DNA of 46,184 nt from an uncultured Bacilli bacterium. Its GTDB lineage: Bacteria > Bacillota_I > Bacilli_A > RF39 > UBA660. This document shows, piece after piece, positions 1 to 46,184 of this stretch. The translations under genes were made by a program, and so were the position numbers. The DNA is taken from the NCBI GenBank assembly GCA_947628915.1, contig CANRBR010000002.1:1-46184 (forward strand), read 5' to 3'. Each line of letters opens with the position of its first letter. Position 1 is the stretch's first letter. The notes beneath the pieces are model-generated. The model was not told the DNA's origin. It saw only the letters and a program-made list of their open reading frames with translations, and made no database searches.

Positions 1-89
1 AATATTATTTCAAACAAAGTTCATCTTTGTTTGTTATCTATATTAAAAATCGTATACATTTTAACTAATGTTTAACACACTTTTCATAA

Positions 90-1283
90 TTATTTCACTT
101 TAATCATATCATCAATATCCAAACACTCATCTATTTTAATTTTAACGACTTGCTTTGGATGTCTAACTATATCTATTATATTATTATCTTCATCTAATAT
201 TTCATCTATTTTATAAGTAATTATATCATGATTAGGTCCAAATATTTCTACTATATCTCCTTTTTTAAAATAATTTCTCTGTTCTATAGTAGCGATATGA
301 TTTTTCTTATCATAATCAAGTACTATACCTAGAAAATCCTGATTAGATACTTCAACCCTACCATTATAATAACTACAACTAGAATCGTATATTCCGTCAA
401 AAAATTGTGGGACTGAATCTCTATTTGCGCACCTTCTAAGTATATCTTCGTACTCTTTATTATATGTATATGTATCCCTATTGGTACAATATTCATCAAT
501 TACTTTTCTATATATTGAAACTACTGTTGCTATATAATATAAAGAACGCATTCTACCTTCAATTTTAAATGATGTTATTCCCATATCTATCATATCAGGT
601 ATATATCTTACCATAGATAAATCTTTTGAACAAAATGTAAATGGCATATCTCCTTTAATCTCTTCTTTATTTTCGTTAAGTAGATTAAAATCCCATCTAC
701 ATATTTGACTGCAACCACCACGATTAGCATCTCTATTAGTTAAAAAGTTAGACATAACACATCTACCGCTATATCCAGCACACATAGCTCCGTGTATAAA
801 TGTCTCTATTTCAATATCTACATTATCTATTATTTCTTTTATATCTTCACGAGTACACTCTCTTGCAAGTACTATTCTAGATACACCCATATTCTTCCAA
901 AATTTAACTGCTTCTATATTTAAAGTACTAGTTTGAGTTGATAGGTGCACTTCTAAGTTAGTAAATTCTAAAGCCTCTTTTACTATGACTGGGTCACTAA
1001 CTATAATCGCATCTACTTTTATTTTTTCTAATTCTTTTAAATACTTTTTTATCTCTTTTAACTCTTCGTTATGAGGTAAAATATTAACTGTAACATAAAC
1101 TTTCTTATTTAATTTATGAGCAAACTCTACGCCTTCTTTTATATCATTCATAGTAAAGTTTATTGCGTTTGCCCTAAGGTTTAATGATGGACCACCTATA
1201 TATACAGCATCTGCTCCATATTTTAAAGCTATTTTAAGTCTTTCTAAATCTCCTGCTGGAGCGAGTAACTCTGGTTTAATCAT
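90..1283 (-). CDS. U32-family peptidase-like protein, long paralog (YrrO/TrhP-type)
   Basis: 397-aa ORF with the U32 signature ETFIHGAMCAGYSGRCVMS. Its start overlaps the stop of the upstream short U32 paralog by 8 nt, like a yrrN-yrrO pair. Confidence 0.85.
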   Translation of the reverse strand: MIKPELLAPAGDLERLKIALKYGADAVYIGGPSLNLRANAINFTMNDIKEGVEFAHKLNKKVYVTVNILPHNEELKEIKKYLKELEKIKVDAIIVSDPVIVKEALEFTNLEVHLSTQTSTLNIEAVKFWKNMGVSRIVLARECTREDIKEIIDNVDIEIETFIHGAMCAGYSGRCVMSNFLTNRDANRGGCSQICRWDFNLLNENKEEIKGDMPFTFCSKDLSMVRYIPDMIDMGITSFKIEGRMRSLYYIATVVSIYRKVIDEYCTNRDTYTYNKEYEDILRRCANRDSVPQFFDGIYDSSCSYYNGRVEVSNQDFLGIVLDYDKKNHIATIEQRNYFKKGDIVEIFGPNHDIITYKIDEILDEDNNIIDIVRHPKQVVKIKIDECLDIDDMIKVK

Positions 1284-2130
1284 TCTTCTTCACCCTATAA
1301 ATAGTTTTAGTATTTAAAAATCCATCACTTACATTATCAAACATATTATTAATATTATTATAATATTCATCTACGTTACTTTTATCTACACTCTTAAACA
1401 TTTTAAGCACACTTATAAATTTACTCTCTTCTATATTGAAACTATTTAGTATAATGTATTCTAAATCTAACTCTATACTTGCTTTTATACCGTTTAATAT
1501 GTCATTTGAAAAAGTTTGAGTACCAACACTATTATCTATTATTGGATATGTTTTACCTTCTTTTTCTATATAATTAACTTTAGAGTTGTCTTTTAAATTG
1601 AAGTATTCTAAATAATTTTTTACGATATGTCTTTTAGATACAAACATAGGCAAGTATCCAAATAGATTAACCATTAGTAAAGACTTGGTATTAGCTTTTA
1701 TAGTCTTTATTTCATCTAGTGTTATATTACTTGATAAATATGAGTACCTAACACCTAAATCGTTATAAAAATTAATTGTATTATAGTTAGTAGTGGCGTG
1801 CTCTTGAGCAAAAACTAAGTCGTATTTTAGGTTTAGTCTTTTATATATATTGAGTACTCCTAAATCATAAAATAATACACCTTTTATATTATAGTCATTT
1901 AGTTTTATAAGTATTTCTTCTACTTTTTTTAAGTCACTGTTGTTCATATTCTTATTTAAACTTATAAATATATCTTTAGGTATACTATTTAATGTATCTA
2001 AAGAATTAATATCTATATAAAAGTTTACATTAACACTCATATCTTTTATTCCAATTATAAATCCATCTGCTAGATTACTTGTTTTATTTATCTCATCTAG
2101 ACTATTTGGAATAGTTAATATTTTAGACAT
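1276..2130 (-). CDS. U32-family peptidase-like protein, short paralog (YrrN-type)
   Basis: 284-aa ORF translationally coupled to the 397-aa U32 gene. AAGGAGG lies 5 nt upstream of the ATG. Family call rests on pairing and general similarity, so it is less certain. Confidence 0.6.
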   Translation of the reverse strand: MSKILTIPNSLDEINKTSNLADGFIIGIKDMSVNVNFYIDINSLDTLNSIPKDIFISLNKNMNNSDLKKVEEILIKLNDYNIKGVLFYDLGVLNIYKRLNLKYDLVFAQEHATTNYNTINFYNDLGVRYSYLSSNITLDEIKTIKANTKSLLMVNLFGYLPMFVSKRHIVKNYLEYFNLKDNSKVNYIEKEGKTYPIIDNSVGTQTFSNDILNGIKASIELDLEYIILNSFNIEESKFISVLKMFKSVDKSNVDEYYNNINNMFDNVSDGFLNTKTIYRVKKND

Positions 2131-2144
2131 AACGACCTCCTTAT

Positions 2145-2170
2145 AAAAAAAGACATCTTTAAAGATGCCT
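2145..2170 (-). terminator. Putative intrinsic terminator after the Cys-rich membrane protein gene
   Basis: Minus-strand RNA GGCAUC-UUUAAA-GAUGUC followed by a U7 run. Confidence 0.45.
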
Positions 2171-2202
2171 TAATAGTAGCACATAAACCTTATTTTGTCA
2201 AA

Positions 2203-3207
2203 CTACTTATTCCCTTCACAAGTGAATGTTGATTTGTTGTTTAAATATGTACACATGTAAGTTCCACCAACATTAGTCTTATAGTAAACATTTTCACTAC
2301 AACTATTATTCAAGAAACAATCCATACAAGTAGATATATCTTCAGTATCGCCTGAATCTGCAACTATTGATACAACTAACTGTACAATTGATGCGATAAA
2401 GAATACTAAAGCTGCAGCAATCATCTTTTTAACTAAAGAACTTTGTGCCTTCTTTATCTCATCTTCTTTAGATGCGGCTAAAGATTTTAAAAGTTGTATA
2501 ATACTAACTATTACAAGTATTATAGGAGTTCCTATCTTAAGTAAATTGAATACAAAATTGACTATTTGTGGTGTCTGATATGGAATATCAAATGCACCAC
2601 CACAAGAAACATACATCAAATTATCTGTATTACAATAATTACCATATTTTGTCTCATTCCAAATACAAGAAAATTGAGTATTGTTTTCACATGAAGGGTT
2701 GCCTTCATTAGTTGTAAATTCAGTGCATGAGCCATATTCTTGTTTATTTGGGTCTTCTGCATCATCTTCTTTTGAACTATGTACAAGTGGCATTATGGCA
2801 TAACCTTGTTTCTTTTTCCCATAGTTTTCAAACTCAGTTTCATGGTCTTTTGTAAATACTGCAAAATCAAAATCACCATTTCTATCTACAAAAAGGGCTA
2901 GTGGAGGACAATCTTGATAATTTATATAATAATCTTGTCCTTTCGAATTTATTTTTGTATTAGATGGATCCCCCCCAGGGTTAAAAACTTTTTCCCAGTT
3001 ATGAATATCAACTTTAGCATCTATTTTTGTTTCATCAGTAGAATTTAAATCACCTTTTACTGTAGCTTTACTAACACTATCCTTGTTTTTTATTGTAAAC
3101 TCTGCAGTTAAACTACCATTTGAATATTTACATTCAAGTGCATATACACTACCAGTAAATAAAAATAATGTAAGTAAAAGTATTAAATAACTTATTTTTT
3201 TCTTCAT
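2203..3207 (-). CDS. Secreted, membrane-anchored Cys-rich protein of unknown function
   Basis: 334-aa ORF with a signal peptide (MKKKISYLILLLTLFLFTGSVYA), a ~200-aa ectodomain, two TM helices and a Cys-rich C-terminal tail (12 Cys in total). Its start overlaps the pduL stop by 4 nt. Confidence 0.6.
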   Translation of the reverse strand: MKKKISYLILLLTLFLFTGSVYALECKYSNGSLTAEFTIKNKDSVSKATVKGDLNSTDETKIDAKVDIHNWEKVFNPGGDPSNTKINSKGQDYYINYQDCPPLALFVDRNGDFDFAVFTKDHETEFENYGKKKQGYAIMPLVHSSKEDDAEDPNKQEYGSCTEFTTNEGNPSCENNTQFSCIWNETKYGNYCNTDNLMYVSCGGAFDIPYQTPQIVNFVFNLLKIGTPIILVIVSIIQLLKSLAASKEDEIKKAQSSLVKKMIAAALVFFIASIVQLVVSIVADSGDTEDISTCMDCFLNNSCSENVYYKTNVGGTYMCTYLNNKSTFTCEGNK

Positions 3208-3767
3208 AATATTTCTCCTATATCTCCATTTTTTACTAAATGTGCATTCGCATCATCCGTATCTAAGTGTAGTTCAAAAAATGCCTCATCACTAACTTTC
3301 AAATACACATTAGTTATTATTCCACCCTTTTCTCCATTTAATTTAACATTAACTTTATCTTTACCTTCTAGATTATACATTTTAACTTGACTAGGTAATA
3401 TATGTATATGACGAGTAGCTATTATACAACCACTCTTTAAATCTAAAGTACCTTTTGGCCCTATTAGTGTGATTGGACTACTATCATTCAAATCACCAGA
3501 ATTTCTAATAGGAGGATTAAGTCCTAGTTTATATGCATCAGTCTTACTTATTTCAACCTGTGTATAATCTCTTATAGGTCCTAAAACTCTAACATTTTCT
3601 ATAAAAGATTTATCTGTTTTAATAGTAACAACTGAAGTAGATGCGAACTGTCCCGGTTGATTTAAATCGTTCTTTTTTTCTAATTTGAAATCTTCTCCAA
3701 ATAATAAACTTAAGTGTTTCTTAGTCAAATGTACATGTCTATTTGATACACCAATGCTTACTTTCAT
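3204..3767 (-). CDS. pduL: Phosphate propanoyl/acetyl-transferase PduL
   Basis: 187-aa ORF. N-terminus MKVSIGVSNRHVHLTKKHL and the second repeat CIIATRHIHI match the duplicated PduL motif. Confidence 0.8.
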   Translation of the reverse strand: MKVSIGVSNRHVHLTKKHLSLLFGEDFKLEKKNDLNQPGQFASTSVVTIKTDKSFIENVRVLGPIRDYTQVEISKTDAYKLGLNPPIRNSGDLNDSSPITLIGPKGTLDLKSGCIIATRHIHILPSQVKMYNLEGKDKVNVKLNGEKGGIITNVYLKVSDEAFFELHLDTDDANAHLVKNGDIGEIL

Positions 3768-3836
3768 TGTATCACCACCTAAATTATATCATATTTTTTA
3801 TATTTTTTAAATATATTTTAAGGAAAGGATGATTTT

Positions 3837-4220
3837 ATGAACAATAATTATTTAAATAATAATTCTAAGTTCCCTGGAACTCCTATATATTCAGGAAATA
3901 TGCCTACTCCAAATCAATCAACCGCAACAACACAAATGCAAGAATATATACCTAATGAGCAATCATATATAGAAAATATACTTAGAGTTAATAGAGGTAA
4001 AAGAGTATCTGTATATCAATCGTTTGCAGATGCTGGTGAGTGGAAGGACAAAATATTTACTGGTATAATTGAGCAGTCAGGAAGAGACCACATTATTTTA
4101 AGTGACCCAACTACTGGTAATTGGTACTTATTACTCATGATATATGTAGATTATATTAAGTTTGATGAAGAAATAAATACAGTACCACAGTTTTATCCAT
4201 CAACAGGTCAAAACTTATAA
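3837..4220 (+). CDS. gerQ: Spore coat protein GerQ-like
   Basis: 127-aa ORF. The C-terminal region SYIENILRVNRGKRVSVY...GRDHIILSDPTTGNWYLLLMIYVDYIKFDEEI matches the GerQ/YwdL core. The N-terminus is Q/N/P-rich. Confidence 0.7.
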   Translation: MNNNYLNNNSKFPGTPIYSGNMPTPNQSTATTQMQEYIPNEQSYIENILRVNRGKRVSVYQSFADAGEWKDKIFTGIIEQSGRDHIILSDPTTGNWYLLLMIYVDYIKFDEEINTVPQFYPSTGQNL

Positions 4221-4272
4221 AAAGTATTGATTGATATTTAGAAATTTGCTATAATTATTAATAGGTGGTAGT

Positions 4273-4815
4273 ATGAGCATAGTTGTAGTAACACTTTCAG
4301 TAGTTATAGTTGTATGTTTAATATTAATACTTTTAGTTGCAACATATAATCATTTTCAAGATTATATAATTAGAATCAACGAAGCAGATGTAAATATAGA
4401 TGCAACTCTTAGAAAAAGATTTGATTTGCTAAATAAGGCAGTTGGTATAATTAAAGCAAATATAAATACTGATGAAGAGATTTTAGAAGGTATCGTTAAA
4501 CTTAGGTCTAAAAAATTAACTAATTTTGAATTAGATAGAAGTCTATACGATGCGATTAATGAATTTCATGCAATTAAAGAAAAATATGTTGACTTACAAA
4601 CTAACGAAGAGTTTATGAAAATAGATATCAACTTAATGGAATCAGAATCAGAAATAGTAGGACTTAGAAAATACTATAACGATATTATTACTGATTACAA
4701 TAAATTAGTTAAGTCTTGTCCATCTAACATAATCGCAATTATTAAAGGATATAAAACTAAAGATTATTTTGATGGAAACAATGTCGATAACGAAAAAGGA
4801 ACTGTAAAATTATAG
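4273..4815 (+). CDS. lemA: LemA family membrane protein
   Basis: 180-aa ORF with an N-terminal TM helix followed by YN..Q...I.........LRKRFDLL, typical of LemA. Confidence 0.8.
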   Translation: MSIVVVTLSVVIVVCLILILLVATYNHFQDYIIRINEADVNIDATLRKRFDLLNKAVGIIKANINTDEEILEGIVKLRSKKLTNFELDRSLYDAINEFHAIKEKYVDLQTNEEFMKIDINLMESESEIVGLRKYYNDIITDYNKLVKSCPSNIIAIIKGYKTKDYFDGNNVDNEKGTVKL

Positions 4816-4818
4816 TTC

Positions 4819-5247
4819 CTATTTTTTCTTCTTTTTTTTACCTTTTACTATTATATAAATAAAGATTAAAATCATTAATATAGTAAGACCTAATACTATA
4901 TAATTTTTATTTATATCACTAGATATATTATCTATTACTTCTTTAGTATCATCTTCATCGAATTCAAGGATGTATTCCCCATCTTTAGAATATAGATAGT
5001 GTTCTCTAGCGTAATCTGCTAAATATTTACTATCGCTAAGTTTATCTTTAAATATTTTTATATTTTCAGCATCTACTTGTAATTGCTCATAAAAATTCTC
5101 CAAATCCTTTTTTTCTTTAGTTAAGTCGTATATAGTATAAACATTATATAACAAACTAAATAAGAAAAAAGCAATAGCAACTAAACTAGCAGTACCAAAT
5201 ATTACAAGTCGTCTTTTAGAGGCTTTTGATATTCTTCTTTTAGCCAT
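4819..5247 (-). CDS. divIC: Septum formation initiator (DivIC/FtsB family)
   Basis: Probable start at MAKRRISK (5247, SD GGTGATGA); the ORF track extends to 5292. N-terminal TM plus coiled coil plus YLADYAREHYLYSKDGEYI motif. Conserved yabP-yabQ-divIC order. Confidence 0.7.
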   Translation of the reverse strand: MAKRRISKASKRRLVIFGTASLVAIAFFLFSLLYNVYTIYDLTKEKKDLENFYEQLQVDAENIKIFKDKLSDSKYLADYAREHYLYSKDGEYILEFDEDDTKEVIDNISSDINKNYIVLGLTILMILIFIYIIVKGKKKKKK

Positions 5248-5269
5248 ATCATCACCATGTATAAGTATA

Positions 5270-5557
5270 TCATTTTTTAGGTGTATTTGCAATTGTTTTA
5301 ATTATTATATCGTAAAGTATAAAGCCTATTACTATACTAATAATCGAATATATGTGAAATATTGCATTACCTATTTTTTCTATACCTATAAAATATATTA
5401 TAGTCATTATAAAAACAAATATAAAAGATAGTATTATCTCAACAGTAGTAGAAAATTTTTTAATTTTTTTATTAAATATATCTAAAGCACACGAAAACAT
5501 AAAACCAAATATAAAAGAAAAAATAATAAGTCTAAATTGAAGATTTAAGTCTATCAT
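5270..5557 (-). CDS. yabQ: Spore cortex biosynthesis membrane protein YabQ
   Basis: 95-aa polytopic membrane ORF immediately after yabP (4-nt overlap), the conserved position. Confidence 0.7.
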   Translation of the reverse strand: MIDLNLQFRLIIFSFIFGFMFSCALDIFNKKIKKFSTTVEIILSFIFVFIMTIIYFIGIEKIGNAIFHIYSIISIVIGFILYDIIIKTIANTPKK

Positions 5558-5847
5558 TTAAATAGTTTAGATAAAACACTTTCTTGTTTTTCTTTCTTTT
5601 TTCCTTCTTCTAAATAATTTAGACTATTTACTTTACCTTTAATGGATACATCACCTTGATATGTATCTAATTTTATTATTTCGAGGTTAGAGCCTTTAAT
5701 CATTAAATATCCCATATTTGTTTCTAGTAAGAATTCTGATTCATCAAAATTTTCAATCTTTTTAACGCCACTAATATTTATATTTTTTCTTTGAGTTATA
5801 GAAATGTTATGATTACTAGTTACTATATCCTTGTCCATCTTTATCAC
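5554..5847 (-). CDS. yabP: Sporulation protein YabP
   Basis: 97-aa ORF. ISITQRKNINISGVKKIENFDESEFLLETNMGYLMIKGSNLEI matches the YabP family. Confidence 0.85.
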   Translation of the reverse strand: MIKMDKDIVTSNHNISITQRKNINISGVKKIENFDESEFLLETNMGYLMIKGSNLEIIKLDTYQGDVSIKGKVNSLNYLEEGKKKEKQESVLSKLFK

Positions 5848-5904
5848 CTATTAAAATATATGTGACTTAAAACTATATATGAAAAAAATTAGGTTTCCCT
5901 AATT

Positions 5905-6162
5905 CTATTCTTCTTCTTTATTATATTCAGCAAATATAGCATCCTCAAACATTTTTCTTGTTTCTGCATTTATAGGATGGGCTATATCGTGATATTCCCC
6001 TTCAGCATTCTTTCTACTTGGCATTGCAATAAATAATCCATCTTTTCCTTCAATAATTCTAATATCGCGAATTACAAAGCAATCATCTAGTAAAACTGAA
6101 GCTATTCCTTTCATTCTAGTATCATCATTTTTCTTGTGAACATTGACTGACGTTATTTTCAT
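5905..6162 (-). CDS. spoVG: Septation protein SpoVG
   Basis: 85-aa ORF. MKITSVNVHK...CFVIRDIRIIEGKDGLFIAMPSRK...YHDIAHPIN is near-canonical SpoVG. Confidence 0.95.
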   Translation of the reverse strand: MKITSVNVHKKNDDTRMKGIASVLLDDCFVIRDIRIIEGKDGLFIAMPSRKNAEGEYHDIAHPINAETRKMFEDAIFAEYNKEEE

Positions 6163-6214
6163 AAAAAAGCATCTCCTTCCGTTATCATTTCACAACATAA
6201 GTATATAATAAATA

Positions 6215-6242
6215 TTTTAAAAATGCAAGTTTTTTTGCATTT
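6215..6242 (-). terminator. Possible weak terminator of the 7813..6440 operon
   Basis: AT-rich 8-bp stem AAAUGCAA/UUGCAUUU followed by a U-rich tract on the minus strand. Confidence 0.3.
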
Positions 6243-6267
6243 ATATTAAAAAATATTCTACTCGTGA

Positions 6268-6342
6268 AATGAAAAAGTAGGAAGAAATGAGCCATGTCCA
6301 TGTGGGAGTGGTAAGAAATACAAAAAGGGTGGTGGTAAATAA
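6268..6342 (+). pseudogene. Remnant of a SEC-C zinc-motif coding end, a diverged copy of the secA 3' terminus
   Basis: The frame reads [24 protein letters not shown] with a TGA immediately upstream and no start codon. Its nucleotides align with the last ~70 nt of secA (23381..23450, opposite strand), which encode [23 protein letters not shown]. Confidence 0.6.
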
Positions 6343-6439
6343 AATAGTAATCCCTTATAAATAAAAGAATTTACATTTACAAACAAATTTATAATAATTT
6401 AAAAACATGTCATCTTAAATAGATAGATTACTAATAATT

Positions 6440-6895
6440 TTACATTTTATATATTTTTCTTTTGATTGTTTCATCTTCCATAGATTTTTCAAGTCCAAAC
6501 ATTTCATCAATATTGTAATCATCCTCTGAAAAATCTTCTATTATGTCTTCATAAGGGTATTCTCTAATGGTTGATAAATAAAAAGCTGCGTCGTCTACTA
6601 ATGCCTTTAAAAAAGCAAGCTCTTTATCATTTAATAAATCATTCTTACATGAAATATTTCGCATATTAAAATCGGTACACTTAGATATTTCATAATCACC
6701 ACTTATATTTTTCATTTTTTCATAATAAACTTTTGTTGCTATTTTTTTTGTATCTAACAAATCTTTTTCTTTTACATACTCAAATATGCTAAAAAGCACT
6801 TCTAATTCCTCTATATTATATTTATTGAAAAATATTTCTAATTCTTCATCATTCATGACTTTTTCATTATCATCCATATCTAATATTACAAACAT
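6440..6895 (-). CDS. Highly acidic hypothetical protein, third gene of the DinJ-Nudix/MazG operon
   Basis: 151-aa ORF beginning 2 nt after the MazG-like stop. D/E-rich, with no motif I recognise. Confidence 0.55.
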   Translation of the reverse strand: MFVILDMDDNEKVMNDEELEIFFNKYNIEELEVLFSIFEYVKEKDLLDTKKIATKVYYEKMKNISGDYEISKCTDFNMRNISCKNDLLNDKELAFLKALVDDAAFYLSTIREYPYEDIIEDFSEDDYNIDEMFGLEKSMEDETIKRKIYKM

Positions 6896-6897
6896 TT

Positions 6898-7200
6898 TTA
6901 TACTCCTTTTTTTACAAAAATACCATTTTTCTTTACATAAACTCTTTTGGCATTTTTTTCAATCTTATTTACAATTTCCTCTTCTAAATTTATTCCTAAT
7001 ATCTCAGATATACCCATTAAGTATATAGCCACATCTGCTAATTCTTCACCTAAATCATCTTTTTTATTTTCCCAAGCTGAATATGCCTCAGATAATTCAC
7101 CATATGCTAAACAAAATTCTACATTTAAATCTGTAACATTGAACCCTTTATTAACTTTATTTTCATACACTTTTTTCTGTAATTCTACTAAATCTATCAT
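6898..7200 (-). CDS. MazG-like nucleoside triphosphate pyrophosphohydrolase (small all-alpha type)
   Basis: 100-aa ORF with the metal-binding motifs YGELSEAYSAWE and LGEELADVAIYL typical of the MazG/YpjD-type fold. Confidence 0.8.
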   Translation of the reverse strand: MIDLVELQKKVYENKVNKGFNVTDLNVEFCLAYGELSEAYSAWENKKDDLGEELADVAIYLMGISEILGINLEEEIVNKIEKNAKRVYVKKNGIFVKKGV

Positions 7201-7201
7201 A

Positions 7202-7813
7202 TTAATCCTCCATTTCGTTTTTTTTGTTTCTATAATCTTCTATAAATTTTTTTATTAAAAATTTTGATAAAATGATATCTGCATCTGCCAAATCATAATC
7301 TAGTAATTCTTCTATATCAACCCATTTGTATTCAGAATGTATATTTAATTTAAAATCTCCTTTTATATAATCACATTCATATAATTTTAAATCTACTATA
7401 TGTCCAGGATATTCACATATGCTGTGAGTAATGTAATCCTTTATATTTGTTTCAATACCATATACTTCATCAAATGCCCTTTTTAATGTTTTTTTCTCAT
7501 CTTCAAGACCTACTCTTCGCCCTCCAGGAAATTCCCATTTACCTTTTAAATCATCATCCTTATTTCTTCTAGCTATCAAACATTTCCCATCTTTCATAAT
7601 TAATGCACATACGACATCTAATATTTTTTTATTTGGAACATTGTTTGTTATTTCAAAAGGTATTCCATTTTTTTTAACTACCTGTTTTAAAAATAAATTA
7701 ATAGCTGAACTCATAGATAAACCTAAATCCGTTAAAACCATAGTAGCTTCTTTTTTAACATTACTATCTACTTGTATATTAATAGCGCTAGTTTTGTTAT
7801 CCATATCTCTCAC
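7202..7813 (-). CDS. Fusion protein: RelB/DinJ ribbon-helix-helix antitoxin domain plus MutT-like Nudix domain with a degenerate Nudix box
   Basis: 203-aa ORF. Residues ~10-56 (INIQVDSNVKKEATMVLTDLGLSMSSAINLFLKQVVKKNGIPFEI) align with the DinJ N-domain. Residues ~65-190 contain GKWEFPGG. The Nudix box reads GGRRVGLEDEKKTLKRAFDEVYGI. Confidence 0.8.
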   Translation of the reverse strand: MRDMDNKTSAINIQVDSNVKKEATMVLTDLGLSMSSAINLFLKQVVKKNGIPFEITNNVPNKKILDVVCALIMKDGKCLIARRNKDDDLKGKWEFPGGRRVGLEDEKKTLKRAFDEVYGIETNIKDYITHSICEYPGHIVDLKLYECDYIKGDFKLNIHSEYKWVDIEELLDYDLADADIILSKFLIKKFIEDYRNKKNEMED

Positions 7814-7860
7814 CTCATAAAGTATGTTATCACTAAAATTTTAATAAGTCAATATGATTC

Positions 7861-7886
7861 TACAATTTTACTACAATTTTACTACA
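7861..7886 (-). promoter_or_regulatory. Tandem 11-bp direct repeat (2.4 copies of TACAATTTTAC), candidate RHH operator
   Basis: Exact tandem copies at 7861-7871 and 7872-7882 plus TACA, ~50-70 nt upstream of the DinJ-Nudix ATG. The period is about one helical turn. Confidence 0.35.
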
Positions 7887-7900
7887 TCTGTTCAAAATTC

Positions 7901-7937
7901 AATAAAAAATGATGAAACATAACAATCATCATTTTTT
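7901..7937 (-). terminator. Intrinsic terminator of rluB
   Basis: Stem AAUGAUGA/UCAUCAUU with a 10-nt loop, followed by UUUUAUU on the minus strand, 4 nt after the rluB stop. Confidence 0.6.
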
Positions 7938-7940
7938 TAC

Positions 7941-8684
7941 TTAACCATTCTTTTCTCCATATAGTTTTTTAACTTCTTTAATACTTAACTCTCTATATTC
8001 TCCAGATTTAACTCCATCTAGTGTTAAAAAGGCAACGCTTTCTCTTTTTAATTTGAGTACATCATAACCAATAGCCTCAAACATTTTCTTAACTTGATGA
8101 TTGCGACCTTCGTGTATAATTAACTCTACTACACTGGTGTTAGTCTTTTTATCTATCCTAAGTATTTTGCCTTTACACTTACTAGTCTTTTTACCATCTA
8201 CTATAACTCCGTTTGAAAGTACTTTTAATTCTTCTTTAGTTATTAATCCTTTTATTTTTGCTACATATACTTTTTCTATATTATTTTTAGGATGAGTTAA
8301 ATAGTTAGTCAAATCTCCATCGTTTGTAAGTATAAGTAAACCTGTTGTATCATAGTCAAGTCTTCCAACAGGATAAATTCTTTTATCTGTATTAATTAAA
8401 TCAACTACTGTCTTTCTACCTTTATCATCACTAGAACTTGTAACTACTCCTCTTGGCTTATTTAATAAATAGTATACTTTATCCTCTTTATCACTCAAAG
8501 GATTTCCTTCTACTTCTATAAAGTCACTATAATCTGCTTTATATCCTAACTCTTTTATTACACTTCCATTTACTTTAACTTTGCCCTTACTAATTAATTC
8601 TTCTGCTTTTCTCCTAGAACAGTATCCTTTACTTGCAATAATCTTTTGTAAACGTTCCATAAAATCACCAAAAACATTATACAT
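7941..8684 (-). CDS. rluB: 23S rRNA pseudouridine synthase, RsuA/RluB family with an S4 domain
   Basis: S4 motif RLQKIIASKGYCSRRKAEELI and catalytic motif VGRLDYDTTGLLILTNDG. It follows spmB as in B. subtilis. The true start may be the ATG at 8660 (MERLQK). Confidence 0.85.
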   Translation of the reverse strand: MYNVFGDFMERLQKIIASKGYCSRRKAEELISKGKVKVNGSVIKELGYKADYSDFIEVEGNPLSDKEDKVYYLLNKPRGVVTSSSDDKGRKTVVDLINTDKRIYPVGRLDYDTTGLLILTNDGDLTNYLTHPKNNIEKVYVAKIKGLITKEELKVLSNGVIVDGKKTSKCKGKILRIDKKTNTSVVELIIHEGRNHQVKKMFEAIGYDVLKLKRESVAFLTLDGVKSGEYRELSIKEVKKLYGEKNG

Positions 8685-8688
8685 TATT

Positions 8689-9177
8689 TCAAGTAAAAAG
8701 TAAATTAACTATTATAATACTTGCAATTACTCCAACTAAATCTGCAAATAGACTTGCAAACAAACTATACCTAATTTTTTTTATACCAATACTTCCGAAA
8801 TATAATGTTATTACATAAAAAGTAGTATCAGTACATCCCTGTATAACGCTGCCAAGTAATCCTAGAAAACTATCTGGACCGTGTGTTGCAAAAATACTAT
8901 TTAGGTATGCTAAAGAAGCACTCCCTGAAATAGGTCTAACAAGGGCTAAAGGTAGTATTTCTACTGGAACCTTTATTAGAGCAAACAAAGGAGAGAAAAA
9001 AGAGAGTACAAAGTCTAACACACCACTATTAATAAACAAGTTAACAGCCAGTATCATAGCAATAAATGTAGGAAATAGATTTAATATACAAGAGAAACTC
9101 TCTTTAACTCCCTCTATAAAGGTATCGTATATATCTATTTTTTTTATAAATCCATAAACTACTATAAATACTACCAT
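8689..9177 (-). CDS. spmB: Spore maturation protein B
   Basis: 162-aa polytopic membrane ORF in the conserved dacB-spmA-spmB order. Confidence 0.8.
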   Translation of the reverse strand: MVVFIVVYGFIKKIDIYDTFIEGVKESFSCILNLFPTFIAMILAVNLFINSGVLDFVLSFFSPLFALIKVPVEILPLALVRPISGSASLAYLNSIFATHGPDSFLGLLGSVIQGCTDTTFYVITLYFGSIGIKKIRYSLFASLFADLVGVIASIIIVNLLFT

Positions 9178-9205
9178 TAAAGGTATTACTAAATTAGATA
9201 AAAAA

Positions 9206-9787
9206 TTAATTTTTATACCTCCTTGCTAGTATTCTATCTATAATAAAGCCACCTAAAGTTGCAAATAGTGTACTTAGTATACAAGCAAATACTATTTTAG
9301 TTGGCTCTAAACTTCCATACATCATTCTAAGTGAAATAATTGTTGTAGGTATTATAGTTAACCCGCTTGTATTTATTACTAAGAATGTTATCATAGAACG
9401 AGAGGCAGTATCTTTCTTTTTATTTAGTTTTTGAAGAGAGGACATAGCCTTAAGTCCAAATGGAGTAGCCGCACTGCCAAGTCCAAATATATTTGCAATC
9501 ATGTTACTTGCAATTAAACTTAAAGATTCATGCCCTTTAGGTATTTCTGGAAATATTTTAGTGAGTACAAAAGAAAGTTTATTTGAAAGTTTTTCTAGTA
9601 AATGAGATTTTTCTGCTATTTTAGTAAGTCCCATCCAAAGGGCAATTACTGGAAATATTTTGAATAACATATCTAAACTTATTTTTGTACTATCTACTAT
9701 TGTACTATTTACAGTTTCTAAATTATTAGTAAAAAAACCATACGATATACCTACAACTATTAAAACAAGCCATACAATATTTACCAT
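9206..9787 (-). CDS. spmA: Spore maturation protein A
   Basis: 193-aa polytopic membrane ORF overlapping the dacB stop by 7 nt. Nucleoside-recognition-like GATE domain. Confidence 0.8.
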   Translation of the reverse strand: MVNIVWLVLIVVGISYGFFTNNLETVNSTIVDSTKISLDMLFKIFPVIALWMGLTKIAEKSHLLEKLSNKLSFVLTKIFPEIPKGHESLSLIASNMIANIFGLGSAATPFGLKAMSSLQKLNKKKDTASRSMITFLVINTSGLTIIPTTIISLRMMYGSLEPTKIVFACILSTLFATLGGFIIDRILARRYKN

Positions 9788-10860
9788 AAACTGTTAAACC
9801 AATCCTTTATTTTTTGAAATATAGATTTTTTAACTTTTTTTAATTCTTTAACATATATATCTTCTTCGTGTATTATTTTATCTCCTAAATATACCTTTAT
9901 AACTCCTACTTTTGTATTAGATTTAATATTTCTAACTTTCTCTAATTCGTATTTTATAAGTAGACTGTTTTGTTCATTATTTTGAATTAAGTAACTATAA
10001 TCGTTATTTATATATATTTCATAATCACTGTAATATTTTTCATCATATATATTCAACTTACCTTTATTAAGTATTTTTATATTAGTATAGTTATTAAATC
10101 CATATTCAAATAGTGATTGATGGTCAGACCAGTCATTACCATCGTTTAGAGTTACTACTACAAGATTAATATTATCCTTTGATGCAGTAGATACTAAAGT
10201 TCTTTTTGCTATTTCAGTGAATCCAGTTTTACCACCCGTTGAATATTTATATAAAGAAAGTAGTTTGTTTTTATTAATCCAACTATATGTATTTTTATTA
10301 GTAGTTAAAGTATATTTCTTAGTCCCTGTAATAGTTTTATAATCATCTAACCTCATCGCATAACTAGTTAGTATTGCCATATCGTAAGCAGTTGAATAAT
10401 TACCACTCTCTTGGTCAAGCCCACTAGGATTATTGAATGTTGTATTAGTCATTTTAAGTTCTTTAGCCTTTTCGTTCATCATAGATACGAATTCATCCAC
10501 ACTACCACCTACATATTTAGCAATAGCAAGGGCTGCATCGTTCCCACTTCTAAGCATTAGTCCATATAGTAAATCTCTTAATGTTAGCTCTTCTCCTACT
10601 TTTATATAAATTCCAGAGCCATATGCATTATTTATTTCATCACCAACTATAACTTTATCATCGAGTTTTCCTGATTCTATTGCAACTACTGCTGTCATTA
10701 TTTTAGATATACTAGCAACACTCCTAACTTCGTGTATATTCTTTTCATAGAGTATTCTATTAGTATCTATATCCATAAGTATCGCACTTCTCGCGCTAGT
10801 TTCTATCGCATTTATTTTAAGAGGAATTAATAATAATAGTAAAAGTATAAATTTTTTCAT
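9781..10860 (-). CDS. dacB: D-alanyl-D-alanine carboxypeptidase (sporulation PBP5*-type)
   Basis: 359-aa ORF with a signal peptide plus SxxK (ASISKIMT), SGN (RSGND) and KTG (GKTGFT) motifs. Confidence 0.85.
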   Translation of the reverse strand: MKKFILLLLLLIPLKINAIETSARSAILMDIDTNRILYEKNIHEVRSVASISKIMTAVVAIESGKLDDKVIVGDEINNAYGSGIYIKVGEELTLRDLLYGLMLRSGNDAALAIAKYVGGSVDEFVSMMNEKAKELKMTNTTFNNPSGLDQESGNYSTAYDMAILTSYAMRLDDYKTITGTKKYTLTTNKNTYSWINKNKLLSLYKYSTGGKTGFTEIAKRTLVSTASKDNINLVVVTLNDGNDWSDHQSLFEYGFNNYTNIKILNKGKLNIYDEKYYSDYEIYINNDYSYLIQNNEQNSLLIKYELEKVRNIKSNTKVGVIKVYLGDKIIHEEDIYVKELKKVKKSIFQKIKDWFNSLW

Positions 10861-10889
10861 ATTTTCACCTAAAAAAGTATATGTACAAA

Positions 10890-11549
10890 CTAATTAAAAT
10901 ATTTTATTATTCCTTCTTTTATAGAATTTGCGATTTTTAATTGATAATCAGACTTTTGAAGTAGATACCTGTCGTTTGGATTAGATAAGAATCCTGCTTC
11001 AATTAAAACACCCGGAACAGTTATTTTTCTATTCATAAGCATTGTACTTATCTCTTTAATCTCTCTTGTTGTTTTTAAATCTTTTTTAAGTTGTTCTTGC
11101 ATTAGTTTAGCAATATCAATATTTTTATCATTAATATCGTCAAAGAATACTTGTGCGCCACTCCAAGTAGATGAACTAATAGAGTTTAGATGTATAGATA
11201 TATAAATATCTGCCTTTGATTCATTGATTATTTTTGCCCTATTATTAAGGTCACTTTTCTTTCTGGAGCCAGTATAGTTTTTACTTAAATCATAATCCGC
11301 GTATCTTGTTAAATATACTATCGCACCTTCACTTTCAAGTACATTTTCTAACTTTTTAACTATCTCTAAATTTATGTCCTTTTCATATATATTTTTATAA
11401 ATAGTGCCCGGGTCAAGACCTCCATGTCCAGCGTCTAGATATATGACTTTTCCTAAAAGTCTAAGTTCAGCATCTTTGGTATTTGCGTTTACAAATGAAA
11501 TCATAGATAAACTTATTATAAGTAAAAATAATGAATATATCTTTTTCAT
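10890..11549 (-). CDS. cwlD: N-acetylmuramoyl-L-alanine amidase CwlD-type (germination-specific)
   Basis: 219-aa ORF with a signal or anchor sequence and the Amidase_3 motifs IYLDAGHGGLDPG and ISIHLNS...LIEAGFLSN. Confidence 0.8.
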   Translation of the reverse strand: MKKIYSLFLLIISLSMISFVNANTKDAELRLLGKVIYLDAGHGGLDPGTIYKNIYEKDINLEIVKKLENVLESEGAIVYLTRYADYDLSKNYTGSRKKSDLNNRAKIINESKADIYISIHLNSISSSTWSGAQVFFDDINDKNIDIAKLMQEQLKKDLKTTREIKEISTMLMNRKITVPGVLIEAGFLSNPNDRYLLQKSDYQLKIANSIKEGIIKYFN

Positions 11550-11602
11550 CTTATCACCAATAAAATATATGAAATAAACTTTTATTATTATAATATTTAT
11601 TG

Positions 11603-11634
11603 AAAAAAGTAAGTATTTTATCCATACTTACTTT
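11603..11634 (-). terminator. Intrinsic terminator after the RluA-family gene
   Basis: 10-bp stem AAGUAAGUAU/AUACUUACUU followed by a U6 run on the minus strand, 10 nt after the stop. Confidence 0.55.
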
Positions 11635-11643
11635 ATATTTTCT

Positions 11644-12300
11644 TTACACTCGCTTAAATAAATTCCAAGGTTTTCTATTTGGCAACTCTAAACTAAAAGT
11701 TAGAGTTTCTTTTGTTATTGGATGGTTAAAGGTAATTTTTTTAGAAAACAATGCGATTTGTTCTCCCACTTTAGCACTCTTATTATATTTTTGGTCACCA
11801 TATAAAGGATGATTACGAGATGAAAACTGTACTCTTATTTGATGAGACCTACCTGTTTCTAGGTTTATACTAACTAAAGATAAATTGTCTTTATAATCTA
11901 TAACTTCATAGTTCAAAATAGCCTCTTTTCCTTTATCATCTACTTTAACTATATTTGTTTTATCATCCTTAAGTAATCTATCTTTAAATGTACCACTACT
12001 ATCTAATTTTCCTTCAACTACTGCATAGTATGTTTTCTTAAAAGTCCTATTTCTTACTTGTTCACTAAGTCTAGATGCACATTTACTGGTTTTAGCAAAC
12101 GCCATAACCCCACCTACTGGTCTATCTAATCTATGTACAAGTCCTAAATAAACATTAAAAGGTTTATTATCCCTTTTCTTTATAAAATCTTTTAACATAG
12201 TAAGAAAGTCTAAATCATTACTATCATCTTTTTGTACAGGTATATTTACTGGCTTTTCAACTACTAATAGATGGTTATCTTCATATATAATATTAATCAT
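11644..12300 (-). CDS. RluA-family pseudouridine synthase (no S4 domain)
   Basis: 218-aa ORF with catalytic motif HRLDRPVGGVMAFAKT and GRSHQIRVQ. Confidence 0.85.
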   Translation of the reverse strand: MINIIYEDNHLLVVEKPVNIPVQKDDSNDLDFLTMLKDFIKKRDNKPFNVYLGLVHRLDRPVGGVMAFAKTSKCASRLSEQVRNRTFKKTYYAVVEGKLDSSGTFKDRLLKDDKTNIVKVDDKGKEAILNYEVIDYKDNLSLVSINLETGRSHQIRVQFSSRNHPLYGDQKYNKSAKVGEQIALFSKKITFNHPITKETLTFSLELPNRKPWNLFKRV

Positions 12301-13192
12301 TACTTATATACCTACCATATATTCCACAAGGAAGTATTAAGTTATCTCTAGTTATTTTAAGTCCAACTTCTCCTGCGTCAACTTGTCCATTTGGATATAA
12401 TGGAAGAAGTGTTGTTTTTAATATGTTTTCTAACACTATACTAGAAATACCCGCTGTATATGAATTGATTAAAAAGAATAGTGGCTTATCACTCAATATT
12501 TTTATACAGGCATTTATAAGTTCATAAATTGACTTTTCAAACTTCCAAACCTCATTATTAGGTCCTCTACCATAACTCGGAGGGTCCATAACTATTGCAT
12601 CATACTTATTTCCTCTTCTATATTCTCTTTCTACAAATTTTAAGCAGTCATCTACTATAAATCTTATAGAGTTATTTTCAAGTCCACATAACTTCATATT
12701 TTCTTTTGCCCATTCAGTCATTCCTTTTGATGCATCAACTTGTACTACATCCGCACCTGCACTAGAACAAGCCATAGTAGCTGCGCCCGTGTATGAAAAT
12801 AGATTTAACACTTTTATTTTTCTATTACTTTTCTTAATCATATCCATCATAAAATCCCAGTTTGTTGCCTGTTCAGGAAATAGTCCAGTATGTTTAAAAT
12901 TAGTTGGGCTTACTTTAAAGGTCAAATGTTTATAAGAGATAGTCCAATACTCAGGTAGTTTAGAATAAAACTTCCACTCTCCTCCGCCTTTATTACTTCT
13001 AAAATAATGTCCATCAATATTTTTCCAAGAATCGTTATAATCGACATTCCATATTGCTTGAGGGTCTGGTCTTCTAAGTATTATATTTCCCCATCTTTCT
13101 AATTTTTCACCATTTCCTGCGTCTATACATTCGTAATCTTTCCACTCATCACTTATTCGTCTCACTTTATCACCACTATAAGTATAACACAT
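12293..13192 (-). CDS. Class I SAM-dependent methyltransferase (RlmI/RlmK-like RNA methyltransferase core)
   Basis: 299-aa ORF with SAM motif VLNLFSYTGAAT, acidic loop VQVDAS and the catalytic MDPPSYGRG box. Confidence 0.75.
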   Translation of the reverse strand: MCYTYSGDKVRRISDEWKDYECIDAGNGEKLERWGNIILRRPDPQAIWNVDYNDSWKNIDGHYFRSNKGGGEWKFYSKLPEYWTISYKHLTFKVSPTNFKHTGLFPEQATNWDFMMDMIKKSNRKIKVLNLFSYTGAATMACSSAGADVVQVDASKGMTEWAKENMKLCGLENNSIRFIVDDCLKFVEREYRRGNKYDAIVMDPPSYGRGPNNEVWKFEKSIYELINACIKILSDKPLFFLINSYTAGISSIVLENILKTTLLPLYPNGQVDAGEVGLKITRDNLILPCGIYGRYISND

Positions 13193-13854
13193 TATAAGAT
13201 ATTTTCACATATTAAATTATCACATAAGTCTTTATATTTTTCATATTCTTCTTTATTTTTAATAGTCCAACCTATTGTTAGTTTATCTGTTTTAAAAGGT
13301 AAATTCTTTTTATTAACAGATATAAAATCTATCTTTTTTATATACTTTTTTAATATTTTATAATTAATGTCGTTTAGTATTATTAATCCTATTATATAAT
13401 TCTTTCTATTTTTATAAAACCAATCTATTACAAATGGATTCATTGTTTGAATAGCAAAATAGCCTTTATAATCATCTAATATTTTTACAAGTTCTTCTTC
13501 AAAGTTAGAATTGTTATCCACATCTTTTATTTCTATTAGGATAGGGACTTTACCATCAACTATGTGCATAACTTGTTTTAAAGTGGGAATTGTGTATTTA
13601 TTTTTGATTTTTATTTTAGATAATTGTTCATAACTTAGTGTTTCTATTATTTTATTCACACCACAAAGTCTATAAAGGTCATAATCATGATAGATAACTA
13701 TAGTTTTATCCTTAAGTATGTGTATATCTAGTTCAATTATATAATTTTTATCCACACACTTAGTAAAAGCACCTATAGTATTTTCTACTACATTAGAGTT
13801 GTGCACACCCCTATGTGCGATTAGAGTTTGTTTTAAAAAATTTAAGTCTTTCAT
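13192..13854 (-). CDS. Glycerophosphodiester phosphodiesterase family protein
   Basis: 220-aa ORF with IAHRGV...ENT and IELDIH motifs of the GDPD fold. Confidence 0.8.
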   Translation of the reverse strand: MKDLNFLKQTLIAHRGVHNSNVVENTIGAFTKCVDKNYIIELDIHILKDKTIVIYHDYDLYRLCGVNKIIETLSYEQLSKIKIKNKYTIPTLKQVMHIVDGKVPILIEIKDVDNNSNFEEELVKILDDYKGYFAIQTMNPFVIDWFYKNRKNYIIGLIILNDINYKILKKYIKKIDFISVNKKNLPFKTDKLTIGWTIKNKEEYEKYKDLCDNLICENIL

Positions 13855-13881
13855 ACTTAACTATATGAAAAAAAGATATAT

Positions 13882-14520
13882 TTATCTATATCTTTCAATC
13901 TCATTATCTTTAGCAAAGTTAGAAATTGCAAGGAAATTTTCATCATAGCCATATTTTTCTTGACCAAAAGATAACCACATTTTTTCCCATGTCTTTTCTT
14001 TTTCTAATAACCTTTGTACATTTGCATCATAGAAAGATTTATTATCTTCTTGCTTAGTTAAATCAACACATCCATCTTCTCCATAAAGTTTTGCTTGTAA
14101 ATCACATTCTAGTTTATCACAGTGGTGCGAAAAAAGGGCTTCTTTAGTTTTTCTTTCGTCAAATTCTAAATACAAACTTTCTATATCGCTTGAATTTAAT
14201 AATCCACTTAATATATTATGGACAGCTGCGTGTTCTATCTTTTCTTTTTCTTCTTTAGATATTTGAAATTGTGTTAAATCACCTATTACAGTTTCACCAA
14301 TTTCATGAATCGCAAGCATCATTAGAACTTTTTTAATATCTATATCATATTGATATTCTTTATAAATTGCTAGGGCAAGCATTTGAGTTGAATATACATG
14401 CTCTGCAACGCTTTCAAGTCTTTCCCTTTGAACATTCCAATCTTTCCAACCTGTTCTAATTAAGTTTTTTAATCTATTGCATAGTACATAAAATTTAATT
14501 ACATTTTCTTCTTTAGACAT
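13882..14520 (-). CDS. HD-superfamily hydrolase (YfbR-like 5'-nucleotidase type)
   Basis: 212-aa ORF with ESVAEHVYS and LAIHEIGETVIGD motifs. The usual HD dyad reads HE here. Confidence 0.65.
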   Translation of the reverse strand: MSKEENVIKFYVLCNRLKNLIRTGWKDWNVQRERLESVAEHVYSTQMLALAIYKEYQYDIDIKKVLMMLAIHEIGETVIGDLTQFQISKEEKEKIEHAAVHNILSGLLNSSDIESLYLEFDERKTKEALFSHHCDKLECDLQAKLYGEDGCVDLTKQEDNKSFYDANVQRLLEKEKTWEKMWLSFGQEKYGYDENFLAISNFAKDNEIERYR

Positions 14521-14576
14521 AATAACTCTCCTTATTTGTGTATTATTATAACAAATAAGAATTATAAAATCTAGTA

Positions 14577-15602
14577 TTAGTCTCTAAAATGTCCGAATTT
14601 TGCTCTTTCTTCGTAACACTCGTTCTTTAAGTCTAAATCTTTTATGATATTTTTTGGTTTACATTCTTCATATAAACTCTTATCTGCTTCAATATTACCC
14701 AAGTTTGTTTTAATATAAATAGCAAGTGGTTCTTCCATACCTATTGCATAAGATAGTTGTACTTCACACCATTTATATTTGTCATTAGATTTAACTATAT
14801 TCTTAGCAATTTCTCTTGCTTTATATGCAGCAGACCTATCAACTTTAGTTGGGTCTTTTCCAGAGAACGCACCTCCACCTACATTAGCAAATGATTGATA
14901 ACTGTCTACAACAATTTTTCTACCAGTTAAACCTGCATCTCCTTCAAATCCTCCTATTTCAAATCTACCAGTAGGATTTATTATGAAGTTTTCTACTTCT
15001 ATATTATATTTCTTACAAATATTAGTGCATATATCTTTTATAATACTATCAGTAGCTTCTCTATCCTCTTCTGTATTTTGATAACAAACAGTAAATGTCT
15101 TTATACCTACTAATTTATTATCTTCATCATAAATACCAGTTATTTGAGATTTACCGTCTGGTAAAAACCTTTTATCTTCCTTTCTTAATTCATCGTATGC
15201 CATACTTAATTCTTGAAGTATTACCATAGCAGTAGGTAATAATTTCTCTGTATCACGACAAGCATATCCAAACATCATTCCATTATCTCCCGCACCTCCA
15301 ACTTCATCGTTAGTTCCAAGTGCGATATCAGGACTTTGTTTTCCTATATTATCTATTATTTCATAGTCAGTTGAATATCCAATATCTTTTAGTACTCTTT
15401 TAGCTACTGATTCAACATCGACTTTTGAATTTGAAGTTACTTCTCCTGTTATAAAGATTTTTCCTTTTCCTCCTACAACTTCAATTCCACATCTTGAATT
15501 TTTGTCATCTTTTAAATAAGCATCAAGCAATGCGTCACTTATTTGGTCGCATACTTTATCTGGATGTCCTCTAAAAACTATTTCATTACTATAAAATTTC
15601 AT
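14577..15602 (-). CDS. metK: S-adenosylmethionine synthetase (short form, 341 aa)
   Basis: GHPDKVCDQISDALLDA, GAGDNGMMFGYA and GGGAFSGKDPTKVDRSAAY motifs. Start taken at MKFYSN (15602, SD AAAGGAAGG) rather than the track start at 15626. Confidence 0.9.
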   Translation of the reverse strand: MKFYSNEIVFRGHPDKVCDQISDALLDAYLKDDKNSRCGIEVVGGKGKIFITGEVTSNSKVDVESVAKRVLKDIGYSTDYEIIDNIGKQSPDIALGTNDEVGGAGDNGMMFGYACRDTEKLLPTAMVILQELSMAYDELRKEDKRFLPDGKSQITGIYDEDNKLVGIKTFTVCYQNTEEDREATDSIIKDICTNICKKYNIEVENFIINPTGRFEIGGFEGDAGLTGRKIVVDSYQSFANVGGGAFSGKDPTKVDRSAAYKAREIAKNIVKSNDKYKWCEVQLSYAIGMEEPLAIYIKTNLGNIEADKSLYEECKPKNIIKDLDLKNECYEERAKFGHFRD

Positions 15603-15631
15603 ACTACCTTCCTTTCTTTGTAACATCTCAC

Positions 15632-15752
15632 AAAAAAATACTCAAGATAACCTGAGTACGAAAGTTATCTTATAGATCTAGCTTTACCACCAAATTTAAT
15701 TGGTTGGTGTGACTTCATTGGGCTAGTCCCTCCATCACTCTTTATAAGATGT
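15632..15752 (-). promoter_or_regulatory. SAM-I (S-box) riboswitch with expression-platform terminator
   Basis: The minus strand reads UCUUAUAAAGAGUGAUGGAGGGACUAGCCCAAUGAAGUCACACCAACC...GGUGGUAAAGCUAGAUCUAUAAGA, matching the S-box core. It is followed by the hairpin AAGAUAAC/GUUAUCUU and a U7 run, immediately 5' of metK. Confidence 0.85.
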
Positions 15753-15759
15753 TAACTAA

Positions 15760-15788
15760 ATTATAGCACATATTAAATTATAATACAA
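15760..15788 (-). promoter_or_regulatory. Predicted sigma-A promoter of the S-box/metK operon
   Basis: TTGTAT-17 nt-TATAAT on the minus strand, ~7 nt upstream of the riboswitch P1 stem. Confidence 0.5.
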
Positions 15789-15801
15789 TAAGTTGTAATC
15801 T

Positions 15802-15972
15802 TTAATATGTAAATCGATCATTCTTTTCTAAATCCTCAAATAATTCTTCAATATTATTATAACTTTTATACTTTTCTGGATGTTTTTCCATATCTACTAA
15901 TTCTTTAAAGGTTTCTTCCAATTCCTCTAAAGTAAAATATTCTAATAAATCAGTTTTTTCTAAATTTAACAC
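15802..15972 (-). CDS. Possible small acidic protein (56 aa, GTG start)
   Basis: Not in the ORF track because it is under 60 aa. AGAGGTGGA SD lies 5 nt before the GTG. Translation: (M)LNLEKTDLLEYFTLEELEETFKELVDMEKHPEKYKSYNNIEELFEDLEKNDRFTY. No family recognised. Confidence 0.3.
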   Translation of the reverse strand: MLNLEKTDLLEYFTLEELEETFKELVDMEKHPEKYKSYNNIEELFEDLEKNDRFTY

Positions 15973-16084
15973 ATTTATCCACCTCTATGTTAATTATACT
16001 ATTTGTAAAACTTTTTGTATAGATATATAACCAATATACCAGCATTTGCAAAGTTGAGATTAATCAATCGTATATAATATCACA

Positions 16085-16216
16085 ATAAAACAGAGTGGAA
16101 TTAACACTCTGTAATTTTAGCGTTATTTGCCTTGGTGCGACGCTAACACATAGCGCTTACCTACAATAATGTAAATTTAATAAATTTACGGCGCATAACA
16201 AGGACTTACTGATAAC
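16085..16216 (-). ncRNA. Candidate ~130-nt structured small RNA downstream of the DUF3800 gene
   Basis: Bounded by a consensus promoter (16251..16223) and the terminator hairpin CAGAGUG/CACUCUG plus UUUUAUU (16111..16084). Locally GC-enriched, with internal hairpins, no SD-led ORF and three GUGUUA motifs. Confidence 0.45.
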
Positions 16217-16222
16217 ACCATT

Positions 16223-16251
16223 ATTATATTATGCATTTTTTTAAATGTCAA
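16223..16251 (-). promoter_or_regulatory. Consensus sigma-A promoter (TTGACA-17-TATAAT) driving the candidate sRNA
   Basis: Minus strand: TTGACA (16251..16246), 17-nt spacer TTTAAAAAAATGCATAA, TATAAT (16228..16223). Confidence 0.55.
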
Positions 16252-16279
16252 TACATATTAAGATTAAATTTCAACTCGT

Positions 16280-16975
16280 TCATTTTATTGGGAAAAAGAA
16301 CTCCCCTGATATATATTTTTCTATTTTCATTTTATTAATTTCATCGGAAAAACAATTATTTGAAATTAAATTTGTATAATAAATATTAGAAAATACATCT
16401 GCTATTTGTATTAATTCTCTGTTTTCAGATTGACAATATTCAACATAAAATTCTTCTTGGATATGACTTCCTGTAACTAATTCTGTATTTAAATATTCAC
16501 CTAATGTTGACCTTGTTTCAGTTCTAACATTCCTCTCATCAATAAATAGATAGTTTTCTTTGACAGATATTTGTTTATTCTTAGTAAAATGTTCAAAGCT
16601 TAATTTTAAAAGATAATTAAATGCTCTTGCAGTATTATTATAAAAATAATCTTTGACTTTTTTATTGTCACATATAATATAATATATTTCAAATAATTCA
16701 TTTTGGCAAAAGAAGTTGACAAATTTTCTTTTCATATTAGCATTGAAACAATTCCCTTTTAATTCTTTAAATTTCCCATTATCATAGAACATTTTATTTT
16801 CTTTATCCATCTTTTTTAAATTGTTAAAATTACTGCTTATAAATCTTTTAAAAACTCTTTTTAATTTATCTTTATTTTTAGGCATTATAATACAGATGAC
16901 AAAATATTTGTTTTTGTAATAGTTTAGATATTTTTTAGTCATACTTCCAGATTCATCTATATAAAATGTGTTAAT
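16280..16975 (-). CDS. DUF3800 family protein. The coding region extends 5' of the track ATG, with a probable non-canonical ATT start
   Basis: The track ORF is 16280..16942. In frame just upstream are the codons ATT AAC ACA TTT TAT ATA GAT GAA TCT GGA AGT, giving INTFYIDESGS. This is the family-defining N-terminal DES motif, and the QxxD motif is present as LIQIADV. A TGA lies at 16981..16979. Confidence 0.7.
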   Translation of the reverse strand: MNTFYIDESGSMTKKYLNYYKNKYFVICIIMPKNKDKLKRVFKRFISSNFNNLKKMDKENKMFYDNGKFKELKGNCFNANMKRKFVNFFCQNELFEIYYIICDNKKVKDYFYNNTARAFNYLLKLSFEHFTKNKQISVKENYLFIDERNVRTETRSTLGEYLNTELVTGSHIQEEFYVEYCQSENRELIQIADVFSNIYYTNLISNNCFSDEINKMKIEKYISGEFFFPIK

Positions 16976-17094
16976 ACTTCACCACCACCAATAAGATTAT
17001 ATCATATACTGATAAATATTATCTATAAATTAAACTATTAATTTAAATTTTTTTTGTGTGTGCTACAAAATATTTTAACGATACTCTTAATAAC

Positions 17095-17127
17095 GAAAAA
17101 ACCTAGAAATATCAACAATTTCTAGGC
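17095..17127 (-). terminator. Intrinsic terminator of the rplM-rpsI operon
   Basis: 9-bp stem CCUAGAAAU/AUUUCUAGG followed by a U6 run on the minus strand, 18 nt after the rpsI stop. Confidence 0.7.
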
Positions 17128-17144
17128 TTTTAAAACTGTAAAAA

Positions 17145-17558
17145 TTAACGTTTTGAGAATTGAGGTGCACGACGAGCAGCTTTTAAACCTGGTTTCTTAC
17201 GTTCTTTAGCTCTTGGGTCACGAGTAACAAGTCCAGCTTTCTTTAATATTTTTCTATAACTATCTTCGTTTGCTTCATTTGCCTTATCATATTCAAGTAA
17301 AGCACGAGTTATACCTAAACGGATTGCTCCTGTTTGACCGCTTGCTCCACCACCAGATACTTTAACTTCTATATCGAAAGTGTTTTCATTATTTGTAGCT
17401 ACTAAAGGTTGTTTTAAATCCATTACATAAGTTGCATATGGCATAAATTCATTAACATCTACACCATTAACAGTTATTTTACCACTTCCAGCAGTCATTT
17501 TAACTTGAGCAATTGAAGACTTTCTTCTTCCTGTTCCTATAAATACTTTCTTTGCCAT
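17145..17558 (-). CDS. rpsI: 30S ribosomal protein S9
   Basis: 137-aa ORF with GTGRRKSSIAQV near the N-terminus and the C-terminus ...KKPGLKAARRAPQFSKR. Confidence 0.97.
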   Translation of the reverse strand: MAKKVFIGTGRRKSSIAQVKMTAGSGKITVNGVDVNEFMPYATYVMDLKQPLVATNNENTFDIEVKVSGGGASGQTGAIRLGITRALLEYDKANEANEDSYRKILKKAGLVTRDPRAKERKKPGLKAARRAPQFSKR

Positions 17559-17569
17559 GTCTTCCCTCC

Positions 17570-18004
17570 TTATTTAACTTTCATTTCTACTGGCTTTTGT
17601 GCCATATGAGGATGTTCACTACCCTCATAAACAAATAATTTCTTAATTACTTGTCTACCTAATCTAGTGTGAGGTATCATACCTTTAACAGCTCTTTCAA
17701 TCATCTCAACTGGATAATTTTCTCTCATCTCTTTTGCAGTTCTTTCTCTTAATCCTCCAGTATAACCTGAATGGTTATAATAAATTTTATCTTCTAATTT
17801 ATTTCCTGTTAGATTAACTTTTGAAGCATTAATTACTATTACATAATCTCCACAATCGATATGTGGTGTGTAAGTAGGTTTATGCTTTCCGCGTAAAACA
17901 TCTGCTACTTTAGTTGCTAGGCGTCCTAAACTAACACCTTCAGCATCTATAACATACCAATTACGCTCTACTGTTTCTTTTTTTTGCATAAATGAATTTT
18001 TCAT
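17570..18004 (-). CDS. rplM: 50S ribosomal protein L13
   Basis: [18 protein letters not shown] is characteristic. Start set at [10 protein letters not shown] (18004, SD GGAGAAAGG). The track's 24-aa 5' extension lacks an SD. Confidence 0.95.
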
Positions 18005-18081
18005 AAATTTTTCCTTTCTCCAATACATATAGCAAGTTTTCCCAAGACTTACTAAATGTGGGATTAAATGTACCAACTAAA

Positions 18082-18110
18082 ATAATACTAAAAAATACTA
18101 AAAAAGTCAA
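18082..18110 (-). promoter_or_regulatory. Predicted promoter of rplM-rpsI, followed by a ~70-nt leader
   Basis: TTGACT-17 nt-TATTAT on the minus strand. The leader at 18005..18075 could be an L13-type autoregulatory leader, which I cannot verify. Confidence 0.45.
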
Positions 18111-18147
18111 TAAAAATATATTATTTTATTAACTTTTTATTACTATT

Positions 18148-19152
18148 TTACTCAAAATAATCAAGTTTCATATTCTCTCTTACACGCTTCATTACTTCTT
18201 CTGCTTTTTTCTTTGTTGCCTCTGTACCTTCTTTTAATATTCTATCTACTTCATCAGGTCTATCTTCATAATATTTACGTCTCTCTTGTATTGGTTTTAA
18301 AAATTCTATAATATTACGAGCAAGTTCTTTTTTACAAAATACACAGCCTCTTTCACCCTTTTTACATTCGCTGCACACATCCTCTATATTTGGATTTTTA
18401 ATTAATTGGTGGTAGTAATATACCATACAAATATCAGGATTTGCAGGGTCATCTTTTCTAAGTTTATTAGGATCTGTTTTTGCGTCCATTACTTTTTTAG
18501 TAATAGTTTCCTCATCATCTGATAAATATATGCAGTTGTTAAGTGATTTACTCATTTTCTCATTTCCATCTAAGCCTTTAATTCTAGGATTTTTACTAAG
18601 TACTGCTTCTGGAACATTAAATGTATCTCCATATATTTTATTAAACTTCCTAACTATTTCTCTTGCTTGTTCTAGGTGTGGCAACTGGTCGTCTCCAACA
18701 GGTACTATATTTGCATTAACACATGCAATATCTGCTGCCTGAGATACTGGATAACCTAAAAATCCATAAGTAATACTTTCCCCATCGTTACCAAATAATT
18801 CTTTTTTTTGAGCAACTTCAAACTTAGTAGTCGGATTTCTAAATAGACGAGATACTGACACTAAATTAGAAAAGTATACTGTTAGTTCTGCTGTTTCAGG
18901 AATAAGTGATTGAATATATATGTGTGATTGTTTTGGATCTATTCCAGCAGCAAGATAATCAAGAGCAACTTCACGGACATTATCTCTAACTTTCTTTGGA
19001 TTATCAAAGTTATCTGTAAGAGCTTGAACATCTGCTATTAATATATAAGTATCATAATCATACTGCATCTTTACTCTATTTTCTAATGATCCGAAATAGT
19101 GTCCTAAATGAAGTCTTCCCGTAGGTCTATCTCCTGTAAGTATCGTTTTCAT
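18148..19152 (-). CDS. trpS: Tryptophan--tRNA ligase
   Basis: 334-aa ORF with HIGH-type motif GRLHLGHYFG, KMSKS, and a Cys cluster C242/C260/C263/C270/C273. Confidence 0.95.
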   Translation of the reverse strand: MKTILTGDRPTGRLHLGHYFGSLENRVKMQYDYDTYILIADVQALTDNFDNPKKVRDNVREVALDYLAAGIDPKQSHIYIQSLIPETAELTVYFSNLVSVSRLFRNPTTKFEVAQKKELFGNDGESITYGFLGYPVSQAADIACVNANIVPVGDDQLPHLEQAREIVRKFNKIYGDTFNVPEAVLSKNPRIKGLDGNEKMSKSLNNCIYLSDDEETITKKVMDAKTDPNKLRKDDPANPDICMVYYYHQLIKNPNIEDVCSECKKGERGCVFCKKELARNIIEFLKPIQERRKYYEDRPDEVDRILKEGTEATKKKAEEVMKRVRENMKLDYFE

Positions 19153-19161
19153 AAGTCCTCC

Positions 19162-20352
19162 TTAATCTATATAATATTTTATCGTATCGTTAAACTCTAA
19201 TTCAGAGTTTTCAAGTATTGTTTTTATTCCAACAGAATCGCTATAATAATAAAGTTTATTCTTATATATATAATATAAGTAATTATCATTAAATTTTATA
19301 TCAGTTGTTGGAACATCTAGTAGATATTTATAAACATCTATATTATTTTTATCTACTCTATAAAGTTTATATGATATACCATCTTTTTTAAATAGATAGT
19401 AATATTCATCTGACTCTTTTACTAAATCATAATCAGTGAAATAATTATCTAGTGTTTCATAGTTAAAATATATCTCGTTATTTGCTTTAGTTTTATTCAT
19501 CTTTTCCCATTTTTTATTGTTATAGTACTTGATATATTTATCACTAGATACTAATTTTATTTTATTATTTTCTATATCTATCTCATATTGGTTTTCATTA
19601 TCTCTATCGTATATGTATAATCTATCATCAACTATACCTTCTATATAAGAATCATATGAAATATCTATTTTTGATTCTAACTTTTTAATCTCTTTTGTAT
19701 TTAGATTAACTATATAAAAATATTTAAATGTAAAATTACTTTCATAATCTGCTGTTATATAATATCCATTAATAAATGCATTTAATTTATTATTGTATAT
19801 ATCTTTTTCAAATAGTTTAACACTCTCTCCATTTATTAATAAACCATTATATGTAGTTATTGTAGTTGTTTTATCAAAATTATCAAATGTATTATATTTT
19901 ACTGTACCTACTATTTTAGTATCAAGAATTGTGTTATTAAAGTTATTACTATTATATAAATCTATGGATTCTACATATTTATCTAAATCGCTAAACTCTC
20001 CTTTAATAGAGTTATAATCATATAATATACCATCTTTAAAGCACATCATATCTGTATATAAAGAACTCTCTATAACAGGCAATACACATTCTACACTATC
20101 ATCTTTATATATAAATGCATTCTTTATAATTTTATTTTTATTTAAATTTTTATATATTCTAAAAGGATATACTTTCTTATTAAAAGTAAGTTCTATATAA
20201 TAATTATCTTTGTAATATTCTTTTATATTTATTTTATTATTATCTATATTTAATTTATAAGTAATACTATTAAAGTTTAATATTTGCTTTAATACAATTA
20301 TTAAAATAATTAATACTATAAGCAATATAAGCAATTTATATTTTTTATTCAT
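19162..20352 (-). CDS. Membrane-anchored hypothetical protein (N/Y/K-rich, repeated aromatic strand-like motifs; possible beta-propeller)
   Basis: 396-aa ORF with an N-terminal TM helix. Recurring motifs include RLYIYDRDN, EYYYLFKKDG, NYLYYIYKNKLYYYSD. It ends 9 nt before the trpS start. Confidence 0.55.
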   Translation of the reverse strand: MNKKYKLLILLIVLIILIIVLKQILNFNSITYKLNIDNNKINIKEYYKDNYYIELTFNKKVYPFRIYKNLNKNKIIKNAFIYKDDSVECVLPVIESSLYTDMMCFKDGILYDYNSIKGEFSDLDKYVESIDLYNSNNFNNTILDTKIVGTVKYNTFDNFDKTTTITTYNGLLINGESVKLFEKDIYNNKLNAFINGYYITADYESNFTFKYFYIVNLNTKEIKKLESKIDISYDSYIEGIVDDRLYIYDRDNENQYEIDIENNKIKLVSSDKYIKYYNNKKWEKMNKTKANNEIYFNYETLDNYFTDYDLVKESDEYYYLFKKDGISYKLYRVDKNNIDVYKYLLDVPTTDIKFNDNYLYYIYKNKLYYYSDSVGIKTILENSELEFNDTIKYYID

Positions 20353-20374
20353 AATACACCATACTACAAATTAA

Positions 20375-20818
20375 TTATTTATTTTCTGCATTTAAATTAT
20401 ATTTTCTTTTTTCACTCATCATGTATTCAGTAATCTCAGTTTCAATATCGTCCATAGCACGCTTAGATATATTAGATAAAAGTACTGTCTCTTTTACTGT
20501 ATCTATAAAAAGTCTTCCCCAAATAATTCCAGTATTTACTGTTAAATCATTAAACATATCTGGTGTGATTGCAAGATAAGTATATCCAAAGAATACTCTT
20601 TTTTGAGCGAGTAATATTCTTTTATTTGTTAGTGCGACTACAAATGTAGAAAATATATCTATAGATGATAATCCTTTTTGAGCAGCAAAAACAAACTTTA
20701 CTTCCTCTCCAGGATTTAAATACTTTTCTATAACTTTAGAGTGAGCCTTTAATCGCCAAGCAACAGTACCTGGATATTTATTTTTAAATTCTCTAACCAT
20801 TTCATAAACGCTTTTCAT
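20375..20818 (-). CDS. Bacterial PH-domain-like protein (YokE/bPH-like)
   Basis: 147-aa ORF. The pattern EEVKFVFAAQ...TNKRILLAQKR...ITPDMFNDLTV...GIIWGRLFID resembles bacterial PH-domain families. Assigned from memory only. Confidence 0.5.
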   Translation of the reverse strand: MKSVYEMVREFKNKYPGTVAWRLKAHSKVIEKYLNPGEEVKFVFAAQKGLSSIDIFSTFVVALTNKRILLAQKRVFFGYTYLAITPDMFNDLTVNTGIIWGRLFIDTVKETVLLSNISKRAMDDIETEITEYMMSEKRKYNLNAENK

Positions 20819-20864
20819 AACATCACCTAACTATTATTATATCAAATATATTAAAATTATCAAC

Positions 20865-20895
20865 AAAAAAATAGTATAACTTTACGCTATACTAT
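20865..20895 (-). terminator. Putative terminator overlapping the stop of the double-thioredoxin gene
   Basis: Stem AUAGUAUA/UAUACUAU followed by a U7 run on the minus strand. Confidence 0.45.
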
Positions 20896-21749
20896 GATTC
20901 TTTAATAAATCCTGCCTTAGTAAATTCTCTTACCAACTGTGAAATAGTTCTTTCGCCAGAGAAATAACTACTTACTTTATTATTTTTTACAATTAGTATT
21001 AATGGTGTGCCTATTGAACCATCATTTACATAGTCTTCATCATCATAACCAATAGTTCCTAAACTCTTAAAGAATTTACCATTTTCATCATCAGTCATAT
21101 CATCCATAGTTAAATAATTAATAGTAATATTATAGTCGCCAGCTACAGAATTAAGAGCAGGTTTAATTGCTTGACAGTGTGGACAAGTAGTTGAACCAAC
21201 AACTATTATATGGTCCTTTTTATCGCTAATTAACTTAGTATATTCATCGTAATTAATGAATGTTATATTCTTTTCAGCACCATATTCTGCATCTTCAGGA
21301 AGTACTCCAGCACCTTTTAAGAATTCTACATACTCTTCACCTTCAACATATCCAGTTTCTGTATCGATAACTTTGCCATTTTCTACTACTACAGTAGTTG
21401 GAGTAGAGTGTTTTGGCATTTCTAGTTTTTCAAGTAACTCATTTCTTTGTTTTTTAGCTAGTTTAGATGTATCTACATAGTAGTAATCCATGTCGTACTC
21501 TTCTGATATAGACTCAAGTATTGGAGTTAACATAGAACACCAACTACATTCTGTACTTGCATAATAAATAACTGTTCTTTCTTTTGAGTTAAATGCTTTA
21601 TTAAATCCTTCCATTATCTCATCTTGTTCACTATTAGTAATTGTTCCATTACTTTTCAAAGTATCGACTACAAATATTCCTATTAACACTAGTGCGACTA
21701 CTGATAATACTACCGTTAATATAATTGATATTTTCTTTTCTTTTGACAT
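20892..21749 (-). CDS. Membrane-anchored protein with two thioredoxin-fold domains
   Basis: 285-aa ORF with an N-terminal TM helix and two CxxC active sites (CSWC and CPHC), each in a Trx-like context. Confidence 0.75.
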   Translation of the reverse strand: MSKEKKISIILTVVLSVVALVLIGIFVVDTLKSNGTITNSEQDEIMEGFNKAFNSKERTVIYYASTECSWCSMLTPILESISEEYDMDYYYVDTSKLAKKQRNELLEKLEMPKHSTPTTVVVENGKVIDTETGYVEGEEYVEFLKGAGVLPEDAEYGAEKNITFINYDEYTKLISDKKDHIIVVGSTTCPHCQAIKPALNSVAGDYNITINYLTMDDMTDDENGKFFKSLGTIGYDDEDYVNDGSIGTPLILIVKNNKVSSYFSGERTISQLVREFTKAGFIKES

Positions 21750-21822
21750 ATAAATCCTTCTTTCTTGTTACAAACTAATTATATCATATTTTTGTTACTT
21801 TCTACAACAATATCCTCATATT

Positions 21823-22344
21823 TTAATTGTTTAATTCATTATTTACTTCGATTATTTCAATATTTTTTATAAACCAATTATTATCAGATATTTGGTTTGA
21901 CAATTCAAAATCCCATGTAGGTATAGAACCATCGTCCTCAAACTCTATATATGTTTTAGGATATGACGAATCTACACTATCAAATATATAATCGTGTTGT
22001 AAACTATCAATATGTATTCTAACTTTATAAGGTTGTGTGTTTAATTTGATTGCGTTTATCAAATCAAAATAAGAAACATATTCTCCAACACTAAATAAAT
22101 ACGGTGAGATAACTTTAATATTCTCTTTAAAGAAGTCATCTTCTGTAATATTTAAATTCAAATAAGACTCATACTCTTCATAAAATGATAAACTTTCCTT
22201 TGTAGGAACGATATAATAAATGTTATATTTTAAATTAAACTCAAAAAGCAATTCTCTATTTTCATCTATTTGTAACAAAATTTTATTAGGTTGCTTTTTA
22301 GTTTTTACAAGCAAAATTAAATCATAATAAGATATATTCTTCAT
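21823..22344 (-). CDS. Hypothetical protein made of two tandem ~85-aa repeats
   Basis: Start taken at the ATG at 22344 (MKNISYY); the track uses the TTG at 22356. Repeat 1 ISYYDLILLVKTKKQPNKILLQID...FFKENIKVI parallels repeat 2 VSYFDLINAIKLNTQPYKVRIHID...WFIKNIEII. Confidence 0.55.
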   Translation of the reverse strand: MKNISYYDLILLVKTKKQPNKILLQIDENRELLFEFNLKYNIYYIVPTKESLSFYEEYESYLNLNITEDDFFKENIKVISPYLFSVGEYVSYFDLINAIKLNTQPYKVRIHIDSLQHDYIFDSVDSSYPKTYIEFEDDGSIPTWDFELSNQISDNNWFIKNIEIIEVNNELNN

Positions 22345-22432
22345 TAAATCACCCAATCATCAGGAATCGCATAAATCAGCTTTAATATCAACAGCCATTG
22401 CAACCAACACATTTTTCTTTAATTTTTTTAAA

Positions 22433-23317
22433 TCAAAGTTTTCTTTGTTCAATCAACTTATTTTCATTAACTTGCTTTTGCAATAACTCTAAATCTTTAA
22501 GGCTTTTATTATCTTTTAATGCTTCCATTTGTCTTCTTGCTGAATTATTTAATCTAATAAGTCTTTCTCTTTGAGGGACTTTTTCTTCTATCAATAGAGC
22601 ATTAGTATTTTGTAAATTATTTAATATTACTAGGTGTAATAAATCTGTATAATCTCTAATATTGCCTTTTAAGTTAGGATTCTTATCTCTCCATTCTTTA
22701 GCAGTCATCCCAAATAATGCTACATTCAATACATCAGCTTCTTCTGCATACACAAATTGTTTTTGTTTTTCAGTTAAAGTTGGAACTATGCATTTCTTAA
22801 TTGCATCTGTATGAACAACATAATTAACTTTTGATAAAAGTCTAGTTGCACTCCACTCAACTTTATATTGATAAGCTTCATTTGTTTTTAATCTTTCGAA
22901 TTCAGTTATTAAGTATAATTTAAATTCTGGTGACAACCAACTTGCAAACTCAAAAGCAATATCTGGATGAGCAAAAGTTCCACCATTATATCTTCCTTGT
23001 TTTGAAATTACGCCAATGGCATTTGTTGATGTAATCCATTTTTTTGGAGTCATCACAAAAGCGTTTGTCCCTGACTCATTTTTAAACCCATCGAATTCGA
23101 CGGAATTAAAATTTGGATTATTTATATTCTCCCACGTTCCTAAGAAAAGAATTGTATTTGTAGTTCTCATCCAGTTTTGAATTATATAGTCAGTTCTTTC
23201 TTTATCTTTATATCGTGCTAAATCGGTCAAAGAAATATAATTTACATTACCAACTCGCATTATTCCAATTTTATTTTCTTTTACAACAATTTCAGTTGTT
23301 ATTATATCTGTTTTCAT
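22433..23317 (-). CDS. KilA-N domain-containing protein
   Basis: 294-aa ORF. The N-terminal region NYISLTDLARYKD...IQNWMR...GTFAHPDIAFEFASWLSPEFKLYL is typical of KilA-N DNA-binding domains. Strong SD AGAGGGGGA. Confidence 0.75.
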   Translation of the reverse strand: MKTDIITTEIVVKENKIGIMRVGNVNYISLTDLARYKDKERTDYIIQNWMRTTNTILFLGTWENINNPNFNSVEFDGFKNESGTNAFVMTPKKWITSTNAIGVISKQGRYNGGTFAHPDIAFEFASWLSPEFKLYLITEFERLKTNEAYQYKVEWSATRLLSKVNYVVHTDAIKKCIVPTLTEKQKQFVYAEEADVLNVALFGMTAKEWRDKNPNLKGNIRDYTDLLHLVILNNLQNTNALLIEEKVPQRERLIRLNNSARRQMEALKDNKSLKDLELLQKQVNENKLIEQRKL

Positions 23318-23380
23318 TCTAATCCCCCTCTTTATGTCTGGTAGTGTGCATAGCTTGTATACGCAATACTTGTTTTTCCT

Positions 23381-25870
23381 TTATTTACCACAACAATTTT
23401 TGTATTTCTTACCAGACCCACAAGGGCATGGTTCATTTCTTCCTATTTTCTTAACTCTTTTAGGTGCAGCAGTTTTAGTCTTATCTTTTGTTTCGTTAGT
23501 AACGCCTTCTGCTACTTTCTTACGTTCACTATTTTGTCTTACTTCTGCTTTAAGTAAATAAGTAGTTGTTTGGGCATCTATCTTGGCAAGTAATTCATCA
23601 AATAATTCAAAACCTTCAGTTTTATACTCTCTAAGAGGATTGTTTTGGGCATAACTTCTTAAGTGAATTCCCTCTCTCAAATGAGCCATAGTATTGATGT
23701 GTTCCATCCAATGTGTATCTATAACTCTTAAAGTAATTGCTTTTTCAAATTCATTTGTTACTTCTTCAGGTATCTTCTTTATCTTTTCTTCATATTCTAA
23801 AGATAATCTTTCATATAAGTAATCTACTATCTCTTCAGAACTCTTATATTCTATTTCATCAAATGTAACTTTATGTTTTAATAAATCGTTAATAGTTTCT
23901 AATATCTCCGATTTATCATTTCTACTCAAATTATCGTTTTCGTCAAAGTGTGAATAAACTACATCACTTACATAATTTCTAAAGGTTTCTAAAGTAGATT
24001 CGTGTATTGATTCCATATCAAGTATTTGATTTCTCTTATCATAGATAATATTTCTTTGTTCGTTTATAACATCATCGTATTCAAGTAAAGTCTTTCTCAT
24101 ATCGAAGTTATTTCCTTCAACTCTTTTTTGAGCAGATTCTATTGAATTAGATAACATTTTATTTCTAATTGATACATCTTCACTAAATCCAACTCTTTGA
24201 AGCATTAATTTAGCCCTATCAGTACCAAATCTTACCATTAAGTCATCTTCAAATGATACGCAGAACTGACTCTCTCCCGGATCTCCTTGACGCCCCGAAC
24301 GACCTCTCAACTGATTATCTATACGTCTTGATTCATGTCTTTCAGTACCGATTACAAATAATCCTCCGAGTGCTTTTACATCATCAGTTAATTTAATATC
24401 TGTACCACGTCCAGCCATATTGGTTGCTATTGTAACTGCACCTTTTTCACCAGCTTTAGCAATTATCTCTGCTTCTCTTGCATGGTTTTTAGCATTTAAT
24501 ACTTCGTGTGGTATTCTCATTTTCTTAAGTCTTTCACTTATAAGTTCACTAGTTTCAACTGCTATTGTACCAACTAAAACTGGTTGCCCTGTTGCGTGGC
24601 GTTCTTTTATTTCGTTTACTATTGCTTTATACTTACCTTCTTTAGTTGCAAATAACAAATCTCCATAATCTTTACGAATAACAGGTTTATTAGTTGGAAC
24701 TTGTATAACATACATGTTATATATATCCCTAAACTCTTCTTCTTCTGTTTTAGCAGTACCTGTCATTCCTGATAGTTTTTTATACATTCTAAATAAGTTT
24801 TGGAATGTTATAGTAGCTAAAGTTTTAGTCTCTTCATTTATTGTTACTCCTTCTTTAGCCTCTATTGCTTGGTGCAGACCATCTGAATAAGCACGACCTT
24901 GCATAAGTCTTCCTGTAAATGGGTCAACTATTACTATCTTACCATCGTTTACTACATAATCTACATCTAGTTTCATCGCATAGTTTGCCTTTAATGCTTG
25001 ATTTATAAAGTGAACTAAATTAGTATGACTTATATCGTATAAGTTGTCAACACCAAAAGCCTTCTCTGCTTTTTCTATACCTGTTTGGTCTAGTGAGACT
25101 GCTTTAGTCTTTTCATCGTATATATATCCTTCATTTTCTTTTAGACTTTTAGCAAATTTATCTGTTTGCATATATAAATTAGCAGACTTCATAAATCCAC
25201 CTGATATAATAAGTGGTGTTCTTGCCTCATCTATTAATACTGAGTCTACCTCATCAATAATTGCAAAATTATATGGTCTAGCAACTCTATCTGATGCTTT
25301 TACTACCATGTTATCTCTTAGATAGTCAAAACCTATTTCATTATTAGTTGAATATAAGATATCACAGTTATATTGCTCTTTCTTTTCACTTGGAGTAAGT
25401 TCTCTTAAGTTTACTCCAACAGTAAGTCCTAAAAATCTATATATTTCACCCATCCAGTTTGCATCACGGTTAGCTAGGTATTCATTAACTGTAATTATAT
25501 GTACACCCTCACCAGTTAGCGCGTTTAAATAAGCAGGCATTGTTGAAGTTAATGTTTTACCTTCACCTGTTTTCATCTCGGCAATATTACCATAATGTAT
25601 TGCAAGACCACCTAGTATTTGTACATAGAATGGTTTTTCTCCAATAACACGGTAAGCTGCTTCTCTTGCAGTCGCAAATGCCTCTACTTTTATATCTTCT
25701 AGAGTCTCTCCATTTGCAAGTCTTTCTTTAAATTCTTTAGTTTTATCCTTTAATTTTTTATCAGATAATTTAGAGTACTCTTCATCTAAAGCAATTACTT
25801 CATCAGCAATCTTTTTAAACTTTTCTAACTCTTTATTTTCATGATTAAATAAGTTTTTAAATAATCCCAT
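23381..25870 (-). CDS. secA: Preprotein translocase ATPase SecA
   Basis: 829-aa ORF with Walker A MKTGEGKT, the [19 protein letters not shown] motif and the C-terminal SEC-C zinc motif [15 protein letters not shown]. Confidence 0.98.
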   Translation of the reverse strand: [829 protein letters not shown]

Positions 25871-25933
25871 GTCTCATTCTCCTTTGTATACATATCTATT
25901 TTATCAAAAAACTTTACAAAATAATAGTGATTT

Positions 25934-25962
25934 TGAAAAAAATAGGCAGTAAAACCTATTTT
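25934..25962 (-). terminator. Putative terminator overlapping the hpf stop
   Basis: Stem AAAAUAGG/CCUAUUUU followed by a U-run on the minus strand. Confidence 0.45.
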
Positions 25963-26483
25963 ATTTCAAGTATTCCATAATCTCCGTCTTTTCTTTTATA
26001 TAAAACTTCTACTTCTTTAGTATCAACATTTCTAAAAGCGAAGAATTCGTGACCTAAAAGTTCCATTTGAAGTATTGCTTCTTCTTCGTTCATAGGTTTA
26101 TCTTCTATTGTTTTTCTTTTTACGATTACTCTATCATTTTCTTCTTTCTCTTCAAAATCCAAAGCGAAACCTCTAATAGCATCTTTATTTATGTGCTTTT
26201 TCATTCTAGTTTTATTTTTTCTTATCTGTCTTTCTATTTTATCGGATACTTTATCTATTGAAGCATATAAATCTTTATTAGACTCTTCTCCTCTTAAGAT
26301 AAATTTATTTGCGTTTATTGTAACTTCAACAACTTGCTCATTACCTCTTAATTTAATAAGAGCAGTCGCTGTTATATCATCTGGATTCTCAAAATATTTA
26401 TCTAATCTCCCTATTTTTTCTTCTATGTACTTCTTTATTGATTCAGTTACATCTAACTTTTTTCCATGAATATTAAATTTCAT
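25956..26483 (-). CDS. hpf: Ribosome hibernation promoting factor, long form
   Basis: MKFNIHGKKLDVTESIKKYIEEKIGRLDKYF plus a C-terminal dimerisation domain (MNEEEAILQMELLGHEFFAFRN). Start set at 26483 rather than the track start at 26516. Confidence 0.9.
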   Translation of the reverse strand: MKFNIHGKKLDVTESIKKYIEEKIGRLDKYFENPDDITATALIKLRGNEQVVEVTINANKFILRGEESNKDLYASIDKVSDKIERQIRKNKTRMKKHINKDAIRGFALDFEEKEENDRVIVKRKTIEDKPMNEEEAILQMELLGHEFFAFRNVDTKEVEVLYKRKDGDYGILEIK

Positions 26484-26553
26484 AGTATCATCCTTTCTAT
26501 AAATATTATAACACACTTTATAAGTAATTTATGTGAAAAAAAAGAAAAAACTA

Positions 26554-26769
26554 CTAAACTAAAGCAGTTTTTATTTCTATTACATTTTTTGCTTGTAAAC
26601 CTTTATCAGTTCTCACTAAATCAAATTTAACATATTGGCCTTCTACTAAAGTTTTATAACCCTCAGATAGAATAGCTGAATAATGAACAAATATATCTTC
26701 TTGCTCACTATATTCAATAAATCCAAACCCTTTTTCGTTATTGAACCACTTTACTTTGCCAGTAATCAC
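26554..26769 (-). CDS. Cold-shock protein (CspA family)
   Basis: [15 protein letters not shown] (RNP1) and DIFVHYS (RNP2). A GTG at 26769 lies 9 nt after AGGGAG, whereas the ATG at 26778 abuts the SD directly, so GTG is favoured. The track start at 26838 is an artefactual extension. Confidence 0.85.
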
Positions 26770-27016
26770 GAAACACATCTCCCTTCTAGTTCTTGTTGAC
26801 AATTTAAGTATACCATCTAAATATAAGTTTAGGCACACTTATCGCTCCCAAAAGTTCGACATACTTCGCCAATGTTGTAACAAAGAATTGCATATCTTTA
26901 GAAAGCATTCTAATTCTATCATAAATAATACACCTTAAAAAGCAAATTTGTTTGAAGTGCAGATTTTTGTGTTTAAAATCAAAATGTACGCAAAGCATAA
27001 AATCACATTAAAATTT

Positions 27017-27050
27017 ATTAAACATTCAAACAAGTAATTAAAACATGTTC
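27017..27050 (+). promoter_or_regulatory. Candidate LytTR-type direct repeats upstream of agrB
   Basis: ATTAAACAT (27017..27025) and ATTAAAACAT (27037..27046), with the ACAT cores exactly 21 bp apart. They abut a weak -35 (TTTTAA) placed 17 nt from TATAAT (27076..27081). Confidence 0.3.
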
Positions 27051-27112
27051 TATTTTAATATGCAAATTTAAATATTATAATTTGTACTGTGAGCATAAAG
27101 GGGTAGTGTGTT

Positions 27113-27730
27113 ATGAAAAAATATGTAATTACTAAGTGTATGAATTACATTAAAAAAAATACAAATTATAATGACACTAAGCTAAAAGAAATTGAATATG
27201 GGCTCATTGGAATATACTTAGTATTTTCTAAAATGATTGTAATTTTTTCTATATCATTTTTACTTGGAATATTTAAAGAAATGATTATATTCACAGCACT
27301 CTATAATTTACTTAGAATGCCTTCATTTGGCTTGCACGCAACAAAAAGTTGGATTTGTTTAATGTCATCGATTGGTTTATTTATAATAATACCATATATA
27401 TGCTTATATATACACATTCCTATATTTGTAAAAGTTATTATCGGAATAACTTGCATATATCTAATGTATAAAAATAGTCCAGCTGATACCGAAAAAAAAC
27501 CTATTGTCAATAAAAAAAGGAGAGAAGTTTATAAAACAATATCAACATTAATAGTAATTATATATAGTTTTATTTCAATATTTATAAATAACAATTTTAT
27601 TTGTAATTGTTTAATATTTACAATAATAATTCAAAATTTTATGATTTCTCCTTTTGCATATAAGTTATTTAAATTACCCTACAATAATTATATAAGTTTT
27701 TTAAAAAATCATCCAAATTTTACAGATTAA
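27113..27730 (+). CDS. agrB: Accessory gene regulator B (AgrD-processing membrane peptidase)
   Basis: 205-aa polytopic ORF. RMPSFGLHATKSWICL has His and Cys 7 residues apart, as for the catalytic H77/C84 of S. aureus AgrB. It is followed by an agrD-like ORF. Confidence 0.85.
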   Translation: MKKYVITKCMNYIKKNTNYNDTKLKEIEYGLIGIYLVFSKMIVIFSISFLLGIFKEMIIFTALYNLLRMPSFGLHATKSWICLMSSIGLFIIIPYICLYIHIPIFVKVIIGITCIYLMYKNSPADTEKKPIVNKKRREVYKTISTLIVIIYSFISIFINNNFICNCLIFTIIIQNFMISPFAYKLFKLPYNNYISFLKNHPNFTD

Positions 27731-27786
27731 ATTGGTTTAAACTTTTTAAAAGTTTAAATATAAAAGAATAGGAAGGAGGCAGTAAA

Positions 27787-27903
27787 ATGTTTTTTGCAAA
27801 TTTATTAGCCGCTTTAGGATTAGGTTCTGCTAATACAGGAAGTCAAGCTTGTTTATTTATGTGGTTTGATGAAGAACAATGTCCTGAATCATTAATAAAA
27901 TAA
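27787..27903 (+). CDS. agrD: AgrD-like autoinducing peptide precursor (38 aa)
   Basis: Not in the ORF track. SD GGAAGGAGG lies 8 nt upstream. Translation: MFFANLLAALGLGSANTGSQACLFMWFDEEQCPESLIK. It has an amphipathic leader, a Cys-containing core, and a DE...P..L tail aligning with DEVEVPKEL of S. aureus AgrD. Confidence 0.7.
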   Translation: MFFANLLAALGLGSANTGSQACLFMWFDEEQCPESLIK

Positions 27904-27906
27904 TTG

Positions 27907-27935
27907 AAAATCACATCATTTTTTGATGTGATTTT
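27907..27935. terminator. Bidirectional terminator shared by agrBD (+) and the kinase/regulator genes (-)
   Basis: 12-bp stem AAAATCACATCA/TGATGTGATTTT with a 5-nt loop and T-rich flanks in both orientations. It overlaps the kinase stop codon. Confidence 0.65.
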
Positions 27936-29235
27936 TGTATTTTATTACTAATACTTGGCTAAAAACTCTTTTGCTTATTTCAGTTTTATTCTCAAATATA
28001 GAATTATTATTTACAATATTTTGAACTAAAGGCAATCCATATCCATGACCTTTACCCTTAGTTGTATAACCCGCATTATTAATCTTTGAAATATCAACAT
28101 TACCTTCGTAGTTATTTGAAACTTTAATACATAGTGATTGATCTTCAACATATAAAGAAATGTCAATGTTCTTACGCTTTAATTTTTTAACTGCCTCAAT
28201 TGAGTTATCTATAAAAACTCCTATAATTTTGCATATGTCTATAATAGTATCTGTGTCCAATTCAATTAAATCAACACTTCTAATATTTCTATCCATATTC
28301 AACGAATAATTAATATTATTTTCTTTTATTTTCAATATCTCTGAATATATTGTAGCCCTAAGACCTCCTGAAGGTATTGAACTTACATCAAATAAAAGTT
28401 TTTCATCATCTAAATACTTATCTTCTATGATTGAATCAATATACTTTGGTATATCTTTATCACCATTTATTACCATAGCTCTAACCGTTAATAGTAAATT
28501 CTTATTTTCATGATTAGCAACTCTATATTTTGTCATCATATCTTCGTAATCATTTAAACTTTTTATAGCAATATTATACTTGTTTGAAACTTTATTATAT
28601 TTATTTTGCGTTTTAAAAGAATAAAAAATTATAAATAAAACGAAAAAAGTTATAGCAACATTAAACATAAGAATATATTCAATTTTTACTTCTGTATAGG
28701 TCCAATATAATGCCATATTTAGTATAAGCATCCCAACTGTACAAAACAGTCCTAATTGAATAGGATTAATCTTATCTGTAGCTTTTAATAAACTATTATA
28801 TATTTTTTTAATAAATTTAAATCTGATAAATATAAGTAATAAAATAGATATAACAATATTTGTGGCAAAATTTCCTAATATGGTATCAACTGTTTTATTT
28901 GCTTCGTTACCAAATAATAAAAACAAAATTATGGCATATAAAAATTCTGCTACAAAGATTAATAATTGAACAAAAATTGGCGTTATAATTGTCTTATTTA
29001 GTTTTTCTCTAAATAAATATTGGAAAAATATTATTAAAATTATAGTAACTACTGCAATTCTTATAAATTTGTTAATTATAAAATAATTTGCTATTGATAC
29101 TGGTAACATGACTAATAAGGTTATATACAACCTATAACATTTAAAATCTATTTTTTTATTTAATAAGATATGCCATGCATATATAACTGTTAATGTTATT
29201 ATAAAAAAATAAATAAAAATTAAACCTTTATCCAT
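27916..29235 (-). CDS. AgrC-like sensor histidine kinase (polytopic sensor plus GHKL ATPase)
   Basis: 439-aa ORF with ~6 N-terminal TM helices, an ANHENKN H-box-like region, an N-box IIDNSIEA and the G-box GYTTKGKGHGYGL. Confidence 0.8.
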   Translation of the reverse strand: MDKGLIFIYFFIITLTVIYAWHILLNKKIDFKCYRLYITLLVMLPVSIANYFIINKFIRIAVVTIILIIFFQYLFREKLNKTIITPIFVQLLIFVAEFLYAIILFLLFGNEANKTVDTILGNFATNIVISILLLIFIRFKFIKKIYNSLLKATDKINPIQLGLFCTVGMLILNMALYWTYTEVKIEYILMFNVAITFFVLFIIFYSFKTQNKYNKVSNKYNIAIKSLNDYEDMMTKYRVANHENKNLLLTVRAMVINGDKDIPKYIDSIIEDKYLDDEKLLFDVSSIPSGGLRATIYSEILKIKENNINYSLNMDRNIRSVDLIELDTDTIIDICKIIGVFIDNSIEAVKKLKRKNIDISLYVEDQSLCIKVSNNYEGNVDISKINNAGYTTKGKGHGYGLPLVQNIVNNNSIFENKTEISKRVFSQVLVIKYKNHIKK

Positions 29236-29238
29236 GAA

Positions 29239-29940
29239 CTAATTCAACACCCTTCTATATTTATCAGAAAGTAAATCTATTTCCTCACCATTATCAAATA
29301 ATATTGTTTTTTCGGCTTTATCTATTTTAACTTTTCTATCAGAATTAATATAACACGCCCTATGAGTTTGTATAAATCTATCATCTAACATATCTATAAT
29401 TTTAGTTAAAGACAAATTTACTTTAAATTCAGTATAATCAGTTTTTATTACTGTTTTTCTCTCGAAACTATCTTTTGTAATATAAAGTATATCATTAATG
29501 TTTATAGTATATAAAACATTTCTATCCATAAATCTTATTGTATTCTTTTTATTAAGCAAGTCTAATGCTTTTTCTAATGATTTATTTAATCTTTTTTCAC
29601 AGTTATCAAATTTATTAATAAATGATAAAAACATCAAATCATCTTTTAATACAACGTTACCTAATTCTTCGTGAGCAGTTAGAAATATAATAACACTATC
29701 TATATCTTTTCTTCTAATTTCTCTTGCAACATCTATACCAGATTTAGTTGGCGTTTCTATATCTAGTAAGTAGATTTTAAAAGGCATTTTAGTATCTACT
29801 TTCTCATAAAAGGATTTATTAAAATCATTAAAAGCATATATAGAATATTCTTTCCTGTTTTTATCCATAAATGCTTTAACCATTCTTTTAAAATTGTTTC
29901 TATCTTTTTCGTTATCATCACAAATTATTACATTAATCAT
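29239..29940 (-). CDS. LytTR-family response regulator (AgrA-like)
   Basis: Receiver domain MINVIICDDNEKD...LLDIETP plus a C-terminal LytTR domain (ILYITKD...FIQTHRACYIN). Start set at 29940 (SD AGGAGA) rather than the track start at 29979. Confidence 0.85.
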   Translation of the reverse strand: MINVIICDDNEKDRNNFKRMVKAFMDKNRKEYSIYAFNDFNKSFYEKVDTKMPFKIYLLDIETPTKSGIDVAREIRRKDIDSVIIFLTAHEELGNVVLKDDLMFLSFINKFDNCEKRLNKSLEKALDLLNKKNTIRFMDRNVLYTININDILYITKDSFERKTVIKTDYTEFKVNLSLTKIIDMLDDRFIQTHRACYINSDRKVKIDKAEKTILFDNGEEIDLLSDKYRRVLN

Positions 29941-30029
29941 ACAATCATCTCCTATTATTTTACAGTTAAATAATACCACATTTGCCCTTTATTTACAATA
30001 GTTTCTGCCAAGTATAGATTATTTGTAAA

Positions 30030-30057
30030 ATAAAAAGACGCTGCTAGGCAGCATCTT
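30030..30057 (-). terminator. Intrinsic terminator of the alpha operon, overlapping the rplQ stop
   Basis: 10-bp GC-containing stem AAGAUGCUGC/GCAGCGUCUU with a 3-nt loop, followed by a U5 run on the minus strand. Confidence 0.8.
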
Positions 30058-30400
30058 CCTCAACTAACTCTAAAATTACCATTAAAGCATCATCTCCACG
30101 ACGTTCAGCAAGTTTCAAAATTCTTGTGTACCCACCGTTACGTTTAGCATAACGAGGAGCTAGTTCATCAAAAACTTTTTTTACTGCAACTGTATCGTTG
30201 TGCATGAAAGCTAATGCTTTTCTTCTTGCTACTAAAGATCCATCTTTACCATAAGAAATCATTTTATCAACAAATTTACGAACTTCTTTAGCTCTAGTTT
30301 CAGTTGTTTCGATTCTTTCTTTCATGATTACGTCTTTAGTTAAATTAGCAAGCATACTTCTTCTATGTTTATTAGTACGTCCTAATTTTCTATAAGCCAT
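30044..30400 (-). CDS. rplQ: 50S ribosomal protein L17
   Basis: [20 protein letters not shown]... is canonical L17. Last gene of the alpha operon. Confidence 0.97.
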
Positions 30401-30417
30401 AATATTCCTCCTAACTA

Positions 30418-31368
30418 TTAATCGTCTTCGCGGAATCTAAGTCCCATATCTTTAATCTTATCGATTACTTCTTTTAAAGACTTTTTACCTAAGTTACGTA
30501 TTTTCATCATTTCAACTTCAGATTTAGCAGTTAAATCTCCAAGTGTATTAACACCTGCTCTTTTTAAGCAATTGTATGCTCTAACAGAGAAATCTAAATC
30601 GTCTATTGAAGTCTCTAATTTTTTAAGTTTGCTATCCTCTTGTTTTGCATTCATTATTCCTGTAACATCAGCTATTTCACTTAAGTCAGTAACAATATTT
30701 AAATGTTCAATCATTATTTTAGCAGCTAAAGCCATAGCCTCTTCTGGTCTAATTGAACCATTTGTAAATACTTCCATAATTAACTTATCATAACTAGCAT
30801 CTTGTCCAACACGAGCGTTATCAATTTCATAACTAACTCTTTCAATTGGTGAATAAAGTGCATCAATTGGAATGAATCCAACTTTTTGATTCTCGATATA
30901 TTTTTTGTTTTCATTTGAAGGTACATATCCTCTACCATTAGCAACTATTAATTCCATATCAAGTTTACCACCTTTAGCAATTGTTGCTATTACTTGATCT
31001 TTATTAATAATTTCTACATCTGGATTTTCATCTATATCCCTAGCAGTTACAACACCTTCTTTATCAGAATATAATTTTAATATTACCTCATCTTCAGTAT
31101 TGTTTTTAACAACAATATTTTTAAGATTTAAAACGATTGCTGTAACATCTTCTACTATACCATCCATAGTTTGGAATTCATGCATAACTCCATCTATTTT
31201 AACTGCAACGATTGCACTACCAGGCATACTAGATAACATAATTCTTCTAAGTGCATTTCCTAAAGTTGTACCAAAACCTCTCTCTAAAGGTTCTAATTCA
31301 AATTTACCATAACTTTTGTCTTCTACATATTCAGTTATTTTATATGTAGGTTTTTCAAAATTTAACAT
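30418..31368 (-). CDS. rpoA: DNA-directed RNA polymerase subunit alpha
   Basis: MLNFEKP...[17 protein letters not shown] and the C-terminal domain [24 protein letters not shown]. Start at 31368 (SD GGAGGA). The track's extension to 31416 overlaps rpsK. Confidence 0.97.
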
Positions 31369-31385
31369 AAATTCATTCCTCCTTC

Positions 31386-31769
31386 TTATCCACGTGGACG
31401 TTTTGGTGGACGACATCCATTATGTGGTATAGGTGTAACATCAGATATAGATGTAATTTCTAAACCTGCTGTTTGAAGTGAACGGATTGCTGTTTCTTTA
31501 CCTGATCCTAAACCTTTTACATAAACTTCAACTTTTCTCATTCCCATATCGTAAGCTGCTTTACCTGCTGCTTCAGCACTCATTCCAGCTGCGAATGGAG
31601 TTGACTTTTTGCTTCCTTTGAAACCTAAAGTTCCAGCAGATGCCCAACTTATTGCGTTACCATCGTTATCACATAAAGTTACGATTGTATTGTTGAATGT
31701 TGAGTGAATGTATGCTTTACCTTCTGGTATATTCTTCTTAACTTTTCTTTTTCTTGATTTATAAGCCAT
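31386..31769 (-). CDS. rpsK: 30S ribosomal protein S11
   Basis: [30 protein letters not shown] and C-terminus [15 protein letters not shown]. Confidence 0.97.
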
Positions 31770-31792
31770 AATTTATCCTCCTTTAATCACAA

Positions 31793-32158
31793 CTATTTTT
31801 TCTTGTTAGCAACTACTTTACCTCTACCCTTACGAGTACGAGCGTTTCTGTTAGTTCTTTGTCCTCTTACAGGTAAACCTTTTTTGTGACGAGTTCCTTG
31901 ATATGAGTTAATTTCCATCTTAGTTTTGATGTTCATATTAACCTCACGACGTAAATCTCCTTCAGTTGTATATTTATTAACTTCATCACGAATAGCGTTT
32001 AATTCATCATTTGTAAGTTCTCCAGCTCTTTTATCTGGATTTACTTTTGCGTCTTTTAAAATTTTATTTGAAAGACTTCTTCCAATTCCAAATACATAAG
32101 TAAGTGAAATCTCAATTCTTTTATTATTTGGTATATCTACACCTTTAATACGTGCCAT
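31793..32158 (-). CDS. rpsM: 30S ribosomal protein S13
   Basis: [26 protein letters not shown] is canonical S13. Confidence 0.97.
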
Positions 32159-32172
32159 TAAAACACCTCCTA

Positions 32173-32298
<126 letters not shown>

Positions 32299-32514
32299 CT
32301 ATTTTCTGTAGGTTATACGACCACGTGTTAAATCGTATGTTGATAACTCAACCATTACTGTATCACCAGCTAAAATTCGAATCATGTTCATTCGCATTTT
32401 ACCCGAAACGTGTGCCGTAATTACATGTTTGTTTGCTAGTTCTACTTTAAATACGTAGCCTGGCAATACTTCTAATACTTTTCCTTCCATTTCGATTACA
32501 TCGTCTTTTGCCAC
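32299..32514 (-). CDS. infA: Translation initiation factor IF-1
   Basis: [19 protein letters not shown]...[14 protein letters not shown]...[10 protein letters not shown]. Confidence 0.97.
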
Positions 32515-32518
32515 TATT

Positions 32519-33265
32519 TCACCTCTTTGTTAATATTTCATACCCATCTTTGGTAATTAATACTGTATGTTCAAAGTGAGCAGATGGTAAATTGTCAGCA
32601 GTAACTACTGTCCAATCGTCATCTTCTAAGTATACATTTCTAGTACCTAAATTAATCATAGGTTCTATTGCAATAACCATTCCTTCTTTTAAGATAGGTC
32701 CAGTATTTTTCTTTCCATAGTTTGGAACGTCAGGGTCTTCGTGAAGGTTGTTTCCAACACCATGACCTACTAGTTCTCTTACTACTCCTAAATTATGAGA
32801 TTCGGCATATGTCTGTACCGCCTCTCCTATATCACCTATATGAGCACCTGCTTTTACCACTTTTAGTCCTTCATAAAGAGACTGTTCTGTGTGTTTTAAA
32901 AGATATTTTTTCTCATCTGATATATTTCCAACAGGGTATGTCCAAGCACTATCGCCGTGATACCCCTTATAACAAGCACATATATCTAGAGTAACTATAT
33001 CTCCATCGCACAACTTTCTTTTACCAGGTATACCGTGTACTACTTCTTCATTAATAGAAATGCAGATATTTCCAGGGTAACCATCGTAGTGGTAACAAGA
33101 AGGGGTTGCTCCTCTTTTGATGATATAATCGCGAGCTAGTGAATCTATTTCTTTAGTAGTTATTCCAGGTTTTAAATATGGAATTAGATATTTATGTGTA
33201 TCTCCTACTATTTCACCAGCTACACGCATAAGTTCTATCTCTCTTGGAGTTTTAATGTTAATCAT
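32519..33265 (-). CDS. map: Methionine aminopeptidase type I
   Basis: 248-aa ORF with metal ligands in the VHGIP, DIVTLDI, GHGVG, IEP and EHTV contexts. Confidence 0.95.
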
Positions 33266-33266
33266 T

Positions 33267-33920
33267 TTATTCTCCTAGTATTTTTTTTACTTGTTCATGA
33301 GTAGAATCTTTACCATTATTACCATCTACATGGTATACTACACCAAGTTTAGTATAGTAATCAATTAATGGAGCTGTCTTTTCTATATAAGTATTATACC
33401 TATCTAAATAAGTCTCTTCGTTGTCATCTTCTCTTTTAACAAGTTTTTCACCACACTTATCACAAATACCTTCTACTTTTGGAGTTAACTCCTTAGAATT
33501 AGTATTATAAACTTCTTTACAGTTTGGACAAGATATTCTTCCTGCTATACGTGCAGCAGCAGTATTTTTATCTATATCTATAACTATTACAACACCTAAT
33601 TCTTTATTAAGTTCTTTAAGCATTTCCTGATAAGCTTCTGCTTGGGCTACATTACGTGGAAATCCATCTAAAATGTAACCATTATTGCAGTCTTCTTTTT
33701 TTATTCTTTCTTTTAAGATATCTATTATAATATCATCGCTAACAAATATTCCATTGTTAATTTTATAACTGATATCTCTACCCATTTCTGAGTCTTCTTT
33801 ACTTTTTTCTCTTAAGATATCTCCTGTTGATATATGAGGCATATTATATTCATTTTTAAGTAAGGCAGCCTCTGTTCCTTTACCTGCTGCTGGAGCAGCT
33901 ATTAAAATAACACTTTTCAT
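33267..33920 (-). CDS. adk: Adenylate kinase (zinc-lid type)
   Basis: P-loop APAAGKGT, GFPRN, and lid CPNC...CDKCG. Confidence 0.95.
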   Translation of the reverse strand: MKSVILIAAPAAGKGTEAALLKNEYNMPHISTGDILREKSKEDSEMGRDISYKINNGIFVSDDIIIDILKERIKKEDCNNGYILDGFPRNVAQAEAYQEMLKELNKELGVVIVIDIDKNTAAARIAGRISCPNCKEVYNTNSKELTPKVEGICDKCGEKLVKREDDNEETYLDRYNTYIEKTAPLIDYYTKLGVVYHVDGNNGKDSTHEQVKKILGE

Positions 33921-35167
33921 ACTCTTCTACCCCTTCTACCTTTTACATAAGTTCTACTTACTAATTGACTTTCTAATTGTTTATAAGTCTCGAGTGCAAC
34001 TCCAACTACGATTAATAGTCCAGTACCACTTATTGATATAGTAGTTTGCAAGCTAGTAAATTTATCAAAAAGTATTGGAAGTATCGCAAGTATTGATAAG
34101 AATAATGCACCTACTATAGTAATTCTTTTTAACACTGTCTTTACATATTCTAATGTTTCTTTACCTGGATGTATACCCGGAATATATCCACCGTTTTGGT
34201 TTAGATTTTCAGATAACTCCTTTGGTTTAAGTTGCATAAACGTATATAGGTAAGCAAATGCGAAAATCAATACAACATAAACAATTAGTCCTACACCATC
34301 TGTATAAGTTAGATATTTCTGTACAAAGAGTGTAAATGAATCATTCTTTATAACTGATGATAATATCTGTGGTATAGATAATAATGCAGATGCAAATATG
34401 ACTGGCATAACTCCTGCACTATTTAATTTAAATGGTATATAACTTTGTTTACCTAAAGTACTAGTTGATTTGTTAGCATACTGTATAGGTATTCTTCTTT
34501 CTGCACTTTCAACATATATAACACCCACTATTATAGCGATGAATACAAGTATAAATGCAGCAAAGATTGATATTCCTAAAAAACTAGTAGATAACTCAAC
34601 CCATAAGTTTTTAAACATACCTGGAAGTACACTGATTATACCTGCCATAATTATTAATGACATACCATTACCAATTCCTTTTAAAGTTATCTCATCTGCT
34701 ACCCACATTAAGAATGCAGTTCCTGCTGTTAGAATTAGTGAATATAACATATAATCCATTGGAGTACCATTTCCAATATATGCATAAGAGTATAAATATC
34801 CTTGTAGGAATGCTAAAGCAATTCCCATAAATCTTGTTATTTGATTTAATTTTCTTCTTCCTACTCCACCTTGTTTAGATAGTTCAGAGAAATATGGTAC
34901 TATATCAGCACATAGTAACTGAACAACTATTTGAGCAGTAATGTAAGGTGTAACACCAAGTGCGAAGATAGACGCTCTTTGAAATCCTCCACCACTCATG
35001 GCATCTAAGATTTCCATAAATGTCATCTTATCTCTATCTACAACTACACCTGGAACAATTATTGCAGTTCCTATTTTAAATACTAATAATGCTCCTAAGG
35101 TGAATAAGATTCTTTTTAATAAATCACGATTTTTTGAATTAAATATTTGCTTAAAATTGGCAAACAT
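33917..35167 (-). CDS. secY: Preprotein translocase subunit SecY
   Basis: 416-aa polytopic ORF in the conserved position between rplO and adk, with motifs GVTPYITAQIVVQLL and GGYIPGIHPG. Confidence 0.97.
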   Translation of the reverse strand: MFANFKQIFNSKNRDLLKRILFTLGALLVFKIGTAIIVPGVVVDRDKMTFMEILDAMSGGGFQRASIFALGVTPYITAQIVVQLLCADIVPYFSELSKQGGVGRRKLNQITRFMGIALAFLQGYLYSYAYIGNGTPMDYMLYSLILTAGTAFLMWVADEITLKGIGNGMSLIIMAGIISVLPGMFKNLWVELSTSFLGISIFAAFILVFIAIIVGVIYVESAERRIPIQYANKSTSTLGKQSYIPFKLNSAGVMPVIFASALLSIPQILSSVIKNDSFTLFVQKYLTYTDGVGLIVYVVLIFAFAYLYTFMQLKPKELSENLNQNGGYIPGIHPGKETLEYVKTVLKRITIVGALFLSILAILPILFDKFTSLQTTISISGTGLLIVVGVALETYKQLESQLVSRTYVKGRRGRRV

Positions 35168-35168
35168 A

Positions 35169-35612
35169 TTAAATCACCTCTGCTTTTCCACCTTTGGCTT
35201 CTATTTTTTCTATTGCAGATTTTGAGAATTTACTTGCTTTAACAGTTAATTTCTTAGTTAATTCTCCATTACCTAATACTTTAACTCCTGCAAGTTGTTT
35301 TTTCAAAACTCCCATTTCTTTTAATAATTCTGGAGTAACAACTGCTCCATCTTCAAATTTTTCTAAATCACTTACATTAATTGTTGCATATTCAACTTTA
35401 AACATAGCATTAGAGAAACCTCTTTTTGGTAAACGTCTGAAAAGTGGTAATTGTCCACCTTCAAATCCAGGTCTTACTCCTCCGCCACTTCTAGCATTTT
35501 GTCCTTTATGCCCTTTACCACTAGTTTTTCCATGTCCTGAAGAAACTCCACGACCAACTCTTTTACTAGTTTTAAAAGCACCTTCACTTGGACGTAATTC
35601 ATGTAACTTCAT
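35169..35612 (-). CDS. rplO: 50S ribosomal protein L15
   Basis: [22 protein letters not shown]...[11 protein letters not shown]. Confidence 0.97.
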
Positions 35613-35613
35613 A

Positions 35614-36189
35614 TTATCTTATCTCCTCTACTTTTTTTCCACGTAGGTTAGCAATTTGTTCTATAGTCTTTTGTGATTTTAATGCCTCAAGTGTTGCATA
35701 TGCCATATTTACTTTTGTACTTGAACCAAGTGATTTAGATAAAATATCTTTAACTCCTGCCATTTCAAGTACAGACCTAACTGGACCACCAGCTTTAACT
35801 CCTGTACCTTTATTTGCAGGTTTTAACATAACACGACTTGCACCGCATACACCGATTGCTTCGTGTGGTATAGTACCATCAACTATTGATACTTTAACAA
35901 TATTTTTAGTTGCAGCTTGACTTGCTTTCTTTATTGCATCTGGAACTTCATTAGATTTTCCTGTTCCAAGTCCAACCTTACCTTTTTTATCACCAACTAC
36001 AACAACAGCTGAGAAACGGAAGTGACGTCCACCTTTAGTTACTTTTGTAACACGTCCGATAGAAATTACTTCTTCTTCATAAAGTTTTTGTTGTCTTTGT
36101 CTTGGATTTGATTTACGAGGTTTTCTTTCAGTTTTCTCTACTTTTGTAGATTTAACTTCTTCAACTTTTTCGATTTCTTTTTCCATCAT
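35614..36189 (-). CDS. rpsE: 30S ribosomal protein S5 with an N-terminal K/E-rich extension
   Basis: The core [27 protein letters not shown] is canonical and is preceded by ~35 extra residues. The stop lies 1 nt from the rplO start. Confidence 0.95.
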
Positions 36190-36199
36190 TACCCTCCTA

Positions 36200-36562
36200 T
36201 TAGAACTCTAGTCCGTTTTCACGTGCAGCATCAGCTAAAGCTTTTACACGTCCGTGATATAGGTATCCACCTCTATCGAAAACGACCTTTGATATTTTTG
36301 CTTTTTTAGCTCTTTTAGCAAGTAGTTCTCCTACTTTTTCTGCAGCTTCTATGTTTCCACCATTTTCTAGTTTCAACTCTTTATCTATAGAAGATGCACT
36401 TACTAAAGTTTTAGAAGCTTCATCATCAATGATTTGAGCAAAAATATTACTGTTTGATCTAAACACATTTAGTCTAGGAACGTTTGATGAACCCGCTACT
36501 TTTTCTCTTACACGTGTGTGTCTTGCACAACGTGCTTTATTACGGTCTACTTTTTTGATCAT
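36200..36562 (-). CDS. rplR: 50S ribosomal protein L18
   Basis: [18 protein letters not shown]...[28 protein letters not shown]. Confidence 0.97.
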
Positions 36563-36583
36563 AACTATTCTCCTTTACTCTAA

Positions 36584-37117
36584 TTATTTAGAAGCTTTCT
36601 TTCCTTCTTTACGACGAATATGTTCGTCAGCATAACGAATACCTTTTCCTTTATATGGTTCAGGTTTTCTAATTTTTCTTACATTAGCAGCAAACTCTCC
36701 TACTAATTGTTTGTCTATTCCTTTTATAAGTAACTCTGTATTACTTGGAACTTCTAATTTTATTCCTTCTGGAATATCGACATTAACAGGATGAGAGTAA
36801 CCTGCAGTTACAACTAACTGTGCACCTTTTAATTGAAAACGATAACCAACACCTACTGATTCAAGTTTTTTCTCAAAACCTTTAGTAACACCAACTATCA
36901 TATTATTGATATTGGCATTAGCAGTTCCGTGAAAATTCTTATATTCATCACTTTTTCTTGTGAGTGTTAGCTCATTATCATTAACATTTACAGTAATGTT
37001 TTCGTTAATTACAGTAGAAAGTTCACCTTTTGGCCCTTTTACAGTAACTACATTACCATCAACTGTTACAGTTACATCAGTTGGTATAATTAATTTTCTA
37101 TTTCCAACTCGACTCAT
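36584..37117 (-). CDS. rplF: 50S ribosomal protein L6
   Basis: MSRVGNRKLIIPTDVTVTVDGNVVTVKGPKGEL. Confidence 0.97.
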   Translation of the reverse strand: MSRVGNRKLIIPTDVTVTVDGNVVTVKGPKGELSTVINENITVNVNDNELTLTRKSDEYKNFHGTANANINNMIVGVTKGFEKKLESVGVGYRFQLKGAQLVVTAGYSHPVNVDIPEGIKLEVPSNTELLIKGIDKQLVGEFAANVRKIRKPEPYKGKGIRYADEHIRRKEGKKASK

Positions 37118-37132
37118 TAAGTATCTTCCTTT

Positions 37133-37525
37133 CTACCAAATATAGGCAAGAACTTCTCCACCAAGCGAACTTTCTCTAGCCTCTTTATCAGTCATAACAC
37201 CTTTAGATGTTGATATGATAGCTATACCAAGTCCGTTTAATACTTTTGGAACTTCTTCTGCCTTTACATATACACGTAACCCTGGCTTAGATATTCTTTT
37301 AAGTCCAGTAATTACACGTTCCTTGTCTACATATTTTAAAGATAAAACAAGGATGTTTTGAATATTATTTTTCTTTTCTTTATAGTCTGCTATAAATCCT
37401 TCAGATTTTAATATTCTAGCGATTTCTTTTTTCATTTTTGAAGCGGGTACTTCAACTTCTTTATATCGCAACTGATTTGCATTACGAATACGAGTAAGCA
37501 TATCTGCGATTGGATCTGTTACCAT
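37133..37525 (-). CDS. rpsH: 30S ribosomal protein S8
   Basis: [16 protein letters not shown]...GGEVLAYIW. Confidence 0.97.
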
Positions 37526-37544
37526 ACTATCCTCCTTCTATCAA

Positions 37545-37730
37545 TTACCAACTTGATTTCTTCATTCCTGGTATTTGTCCCTTGTATGCTAATTCACGAA
37601 AACAAATTCTACAAATTCCGTATTTTTTAAGTACAGCATGTGGACGACCACAACGACTGCAACGAGTATATCTACGTACTTCGAATTTAGGTTCGCGACT
37701 AGCTTTAATTTTCATACTTTTCTTAGCCAT
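37545..37730 (-). CDS. rpsZ: 30S ribosomal protein S14 type Z (zinc-binding, 61 aa)
   Basis: MAKKSMKIK...[20 protein letters not shown]...W, with two CxxC pairs. Confidence 0.95.
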
Positions 37731-37745
37731 AATTTCCTCCTAAGT

Positions 37746-38285
37746 TTATTTCTTAAATGGCATTCCGAAACCTTTTAAGAGATCTAACGCTTCTTCATTT
37801 GTTTTTGCACTTGTTACAAAAACTATATCCATACCACGTACTTTAACTACATCATCATATTCGATTTCTGGGAATATTAATTGTTCAGTAAGTCCCAAAG
37901 TGTAGTTACCTCTTCCATCGAATGCCTTATTAGATATACCTCTAAAATCTCTTACACGAGGTAATGTAATACTAATTAATTTATCTAAGAAGTTATACAT
38001 ATTCTCCCCACGTAAAGTTACTTTGCAACCAATTGCTTGACCCTCTCTAAGTTTAAATCCAGCTATTGATTTTTTTGCTTTAGTAGCTATTGGTTTTTGT
38101 CCTGTAATAATCTCTAAGTCTTTCATAGCACCTTCTAATAATTTAGAGTTGCCTGTTGCATCACCACAACCAATATTAACTACTATTTTTTCTAATTTTG
38201 GTACCTCTTCAACATTTTTGTAACCATGTTTTTTCATTAAATCGGATACGATTTCTTTTGTGTACTTTTCTTTTAGGCGGTTCAT
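37746..38285 (-). CDS. rplE: 50S ribosomal protein L5
   Basis: [12 protein letters not shown]... and LPRVRDFRG motif. Conserved position. Confidence 0.97.
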
Positions 38286-38302
38286 ATATACCCTCCTTCC
38301 AA

Positions 38303-38617
38303 TTAATCAAGACTAGAATTAGATTTTTTTGTAACTCTAATTTTTTTACCGTCTTTATTTATACTGTGTCCTATTCTAGTAGGTTTTTTTGTTTTAGGAT
38401 CAACAATCATTACGTTTGAAGCGTGAATTGGTGATTCTACTTCATTTATAGAACCAGCTTGTTGTCCGTTTCCTTTAACATGTTTTTTAACTATGTTAAT
38501 TCCTTCAACAACTACTCTATTTTCATTACGTAATACATGAGTAATTTTTCCTTCTTTTCCTTTATCCTTACCAGAAATGACAACTACTTTATCTCCAGTT
38601 TTAAAGTTCATTTTCAT
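38303..38617 (-). CDS. rplX: 50S ribosomal protein L24
   Basis: [23 protein letters not shown] motif. The true start may be the second or third Met. Confidence 0.95.
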
Positions 38618-38629
38618 TCCTCCAAACTC

Positions 38630-38998
38630 TTATAACACTTCTTTAGCAAGTGATATAATTTTATTAAAACCTAAATCACGTAATTCACGTGCGACTGGTC
38701 CAAATACACGAGTACCTACTGGACTCTTATCATCTCTAATAATAACTGCTGCGTTATCATCAAATTTGATATATGACCCATCTTCTCTTCTTAGACCAAA
38801 TTTACTTCTAACGACAACTGCCTTAACAACTTTGCTTTTAGGTACAGTTCCATTAGGTGTTGCTTTTTTTACAGTTGCAACTACTATATCTCCAATATTA
38901 CCAGTTTTAACTTTAGAGCCTCCAAGAACACGGATAACAGATAGTTCTCTTGCTCCTGAATTATCGGCTACTTTTAAACGGCTTTCTTGTTGAATCAT
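38630..38998 (-). CDS. rplN: 50S ribosomal protein L14
   Basis: [18 protein letters not shown] is canonical L14. Confidence 0.98.
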
Positions 38999-39021
38999 AT
39001 ATTATCCTCCTTCACTCGTTT

Positions 39022-39282
39022 TTACAATATAATTGCTTTTTCAATAACACGTACTAAACGGAAATGTTTAGTCTTAGATAAAGGTCTAGTTTCTACTATA
39101 AGAACTTTATCTCCCTTTTTTGCCTCATTTTTTTCATCGTGTACAGTATATTTTTTAGAATATTTAACTCTTTTACCATATAGTCTATCGTTTTTATAAG
39201 TTTCAACTAAAACAGTAATAGTTTTATCGTTTACATCACTTACAACAGTTCCGACTAATTCATGTCTAGTTTTCTCTTCCAT
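39022..39282 (-). CDS. rpsQ: 30S ribosomal protein S17
   Basis: [20 protein letters not shown]...[30 protein letters not shown]. Confidence 0.97.
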
Positions 39283-39290
39283 AATTCCTC

Positions 39291-39485
39291 CTATTTAGTT
39301 AGTTCTCTTTCACGTAATATAGTTTTCATACGTGCGACTAACTTTCTTAATTCTGTAATTCTTGAAGGTTTTTCTAAAGACCCTGTTGCTTGTTTAAAGC
39401 GTAAGTTAAATAATTCTTCTTTTGACTCTTCTATTTTAGAAAGTATTTCTTCATTAGATAATTCTCTTATTTCTTTATTAGTCAT
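39291..39485 (-). CDS. rpmC: 50S ribosomal protein L29
   Basis: [35 protein letters not shown]. Start at 39485 overlaps the rplP stop in ATGACTAA. The track start at 39497 is also possible. Confidence 0.93.
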
Positions 39486-39906
39486 TAGAATCACCACTTT
39501 CTTTCTTTACAAATTTACATTTGATAGGAAGTTTATGCATAGCAAGACGTAGTGCTTCACGAGCAACATCTTCACTAACTTCTCCTACTTCAAACATAAT
39601 TTTTCCTTCTTTAACTACTGCAACCCATGCATCATGAGAACCTTTACCTTTACCTTGACGAGTTTCAAGTGGTTTTTTAGTTAATGAAAGGTGTGGGAAT
39701 ATGTTTATCCAAACTTTTCCTCCACGTTTCATATAACGAGTCATTGCAACTCTGGCAGCCTCGATTTGTCTATCTGTAATCCAAGCGCCTTCTAGTGCCA
39801 TTAAACCATATTCTCCAAAGTGCAACTCTGTATTTCCTTTTGCTTTTCCTTCATAAGGAAGACGATGTACATTTCTAAATTTAGTTCTTTTTGGAATTAC
39901 TGCCAT
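39478..39906 (-). CDS. rplP: 50S ribosomal protein L16
   Basis: [11 protein letters not shown]... preceded by SD GGGAGG. The track's 13-aa extension is not supported. Confidence 0.96.
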
Positions 39907-40558
39907 CTTGATTACCTCCCTTATTTTTAGCAGGAAGGATTTCACCTTTGCAAATCCATACTTTAACGCCTATCTTACCATAAGTAGTATCTGCTTCTTT
40001 ACAAGCATAATCTATATCTGATCTTAAAGTATGACGTGGAACGCTACCTTCTGTATAACCTTCAGTACGAGCCATATCTGCTCCTCCTAAACGTCCTGAT
40101 ACAGAAGTTGTAATTCCTTTTGCTCCTGCTTTCATAGTATTTCTAATTGCTCTTTTTTGAGCAATTCTGAATGATACACGTCCTTCTATTTGACGTGCGA
40201 TATTTTCTGCAACTATTGCAGCATCTAAATCTGGATTCTTAACTTCTTTGATAGAGATTTGTATATCTTCGTCAACAAGTTTTGTTAATTCTTTTTTAAT
40301 CTTATCAATTTCATCTCCACCATGTCCGATTACAACACCAGGTTTAGCTGTATTTATAACAACATTAGTCTTTTTAGTGTCTCTTTCAATAAGAATACTT
40401 GAAACTGATGCGTCTTTTAGTCTTTTCTCTAACATTTTACGAATCTTATCATCGTTTTTGATATACTTAGCATTTTTTCTTCCTTCAGCATACCAATTTG
40501 ATTGCCAAGATTTGTTAACGCCTATTCTAAGTCCTATTGGACTAACCTTTTGACCCAC
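39881..40558 (-). CDS. rpsC: 30S ribosomal protein S3
   Basis: [24 protein letters not shown] is canonical. Its C-terminal tail reads through the rplP SD and start, a 26-nt overlap. Confidence 0.97.
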
Positions 40559-40576
40559 AAGTTTTCCTCCTTTACC

Positions 40577-40912
40577 TTAGTTTTTATCACTTACAACAAT
40601 TGTAATATGACTTGTTCTTTTTTTGATTGGATCTACGTGACCACGAGAACCAAAATTCATTCTTTTTAATGTTTGTCCTTCATCAACATATGCTTCCTTA
40701 ACATATAATTTAGTTTTATCTAAACCTAAGTTGTTTTCGGCATTTGCTACTGCAGAAGTCAAAACTTTTAAAGTTAATCTAGCAGCAGAACTATTGTAAT
40801 TTCTGCAAATTCTATCTGCTTCGATAACATCTTTACCACGTATTAAATCTATTACTAAGCGTGCTTTACGTGGAGGGATTCTAAGCCCTTTAGCGATTGC
40901 TTTTGCTTCCAT
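40577..40912 (-). CDS. rplV: 50S ribosomal protein L22
   Basis: MEAKAIAKGLRIPPRKARLVIDLIRGK. Confidence 0.97.
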   Translation of the reverse strand: MEAKAIAKGLRIPPRKARLVIDLIRGKDVIEADRICRNYNSSAARLTLKVLTSAVANAENNLGLDKTKLYVKEAYVDEGQTLKRMNFGSRGHVDPIKKRTSHITIVVSDKN

Positions 40913-40931
40913 ATTTCTTCCTCCCTAGGTT

Positions 40932-41204
40932 TTATTTCTTTATTTTGTCATCACCGTGACCACCGAATTTACGAGTAGCAACAAATTCACCTAATTTGTG
41001 TCCTACCATATCTTCAGTAACATATACAGGAACAAATTCTTTTCCATTGTGAACTGCGAATGTGTTACCAATAAATTCAGGAAATATTGTTGAACGGCGT
41101 GACCAAGTTTTTATAACTTCTTTTTTTTCTGATTCATTTACTTTTTTAACCTTTTTCATTAGACTATCGTCTACAAAAGGTCCTTTTTTTAAACTTCTAG
41201 CCAT
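40932..41204 (-). CDS. rpsS: 30S ribosomal protein S19
   Basis: [19 protein letters not shown]...[23 protein letters not shown]. Confidence 0.98.
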
Positions 41205-41218
41205 AATTCCATCCTTTC

Positions 41219-42049
41219 CTATTTTTTACGGCGATGTACTATTAAGTCATCTGATTGTTTTTTACCTTTACGAGTCTTATATCCAAGTGCAGGTTTACCC
41301 CAAGGTGTTAGAGGTCCTTTATGTCCTACTGGAGCTCTACCTTCTCCACCACCATGTGGGTGATCATTAGGGTTCATAACTGAACCACGAACTGTTGGAC
41401 GAATACCCATATGTATTTTACGACCAGCTTTACCTAAGTTTACTAGTTCATGGTCTTCGTTTCCAACTTCACCGATTGTAGCACGGCAAGTGCTTAAAAC
41501 TTTACGAACTTCTCCGCTTGATAAACGAAGTAGTGCATATTTTCCTTCAAATCCAAGTATTTGTACACTAGAACCTGCAGAACGTGCCATTTGAGCACCT
41601 TTTCCTGCTTTTAATTCAACATTGTGAACAAGTGTACCTTCTGGAATTTTTGATAGTGGAAGTGTATTACCAACTTTAATATCAGCATTTTCTCCACTTT
41701 CTACCTTATCTCCAACTTTTAATCCTTTTGGAGCAAGTATATAAGATTTTTCACCATCTGCATAATTAATTAAAGCAATATTAGCTGTTCTATTTGGATC
41801 GTATTCAATAGATGCAACAGTACCAACTATACCATCTTTATTTCTTTTAAAATCTATTACACGATATTTTCTTTTAGCTCCTCCGCCTTGATGACGAACA
41901 GTTATTTTACCTTGATTATTACGACCACCATTTTTCTTGAGTGTAACAAGTAATGATTTCTCTGGCGCTACTTTAGTTAATTCACTGTTATCTAAAGTAG
42001 TCATACCACGTCTACCATTAGTCGTTGATTTATAACTTTTGATTGCCAT
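41219..42049 (-). CDS. rplB: 50S ribosomal protein L2
   Basis: [17 protein letters not shown]... and [14 protein letters not shown] motif. Confidence 0.98.
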
Positions 42050-42067
42050 TTGTATTCCTCCTTTAGA

Positions 42068-42349
42068 TTAGTCAAGTTCTATTGAACTTCCTTCTTTTAA
42101 TTTAACTATTGCTTTTTTCTTTCTATTAGTTAATCCAGAATAACGTCCAACTCTTTTAGTTTTTGGTTTGACATTTATAGTATTAACACTTTCAACTTTT
42201 ACGTCAAATATTTTTTCTACTGCTTGTTTAATTTCTGTTTTATTAGCCTTTGGGTCAACGCTGAATGTAACAACATTTCCGTTTTGGCTTAAATTAGCAG
42301 TTTTTTCTGTAATAATCGGAGCTTTTATAATATCTCTATATTTATTCAT
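42068..42349 (-). CDS. rplW: 50S ribosomal protein L23
   Basis: [11 protein letters not shown]...[24 protein letters not shown]. Confidence 0.96.
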
Positions 42350-42972
42350 TATACTAAAGCCTCCTCTATACTTTTAATAGCATCTTCTTCAGCTATTACA
42401 AGGTTAGCAGAAACTAAATCAAGTACATTAATCTCACTTGCTTCAAGTAATAAAACATTGTTTAAATTACGAGTAGCTAAGATTAAGTTATCGTTTAACT
42501 CATTAACGATTACAAGTACGTTTCTATCAACCTTAAAGTTACTTAAAATATTTTTCATATCTTTAGTTTTATTAGTTTTTAAATCTAATTTATCAACAAC
42601 AACTAATTCTTTGTTGATTACTTTATAAGCTAAAGCTGATTTTAAAGCTAAAGCTCTTTCTTTTCTATTTTGCTTAGATTCATAGTTTCTAACTTGGAAA
42701 CCGAATGCATAAGCACCGTGGTACCAATGTGGCGCTCTTGTAGAACCTTGACGAGCACGTCCTGTTCCTTTTTGTCTCCATGGCTTTCTTCCACCACCAG
42801 AAACATCTGAACGTCCTTTAACACCTCTTGTTCCTTGACGAGCATTGTTTTGTGCAAGTTTAATTGCATCGTATAATACTGCATCGTTTGGAACGATACC
42901 GAATACTTCTTTATTTAATGTAATATCTTTAACTTTTTCACCATTTGTGTTTAATACATTTATTTTACTCAT
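42349..42972 (-). CDS. rplD: 50S ribosomal protein L4
   Basis: [39 protein letters not shown]. Confidence 0.97.
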
Positions 42973-42986
42973 ATGTATCCTCCCTA

Positions 42987-43799
42987 CTAATTTTCTTCCT
43001 CAGTAGTTTCAGCTGTATTTTCTTGAGCCTCATTAACCTCTGGTGCCTCTTCTTTAGTTTCAACTGTTTGTTCAGTTTCTTGTGCTTCAGTAACTTCTAC
43101 AGTATCAACAACTTCTTCTTTAACAGGTTCCTCTACTTCATAAGAAACAAGAGTCTCCATATCATTTACCTTTCCGTTACCTTTAACAGCACTCTTGATA
43201 ACTACTAAACCATTCTTTGGCCCTGGTATGTTACCACTTATTAATATTACATTATTTTCAGTATCAACTGCAACTACTTCAAGATTTTGAATAGTTACTG
43301 TGAGTGTTCCCATATGTCCAGCAAGTTTTTTACCTTTGAAAACACGCATTGGTCTCATTGTACCCATTGAACCTGGTCTTCTATGATAATGTGAACCATG
43401 TCCCATAGGTCCTCTTGATTGTCCGTGTCTTTTAATGACACCTTGGAACCCTTTACCTTTAGAAGTTCCTGTTACGTCAACTACTTCTCCTGGTGTGAAT
43501 ATATCAGCACTTACCTCATCACCAAGATTATATGAATTGACATCTACACCTTTTATCTCTCTAAAGAAGCGCTTAGGTGTAGTTTTTGCTTTTGCAGTTT
43601 GTCCTGCACTAGCTTTAGTCGCTAACTTTTCTCTTGTATTTCCAAATCCTAATTGAATTGCATCATAACCATCGTTTTCTTTAGTTTTGATTTGTGTAAC
43701 TACATTCTTCTCAACTTCAACAACAGTTACTGGAATTAATTTACCTGATTCAGTAAACACTTGAGTCATTCCAATTTTACGACCTAAGATTCCTTTCAT
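42987..43799 (-). CDS. rplC: 50S ribosomal protein L3 with a ~60-aa acidic C-terminal extension
   Basis: [15 protein letters not shown]... and [12 protein letters not shown] are canonical. The tail [50 protein letters not shown] is extra. Confidence 0.96.
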
Positions 43800-43810
43800 A
43801 TATATCCTCC

Positions 43811-44119
43811 TTATTTAATTATTTTGATATCAACACCACTTGGAATATCTAAGTGAGCAAGTGCTCCTATAGTTTCCTTCGATGGATCAACGATATCGAT
43901 TAGTCTTTTGTGTGTTCTTCTCTCAAATTGCTCACGTGAATCTTTATATTTGTGAACAGCTCTTAGAATAGTGATTTTTTCAACCTCAGTTGGAAGTGGA
44001 ACTGGTCCAACAATCTCTCCACCATTTCTTTTAACTGTTTCAACGATTTTAGCGCAAGCTTTGTCTAAACTCTTGTGTTCAAACGCTTTTAATTTGATAC
44101 GAATTTTAGTTTTTGACAT
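43811..44119 (-). CDS. rpsJ: 30S ribosomal protein S10
   Basis: [24 protein letters not shown]...GPVPLPT is canonical. First gene of the S10 operon. Confidence 0.98.
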
Positions 44120-44253
44120 CTTGTATCCTCCCTTCGCCTATATCCAGTATAGACATGCTCCGTGTAAAAACCCAATACTAAGGTTATTTTATATTGCAAC
44201 TTAACCTGGTGTATCAGCAACCTCACACATCAACGCAACGTCACACATATTGA

Positions 44254-44282
44254 ATTATACGTGATTTATTAAAAAAAATCAA
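44254..44282 (-). promoter_or_regulatory. Predicted S10-operon promoter, followed by a ~130-nt GC-enriched leader (44120..44247)
   Basis: TTGATT-17 nt-TATAAT on the minus strand. The leader is visibly less AT-rich than neighbouring intergenic DNA, suggesting structure (an r-protein autoregulatory leader?). Confidence 0.5.
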
Positions 44283-44305
44283 CACTTTTTTTCAAATTTG
44301 TTGAT
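44270..44305 (-). terminator. Weak terminator after the pilin-LRR gene
   Basis: 7-bp stem AUCAACA/UGUUGAU with a 14-nt loop, followed by a U8 run that merges into the -35 of the S10 promoter. Confidence 0.35.
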
Positions 44306-44316
44306 TTTTTTGATTT

Positions 44317-46143
44317 TTAATTTACATATGTATAATCTTGTGTTTGAGTTCCATTTAGTAAGTTTGTATCTAATGTCCATTTACCAGTTGTTACTTTAAC
44401 TTCTTTTAAATTGGTACAACCTTGGAATAAACACCTTGTAACTGTTATATTTTTTGTGTCAAAACTTGTTAAATCTAGTTCTGTTAAACTACTACAGCCC
44501 GAAAACATTCCAGCATTAGCATCATCTCTACCAAGTGCAGTTACATTTTCTAATGTGAAATTAGGTCCGAACTTTATACTTTTTAAACTTGTACAGTTTT
44601 GAAAGAAACCTCCATTCCAAGAAATTATAGCTGTTTTTTGTCTCATATCAAAATAGGTTAAATCTAAAGTTTCTAAACTGCTGCAGCCTGCAAACATTCC
44701 TCCAAAATTAGTTACATTACTCGTGACAAAATTTTCACCAAATTTTATTGATTTCAAATTTGTACAACCCATGAACATTCCACCATTCCAATCTCCCATT
44801 GCTGTTACTTTTAAAGTGTTAAAACTACTTAAGTCTAATGAAGTTAAACTACTACATCCGTGAAACATATTTGACATATTTGTTACTTTACCTGTATCCC
44901 ATTTGCTTAAATTTAAGTATTTTAAACTACTACAACTTTCAAACATACGATGCATATTCCCTACTTGTGATGTATCAAAACCACTTAAATCAAGGCTTGT
45001 CAAACTACTACAGCCTGAAAACATAATTTCCATAGTTGTTACTTTACTCGTATTGAAATTACTTATATCTAATTTTTCTAAACTACTACATCCTTGAAAC
45101 ATACGATTCATATTTCCTACTTGCAATGTATTAAAACCACTTAAATCAAGACTTATCAAACTGCTACAATTATAAAACATATGGCCCATGTTTGTTACAT
45201 TTGATGTATCAAAGACTTCTAACCCTTTTATTTCTTCTAAATTGGTGCATCCTGAAAACATTCCTGACACAGTAGAATAAGTACCTCCCATAATTTTTAC
45301 TTTCGATGTATCTAATCCTATTAAATTAAGAACTTTTAATACTTGGCAATTGGCAAACATGATCTCCATATTTGTTACATTTGATGTATCTATTAAATTT
45401 AATTCTATTTCTTCTACTCCTTGAAAATTATAAAACAAATATGCAAGGCTATTAGGACAACTTATATATCCATCACTGTATACATATATTGTTTGACTAC
45501 TTTCATCATAATATCCCTTTATACTGTTATCATTCTTTTCAGATAAATCTGTCGATTTTAATAATTGTAATTGCTCTTTTGTGTATCCCTCTGGTAATAC
45601 ACTATCTTGTAAGAATGTTATCTTTTTTACTGTTGTATCTGCTACATCTTTATAGTTTGTTTTATCCCCTAATTCATCATCAACTAAGGTCTTTATTCTT
45701 ATATTAAATGTTTCACCATTAACAAGTGTACTTTCATTTAAATTTTTAAGTATCGTTATTTCTTCCCCGTTTACTCTTGCATAGTAATCATCTATCATTC
45801 CTTTTAATACTCGCTTTACTTTACTATTTTCTATTAATAGTAATCCACTTCTTAGTCCATGTCCTTCAGAAGCAATATAGATTTCAGTGTCTCCTAGTAC
45901 TATCTTTTTACCATCATCTGCTATTGTATATAGTCCATCCTTAACATTATTAAATACTTCTTCATTCATTAATGATGTATTTACTGCTCTTATATATTCA
46001 CTTGTACTTATCTTTAATGACTTTATCTTAGACTGTTCTATTAAATTTAATATTTGGGGTACTGCTATTAATGCGATAAATGCTAGTATTAATAATACTG
46101 CTAATAACTCTATAAGGGTAAATCCTTCATTCTTCATAAACAA
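44317..46143 (-). CDS. Prepilin-type N-terminal domain fused to BspA/DUF285-type leucine-rich repeats (surface protein)
   Basis: 608-aa ORF. The N-terminus MKNEGFTLIELLAVLLILAFIALIAVP is a class III (prepilin peptidase) signal. The C-terminal half has ~10 repeats of ~25 aa, such as LDLSGFDTSQVGNMHRMFESCSSLKYLNLSKWDTGKVTNMSNMFHGCSSLTSL. Confidence 0.8.
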   Translation of the reverse strand: MFMKNEGFTLIELLAVLLILAFIALIAVPQILNLIEQSKIKSLKISTSEYIRAVNTSLMNEEVFNNVKDGLYTIADDGKKIVLGDTEIYIASEGHGLRSGLLLIENSKVKRVLKGMIDDYYARVNGEEITILKNLNESTLVNGETFNIRIKTLVDDELGDKTNYKDVADTTVKKITFLQDSVLPEGYTKEQLQLLKSTDLSEKNDNSIKGYYDESSQTIYVYSDGYISCPNSLAYLFYNFQGVEEIELNLIDTSNVTNMEIMFANCQVLKVLNLIGLDTSKVKIMGGTYSTVSGMFSGCTNLEEIKGLEVFDTSNVTNMGHMFYNCSSLISLDLSGFNTLQVGNMNRMFQGCSSLEKLDISNFNTSKVTTMEIMFSGCSSLTSLDLSGFDTSQVGNMHRMFESCSSLKYLNLSKWDTGKVTNMSNMFHGCSSLTSLDLSSFNTLKVTAMGDWNGGMFMGCTNLKSIKFGENFVTSNVTNFGGMFAGCSSLETLDLTYFDMRQKTAIISWNGGFFQNCTSLKSIKFGPNFTLENVTALGRDDANAGMFSGCSSLTELDLTSFDTKNITVTRCLFQGCTNLKEVKVTTGKWTLDTNLLNGTQTQDYTYVN

Positions 46144-46174
46144 TCACCTATCTTCTATCATTATTTTATCACTA

Positions 46175-46184
46175 CCCCCCCCCC
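46175..46184. other. Terminal poly-C run (10 nt), probably an assembly or sequencing artefact
   Basis: A C10 homopolymer at the very end of the window in a ~28% GC context. Confidence 0.8.

Follow-up and report, generated by a model that had tools for sequence, protein, structure and literature searches.

A ribbon-helix-helix (RHH) head of the DinJ type, fused to a Nudix domain that has lost two catalytic glutamates, is encoded first in a run of three minus-strand genes of an uncultured Bacilli bacterium (RF39; UBA660), followed by a MazG-like NTP pyrophosphohydrolase and an acidic helical protein. The window, that is the whole stretch of DNA that was analysed, comprises 46,184 nt (GCA_947628915.1, contig CANRBR010000002.1, positions 1-46,184). 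The best explanation, which taken as a whole has somewhat better than even chances, is that the three genes are a single autoregulated operon that forms a self-contained, relocatable cassette. The first gene would encode a protein that represses its own operon and whose dead Nudix domain detects a pyrimidine (d)NTP, gating the hydrolysis of a dCTP-type pool, a reading that we place just on the probable side. The cassette is a candidate nucleotide-sensing switch or anti-phage nucleotide-depletion module. An earlier note on this DNA had allowed that the architecture might already be a characterised family; in a literature search, no published description was found of RHH/RelB/DinJ with Nudix, or of a MazG-like enzyme with Nudix and an antitoxin.

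The features of the locus are listed in Table 1. The genes are separated by 1 nt (7201) and 2 nt (6896-6897), in line with the tight packing that the earlier note described. The mechanical open reading frame of gene 1 starts with a GTG at 7813, and an ATG at 7804 is the alternative start. The ATG is favoured because a GAGGTG motif precedes it by 6 nt and because homologues keep the N-terminus M(D/E)NKTSAIN. No Rfam families are found within 6100-8100.

Table 1. Coordinates of the cassette genes and of their control region.
Feature	Position	Strand	Description
Operator	7860..7886	-	Direct repeats TGTAGTAAAAT / TGTAGTAAAAT / TGTAG, 11-bp period, just upstream of the -35 box
Sigma-70-type promoter (predicted)	7824..7852	-	TTGACT, 17-nt spacer, TAACAT, TG extension; promoter scan
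Ribosome-binding site	7811..7816	-	GAGGTG, upstream of the ATG of gene 1; read from sequence
Gene 1	7202..7804	-	200 aa; RelB/DinJ RHH 1-58, NudG-like Nudix ~59-173, extra C-terminal helix 174-199
Gene 2	6898..7200	-	100 aa; predicted single-domain MazG-like NTP pyrophosphohydrolase; Pfam PF12643
Gene 3	6440..6895	-	151 aa; acidic, all-helical; lineage-restricted family fam2, variable in copy number and position, sometimes tandem

Gene 1 carries the N-terminal RHH of RelB/DinJ antitoxins, with matches to Pfam RelB (E 6.5e-13, residues 6-62), NCBIfam RelB_DinJ TIGR02384 (66.5 bits, cut-off 45.65) and the PDB DinJ structure 9lew (E 6e-7); the DinJ-type segment claimed earlier for the start of this gene is thus confirmed by family models. 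Identity of the RHH is 57% to DinJ proteins encoded on gut metagenome contigs and reaches 68% with other short members of the RelB/DinJ family. The C-terminal toxin-binding tail of these antitoxins is missing, as the Pfam RelB match ends at profile position 58 of 82 and the Nudix fold begins at about residue 59. There is also no adjacent RelE/YafQ/ParE-type toxin, the MazG-like gene and the fam2 gene lying downstream instead. The locus had been described as toxin-less, and tblastn with the YafQ that shares the operator as query found no YafQ/RelE relative in the operon or in the rest of the 46-kb window. NCBI names the homologues of gene 1 as type II TA antitoxin, RelB/DinJ family.

The operator occurs once in the window, where chance predicts 0.01 matches. 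Its TGTAGTA repeats are kept upstream of the first cassette gene in 14 of 14 independent loci, also in a gene order that starts with fam2; a conserved TTGAC follows the repeats at constant spacing in every locus, and the sequence farther upstream is unrelated. An operator-anchored metagenome scan matched 65 stretches, around 50 of which carry the cassette in five gene orders. Four others have canonical DinJ + YafQ (Pfam YafQ_toxin, 99 bits). As these genuine DinJ-YafQ pairs stand behind the same operator, a DinJ-YafQ toxin-antitoxin (TA) module is the probable source of both the RHH head and the operator. The DNA-reading strand TSAIN(I/V)QVD is identical in the fusion and in the DinJ proteins that share the operator, and DinJ represses via cooperative binding at an operator overlapping the -35 (PMC9592637). 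A further four stretches have a solo MazG-like gene behind the operator. These genes are catalytically intact by sequence, fall into three distinct sequence variants and have no repressor gene in cis within the 2-7 kb of available contig, so the regulator is not obligatory in cis.

The C-terminal part of gene 1 matches Pfam NUDIX_4 (1.8e-12) and NUDIX (1.5e-6). In the AlphaFold2 model (mean pLDDT 85.6, with most of the Nudix domain above 90) it adopts a Nudix fold, for which the top Foldseek matches are BdRppH, E. coli Orf135/NudG (2rrk) and MutT2 with 5-methyl-dCTP (target-normalised TM-score 0.78-0.86). The best PDB match by sequence is also 2rrk (3e-18), and the nearest enzymes act on CTP, dCTP or 5-methyl-dCTP (NudG, MutT2 and the B. 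fragilis CTP pyrophosphohydrolase). The Nudix box, GGRRVGLEDEKKTLKRAFDEVYGI, departs from the canonical GX5EX7REUXEEXGU with its catalytic glutamates, with RE changed to RA and EE to EV (RAFDEV). All but about 7 of the 120 closest homologue clusters have R-[A/S/T]-[F/Y]-x-E-[V/I/L/A], none of the 120 has RE or EE at these positions, and the intact Nudix relatives all keep RE..EE. The loss of the Glu of RE and of the second Glu of EE, pointed out in the earlier note as changes to Ala and Val, is fixed in the close homologues. In MutT, E53 and E57 are the general base and metal ligand. Other parts of the domain are retained: E101, R109 and E113 (MutT E44, R52 and E56) are nearly invariant across the fusion and the intact relatives, KWEFPGG is strictly kept, and an Arg-Arg pair stands in place of Lys after GG. 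The C-terminal helix is missing from standalone Nudix relatives. We infer that the dead domain senses a small molecule; it could equally be a protein-protein module. The ligand pocket is not singled out by conservation, because the fusion is uniformly conserved throughout. Non-catalytic Nudix domains of multidomain proteins are known to bind small molecules, also in a transcription regulator (PMC5389931).

The Nudix domain also matches the PADLOC PDC-S07 model PDLC04899 (E 1.8e-34). PDC-S07 proteins are standalone Nudix proteins of about 130 aa, whereas gene 1 is RHH-fused and has lost the catalytic motif of the intact matches; its Nudix domain is best classed as a PDC-S07 derivative, not a member. 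In S. suis, PDC-S07 lies together with type IV RM in 23/23 cases, and the nearest intact Nudix relatives of gene 1 (47-52% identity) either overlap type IV-like (methyl-directed) HNH nucleases or form fusions with them. Duplication of the cassette's own intact Nudix was considered as the source of the dead domain and rejected, since identity there is 29-35%, compared with the 47-52% to the HNH-linked Nudix proteins. When 1.84 billion representatives were searched exhaustively with HMMER, full-length RHH+Nudix proteins formed one cluster at 50% identity. Among the best 150 matches there is no independent RHH-Nudix fusion in other lineages, the other long matches in the search being Nudix fused to HNH, SRA-HNH, HIT or HAD, or tandem RelB proteins.

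Gene 2 matches Pfam MazG-like PF12643 (29.8 bits, cut-off 27), and E35, E38, E52, E53 and D56 are invariant among 12 orthologues. The ExxE ... ExxD metal-binding motif is complete, and the assignment of this gene as a 100-aa MazG-type enzyme with intact motifs holds. Its PDB profile matches are 4qgp, SSO3215 (1vmg), dCTP pyrophosphatase 1/RS21-C6, phage MazZ and integron iMazG. Gene 2 resembles dCTP pyrophosphatase 1/RS21-C6, iMazG and MazZ in fold signature and in the acidic metal-binding motif, with modest similarity to known MazG enzymes overall (E 1e-4 to 1e-7; about 1e-4 for dCTP pyrophosphatase 1). We know of no description of a single-domain MazG enzyme under the control of an RHH-Nudix repressor.

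The product of gene 3 has a pI of 4.3 and 38 Asp+Glu residues, and its model (pLDDT 74.8) consists of six helices. It belongs to no Pfam, NCBIfam, PADLOC or PHROG family. A weak SWIB match (E 0.004), below the cut-off, was dismissed; family databases, PDB profile search and Foldseek otherwise gave nothing below E ~0.3, with no Foldseek match at E <1 in PDB or BFVD and no PDB sequence match. The earlier note had called this an acidic 151-aa protein with no recognisable motif. Length and acidity stand, and the lack of a motif stands for known families, but the protein does have a family of its own, fam2, which is fast-evolving and accompanies the RHH-Nudix fusion in most loci. On one contig, fam2 is fused in frame to the RHH-Nudix protein as a single ORF.

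The cassette is found in about 13 species, all from a single lineage of gut Bacilli, and its flanks differ in nearly all of them; in one locus it lies beside a transposase remnant. Its content is modular: an intact Nudix and a deaminase are optional, and fam2 is present in zero to two copies, being absent from some cassettes (L014, L058) and doubled in others. The MazG-like gene is the sole cargo present in every cassette. Relative to the window copy, the fusion shows 83-97% identity and is the most conserved cassette gene; MazG shows 63-99% and fam2 30-92%. One set of sister cassettes (C-type) adds an intact NudG-like Nudix and a dCMP_cyt_deam_1 deaminase. The core of this deaminase best matches anti-phage dCTP deaminase, with 52-59 bits to NCBIfam NF041025 (cut-off 400) and E 3.6e-15 to PADLOC dCTPase. 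The deaminase is the last gene of the C-type cassettes, and their predicted net chemistry would remove dCTP, as in anti-phage nucleotide depletion. However, the match is limited to the deaminase core and lies far under that 400-bit threshold, and no kinase domain is present. The window cassette carries neither a kinase-deaminase protein nor a dGTPase, and as it has no deaminase and no intact Nudix, the link to dC nucleotides rests on the sister cassettes and on the modest dCTP pyrophosphatase 1 similarity.

In the reading that we prefer, the gene 1 protein would be a repressor that dimerises through its DinJ-type RHH and binds the three TGTAGTA repeats beside the -35 box. The toxin-binding tail of the antitoxin would have been swapped for a NudG-like Nudix domain, from which two catalytic glutamates were lost while the fold and the other box residues were kept. 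This domain may bind, without hydrolysing it, a pyrimidine (d)NTP, plausibly dCTP or a 5-modified dCTP, and in doing so may serve as co-repressor or derepressor in place of the toxin of TA circuits. The regulated cargo would be the MazG-like pyrophosphohydrolase, joined in sister cassettes by the intact NudG-like Nudix and the dC-nucleotide deaminase. Together, these enzymes could convert dCTP-type nucleotides to monophosphates and dUMP, with the acidic helical protein as a putative accessory partner. DNA binding, ligand sensing, enzyme substrate and physiological role are all put forward here as predictions.

Compared with DinJ-YafQ and other RelBE-type modules, the cassette is alike in its RHH, in the triple TGTAGTA operator abutting the -35, in having the repressor gene first and in the translational coupling of the cargo. 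It differs in that a Nudix fold takes the place of the toxin-binding tail, and a MazG-like enzyme and an acidic protein that of the RelE/YafQ toxin. With the ADP-ribose-responsive NrtR-type regulators, as these are described among Nudix-related regulators in PMC5389931 (citing Huang et al. 2009), it shares a degenerate-box Nudix fused to a DNA-binding domain and, presumably, the logic of a dead enzyme as ligand sensor. However, in NrtR an ADPR-pyrophosphatase-like Nudix is followed by a C-terminal winged helix. Here an N-terminal RHH is followed by a Nudix that groups with the NudG/MutT enzymes for pyrimidine (d)NTPs and not with the ADP-ribose pyrophosphatases, and a MazG enzyme takes the place of NAD metabolism genes as cargo. 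E. coli NudG (Orf135), M. smegmatis MutT2 and PDC-S07 are the best sequence and structure matches of the gene 1 Nudix, which differs from them in the loss of the catalytic RE..EE and the gain of the RHH. The cassette is a clear natural example of a TA control unit (promoter, operator and RHH head) reused for non-toxin enzyme cargo, the regulatory role of the toxin having apparently passed to a pseudo-enzyme domain. If ligand sensing is true, RHH-Nudix proteins would join the few known Nudix-based regulators as a compact nucleotide-responsive switch.

Of the two interpretations in the earlier note, one saw a nucleotide-sensing RHH repressor that controls a nucleotide-cleansing enzyme, and the other a non-canonical TA or defence-type module in which nucleotide hydrolysis replaces the RelE toxin. 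The first is supported by the operator, its sharing with TA pairs, the fixed loss of the glutamates and the invariant MazG. The defence part of the second is kept alive by the relocation of the cassette, the PDC-S07/type IV restriction ancestry of the Nudix and the dCTP-deaminase-like deaminase of variant cassettes, while its strict TA part is weakened by operator-driven solo intact MazG genes and by the dispensability of the acidic protein in some loci.

As for the physiological role, we lean towards a nucleotide-pool conflict with phages over routine sanitation. Taken further, the cassette may be a new anti-phage system of nucleotide depletion or pool editing made from a rewired DinJ-YafQ module, a possibility that we raise tentatively. 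The RNase toxin would have given way to dCTP-directed hydrolases (MazG with or without Nudix and deaminase), and the toxin-binding tail to a dead Nudix of the 5-modified-dCTP type as infection sensor, responding for example to phage-made modified pyrimidine dNTPs or to a dNTP surge; the fast-evolving acidic protein would be the interface with phage factors. If protection against phages is true, nucleotide-depletion immunity would extend to MazG/Nudix pyrophosphohydrolases, and conflicts over modified-cytosine nucleotides would gain a tie to PDC-S07, a still unvalidated Nudix family associated with type IV restriction.

The RHH, the operator and the gene order, with the DNA-binding protein first and the cargo coupled across a 1-nt gap, are also the layout of a type II TA module. 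The MazG-like or the acidic protein may then be growth-inhibitory, with the RHH-pseudoNudix protein both repressing the operon and neutralising the effector by binding, and with loss of the labile gene 1 protein, through phage infection or loss of the cassette, setting the effector free as in abortive infection. Relocation among close relatives and the transposase remnant would fit such a module, the in-frame fam2 fusion hints at a physical partnership, and dCTP deaminase and dGTPase are established cases of defence by nucleotide depletion (bioRxiv 10.1101/2021.04.26.441389). However, intact solo MazG-like genes of three distinct variants lie behind the same promoter without the fusion, fam2 can be missing or doubled, PADLOC has no match for either the MazG-like gene or fam2, and the family occurs in a single lineage only, whereas typical TA modules are promiscuous. 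A TA-like role is considered unlikely.

Less likely again is that the dead Nudix domain, instead of sensing a small molecule, oligomerises or binds partners, bridging RHH dimers on the repeats or docking MazG or fam2, and so replaces the toxin as co-repressor in an operon for constitutive, self-limiting nucleotide house-cleaning. Cooperativity between antitoxin dimers comes from the toxin in TA systems (PMC9592637), and non-catalytic Nudix domains can also contact protein domains (PMC5389931); the extra helix of the fusion and the single fam2-RHH-Nudix ORF are consistent with such contacts. The retention of E101, R109, E113, the Arg-Arg pair and KWEFPGG would, however, be expected if triphosphate and base binding were preserved, although this is only suggestive. 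That the Nudix domain has stayed catalytically active through a non-canonical set of residues, which would make the gene 1 product a bifunctional protein with enzyme and repressor activities like PutA or BirA, is highly improbable: of the five conserved charged box residues three are still present and the modelled fold is intact, but the equivalents of MutT E53/E57 are small or hydrophobic in every close homologue examined, intact relatives keep both, and the separate intact Nudix of some cassettes would be redundant were the fused domain active.

The flanks of the cassette are mostly housekeeping genes, with only scattered PADLOC matches (150 flank proteins, 16 loci) and no baseline from which enrichment could be claimed; a defence-island context was rejected. 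Carriage of the fusion by phages was likewise rejected, as it is found on no IMG/VR contigs and in no GenBank phages, only MazG-like relatives (40-46% identity) being present on large viral contigs. A clean empty site at spoVG was considered and rejected too: sister strains have no cassette directly beside spoVG, but carry a 634-aa SEC-C gene in that place. A 3' relic of this gene remains in the window, so the difference at spoVG reflects deletion of the SEC-C gene and is not evidence of cassette absence. The whole system measures about 1.5 kb and is abundant in gut metagenomes.

The gene 1 protein joins a RelB/DinJ-type RHH head (residues 6-62, Pfam E 6.5e-13; 66.5 bits against NCBIfam TIGR02384, cut-off 45.65) to a Nudix domain (residues 59-186). 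The top curated model for the Nudix part is NudG, "pyrimidine (deoxy)nucleoside triphosphate diphosphatase" (88 bits, under the equivalog cut-off), and NudG (2rrk, 3e-18) is also the top match in a PDB sequence search. An AlphaFold2 model (mean pLDDT 85.6, >90 across most of the Nudix part) has BdRppH, E. coli Orf135/NudG, B. fragilis CTP pyrophosphohydrolase and M. smegmatis MutT2 as its nearest solved structures (target-normalised TM-scores 0.78-0.86). In the Nudix box, G-RRVGL-E-DEKKTLK-R-A-F-D-E-V-Y-G-I, neither the Glu of RE nor the second Glu of EE is present, exactly as claimed in an earlier note made from the sequence alone. Neither RE nor EE is found in any of the closest 120 homologue clusters (of 911 hits), nearly all of which carry R-[A/S/T]-[F/Y]-x-E-[V/I/L/A]; about seven clusters have another substitution. 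RE..EE is kept by all nearest standalone or differently fused relatives (36-52% identity), and E101, R109 and E113 (MutT E44, R52 and E56) are, like KWEFPGG, nearly invariant in the fusion group and the intact relatives. Judging from these alignments, the loss of catalytic residues in the fusion family is fixed and not accidental. In MutT, the two glutamates lost here serve as general base and as metal ligand, so the gene 1 Nudix domain would most likely be a non-catalytic binder. A standalone degenerate Nudix protein, P0131 (140 aa), resembles the cassette's intact Nudix over its first ~38 residues and the fusion's dead domain over the remainder, and may be a recombinant of the two paralogues or a chimeric assembly.

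The three genes are as closely packed as the earlier note described, and its reading of gene 2 as a MazG-type enzyme with intact motifs agrees with a score above the Pfam MazG-like threshold and with the presence of E35, E38, E52, E53 and D56 in 12/12 aligned orthologues. The family profile matches the single-domain MazG enzymes 4qgp, SSO3215, dCTP pyrophosphatase 1/RS21-C6, phage MazZ and integron iMazG, and by sequence gene 2 belongs to the MazG family. Gene 3 (pI 4.3) is predicted to be all-helical (pLDDT 74.8) and has no family or structure match in any library searched. The same note's description of it as motif-less applies to known families only; relatives of gene 3 (fam2; 136-308 aa, the domain tandemly duplicated in some) accompany most fusion loci. 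In P0367 (327 aa; one ENA contig, 2383 bp; CAG:433 gene order), a single ORF joins fam2 in frame to RHH-Nudix. Either the assembly is wrong here or this is a genuine deletion fusion; the latter would hint at joint action of the two proteins.

Coordinates of features in the window
Feature	Position	Strand	Remarks
Gene 1 (RHH-Nudix fusion)	7202..7804	minus	ATG start with GAGGTG 5' of it; GTG at 7813 is a mechanical ORF start only
Gene 2 (MazG-like)	6898..7200	minus	1 nt after gene 1
Gene 3 (acidic protein)	6440..6895	minus	2 nt after gene 2
Candidate operator	7860-7886		three direct repeats, TGTAGTAAAAT-TGTAGTAAAAT-TGTAG, upstream of gene 1
Predicted promoter	7852-7824		TTGACT-17-TAACAT, directly continuing from the repeats
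SEC-C-motif gene relic	6268-6330	plus (frame)	3' end; reads ..NEPCPCGSGKKYKKGGGK and stop
SAM riboswitch	15667-15750	minus	Rfam
56-aa ORF	15802-15972	minus	DinJ tail-like
secA-like ORF (829 aa)	23381-25870
S10-Clostridia ribosomal leader	44134-44241	minus	Rfam

The operator pattern has one match in the window (0.01 expected by chance), and its arrangement lies 5' of the first cassette gene in 14/14 loci examined, including the fam2-first CAG:433 gene order, in which the operator is upstream of fam2. Similarity between loci starts exactly at the operator, and in several loci a terminator-like hairpin follows just 3' of the last gene. The unit is therefore operator, promoter and two to five genes. 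No RNA family was found by Rfam inside or adjoining the cassette.

An exhaustive search of 1.84 billion cluster representatives placed the fusion in one full-length cluster at 50% identity. A one-genome-per-species scan found it in 12 further species (~13 counting the window's own), all of them uncultured gut Bacilli (rabbit, deer, rumen and human MAGs or "Clostridium sp. CAG:433"), and it is common in metagenomes within that lineage, with single clusters on up to 76 contigs. Since hundreds of independent assemblies encode the same protein, the fusion is not an artefact. NCBI names it only "RelB/DinJ family antitoxin", and no description of the RHH-Nudix architecture was found in the literature searched. 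Co-conservation of the three genes is seen in related loci, where the MazG-like gene comes after the fusion and most loci also have a fam2 member. Compared with the window proteins, the fusion is 83-97% identical, MazG 63-99% and fam2 30-92%; thus the regulator is the most constrained and the acidic protein the least. Flanking genes vary from locus to locus, except in two syntenic pairs (L010/L012 and L005/L006). In the close relatives L005, L006 and L007 (compared against window 6413-7908, 17049-21811 and 22439-22595), the cassette is 86-96% nucleotide-identical to the window's, but lies reversed between homologues of window 21811 and 22439, ~14 kb from the window position, rather than between rluB and spoVG. 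A rearrangement within otherwise syntenic genomes has thus affected either the cassette or a 14-kb segment. In one locus, a transposase remnant sits immediately upstream of the cassette. By these comparisons, the three genes are a co-conserved movable unit.

A scan of the metagenome collection for the operator plus -35 pattern returned 65 stretches, the downstream ORFs of which were classed by BLAST against references.

Gene orders downstream of the operator in metagenome stretches
Type	Gene order	Loci
A (window type)	fusion, MazG, fam2	7 complete
B	fusion, intact Nudix, MazG, long fam2	3-4
C	fusion, MazG, fam2-like (x210), intact Nudix, deaminase	6
D (human gut, commonest)	fam2, fusion, MazG, optional second fam2, 203-aa protein	21 complete
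E	one mixed order	1
F	solo intact MazG-like gene, no fusion in cis; three sequence variants	4
G	ordinary 95-112-aa DinJ protein	4

In type G (L050, L053, L072, L089), two of the four loci (L050, L089) have a complete YafQ toxin gene after DinJ, and the one YafQ tested scores 99 bits against Pfam YafQ_toxin. The RHH DNA-reading strand TSAIN(I/V)QVD is identical in these DinJ proteins and the fusion. Type G DinJ-YafQ is likely the ancestral module that supplied head and operator, and the simplest history suggested by the sequences is that promoter, operator and RHH head were kept while tail and toxin were replaced. All non-TA types share just one cargo, the MazG-like gene. In type F (L038, L084, L062, L086; triple-repeat operator of L084 at L084:2617, reoriented), a solo MazG-like gene, catalytically intact by sequence, is followed by a GT2 glycosyltransferase gene. 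No RHH-Nudix gene lies within the 2-7 kb of contig present, so regulation would have to come in trans, by a fusion or DinJ encoded elsewhere.

The mechanism we consider most likely, at a little better than even confidence, is an autorepressor in which a nucleotide-binding dead Nudix domain gates the MazG-like hydrolase. The gene 1 protein would dimerise via its RHH and repress its own operon by sitting on the three repeats next to the -35 box, in agreement with the cooperative binding of L. paracasei DinJ to an operator that overlaps the -35 box (PMC9592637). The dead Nudix domain would take the place of the toxin-binding tail and bound toxin of a TA repressor complex, and binding of a pyrimidine (d)NTP would alter cooperativity or occupancy, so that the hydrolase is produced only upon that signal. 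A TA-like or abortive module with post-translational neutralisation seems unlikely, as MazG genes occur solo and intact and fam2 is dispensable. We give slightly less credence still to a dead Nudix domain serving as protein scaffold and not as ligand sensor. A Nudix domain that is still active, with both glutamates gone, is highly improbable. The autorepressor cassette would resemble both the TA autoregulatory circuit and NrtR-type pseudo-Nudix regulators, as a member of neither. Unlike RelB/DinJ antitoxins, gene 1 lacks the toxin-binding tail and the cassette lacks a toxin, in keeping with the toxin-less fusion first reported; it differs from NrtR in DNA-binding domain, domain order and Nudix subgroup, and from Nudix hydrolases in failing the Nudix-box test. 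The RHH-Nudix architecture and the rewiring of a TA control unit are new, have good support and lend themselves readily to testing; as a concept, fusing a pseudo-enzyme sensor to an RHH has precedents, and its function here is putative.

Several matches link the cassette, indirectly, to deoxycytidine nucleotides. The top models and structures for the Nudix domain are CTP/dCTP/5-methyl-dCTP enzymes: the MutT2 structures matched are complexes with dCTP or 5-methyl-dCTP, and 2RRK is catalogued as a 5-methyl-dCTP pyrophosphatase (PMC5389931). The gene 2 family profile extends to dCTP pyrophosphatase 1. The last gene of type C cassettes is a 170-195-aa dCMP_cyt_deam_1 deaminase (57 bits; L015:6689-7276, L057 (reoriented) 1992-2555, also L035 and L066). 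Its zinc-binding core scores 52-59 bits against the anti-phage dCTP deaminase model, far under the 400-bit cut-off, and E 3.6e-15 against the PADLOC dCTPase model, in both cases better than against ComEB (24-27 bits). Together, dCTP pyrophosphatases and a deoxycytidine-nucleotide deaminase would convert dCTP to dUMP, likewise the end result of dCTP-deaminase defence (bioRxiv 10.1101/2021.04.26.441389). From this predicted enzyme set the window cassette has the MazG-like enzyme alone.

Two further observations bear on this indirect link. The top model overall for the gene 1 Nudix is the PADLOC candidate PDC-S07 (E 1.8e-34), and its intact relatives nearest in sequence are SRA-HNH or HNH fusions, or overlap by 4 nt a type IV-matching gene. 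PDC-S07 reportedly co-localised with type IV RM in 23/23 S. suis genomes (bioRxiv 10.1101/2025.08.29.672906). Examples of the intact Nudix-HNH pairing are P0136 (420 aa) and L029:859-2225; the overlapping HNH gene (327 aa) matches type IV methyl-directed restriction enzymes. This Nudix-type IV restriction partnership appears uncharacterised.

Phage-related nucleotide conflict and pool sanitation are both candidate roles. For conflict speak the derivation of both building blocks from conflict systems, the mobility of the cassette, the fast evolution of fam2 and the defence-like deaminase in sister cassettes. Against it are the mostly housekeeping flanks, the lack of a PADLOC defence-model match for MazG and fam2, and the only scattered PADLOC matches among 150 flank proteins from 16 loci (AbiD in three loci, type IIG RM in one).

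In the window, the cassette is embedded in the core chromosome on the minus strand, with rluB, spmA/B and dacB-like genes on one flank and spoVG, yabP, yabQ and divIC, with ribosomal protein operons farther on, on the other. In the sister strains L023, L024 and L026 (97.5-99.5% identity to the window around spoVG), the place of the SEC-C relic holds a gene of at least 634 aa ending GRNDPCPCGSGKKYKKC, oriented towards the cassette side. In the window strain the body of this gene has been deleted. The relic is also similar to the 3' end of the secA-like ORF. The 56-aa ORF, located just upstream of the SAM riboswitch and metK, is similar to DinJ antitoxins in their C-terminal toxin-binding tail only (tblastn E 7e-7); it lacks an RHH and an adjacent toxin gene, and may be a decayed DinJ-YafQ module.

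Follow-up and report, generated by a model that had tools for sequence, protein, structure and literature searches.

A Compact Structured RNA Encoded beside a DUF3800 Gene: A Sister Variant of the DUF3800-I Motif and a Candidate RNA Antitoxin

Directly downstream of a DUF3800 gene of an uncultured Bacilli bacterium, comparative sequence analysis identifies a gene for a compact structured RNA (positions 16217–16084, minus strand) in the window, by which we mean the whole analysed stretch of 46,184 nucleotides. RNAs of this kind accompany one subfamily of DUF3800 genes, to which they are adjacent and co-oriented. We are highly confident that the RNA described here is a genuine DUF3800 partner of this family, which is termed closed-P1 and represents a gap in Rfam 15. 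DUF3800-associated RNAs have been described as showing features of a sophisticated biochemical function, for which the authors put forward no hypothesis (Weinberg et al. 2017, PMC5737381), and no later paper settling their function was found in the literature searched. The findings reported below turn the question of DUF3800 function into a direct toxicity test, with and without the RNA.

Results and Discussion

The partner gene (16280..16975, minus strand) encodes a 231-aa DUF3800 protein, whose translation probably begins at an ATT codon (16975–16973) and stops at 16282–16280. The N-terminus INTFYIDESGS reads in frame, and ATT or ATA start codons are found throughout the window's DUF3800 clade. 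The protein matches Pfam PF12686 (E 6e-6). RNase HII structures are the best PDB matches to its AlphaFold2 model (pLDDT 91.6; E 2e-5), and an RNase HII-like fold is predicted; the acidic motifs D-E, D-E and Q..D are intact. A promoter-like site for the gene, TAGATA and TATAAT at a spacing of 18 nt with a TG element, was located by consensus scan only (16996..17025, minus strand), and upstream of it lies the rpsI terminator (17131–17097). The neighbours of the gene are rpsI, rplM and metK, together with genes for a class I tRNA synthetase, a GDPD protein and an HD protein. Within the clade of the window, the DUF3800-RNA pair is stably placed after rplM-rpsI and appears to be inherited vertically, and the contexts of the pair in other loci are mostly housekeeping rather than defence islands. 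The window's DUF3800 protein gave no match to the PADLOC defence models. A 56-aa ORF downstream showed a weak PbeC match in the same collection (E 0.0055), which was judged insignificant.

The RNA has its own promoter, recognised already in the original prediction at 16251..16223. The −35 hexamer TTGACA (16246..16251, minus strand) begins 28 nt past the DUF3800 stop and is followed, after a spacer of 17 nt, by the −10 hexamer TATAAT (16223..16228, minus strand), which ends 3 nt ahead of the first possible pair of helix P1. This is the sole site with 12 of 12 consensus positions between 14000 and 18500. From the promoter geometry and the covarying P1 pairs, a primary transcript of about 130 nt is predicted (16084..16217, minus strand), starting at about 16217–16216 and ending in a U-tract. 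An earlier estimate of the start, about 16216, agrees with covariation, since only the inner five pairs of P1, from 16216 onwards, are well supported. The Rho-independent terminator (16084..16112, minus strand) consists of the stem-loop ACAGAGUG-UUAAUUC-CACUCUGU (16112–16090) and a subsequent UUUAUU reaching to 16084; it lies 17 nt past P2, from which the 3' strand of P1 and a linker separate it. As had been proposed, the RNA is richer in G+C than its flanks (0.33–0.35 in 100-nt windows compared to 0.18–0.25), with a value of 0.39 for the 101-nt core, and it is non-coding: no ORF of at least 30 aa exists on the RNA strand within the transcript. Lowering the cutoff to 20 aa yields only two ORFs, one of 24 aa on the plus strand and one of 21 aa beginning within the promoter. 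Folding of the RNA gives a minimum free energy of −31.6 kcal/mol, with z = −2.86 relative to shuffled sequences. Beyond the RNA's terminator, the next ORF has a promoter-like site of its own. The RNA gene can be called stand-alone, as it had been, only in part: with no terminator between the DUF3800 stop and the RNA, transcription of the DUF3800 gene should continue into the RNA as well.

Relatives were collected with a first model, R1, which lacked the closing helix P1. Of 80 metagenome loci selected solely for a DUF3800 homologue (40–79% identity), 69 contained the RNA according to this model, as did 9 of 10 genomes that share the gene order. In nine of these ten, promoter, RNA and terminator are kept and the spacer from stop codon to −35 hexamer diverges. 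A second model, R2, built from the window RNA and the alignment of its relatives, gave 91 copies in 95 related sequences, corresponding to about 90 loci. In the window, R2 is matched end to end (model positions 1–81) by the conserved structured core at 16119..16219 (minus strand; 83.5 bits, E ~2e-18), a match that is given by construction because the window sequence is part of the seed alignment, with independent backing from the relatives that R1 detected without P1; no second R2 match occurs in the 46-kb window, the core being its only copy.

The layout around the RNA is conserved as well. Among 75 distinct family copies, 65 have a promoter with at least 10 of 12 consensus positions, 66 a spacer of 17 nt, and 55 the exact hexamer TTGACA; in 60 the distance from the end of the −10 hexamer to P1 is exactly 3 nt. 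Terminator-like hairpins follow 66 of the 75, in line with the hairpin and U-tract first noted in the window. A chance pair of promoter-like and terminator-like elements in an AT-rich spacer, without functional RNA, could have been suspected, as AT-rich genomes give many promoter-like matches (38 sites were found in the region by consensus scan vs 28.5 expected). This explanation is refuted by the retention of the unit in about 90 loci, with partner identity down to 40%, and by compensatory changes in all five helices, and it deserves practically no weight.

The fold shown by covariation is closed by P1, which leads over the CAGUAAGUC junction into a nested P2–P2b domain enclosing P3, an invariant UAA and P4 (all minus strand). 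In P1, the 5' strand GGUGUUAU (16212..16219) pairs with the 3' strand AUAACGCU (16119..16126). Its inner five nucleotides GUUAU (16216–16212) are well supported and pair with AUAAC, closing the molecule. All 8 pairs show compensatory changes, RNAalifold retains the inner five, and relatives exhibit covarying versions such as GUGUCAA/UUGACAC and AUACCAA/UUGGUAU. The original prediction had missed this helix and regarded AUAAC as a linker. The near-invariant junction CAGUAAGUC follows (16203..16211), the last C of which opens P2; across 56 distinct sequences, its positions A10, G11, U12, A14, U16 and C17 never vary. P2 is formed by CCUUG (16199..16203) and CAAGG (16130..16134), with compensatory changes at 4 of 5 pairs and 94% of cells paired. 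This pairing had been suggested as a pseudoknot; it is real and covaries, but it constitutes a nested helix. For P2b, UGCG (16192..16195) pairs with CGCA (16136..16139), and all 4 pairs exhibit compensatory changes.

P3 (16160..16191) is limited to CC (16191–16190) and GG (16161–16160), which are 100% paired. In the window's clade its loop contains an inserted hairpin, GUAAAUUU (16189–16182) with AAAUUUAC (16178–16171), that covaries within the clade (GUAAAUUC/GAAUUUAC in L012, GUAUU/AAUAC in L020) and is absent from L004, L008 and all compact 81-nt members. The hairpin proposed from this pair of strands is thereby confirmed as a clade-specific insertion, not as a family-wide element. The invariant UAA (16159–16157) precedes P4 (together 16140..16159), composed of GCGCUA (16156–16151), the loop UGUGU (16150–16146) and UAGCGU (16145–16140), with compensatory changes at 5 of 6 pairs and 99% of cells paired. 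Two single-stranded motifs, CAGUAAGUC and GGUAAG, are near-invariant.

Overall, 92.2% of cells are paired, 22 of 25 pairs show compensatory changes and all five helices covary. Covariation was computed on a MAFFT alignment fitted to no structure; the score is 0.566, compared to 0.224 for shuffles, of which 0 of 500 reach 0.566, and 0.07–0.14 for slid controls. RNAalifold, run independently, yields the same helices.

Several other pairings were considered and rejected. The helix UGUUAU/AUAACG of the minimum free energy structure is changed on one side in relatives without compensation and clashes with the covarying P1 and P4. Another proposed hairpin, UUAGCGU/ACGCUAA, could not be retained either: it is not conserved, relatives read ACACU without compensation, and it competes with P1 and P4. 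Changes that break one or the other of these helices are G to A at ACGCU in 8 of 9 clade members and U to A in L009. A 5' hairpin as in the Rfam model had been used in R1 and was dropped, as the 5' segment of the relatives pairs with the 3' end. A pseudoknot between UGU of the P4 loop and ACA before GUAAG, considered by eye, finds no support: C-to-A variants (L044, L034) lack compensation in the loop. Half of the fold originally drawn is wrong. The broader claim of the original prediction, a promoted, terminated, non-coding structured RNA tied to DUF3800, is borne out by the conserved promoters and terminators and by the adjacency described next; covariation among the regions beside homologous DUF3800 genes, which had been named as a check, was found with a structure conserved in about 90 loci.

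All 91 copies adjoin a DUF3800 gene and lie on its strand, the association being measured mainly from protein to RNA. An exact-pattern scan of viral contigs for the closed-P1 RNA returned 30 matches, of which 4 are real, and these four also adjoin a DUF3800 gene. The RNA lies downstream of the gene in 79 of 91 cases (median distance to the last aligned codon, 56 nt) and upstream in 12; with 79 copies downstream, the placement is not that of a riboswitch or 5' leader. The upstream loci inspected by eye leave no space for a second promoter. Six of them (L040, L064, L075, L050, L025, L030) read promoter, RNA, terminator, ribosome-binding site and gene, and in a further one (L076) no terminator hairpin is present between RNA and gene. 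At least seven loci carry extra tandem copies of the RNA, including that of Phosphitispora fastidiosa (GCA_019008365.1), where the gene is followed by two copies; second copies have the full length of a unit, and several possess a promoter of their own. In L205 a thymidine kinase gene is situated between RNA and DUF3800.

These arrangements bear on the possibility that the RNA is a cis element of the DUF3800 mRNA, a 3' or 5' UTR bound by the protein for autoregulation of stability or translation and without a role in trans. The constant strand would fit, as would the missing terminator ahead of a downstream RNA, which makes it part of the mRNA. A near-consensus promoter that, in 65 of 75 copies, immediately precedes the RNA at a fixed distance of 3 nt from P1 would however be pointless for a purely cis-acting element, and the occurrence on either side of the gene, the intervening thymidine kinase gene and the tandem copies with own promoters also speak against it, so that we regard this explanation as improbable. 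Very improbable is a base-pairing sRNA directed against the DUF3800 mRNA or other mRNAs. Small size, own transcription and termination would suit such a role, but the GUAAG motifs lack a conserved complement (CTTAC and ACTTAC each occur in 1 of 74 DUF3800 start regions), and compact, heavily covarying folds whose junctions are invariant typify RNAs that bind proteins or ligands.

The partnership has natural tests in a co-loss in one relative and in the tandem extra copies of others. In L010 the RNA is absent and the DUF3800 gene is broken into at least four frame pieces. About ten loci with an intact DUF3800 homologue (L031, L043, L060, L063, L066, L069, L087–L089) hold no RNA within 2 kb. A comparison of the L087 group with L058 revealed a rearrangement with its breakpoint right after the DUF3800 stop codon, so that the RNA may sit elsewhere in the genome and absence within 2 kb does not equal absence from the genome. 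Searching the 10 RNA-less loci against Rfam gave no alternative RNA, nor any DUF3800 family with an E value of up to 10.

A possible tie to the Rfam DUF3800 models had been raised with the original prediction. In the Rfam 15 scan no family reached its curated threshold at the window locus; the best match over the full model length is RF02969 DUF3800-I with 20.3 bits, compared to a gathering cutoff of 44.2 bits and 55.6–103.3 bits scored by true DUF3800-I members with the Rfam model. The E value of this match is 0.89 over 4227 families and about 2e-4 for DUF3800-I by itself, a family singled out beforehand by the neighbouring gene. None of 20 closed-P1 loci reached the gathering cutoff of any Rfam family, and 18 further family loci gave no Rfam DUF3800 family at E up to 10. 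Conversely, R2 matches true DUF3800-I RNAs only at a core of 54 nt (model positions 17–70) with 24.6–27.3 bits and E values of 7e-4 to 4e-3.

Both RNAs adjoin a DUF3800 gene on the same strand and on either side, both are followed by a Rho-independent terminator, and a C.GUA motif precedes P2 in each. The two models match each other's members at the core, which comprises P2 (5–6 bp), 2–3 nt, P2b (4 bp) and P3 (2 bp with a small loop), followed by UAA and a P4 of 6 bp starting from GCG with a 5-nt U.U loop, leading directly back into P2b and P2. Outside the core they differ. DUF3800-I has a local 5' hairpin (uaCaG...CuGua) in which CuGua is paired, whereas the window RNA exhibits the long-range P1 and the near-invariant CAGUAAGUC junction. 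It lacks the 5' hairpin: the Rfam alignment there is poor and mismatched, and the 5' segment instead finds its pairing partner at the 3' end. The terminator of DUF3800-I abuts the P2 3' strand, in the window RNA the 3' strand of P1 and a linker intervene, and the Rfam model misaligns its terminator onto this segment. DUF3800-I may take either orientation relative to the gene (PMC5737381), in contrast to the co-orientation in 91 of 91 closed-P1 copies, and its pattern matches are abundant in viral contigs (18 of 20 tested pass the Rfam cutoff) compared to the four true closed-P1 copies. The partner proteins are very distant, BLASTP aligning only the C-terminal region of the Q..AD motif. As true DUF3800-I RNAs flank this very distant subfamily, the RNA type tracks the protein type.

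Judged by these sequence features, the closed-P1 RNA is a sister variant of DUF3800-I below the Rfam threshold and not a member. The opposite classification, a true but divergent DUF3800-I RNA for which the Rfam model is too narrow, could draw on the best Rfam match, on the same core layout from P2 to P4 and on R2 finding true DUF3800-I RNAs exactly at this core; we consider it unlikely in view of the score below the cutoff, the 20 loci without any Rfam family and the 18 more without a DUF3800 family, the covarying long-range helix in place of the 5' hairpin, the terminator not abutting P2, and partner proteins alignable only around the C-terminal motif. A sister fold with about 90 copies that has only the 54-nt core in common with DUF3800-I points to this core as the likely protein-recognition element. 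The further motifs DUF3800-II to -XI have the same genomic association, with UAA being recurrent and several followed by terminators (PMC5737381). None of them was found at E up to 10 in a 401-nt Rfam scan of the locus, for which the inclusion of DUF3800-XI in the Rfam set is unconfirmed.

As for function, we favour, with a confidence somewhat short of even, an RNA that binds DUF3800 directly and holds the nuclease inactive in the manner of a type III toxin-antitoxin system. RNA and DUF3800 would then form a two-part module comparable to type III toxin-antitoxin or abortive infection systems, with the RNA as antitoxin, kept in excess over the protein by the layout of the locus. Each gene transcript would carry the RNA, as its 3' part in the window and as its 5' part in the upstream loci, and additional RNA would come from its own near-consensus promoter, compared to a protein made from a weak ATT start. 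The strict layout rules, i.e. the same strand, RNA on every gene transcript, a strong RNA promoter and a weak protein start, suggest such an excess. If RNA synthesis is stopped or the RNA is degraded, e.g. upon phage takeover, free DUF3800 might cut nucleic acid. This interpretation is supported by the order promoter, RNA and gene in 12 upstream loci without a visible second promoter, most of those inspected having a terminator hairpin in between, by the loss of both RNA and intact gene in L010, by the extra tandem copies and by the ATT or ATA starts across the window's clade.

Other observations sit less easily with an antitoxin. PADLOC gave no match, the placement after rplM-rpsI is stable and the contexts are of the housekeeping type; about ten intact homologues lack the RNA within 2 kb; and the RNA is usually a single unit of 81–130 nt instead of short tandem repeats. 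The co-loss in L010 is just as compatible with a cofactor model. In such a model the RNA would be an obligatory subunit of an RNP enzyme, whether as its scaffold, as an activator or as a specificity element, and DUF3800 would be functional only with the RNA bound; partners made of nucleic acid also serve other nucleases of the RNase H fold. This model accounts equally well for the strict pairing, the co-orientation and the co-loss, the near-invariant single-stranded CAGUAAGUC and GGUAAG resemble a protein-binding surface, the RNA type tracks the DUF3800 subfamily, and the stable chromosomal contexts are housekeeping-like. The RNA carries no guide-like variable single-stranded segment, however, and neither RNA excess nor a weak start codon is needed for a 1:1 enzyme. 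We hold the subunit model to be rather unlikely.

Extending the antitoxin reading, DUF3800 and its flanking RNAs could represent a widespread new kind of RNA-controlled RNase HII-like nuclease module, a generalisation that we put forward only tentatively. Unrelated or only core-related RNA folds, DUF3800-I and closed-P1 among them, would each restrain their own nuclease subfamily in modules of the type III-like toxin-antitoxin or abortive-infection kind, and the window locus would be a chromosomal, vertically kept example. Listeria phage LP-030-2 and Streptococcus satellite phages carry distant versions of the DUF3800-RNA pair. Together with the cultured host Phosphitispora fastidiosa, the phage and satellite phage versions would make this a defined, testable model family.

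Comparison with Known Systems

In classical type III systems, the toxin processes an antitoxin made of short tandem repeats. In ToxIN, the layout is promoter, RNA, terminator, ribosome-binding site and gene, and the ToxI repeats of about 36 nt are cut out by a toxin of a different fold. The present system is similar to ToxIN in the combination of an RNA with a predicted nuclease, in the predominant order promoter, RNA, terminator and gene of the inspected upstream loci, in the presumed RNA excess and in the extra RNA copies of some loci. It differs in that the RNA is usually one unit of 81–130 nt with its own promoter and terminator, mostly downstream of the gene, and in the RNase HII-like protein. 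The RNA is placed ahead of the gene in 12 of 91 copies, and among the loci of this kind inspected by eye a terminator hairpin is present in between in six but not in L076. The window RNA is located downstream, a position that should still place it on each gene transcript; the window holds a single RNA copy and no short tandem-repeat array. ToxI-type antitoxins form, from multiple repeats, a cyclic complex with the toxin (PMC8860590).

DUF3800 recurs in RNA-linked immune settings, namely type VII retrons, Cas12a2/Cas12a3 loci and a Cas13-associated operon. In type VII retrons it is an accessory domain or protein that is RNase H2-like by modelling (Mestre et al. 2020, PMC7736814). Common to both systems is the tie of DUF3800 to a structured non-coding nucleic acid encoded adjacently. 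The retron DUF3800 lacks the Q of QxxD, in contrast to QIAD in the window's protein, and the neighbours of the window's gene include no reverse transcriptase. DUF3800 further accompanies Cas12a2 and Cas12a3 (PMC10910872, PMC13594972) and occurs in the Cas13-associated operon (bioRxiv 10.64898/2026.08.25.746378). With regard to guide RNAs such as the omega RNA of TnpB/IscB or crRNA, no variable unpaired guide segment is attached to the scaffold of the closed-P1 RNA; its variable stretches are all base-paired (P1, P2, P2b, P4) or short linkers.

The best functional precedent for the proposed mechanism is offered by RCd22, an abiF RNA of Clostridioides difficile, and its partner AbiF. The abiF motif is reported to be a conserved, gene-associated RNA which binds the AbiF toxin directly and thereby neutralises it, in cis as well as in trans, in the manner of a type III antitoxin (bioRxiv 10.1101/2025.04.15.648962). 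The RNA fold and the protein, an Abi_2 member linked to Cas13 ancestors, are unrelated to those presented here, and neutralisation is demonstrated for abiF where it is inferred for the closed-P1 RNA.

Results and Discussion

On the minus strand of the window, as read from the sequence, the stop codon of the DUF3800 gene (16282–16280) is followed after 28 nt by the −35 hexamer TTGACA (16251–16246) and, across a 17-nt spacer, by the −10 hexamer TATAAT (16228–16223). A promoter scan of 14000–18500 revealed no other 12/12 consensus match. At its 3′ end the RNA gene carries a terminator hairpin, ACAGAGUG-UUAAUUC-CACUCUGU (16112–16090), followed by UUUAUU. The stretch has a G+C content of 0.33–0.35 in comparison to 0.18–0.25 in the flanks (100-nt windows) and folds better than its shuffles (z=−2.86), and an ORF scan from promoter to terminator found no meaningful reading frame. 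Promoter, terminator, higher G+C content and absence of an ORF had all been described accurately in the original prediction.

The fold was derived from an alignment of 56 distinct sequences (MAFFT) that was fitted to no structure. Five helices, P1, P2, P2b, P3 and P4, are paired in 92.2% of cells, with compensatory changes in 22 of their 25 pairs. The covariation score of 0.566 compares to 0.224 in shuffled controls, none of 500 shuffles reaching the observed value, and to 0.07–0.14 in slid controls. RNAalifold recovered the same helices independently, retaining the inner five pairs of P1. Taken together, the alignment shows a covarying structured RNA. In P1, the long-range closing helix, the segment just 5′ of CAGUAAGUC pairs with a 3′ segment, for example as GUGUUAU/AUAACGC in the window and as AUACCAA/UUGGUAU and GUGUCAA/UUGACAC in relatives. 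Since the first covariance model, R1, was built without P1, the covariation of this helix is an independent finding. The earlier fold had treated the 3′ segment as a linker and has to be replaced, as the relatives show it paired; an Rfam-type fold was rejected on the same grounds. Among the P1 pairs, the three outer ones are weakest (61–77% paired), which fits a predicted transcript start 6–7 nt past the −10 hexamer, at about 16217–16216, in agreement with the start near 16216 guessed before. In most members P1 and the sequence it encloses span exactly 81 nt, and invariant positions are concentrated in CAGUAAGUC and GGUAAG. The clade of the window has an additional hairpin of 20 nt in the P3 loop; this hairpin covaries within the clade and is absent from two loci (L004, L008).

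The DUF3800 gene as listed starts at Met12 (16280–16942, minus strand; Pfam, E 6e-6). Upstream of Met12 the frame continues as INTFYIDESGS and relatives begin MNTFYIDESGS, so that the true start is very probably the ATT at 16975–16973 (minus), which is preceded at about 9 nt by the ribosome-binding site GGTGGTG and at two codons by a TGA in the same frame. The codon in this position is ATT or ATA in L001–L004, L006, L007, L009, L014, L017 and L018, ATG in L005, L008, L011 and L012. With an apparent ATT start, gene callers shorten the protein so that it begins at Met12, and the DESG motif is lost. An AlphaFold2 model (36-sequence alignment, mean pLDDT 91.6) has archaeal RNase HII as its top PDB matches (E 2e-5 to 3e-4, TM about 0.45–0.5), and earlier modelling in the literature agrees (PMC7736814, PMC10910872). 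In the window protein, the conserved positions D7-E8, D146-E147 and Q190..D193 are intact.

Upstream on the minus strand lie, according to Pfam, rpsI (ribosomal protein S9, 17145–17558), rplM (L13, 17570–18076) and a class I tRNA synthetase of W/Y type (18148–19152). Downstream follows metK (S-adenosylmethionine synthetase, 14577–15626, minus), preceded by a SAM-I riboswitch (15750–15667, minus; Rfam, 67 bits) whose P4 arm is much shortened, and by a terminator-like hairpin at 15659–15638. The other genomes of the same gene order lack this metK block on the downstream side of the RNA. Between the RNA terminator and the riboswitch, a 56-aa GTG-start ORF (15802–15972, minus) has a good ribosome-binding site (GAGGTGG) and a promoter-like site (16021–15993, minus); it showed no Pfam match and no conservation among the related loci. 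Elsewhere in the window, an S10-Clostridia ribosomal protein leader (44134–44241, minus) scored 36.1 bits, just over its gathering score of 35.1.

The order rplM-rpsI-DUF3800 is common to ten GTDB genomes of uncultured Bacilli. In nine of them the RNA directly follows the DUF3800 gene with 79–96% identity; both promoter hexamers are kept and the spacer from stop codon to promoter has diverged. In the tenth, L010, the RNA is absent and the DUF3800 gene (2961–3642 and downstream) is a pseudogene, split into four or more frame pieces; this is a joint loss of RNA and protein. A profile scan gave 80 metagenome loci with DUF3800 homologues of 40–79% identity, and R1, built from the window's clade, found the RNA in 69 of these; the loci were gathered via the protein, and association from RNA to protein was tested on the viral contigs and the window only. 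Six loci (L087, L060, L066, L069, L088, L089) share near-identical (97%) DUF3800 genes with L058 and diverge from it exactly past the stop (about 2665) by an inversion-like rearrangement, which removes the RNA from their 2-kb flank.

All 91 copies found with R2, the improved model including P1, share the strand of the DUF3800 gene, 79 downstream and 12 upstream of it. Adjacency and co-orientation with one DUF3800 subfamily are obligate. For 75 distinct copies the upstream sequence was long enough for the promoter to be scored. Of these, 65 agree with the sigma-70 consensus in at least 10 of 12 positions, 55 have an exact TTGACA and 66 the 17-nt spacer; a gap of exactly 3 nt separates the −10 hexamer from the first possible P1 pair in 60, and 66 carry a terminator-like hairpin 3′ of the RNA. 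A purely cis role is at odds with this conserved dedicated promoter, and for an antisense role no conserved target was found. Downstream copies leave a gap from the stop codon too short for a terminator. In the upstream loci inspected by eye a second promoter would not fit, most having the order promoter, RNA, terminator, ribosome-binding site, gene. Each DUF3800 mRNA should therefore carry the RNA in either layout, and the RNA's own promoter should supply further RNA. Layout and signals favour RNA excess.

Two full-length copies, in tandem or flanking the gene, occur in L207, L022, L024, L041, L084, L025, L108, L109 and L111, and several copies in such loci have their own promoter. In L205 (6001–7539) a thymidine kinase gene (6807–7421) separates the DUF3800 gene from the RNA (7457–7539), an insertion that the pair tolerates. 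tRNA genes lie near the RNA in L020, L041 and L075.

True family members adjoin DUF3800 genes in four viral contigs, three of which (L108, L109, L111) carry a tandem pair. Phosphitispora fastidiosa (L207) has two tandem copies (6727–6806 and 6881–6961) after a DUF3800 gene downstream of dnaG-sigA; the remaining chromosomal settings are mostly housekeeping. With filters off, R2 gave weak full-length matches in Listeria phage LP-030-2 (JX120799.2; L202 2246–2349, about 18245–18348 in the phage; 19.8 bits) and the Streptococcus satellite phages Javan529 (L204 2230–2332; 27.7 bits) and Javan555 (L203 2272–2352; 16.9 bits). All three directly follow distant DUF3800 genes in unannotated gaps and show the closing helix, UAGUAAUUC and GUAAGC...GUCGC. 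LP-030-2 also carries the Listeria sRNA rli48 (L202 2795–2943; 176.8 bits), some 600 nt downstream of its DUF3800 gene.

At curated thresholds the window locus has no Rfam match. The original prediction had raised the Rfam motifs named after DUF3800; in a permissive 401-nt scan the best relevant match, over the whole model, was DUF3800-I (RF02969) with 20.3 bits, below the cutoff of 44.2 (E 0.89 over 4227 families, about 2e-4 for one family preselected by the neighbouring gene), which is a lead and not membership, and a core proved to be shared. Viral contigs were retrieved by a pattern from the Rfam consensus, and 18 of the 20 loci scanned carry RNAs at 55.6–103.3 bits on RF02969. R2 matches three of these true DUF3800-I RNAs at model positions 17–70 only, the P2-P2b-P3-UAA-P4 core (24.6–27.3 bits; E 7e-4 to 4e-3, R1 and R2 E-values being rough). 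The similarity is thus reciprocal and limited to this 54-nt core, in which helix lengths and junctions are identical. Outside the core the two diverge. In DUF3800-I the 5′ hairpin is local and the terminator abuts; the window family instead has a closing helix and an invariant junction, and its terminator is detached. Proteins adjoining DUF3800-I belong to a very distant DUF3800 subfamily. The window-subfamily HMM detects them only with E-values of 1e-10 to 2e-4, and their BLASTP alignment is limited to the Q..AD region. RNA type tracks DUF3800 subfamily. Given the shared core, differing periphery and distant partners, the window RNA is filed as a probable sister variant of DUF3800-I rather than a member; it may overlap the published DUF3800-XI if Rfam lacks that model. 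One genuine DUF3800-I RNA (L198, 802–925) abuts a tRNA gene (924–996).

We tentatively favour a role in which the RNA would bind the DUF3800 protein directly and most likely inhibit it, as in type III toxin-antitoxin systems; this may quite possibly be correct. The main rival, which we consider unlikely, is that the RNA forms an obligatory subunit of a DUF3800 enzyme. It accounts for the pairing and the co-loss as well as an antitoxin does, but leaves the provisions for RNA excess unexplained, and the RNA has no guide-like segment. The abiF motif RNA, which proved to be an RNA antitoxin of AbiF according to a bioRxiv report (10.1101/2025.04.15.648962), offers the closest functional precedent.
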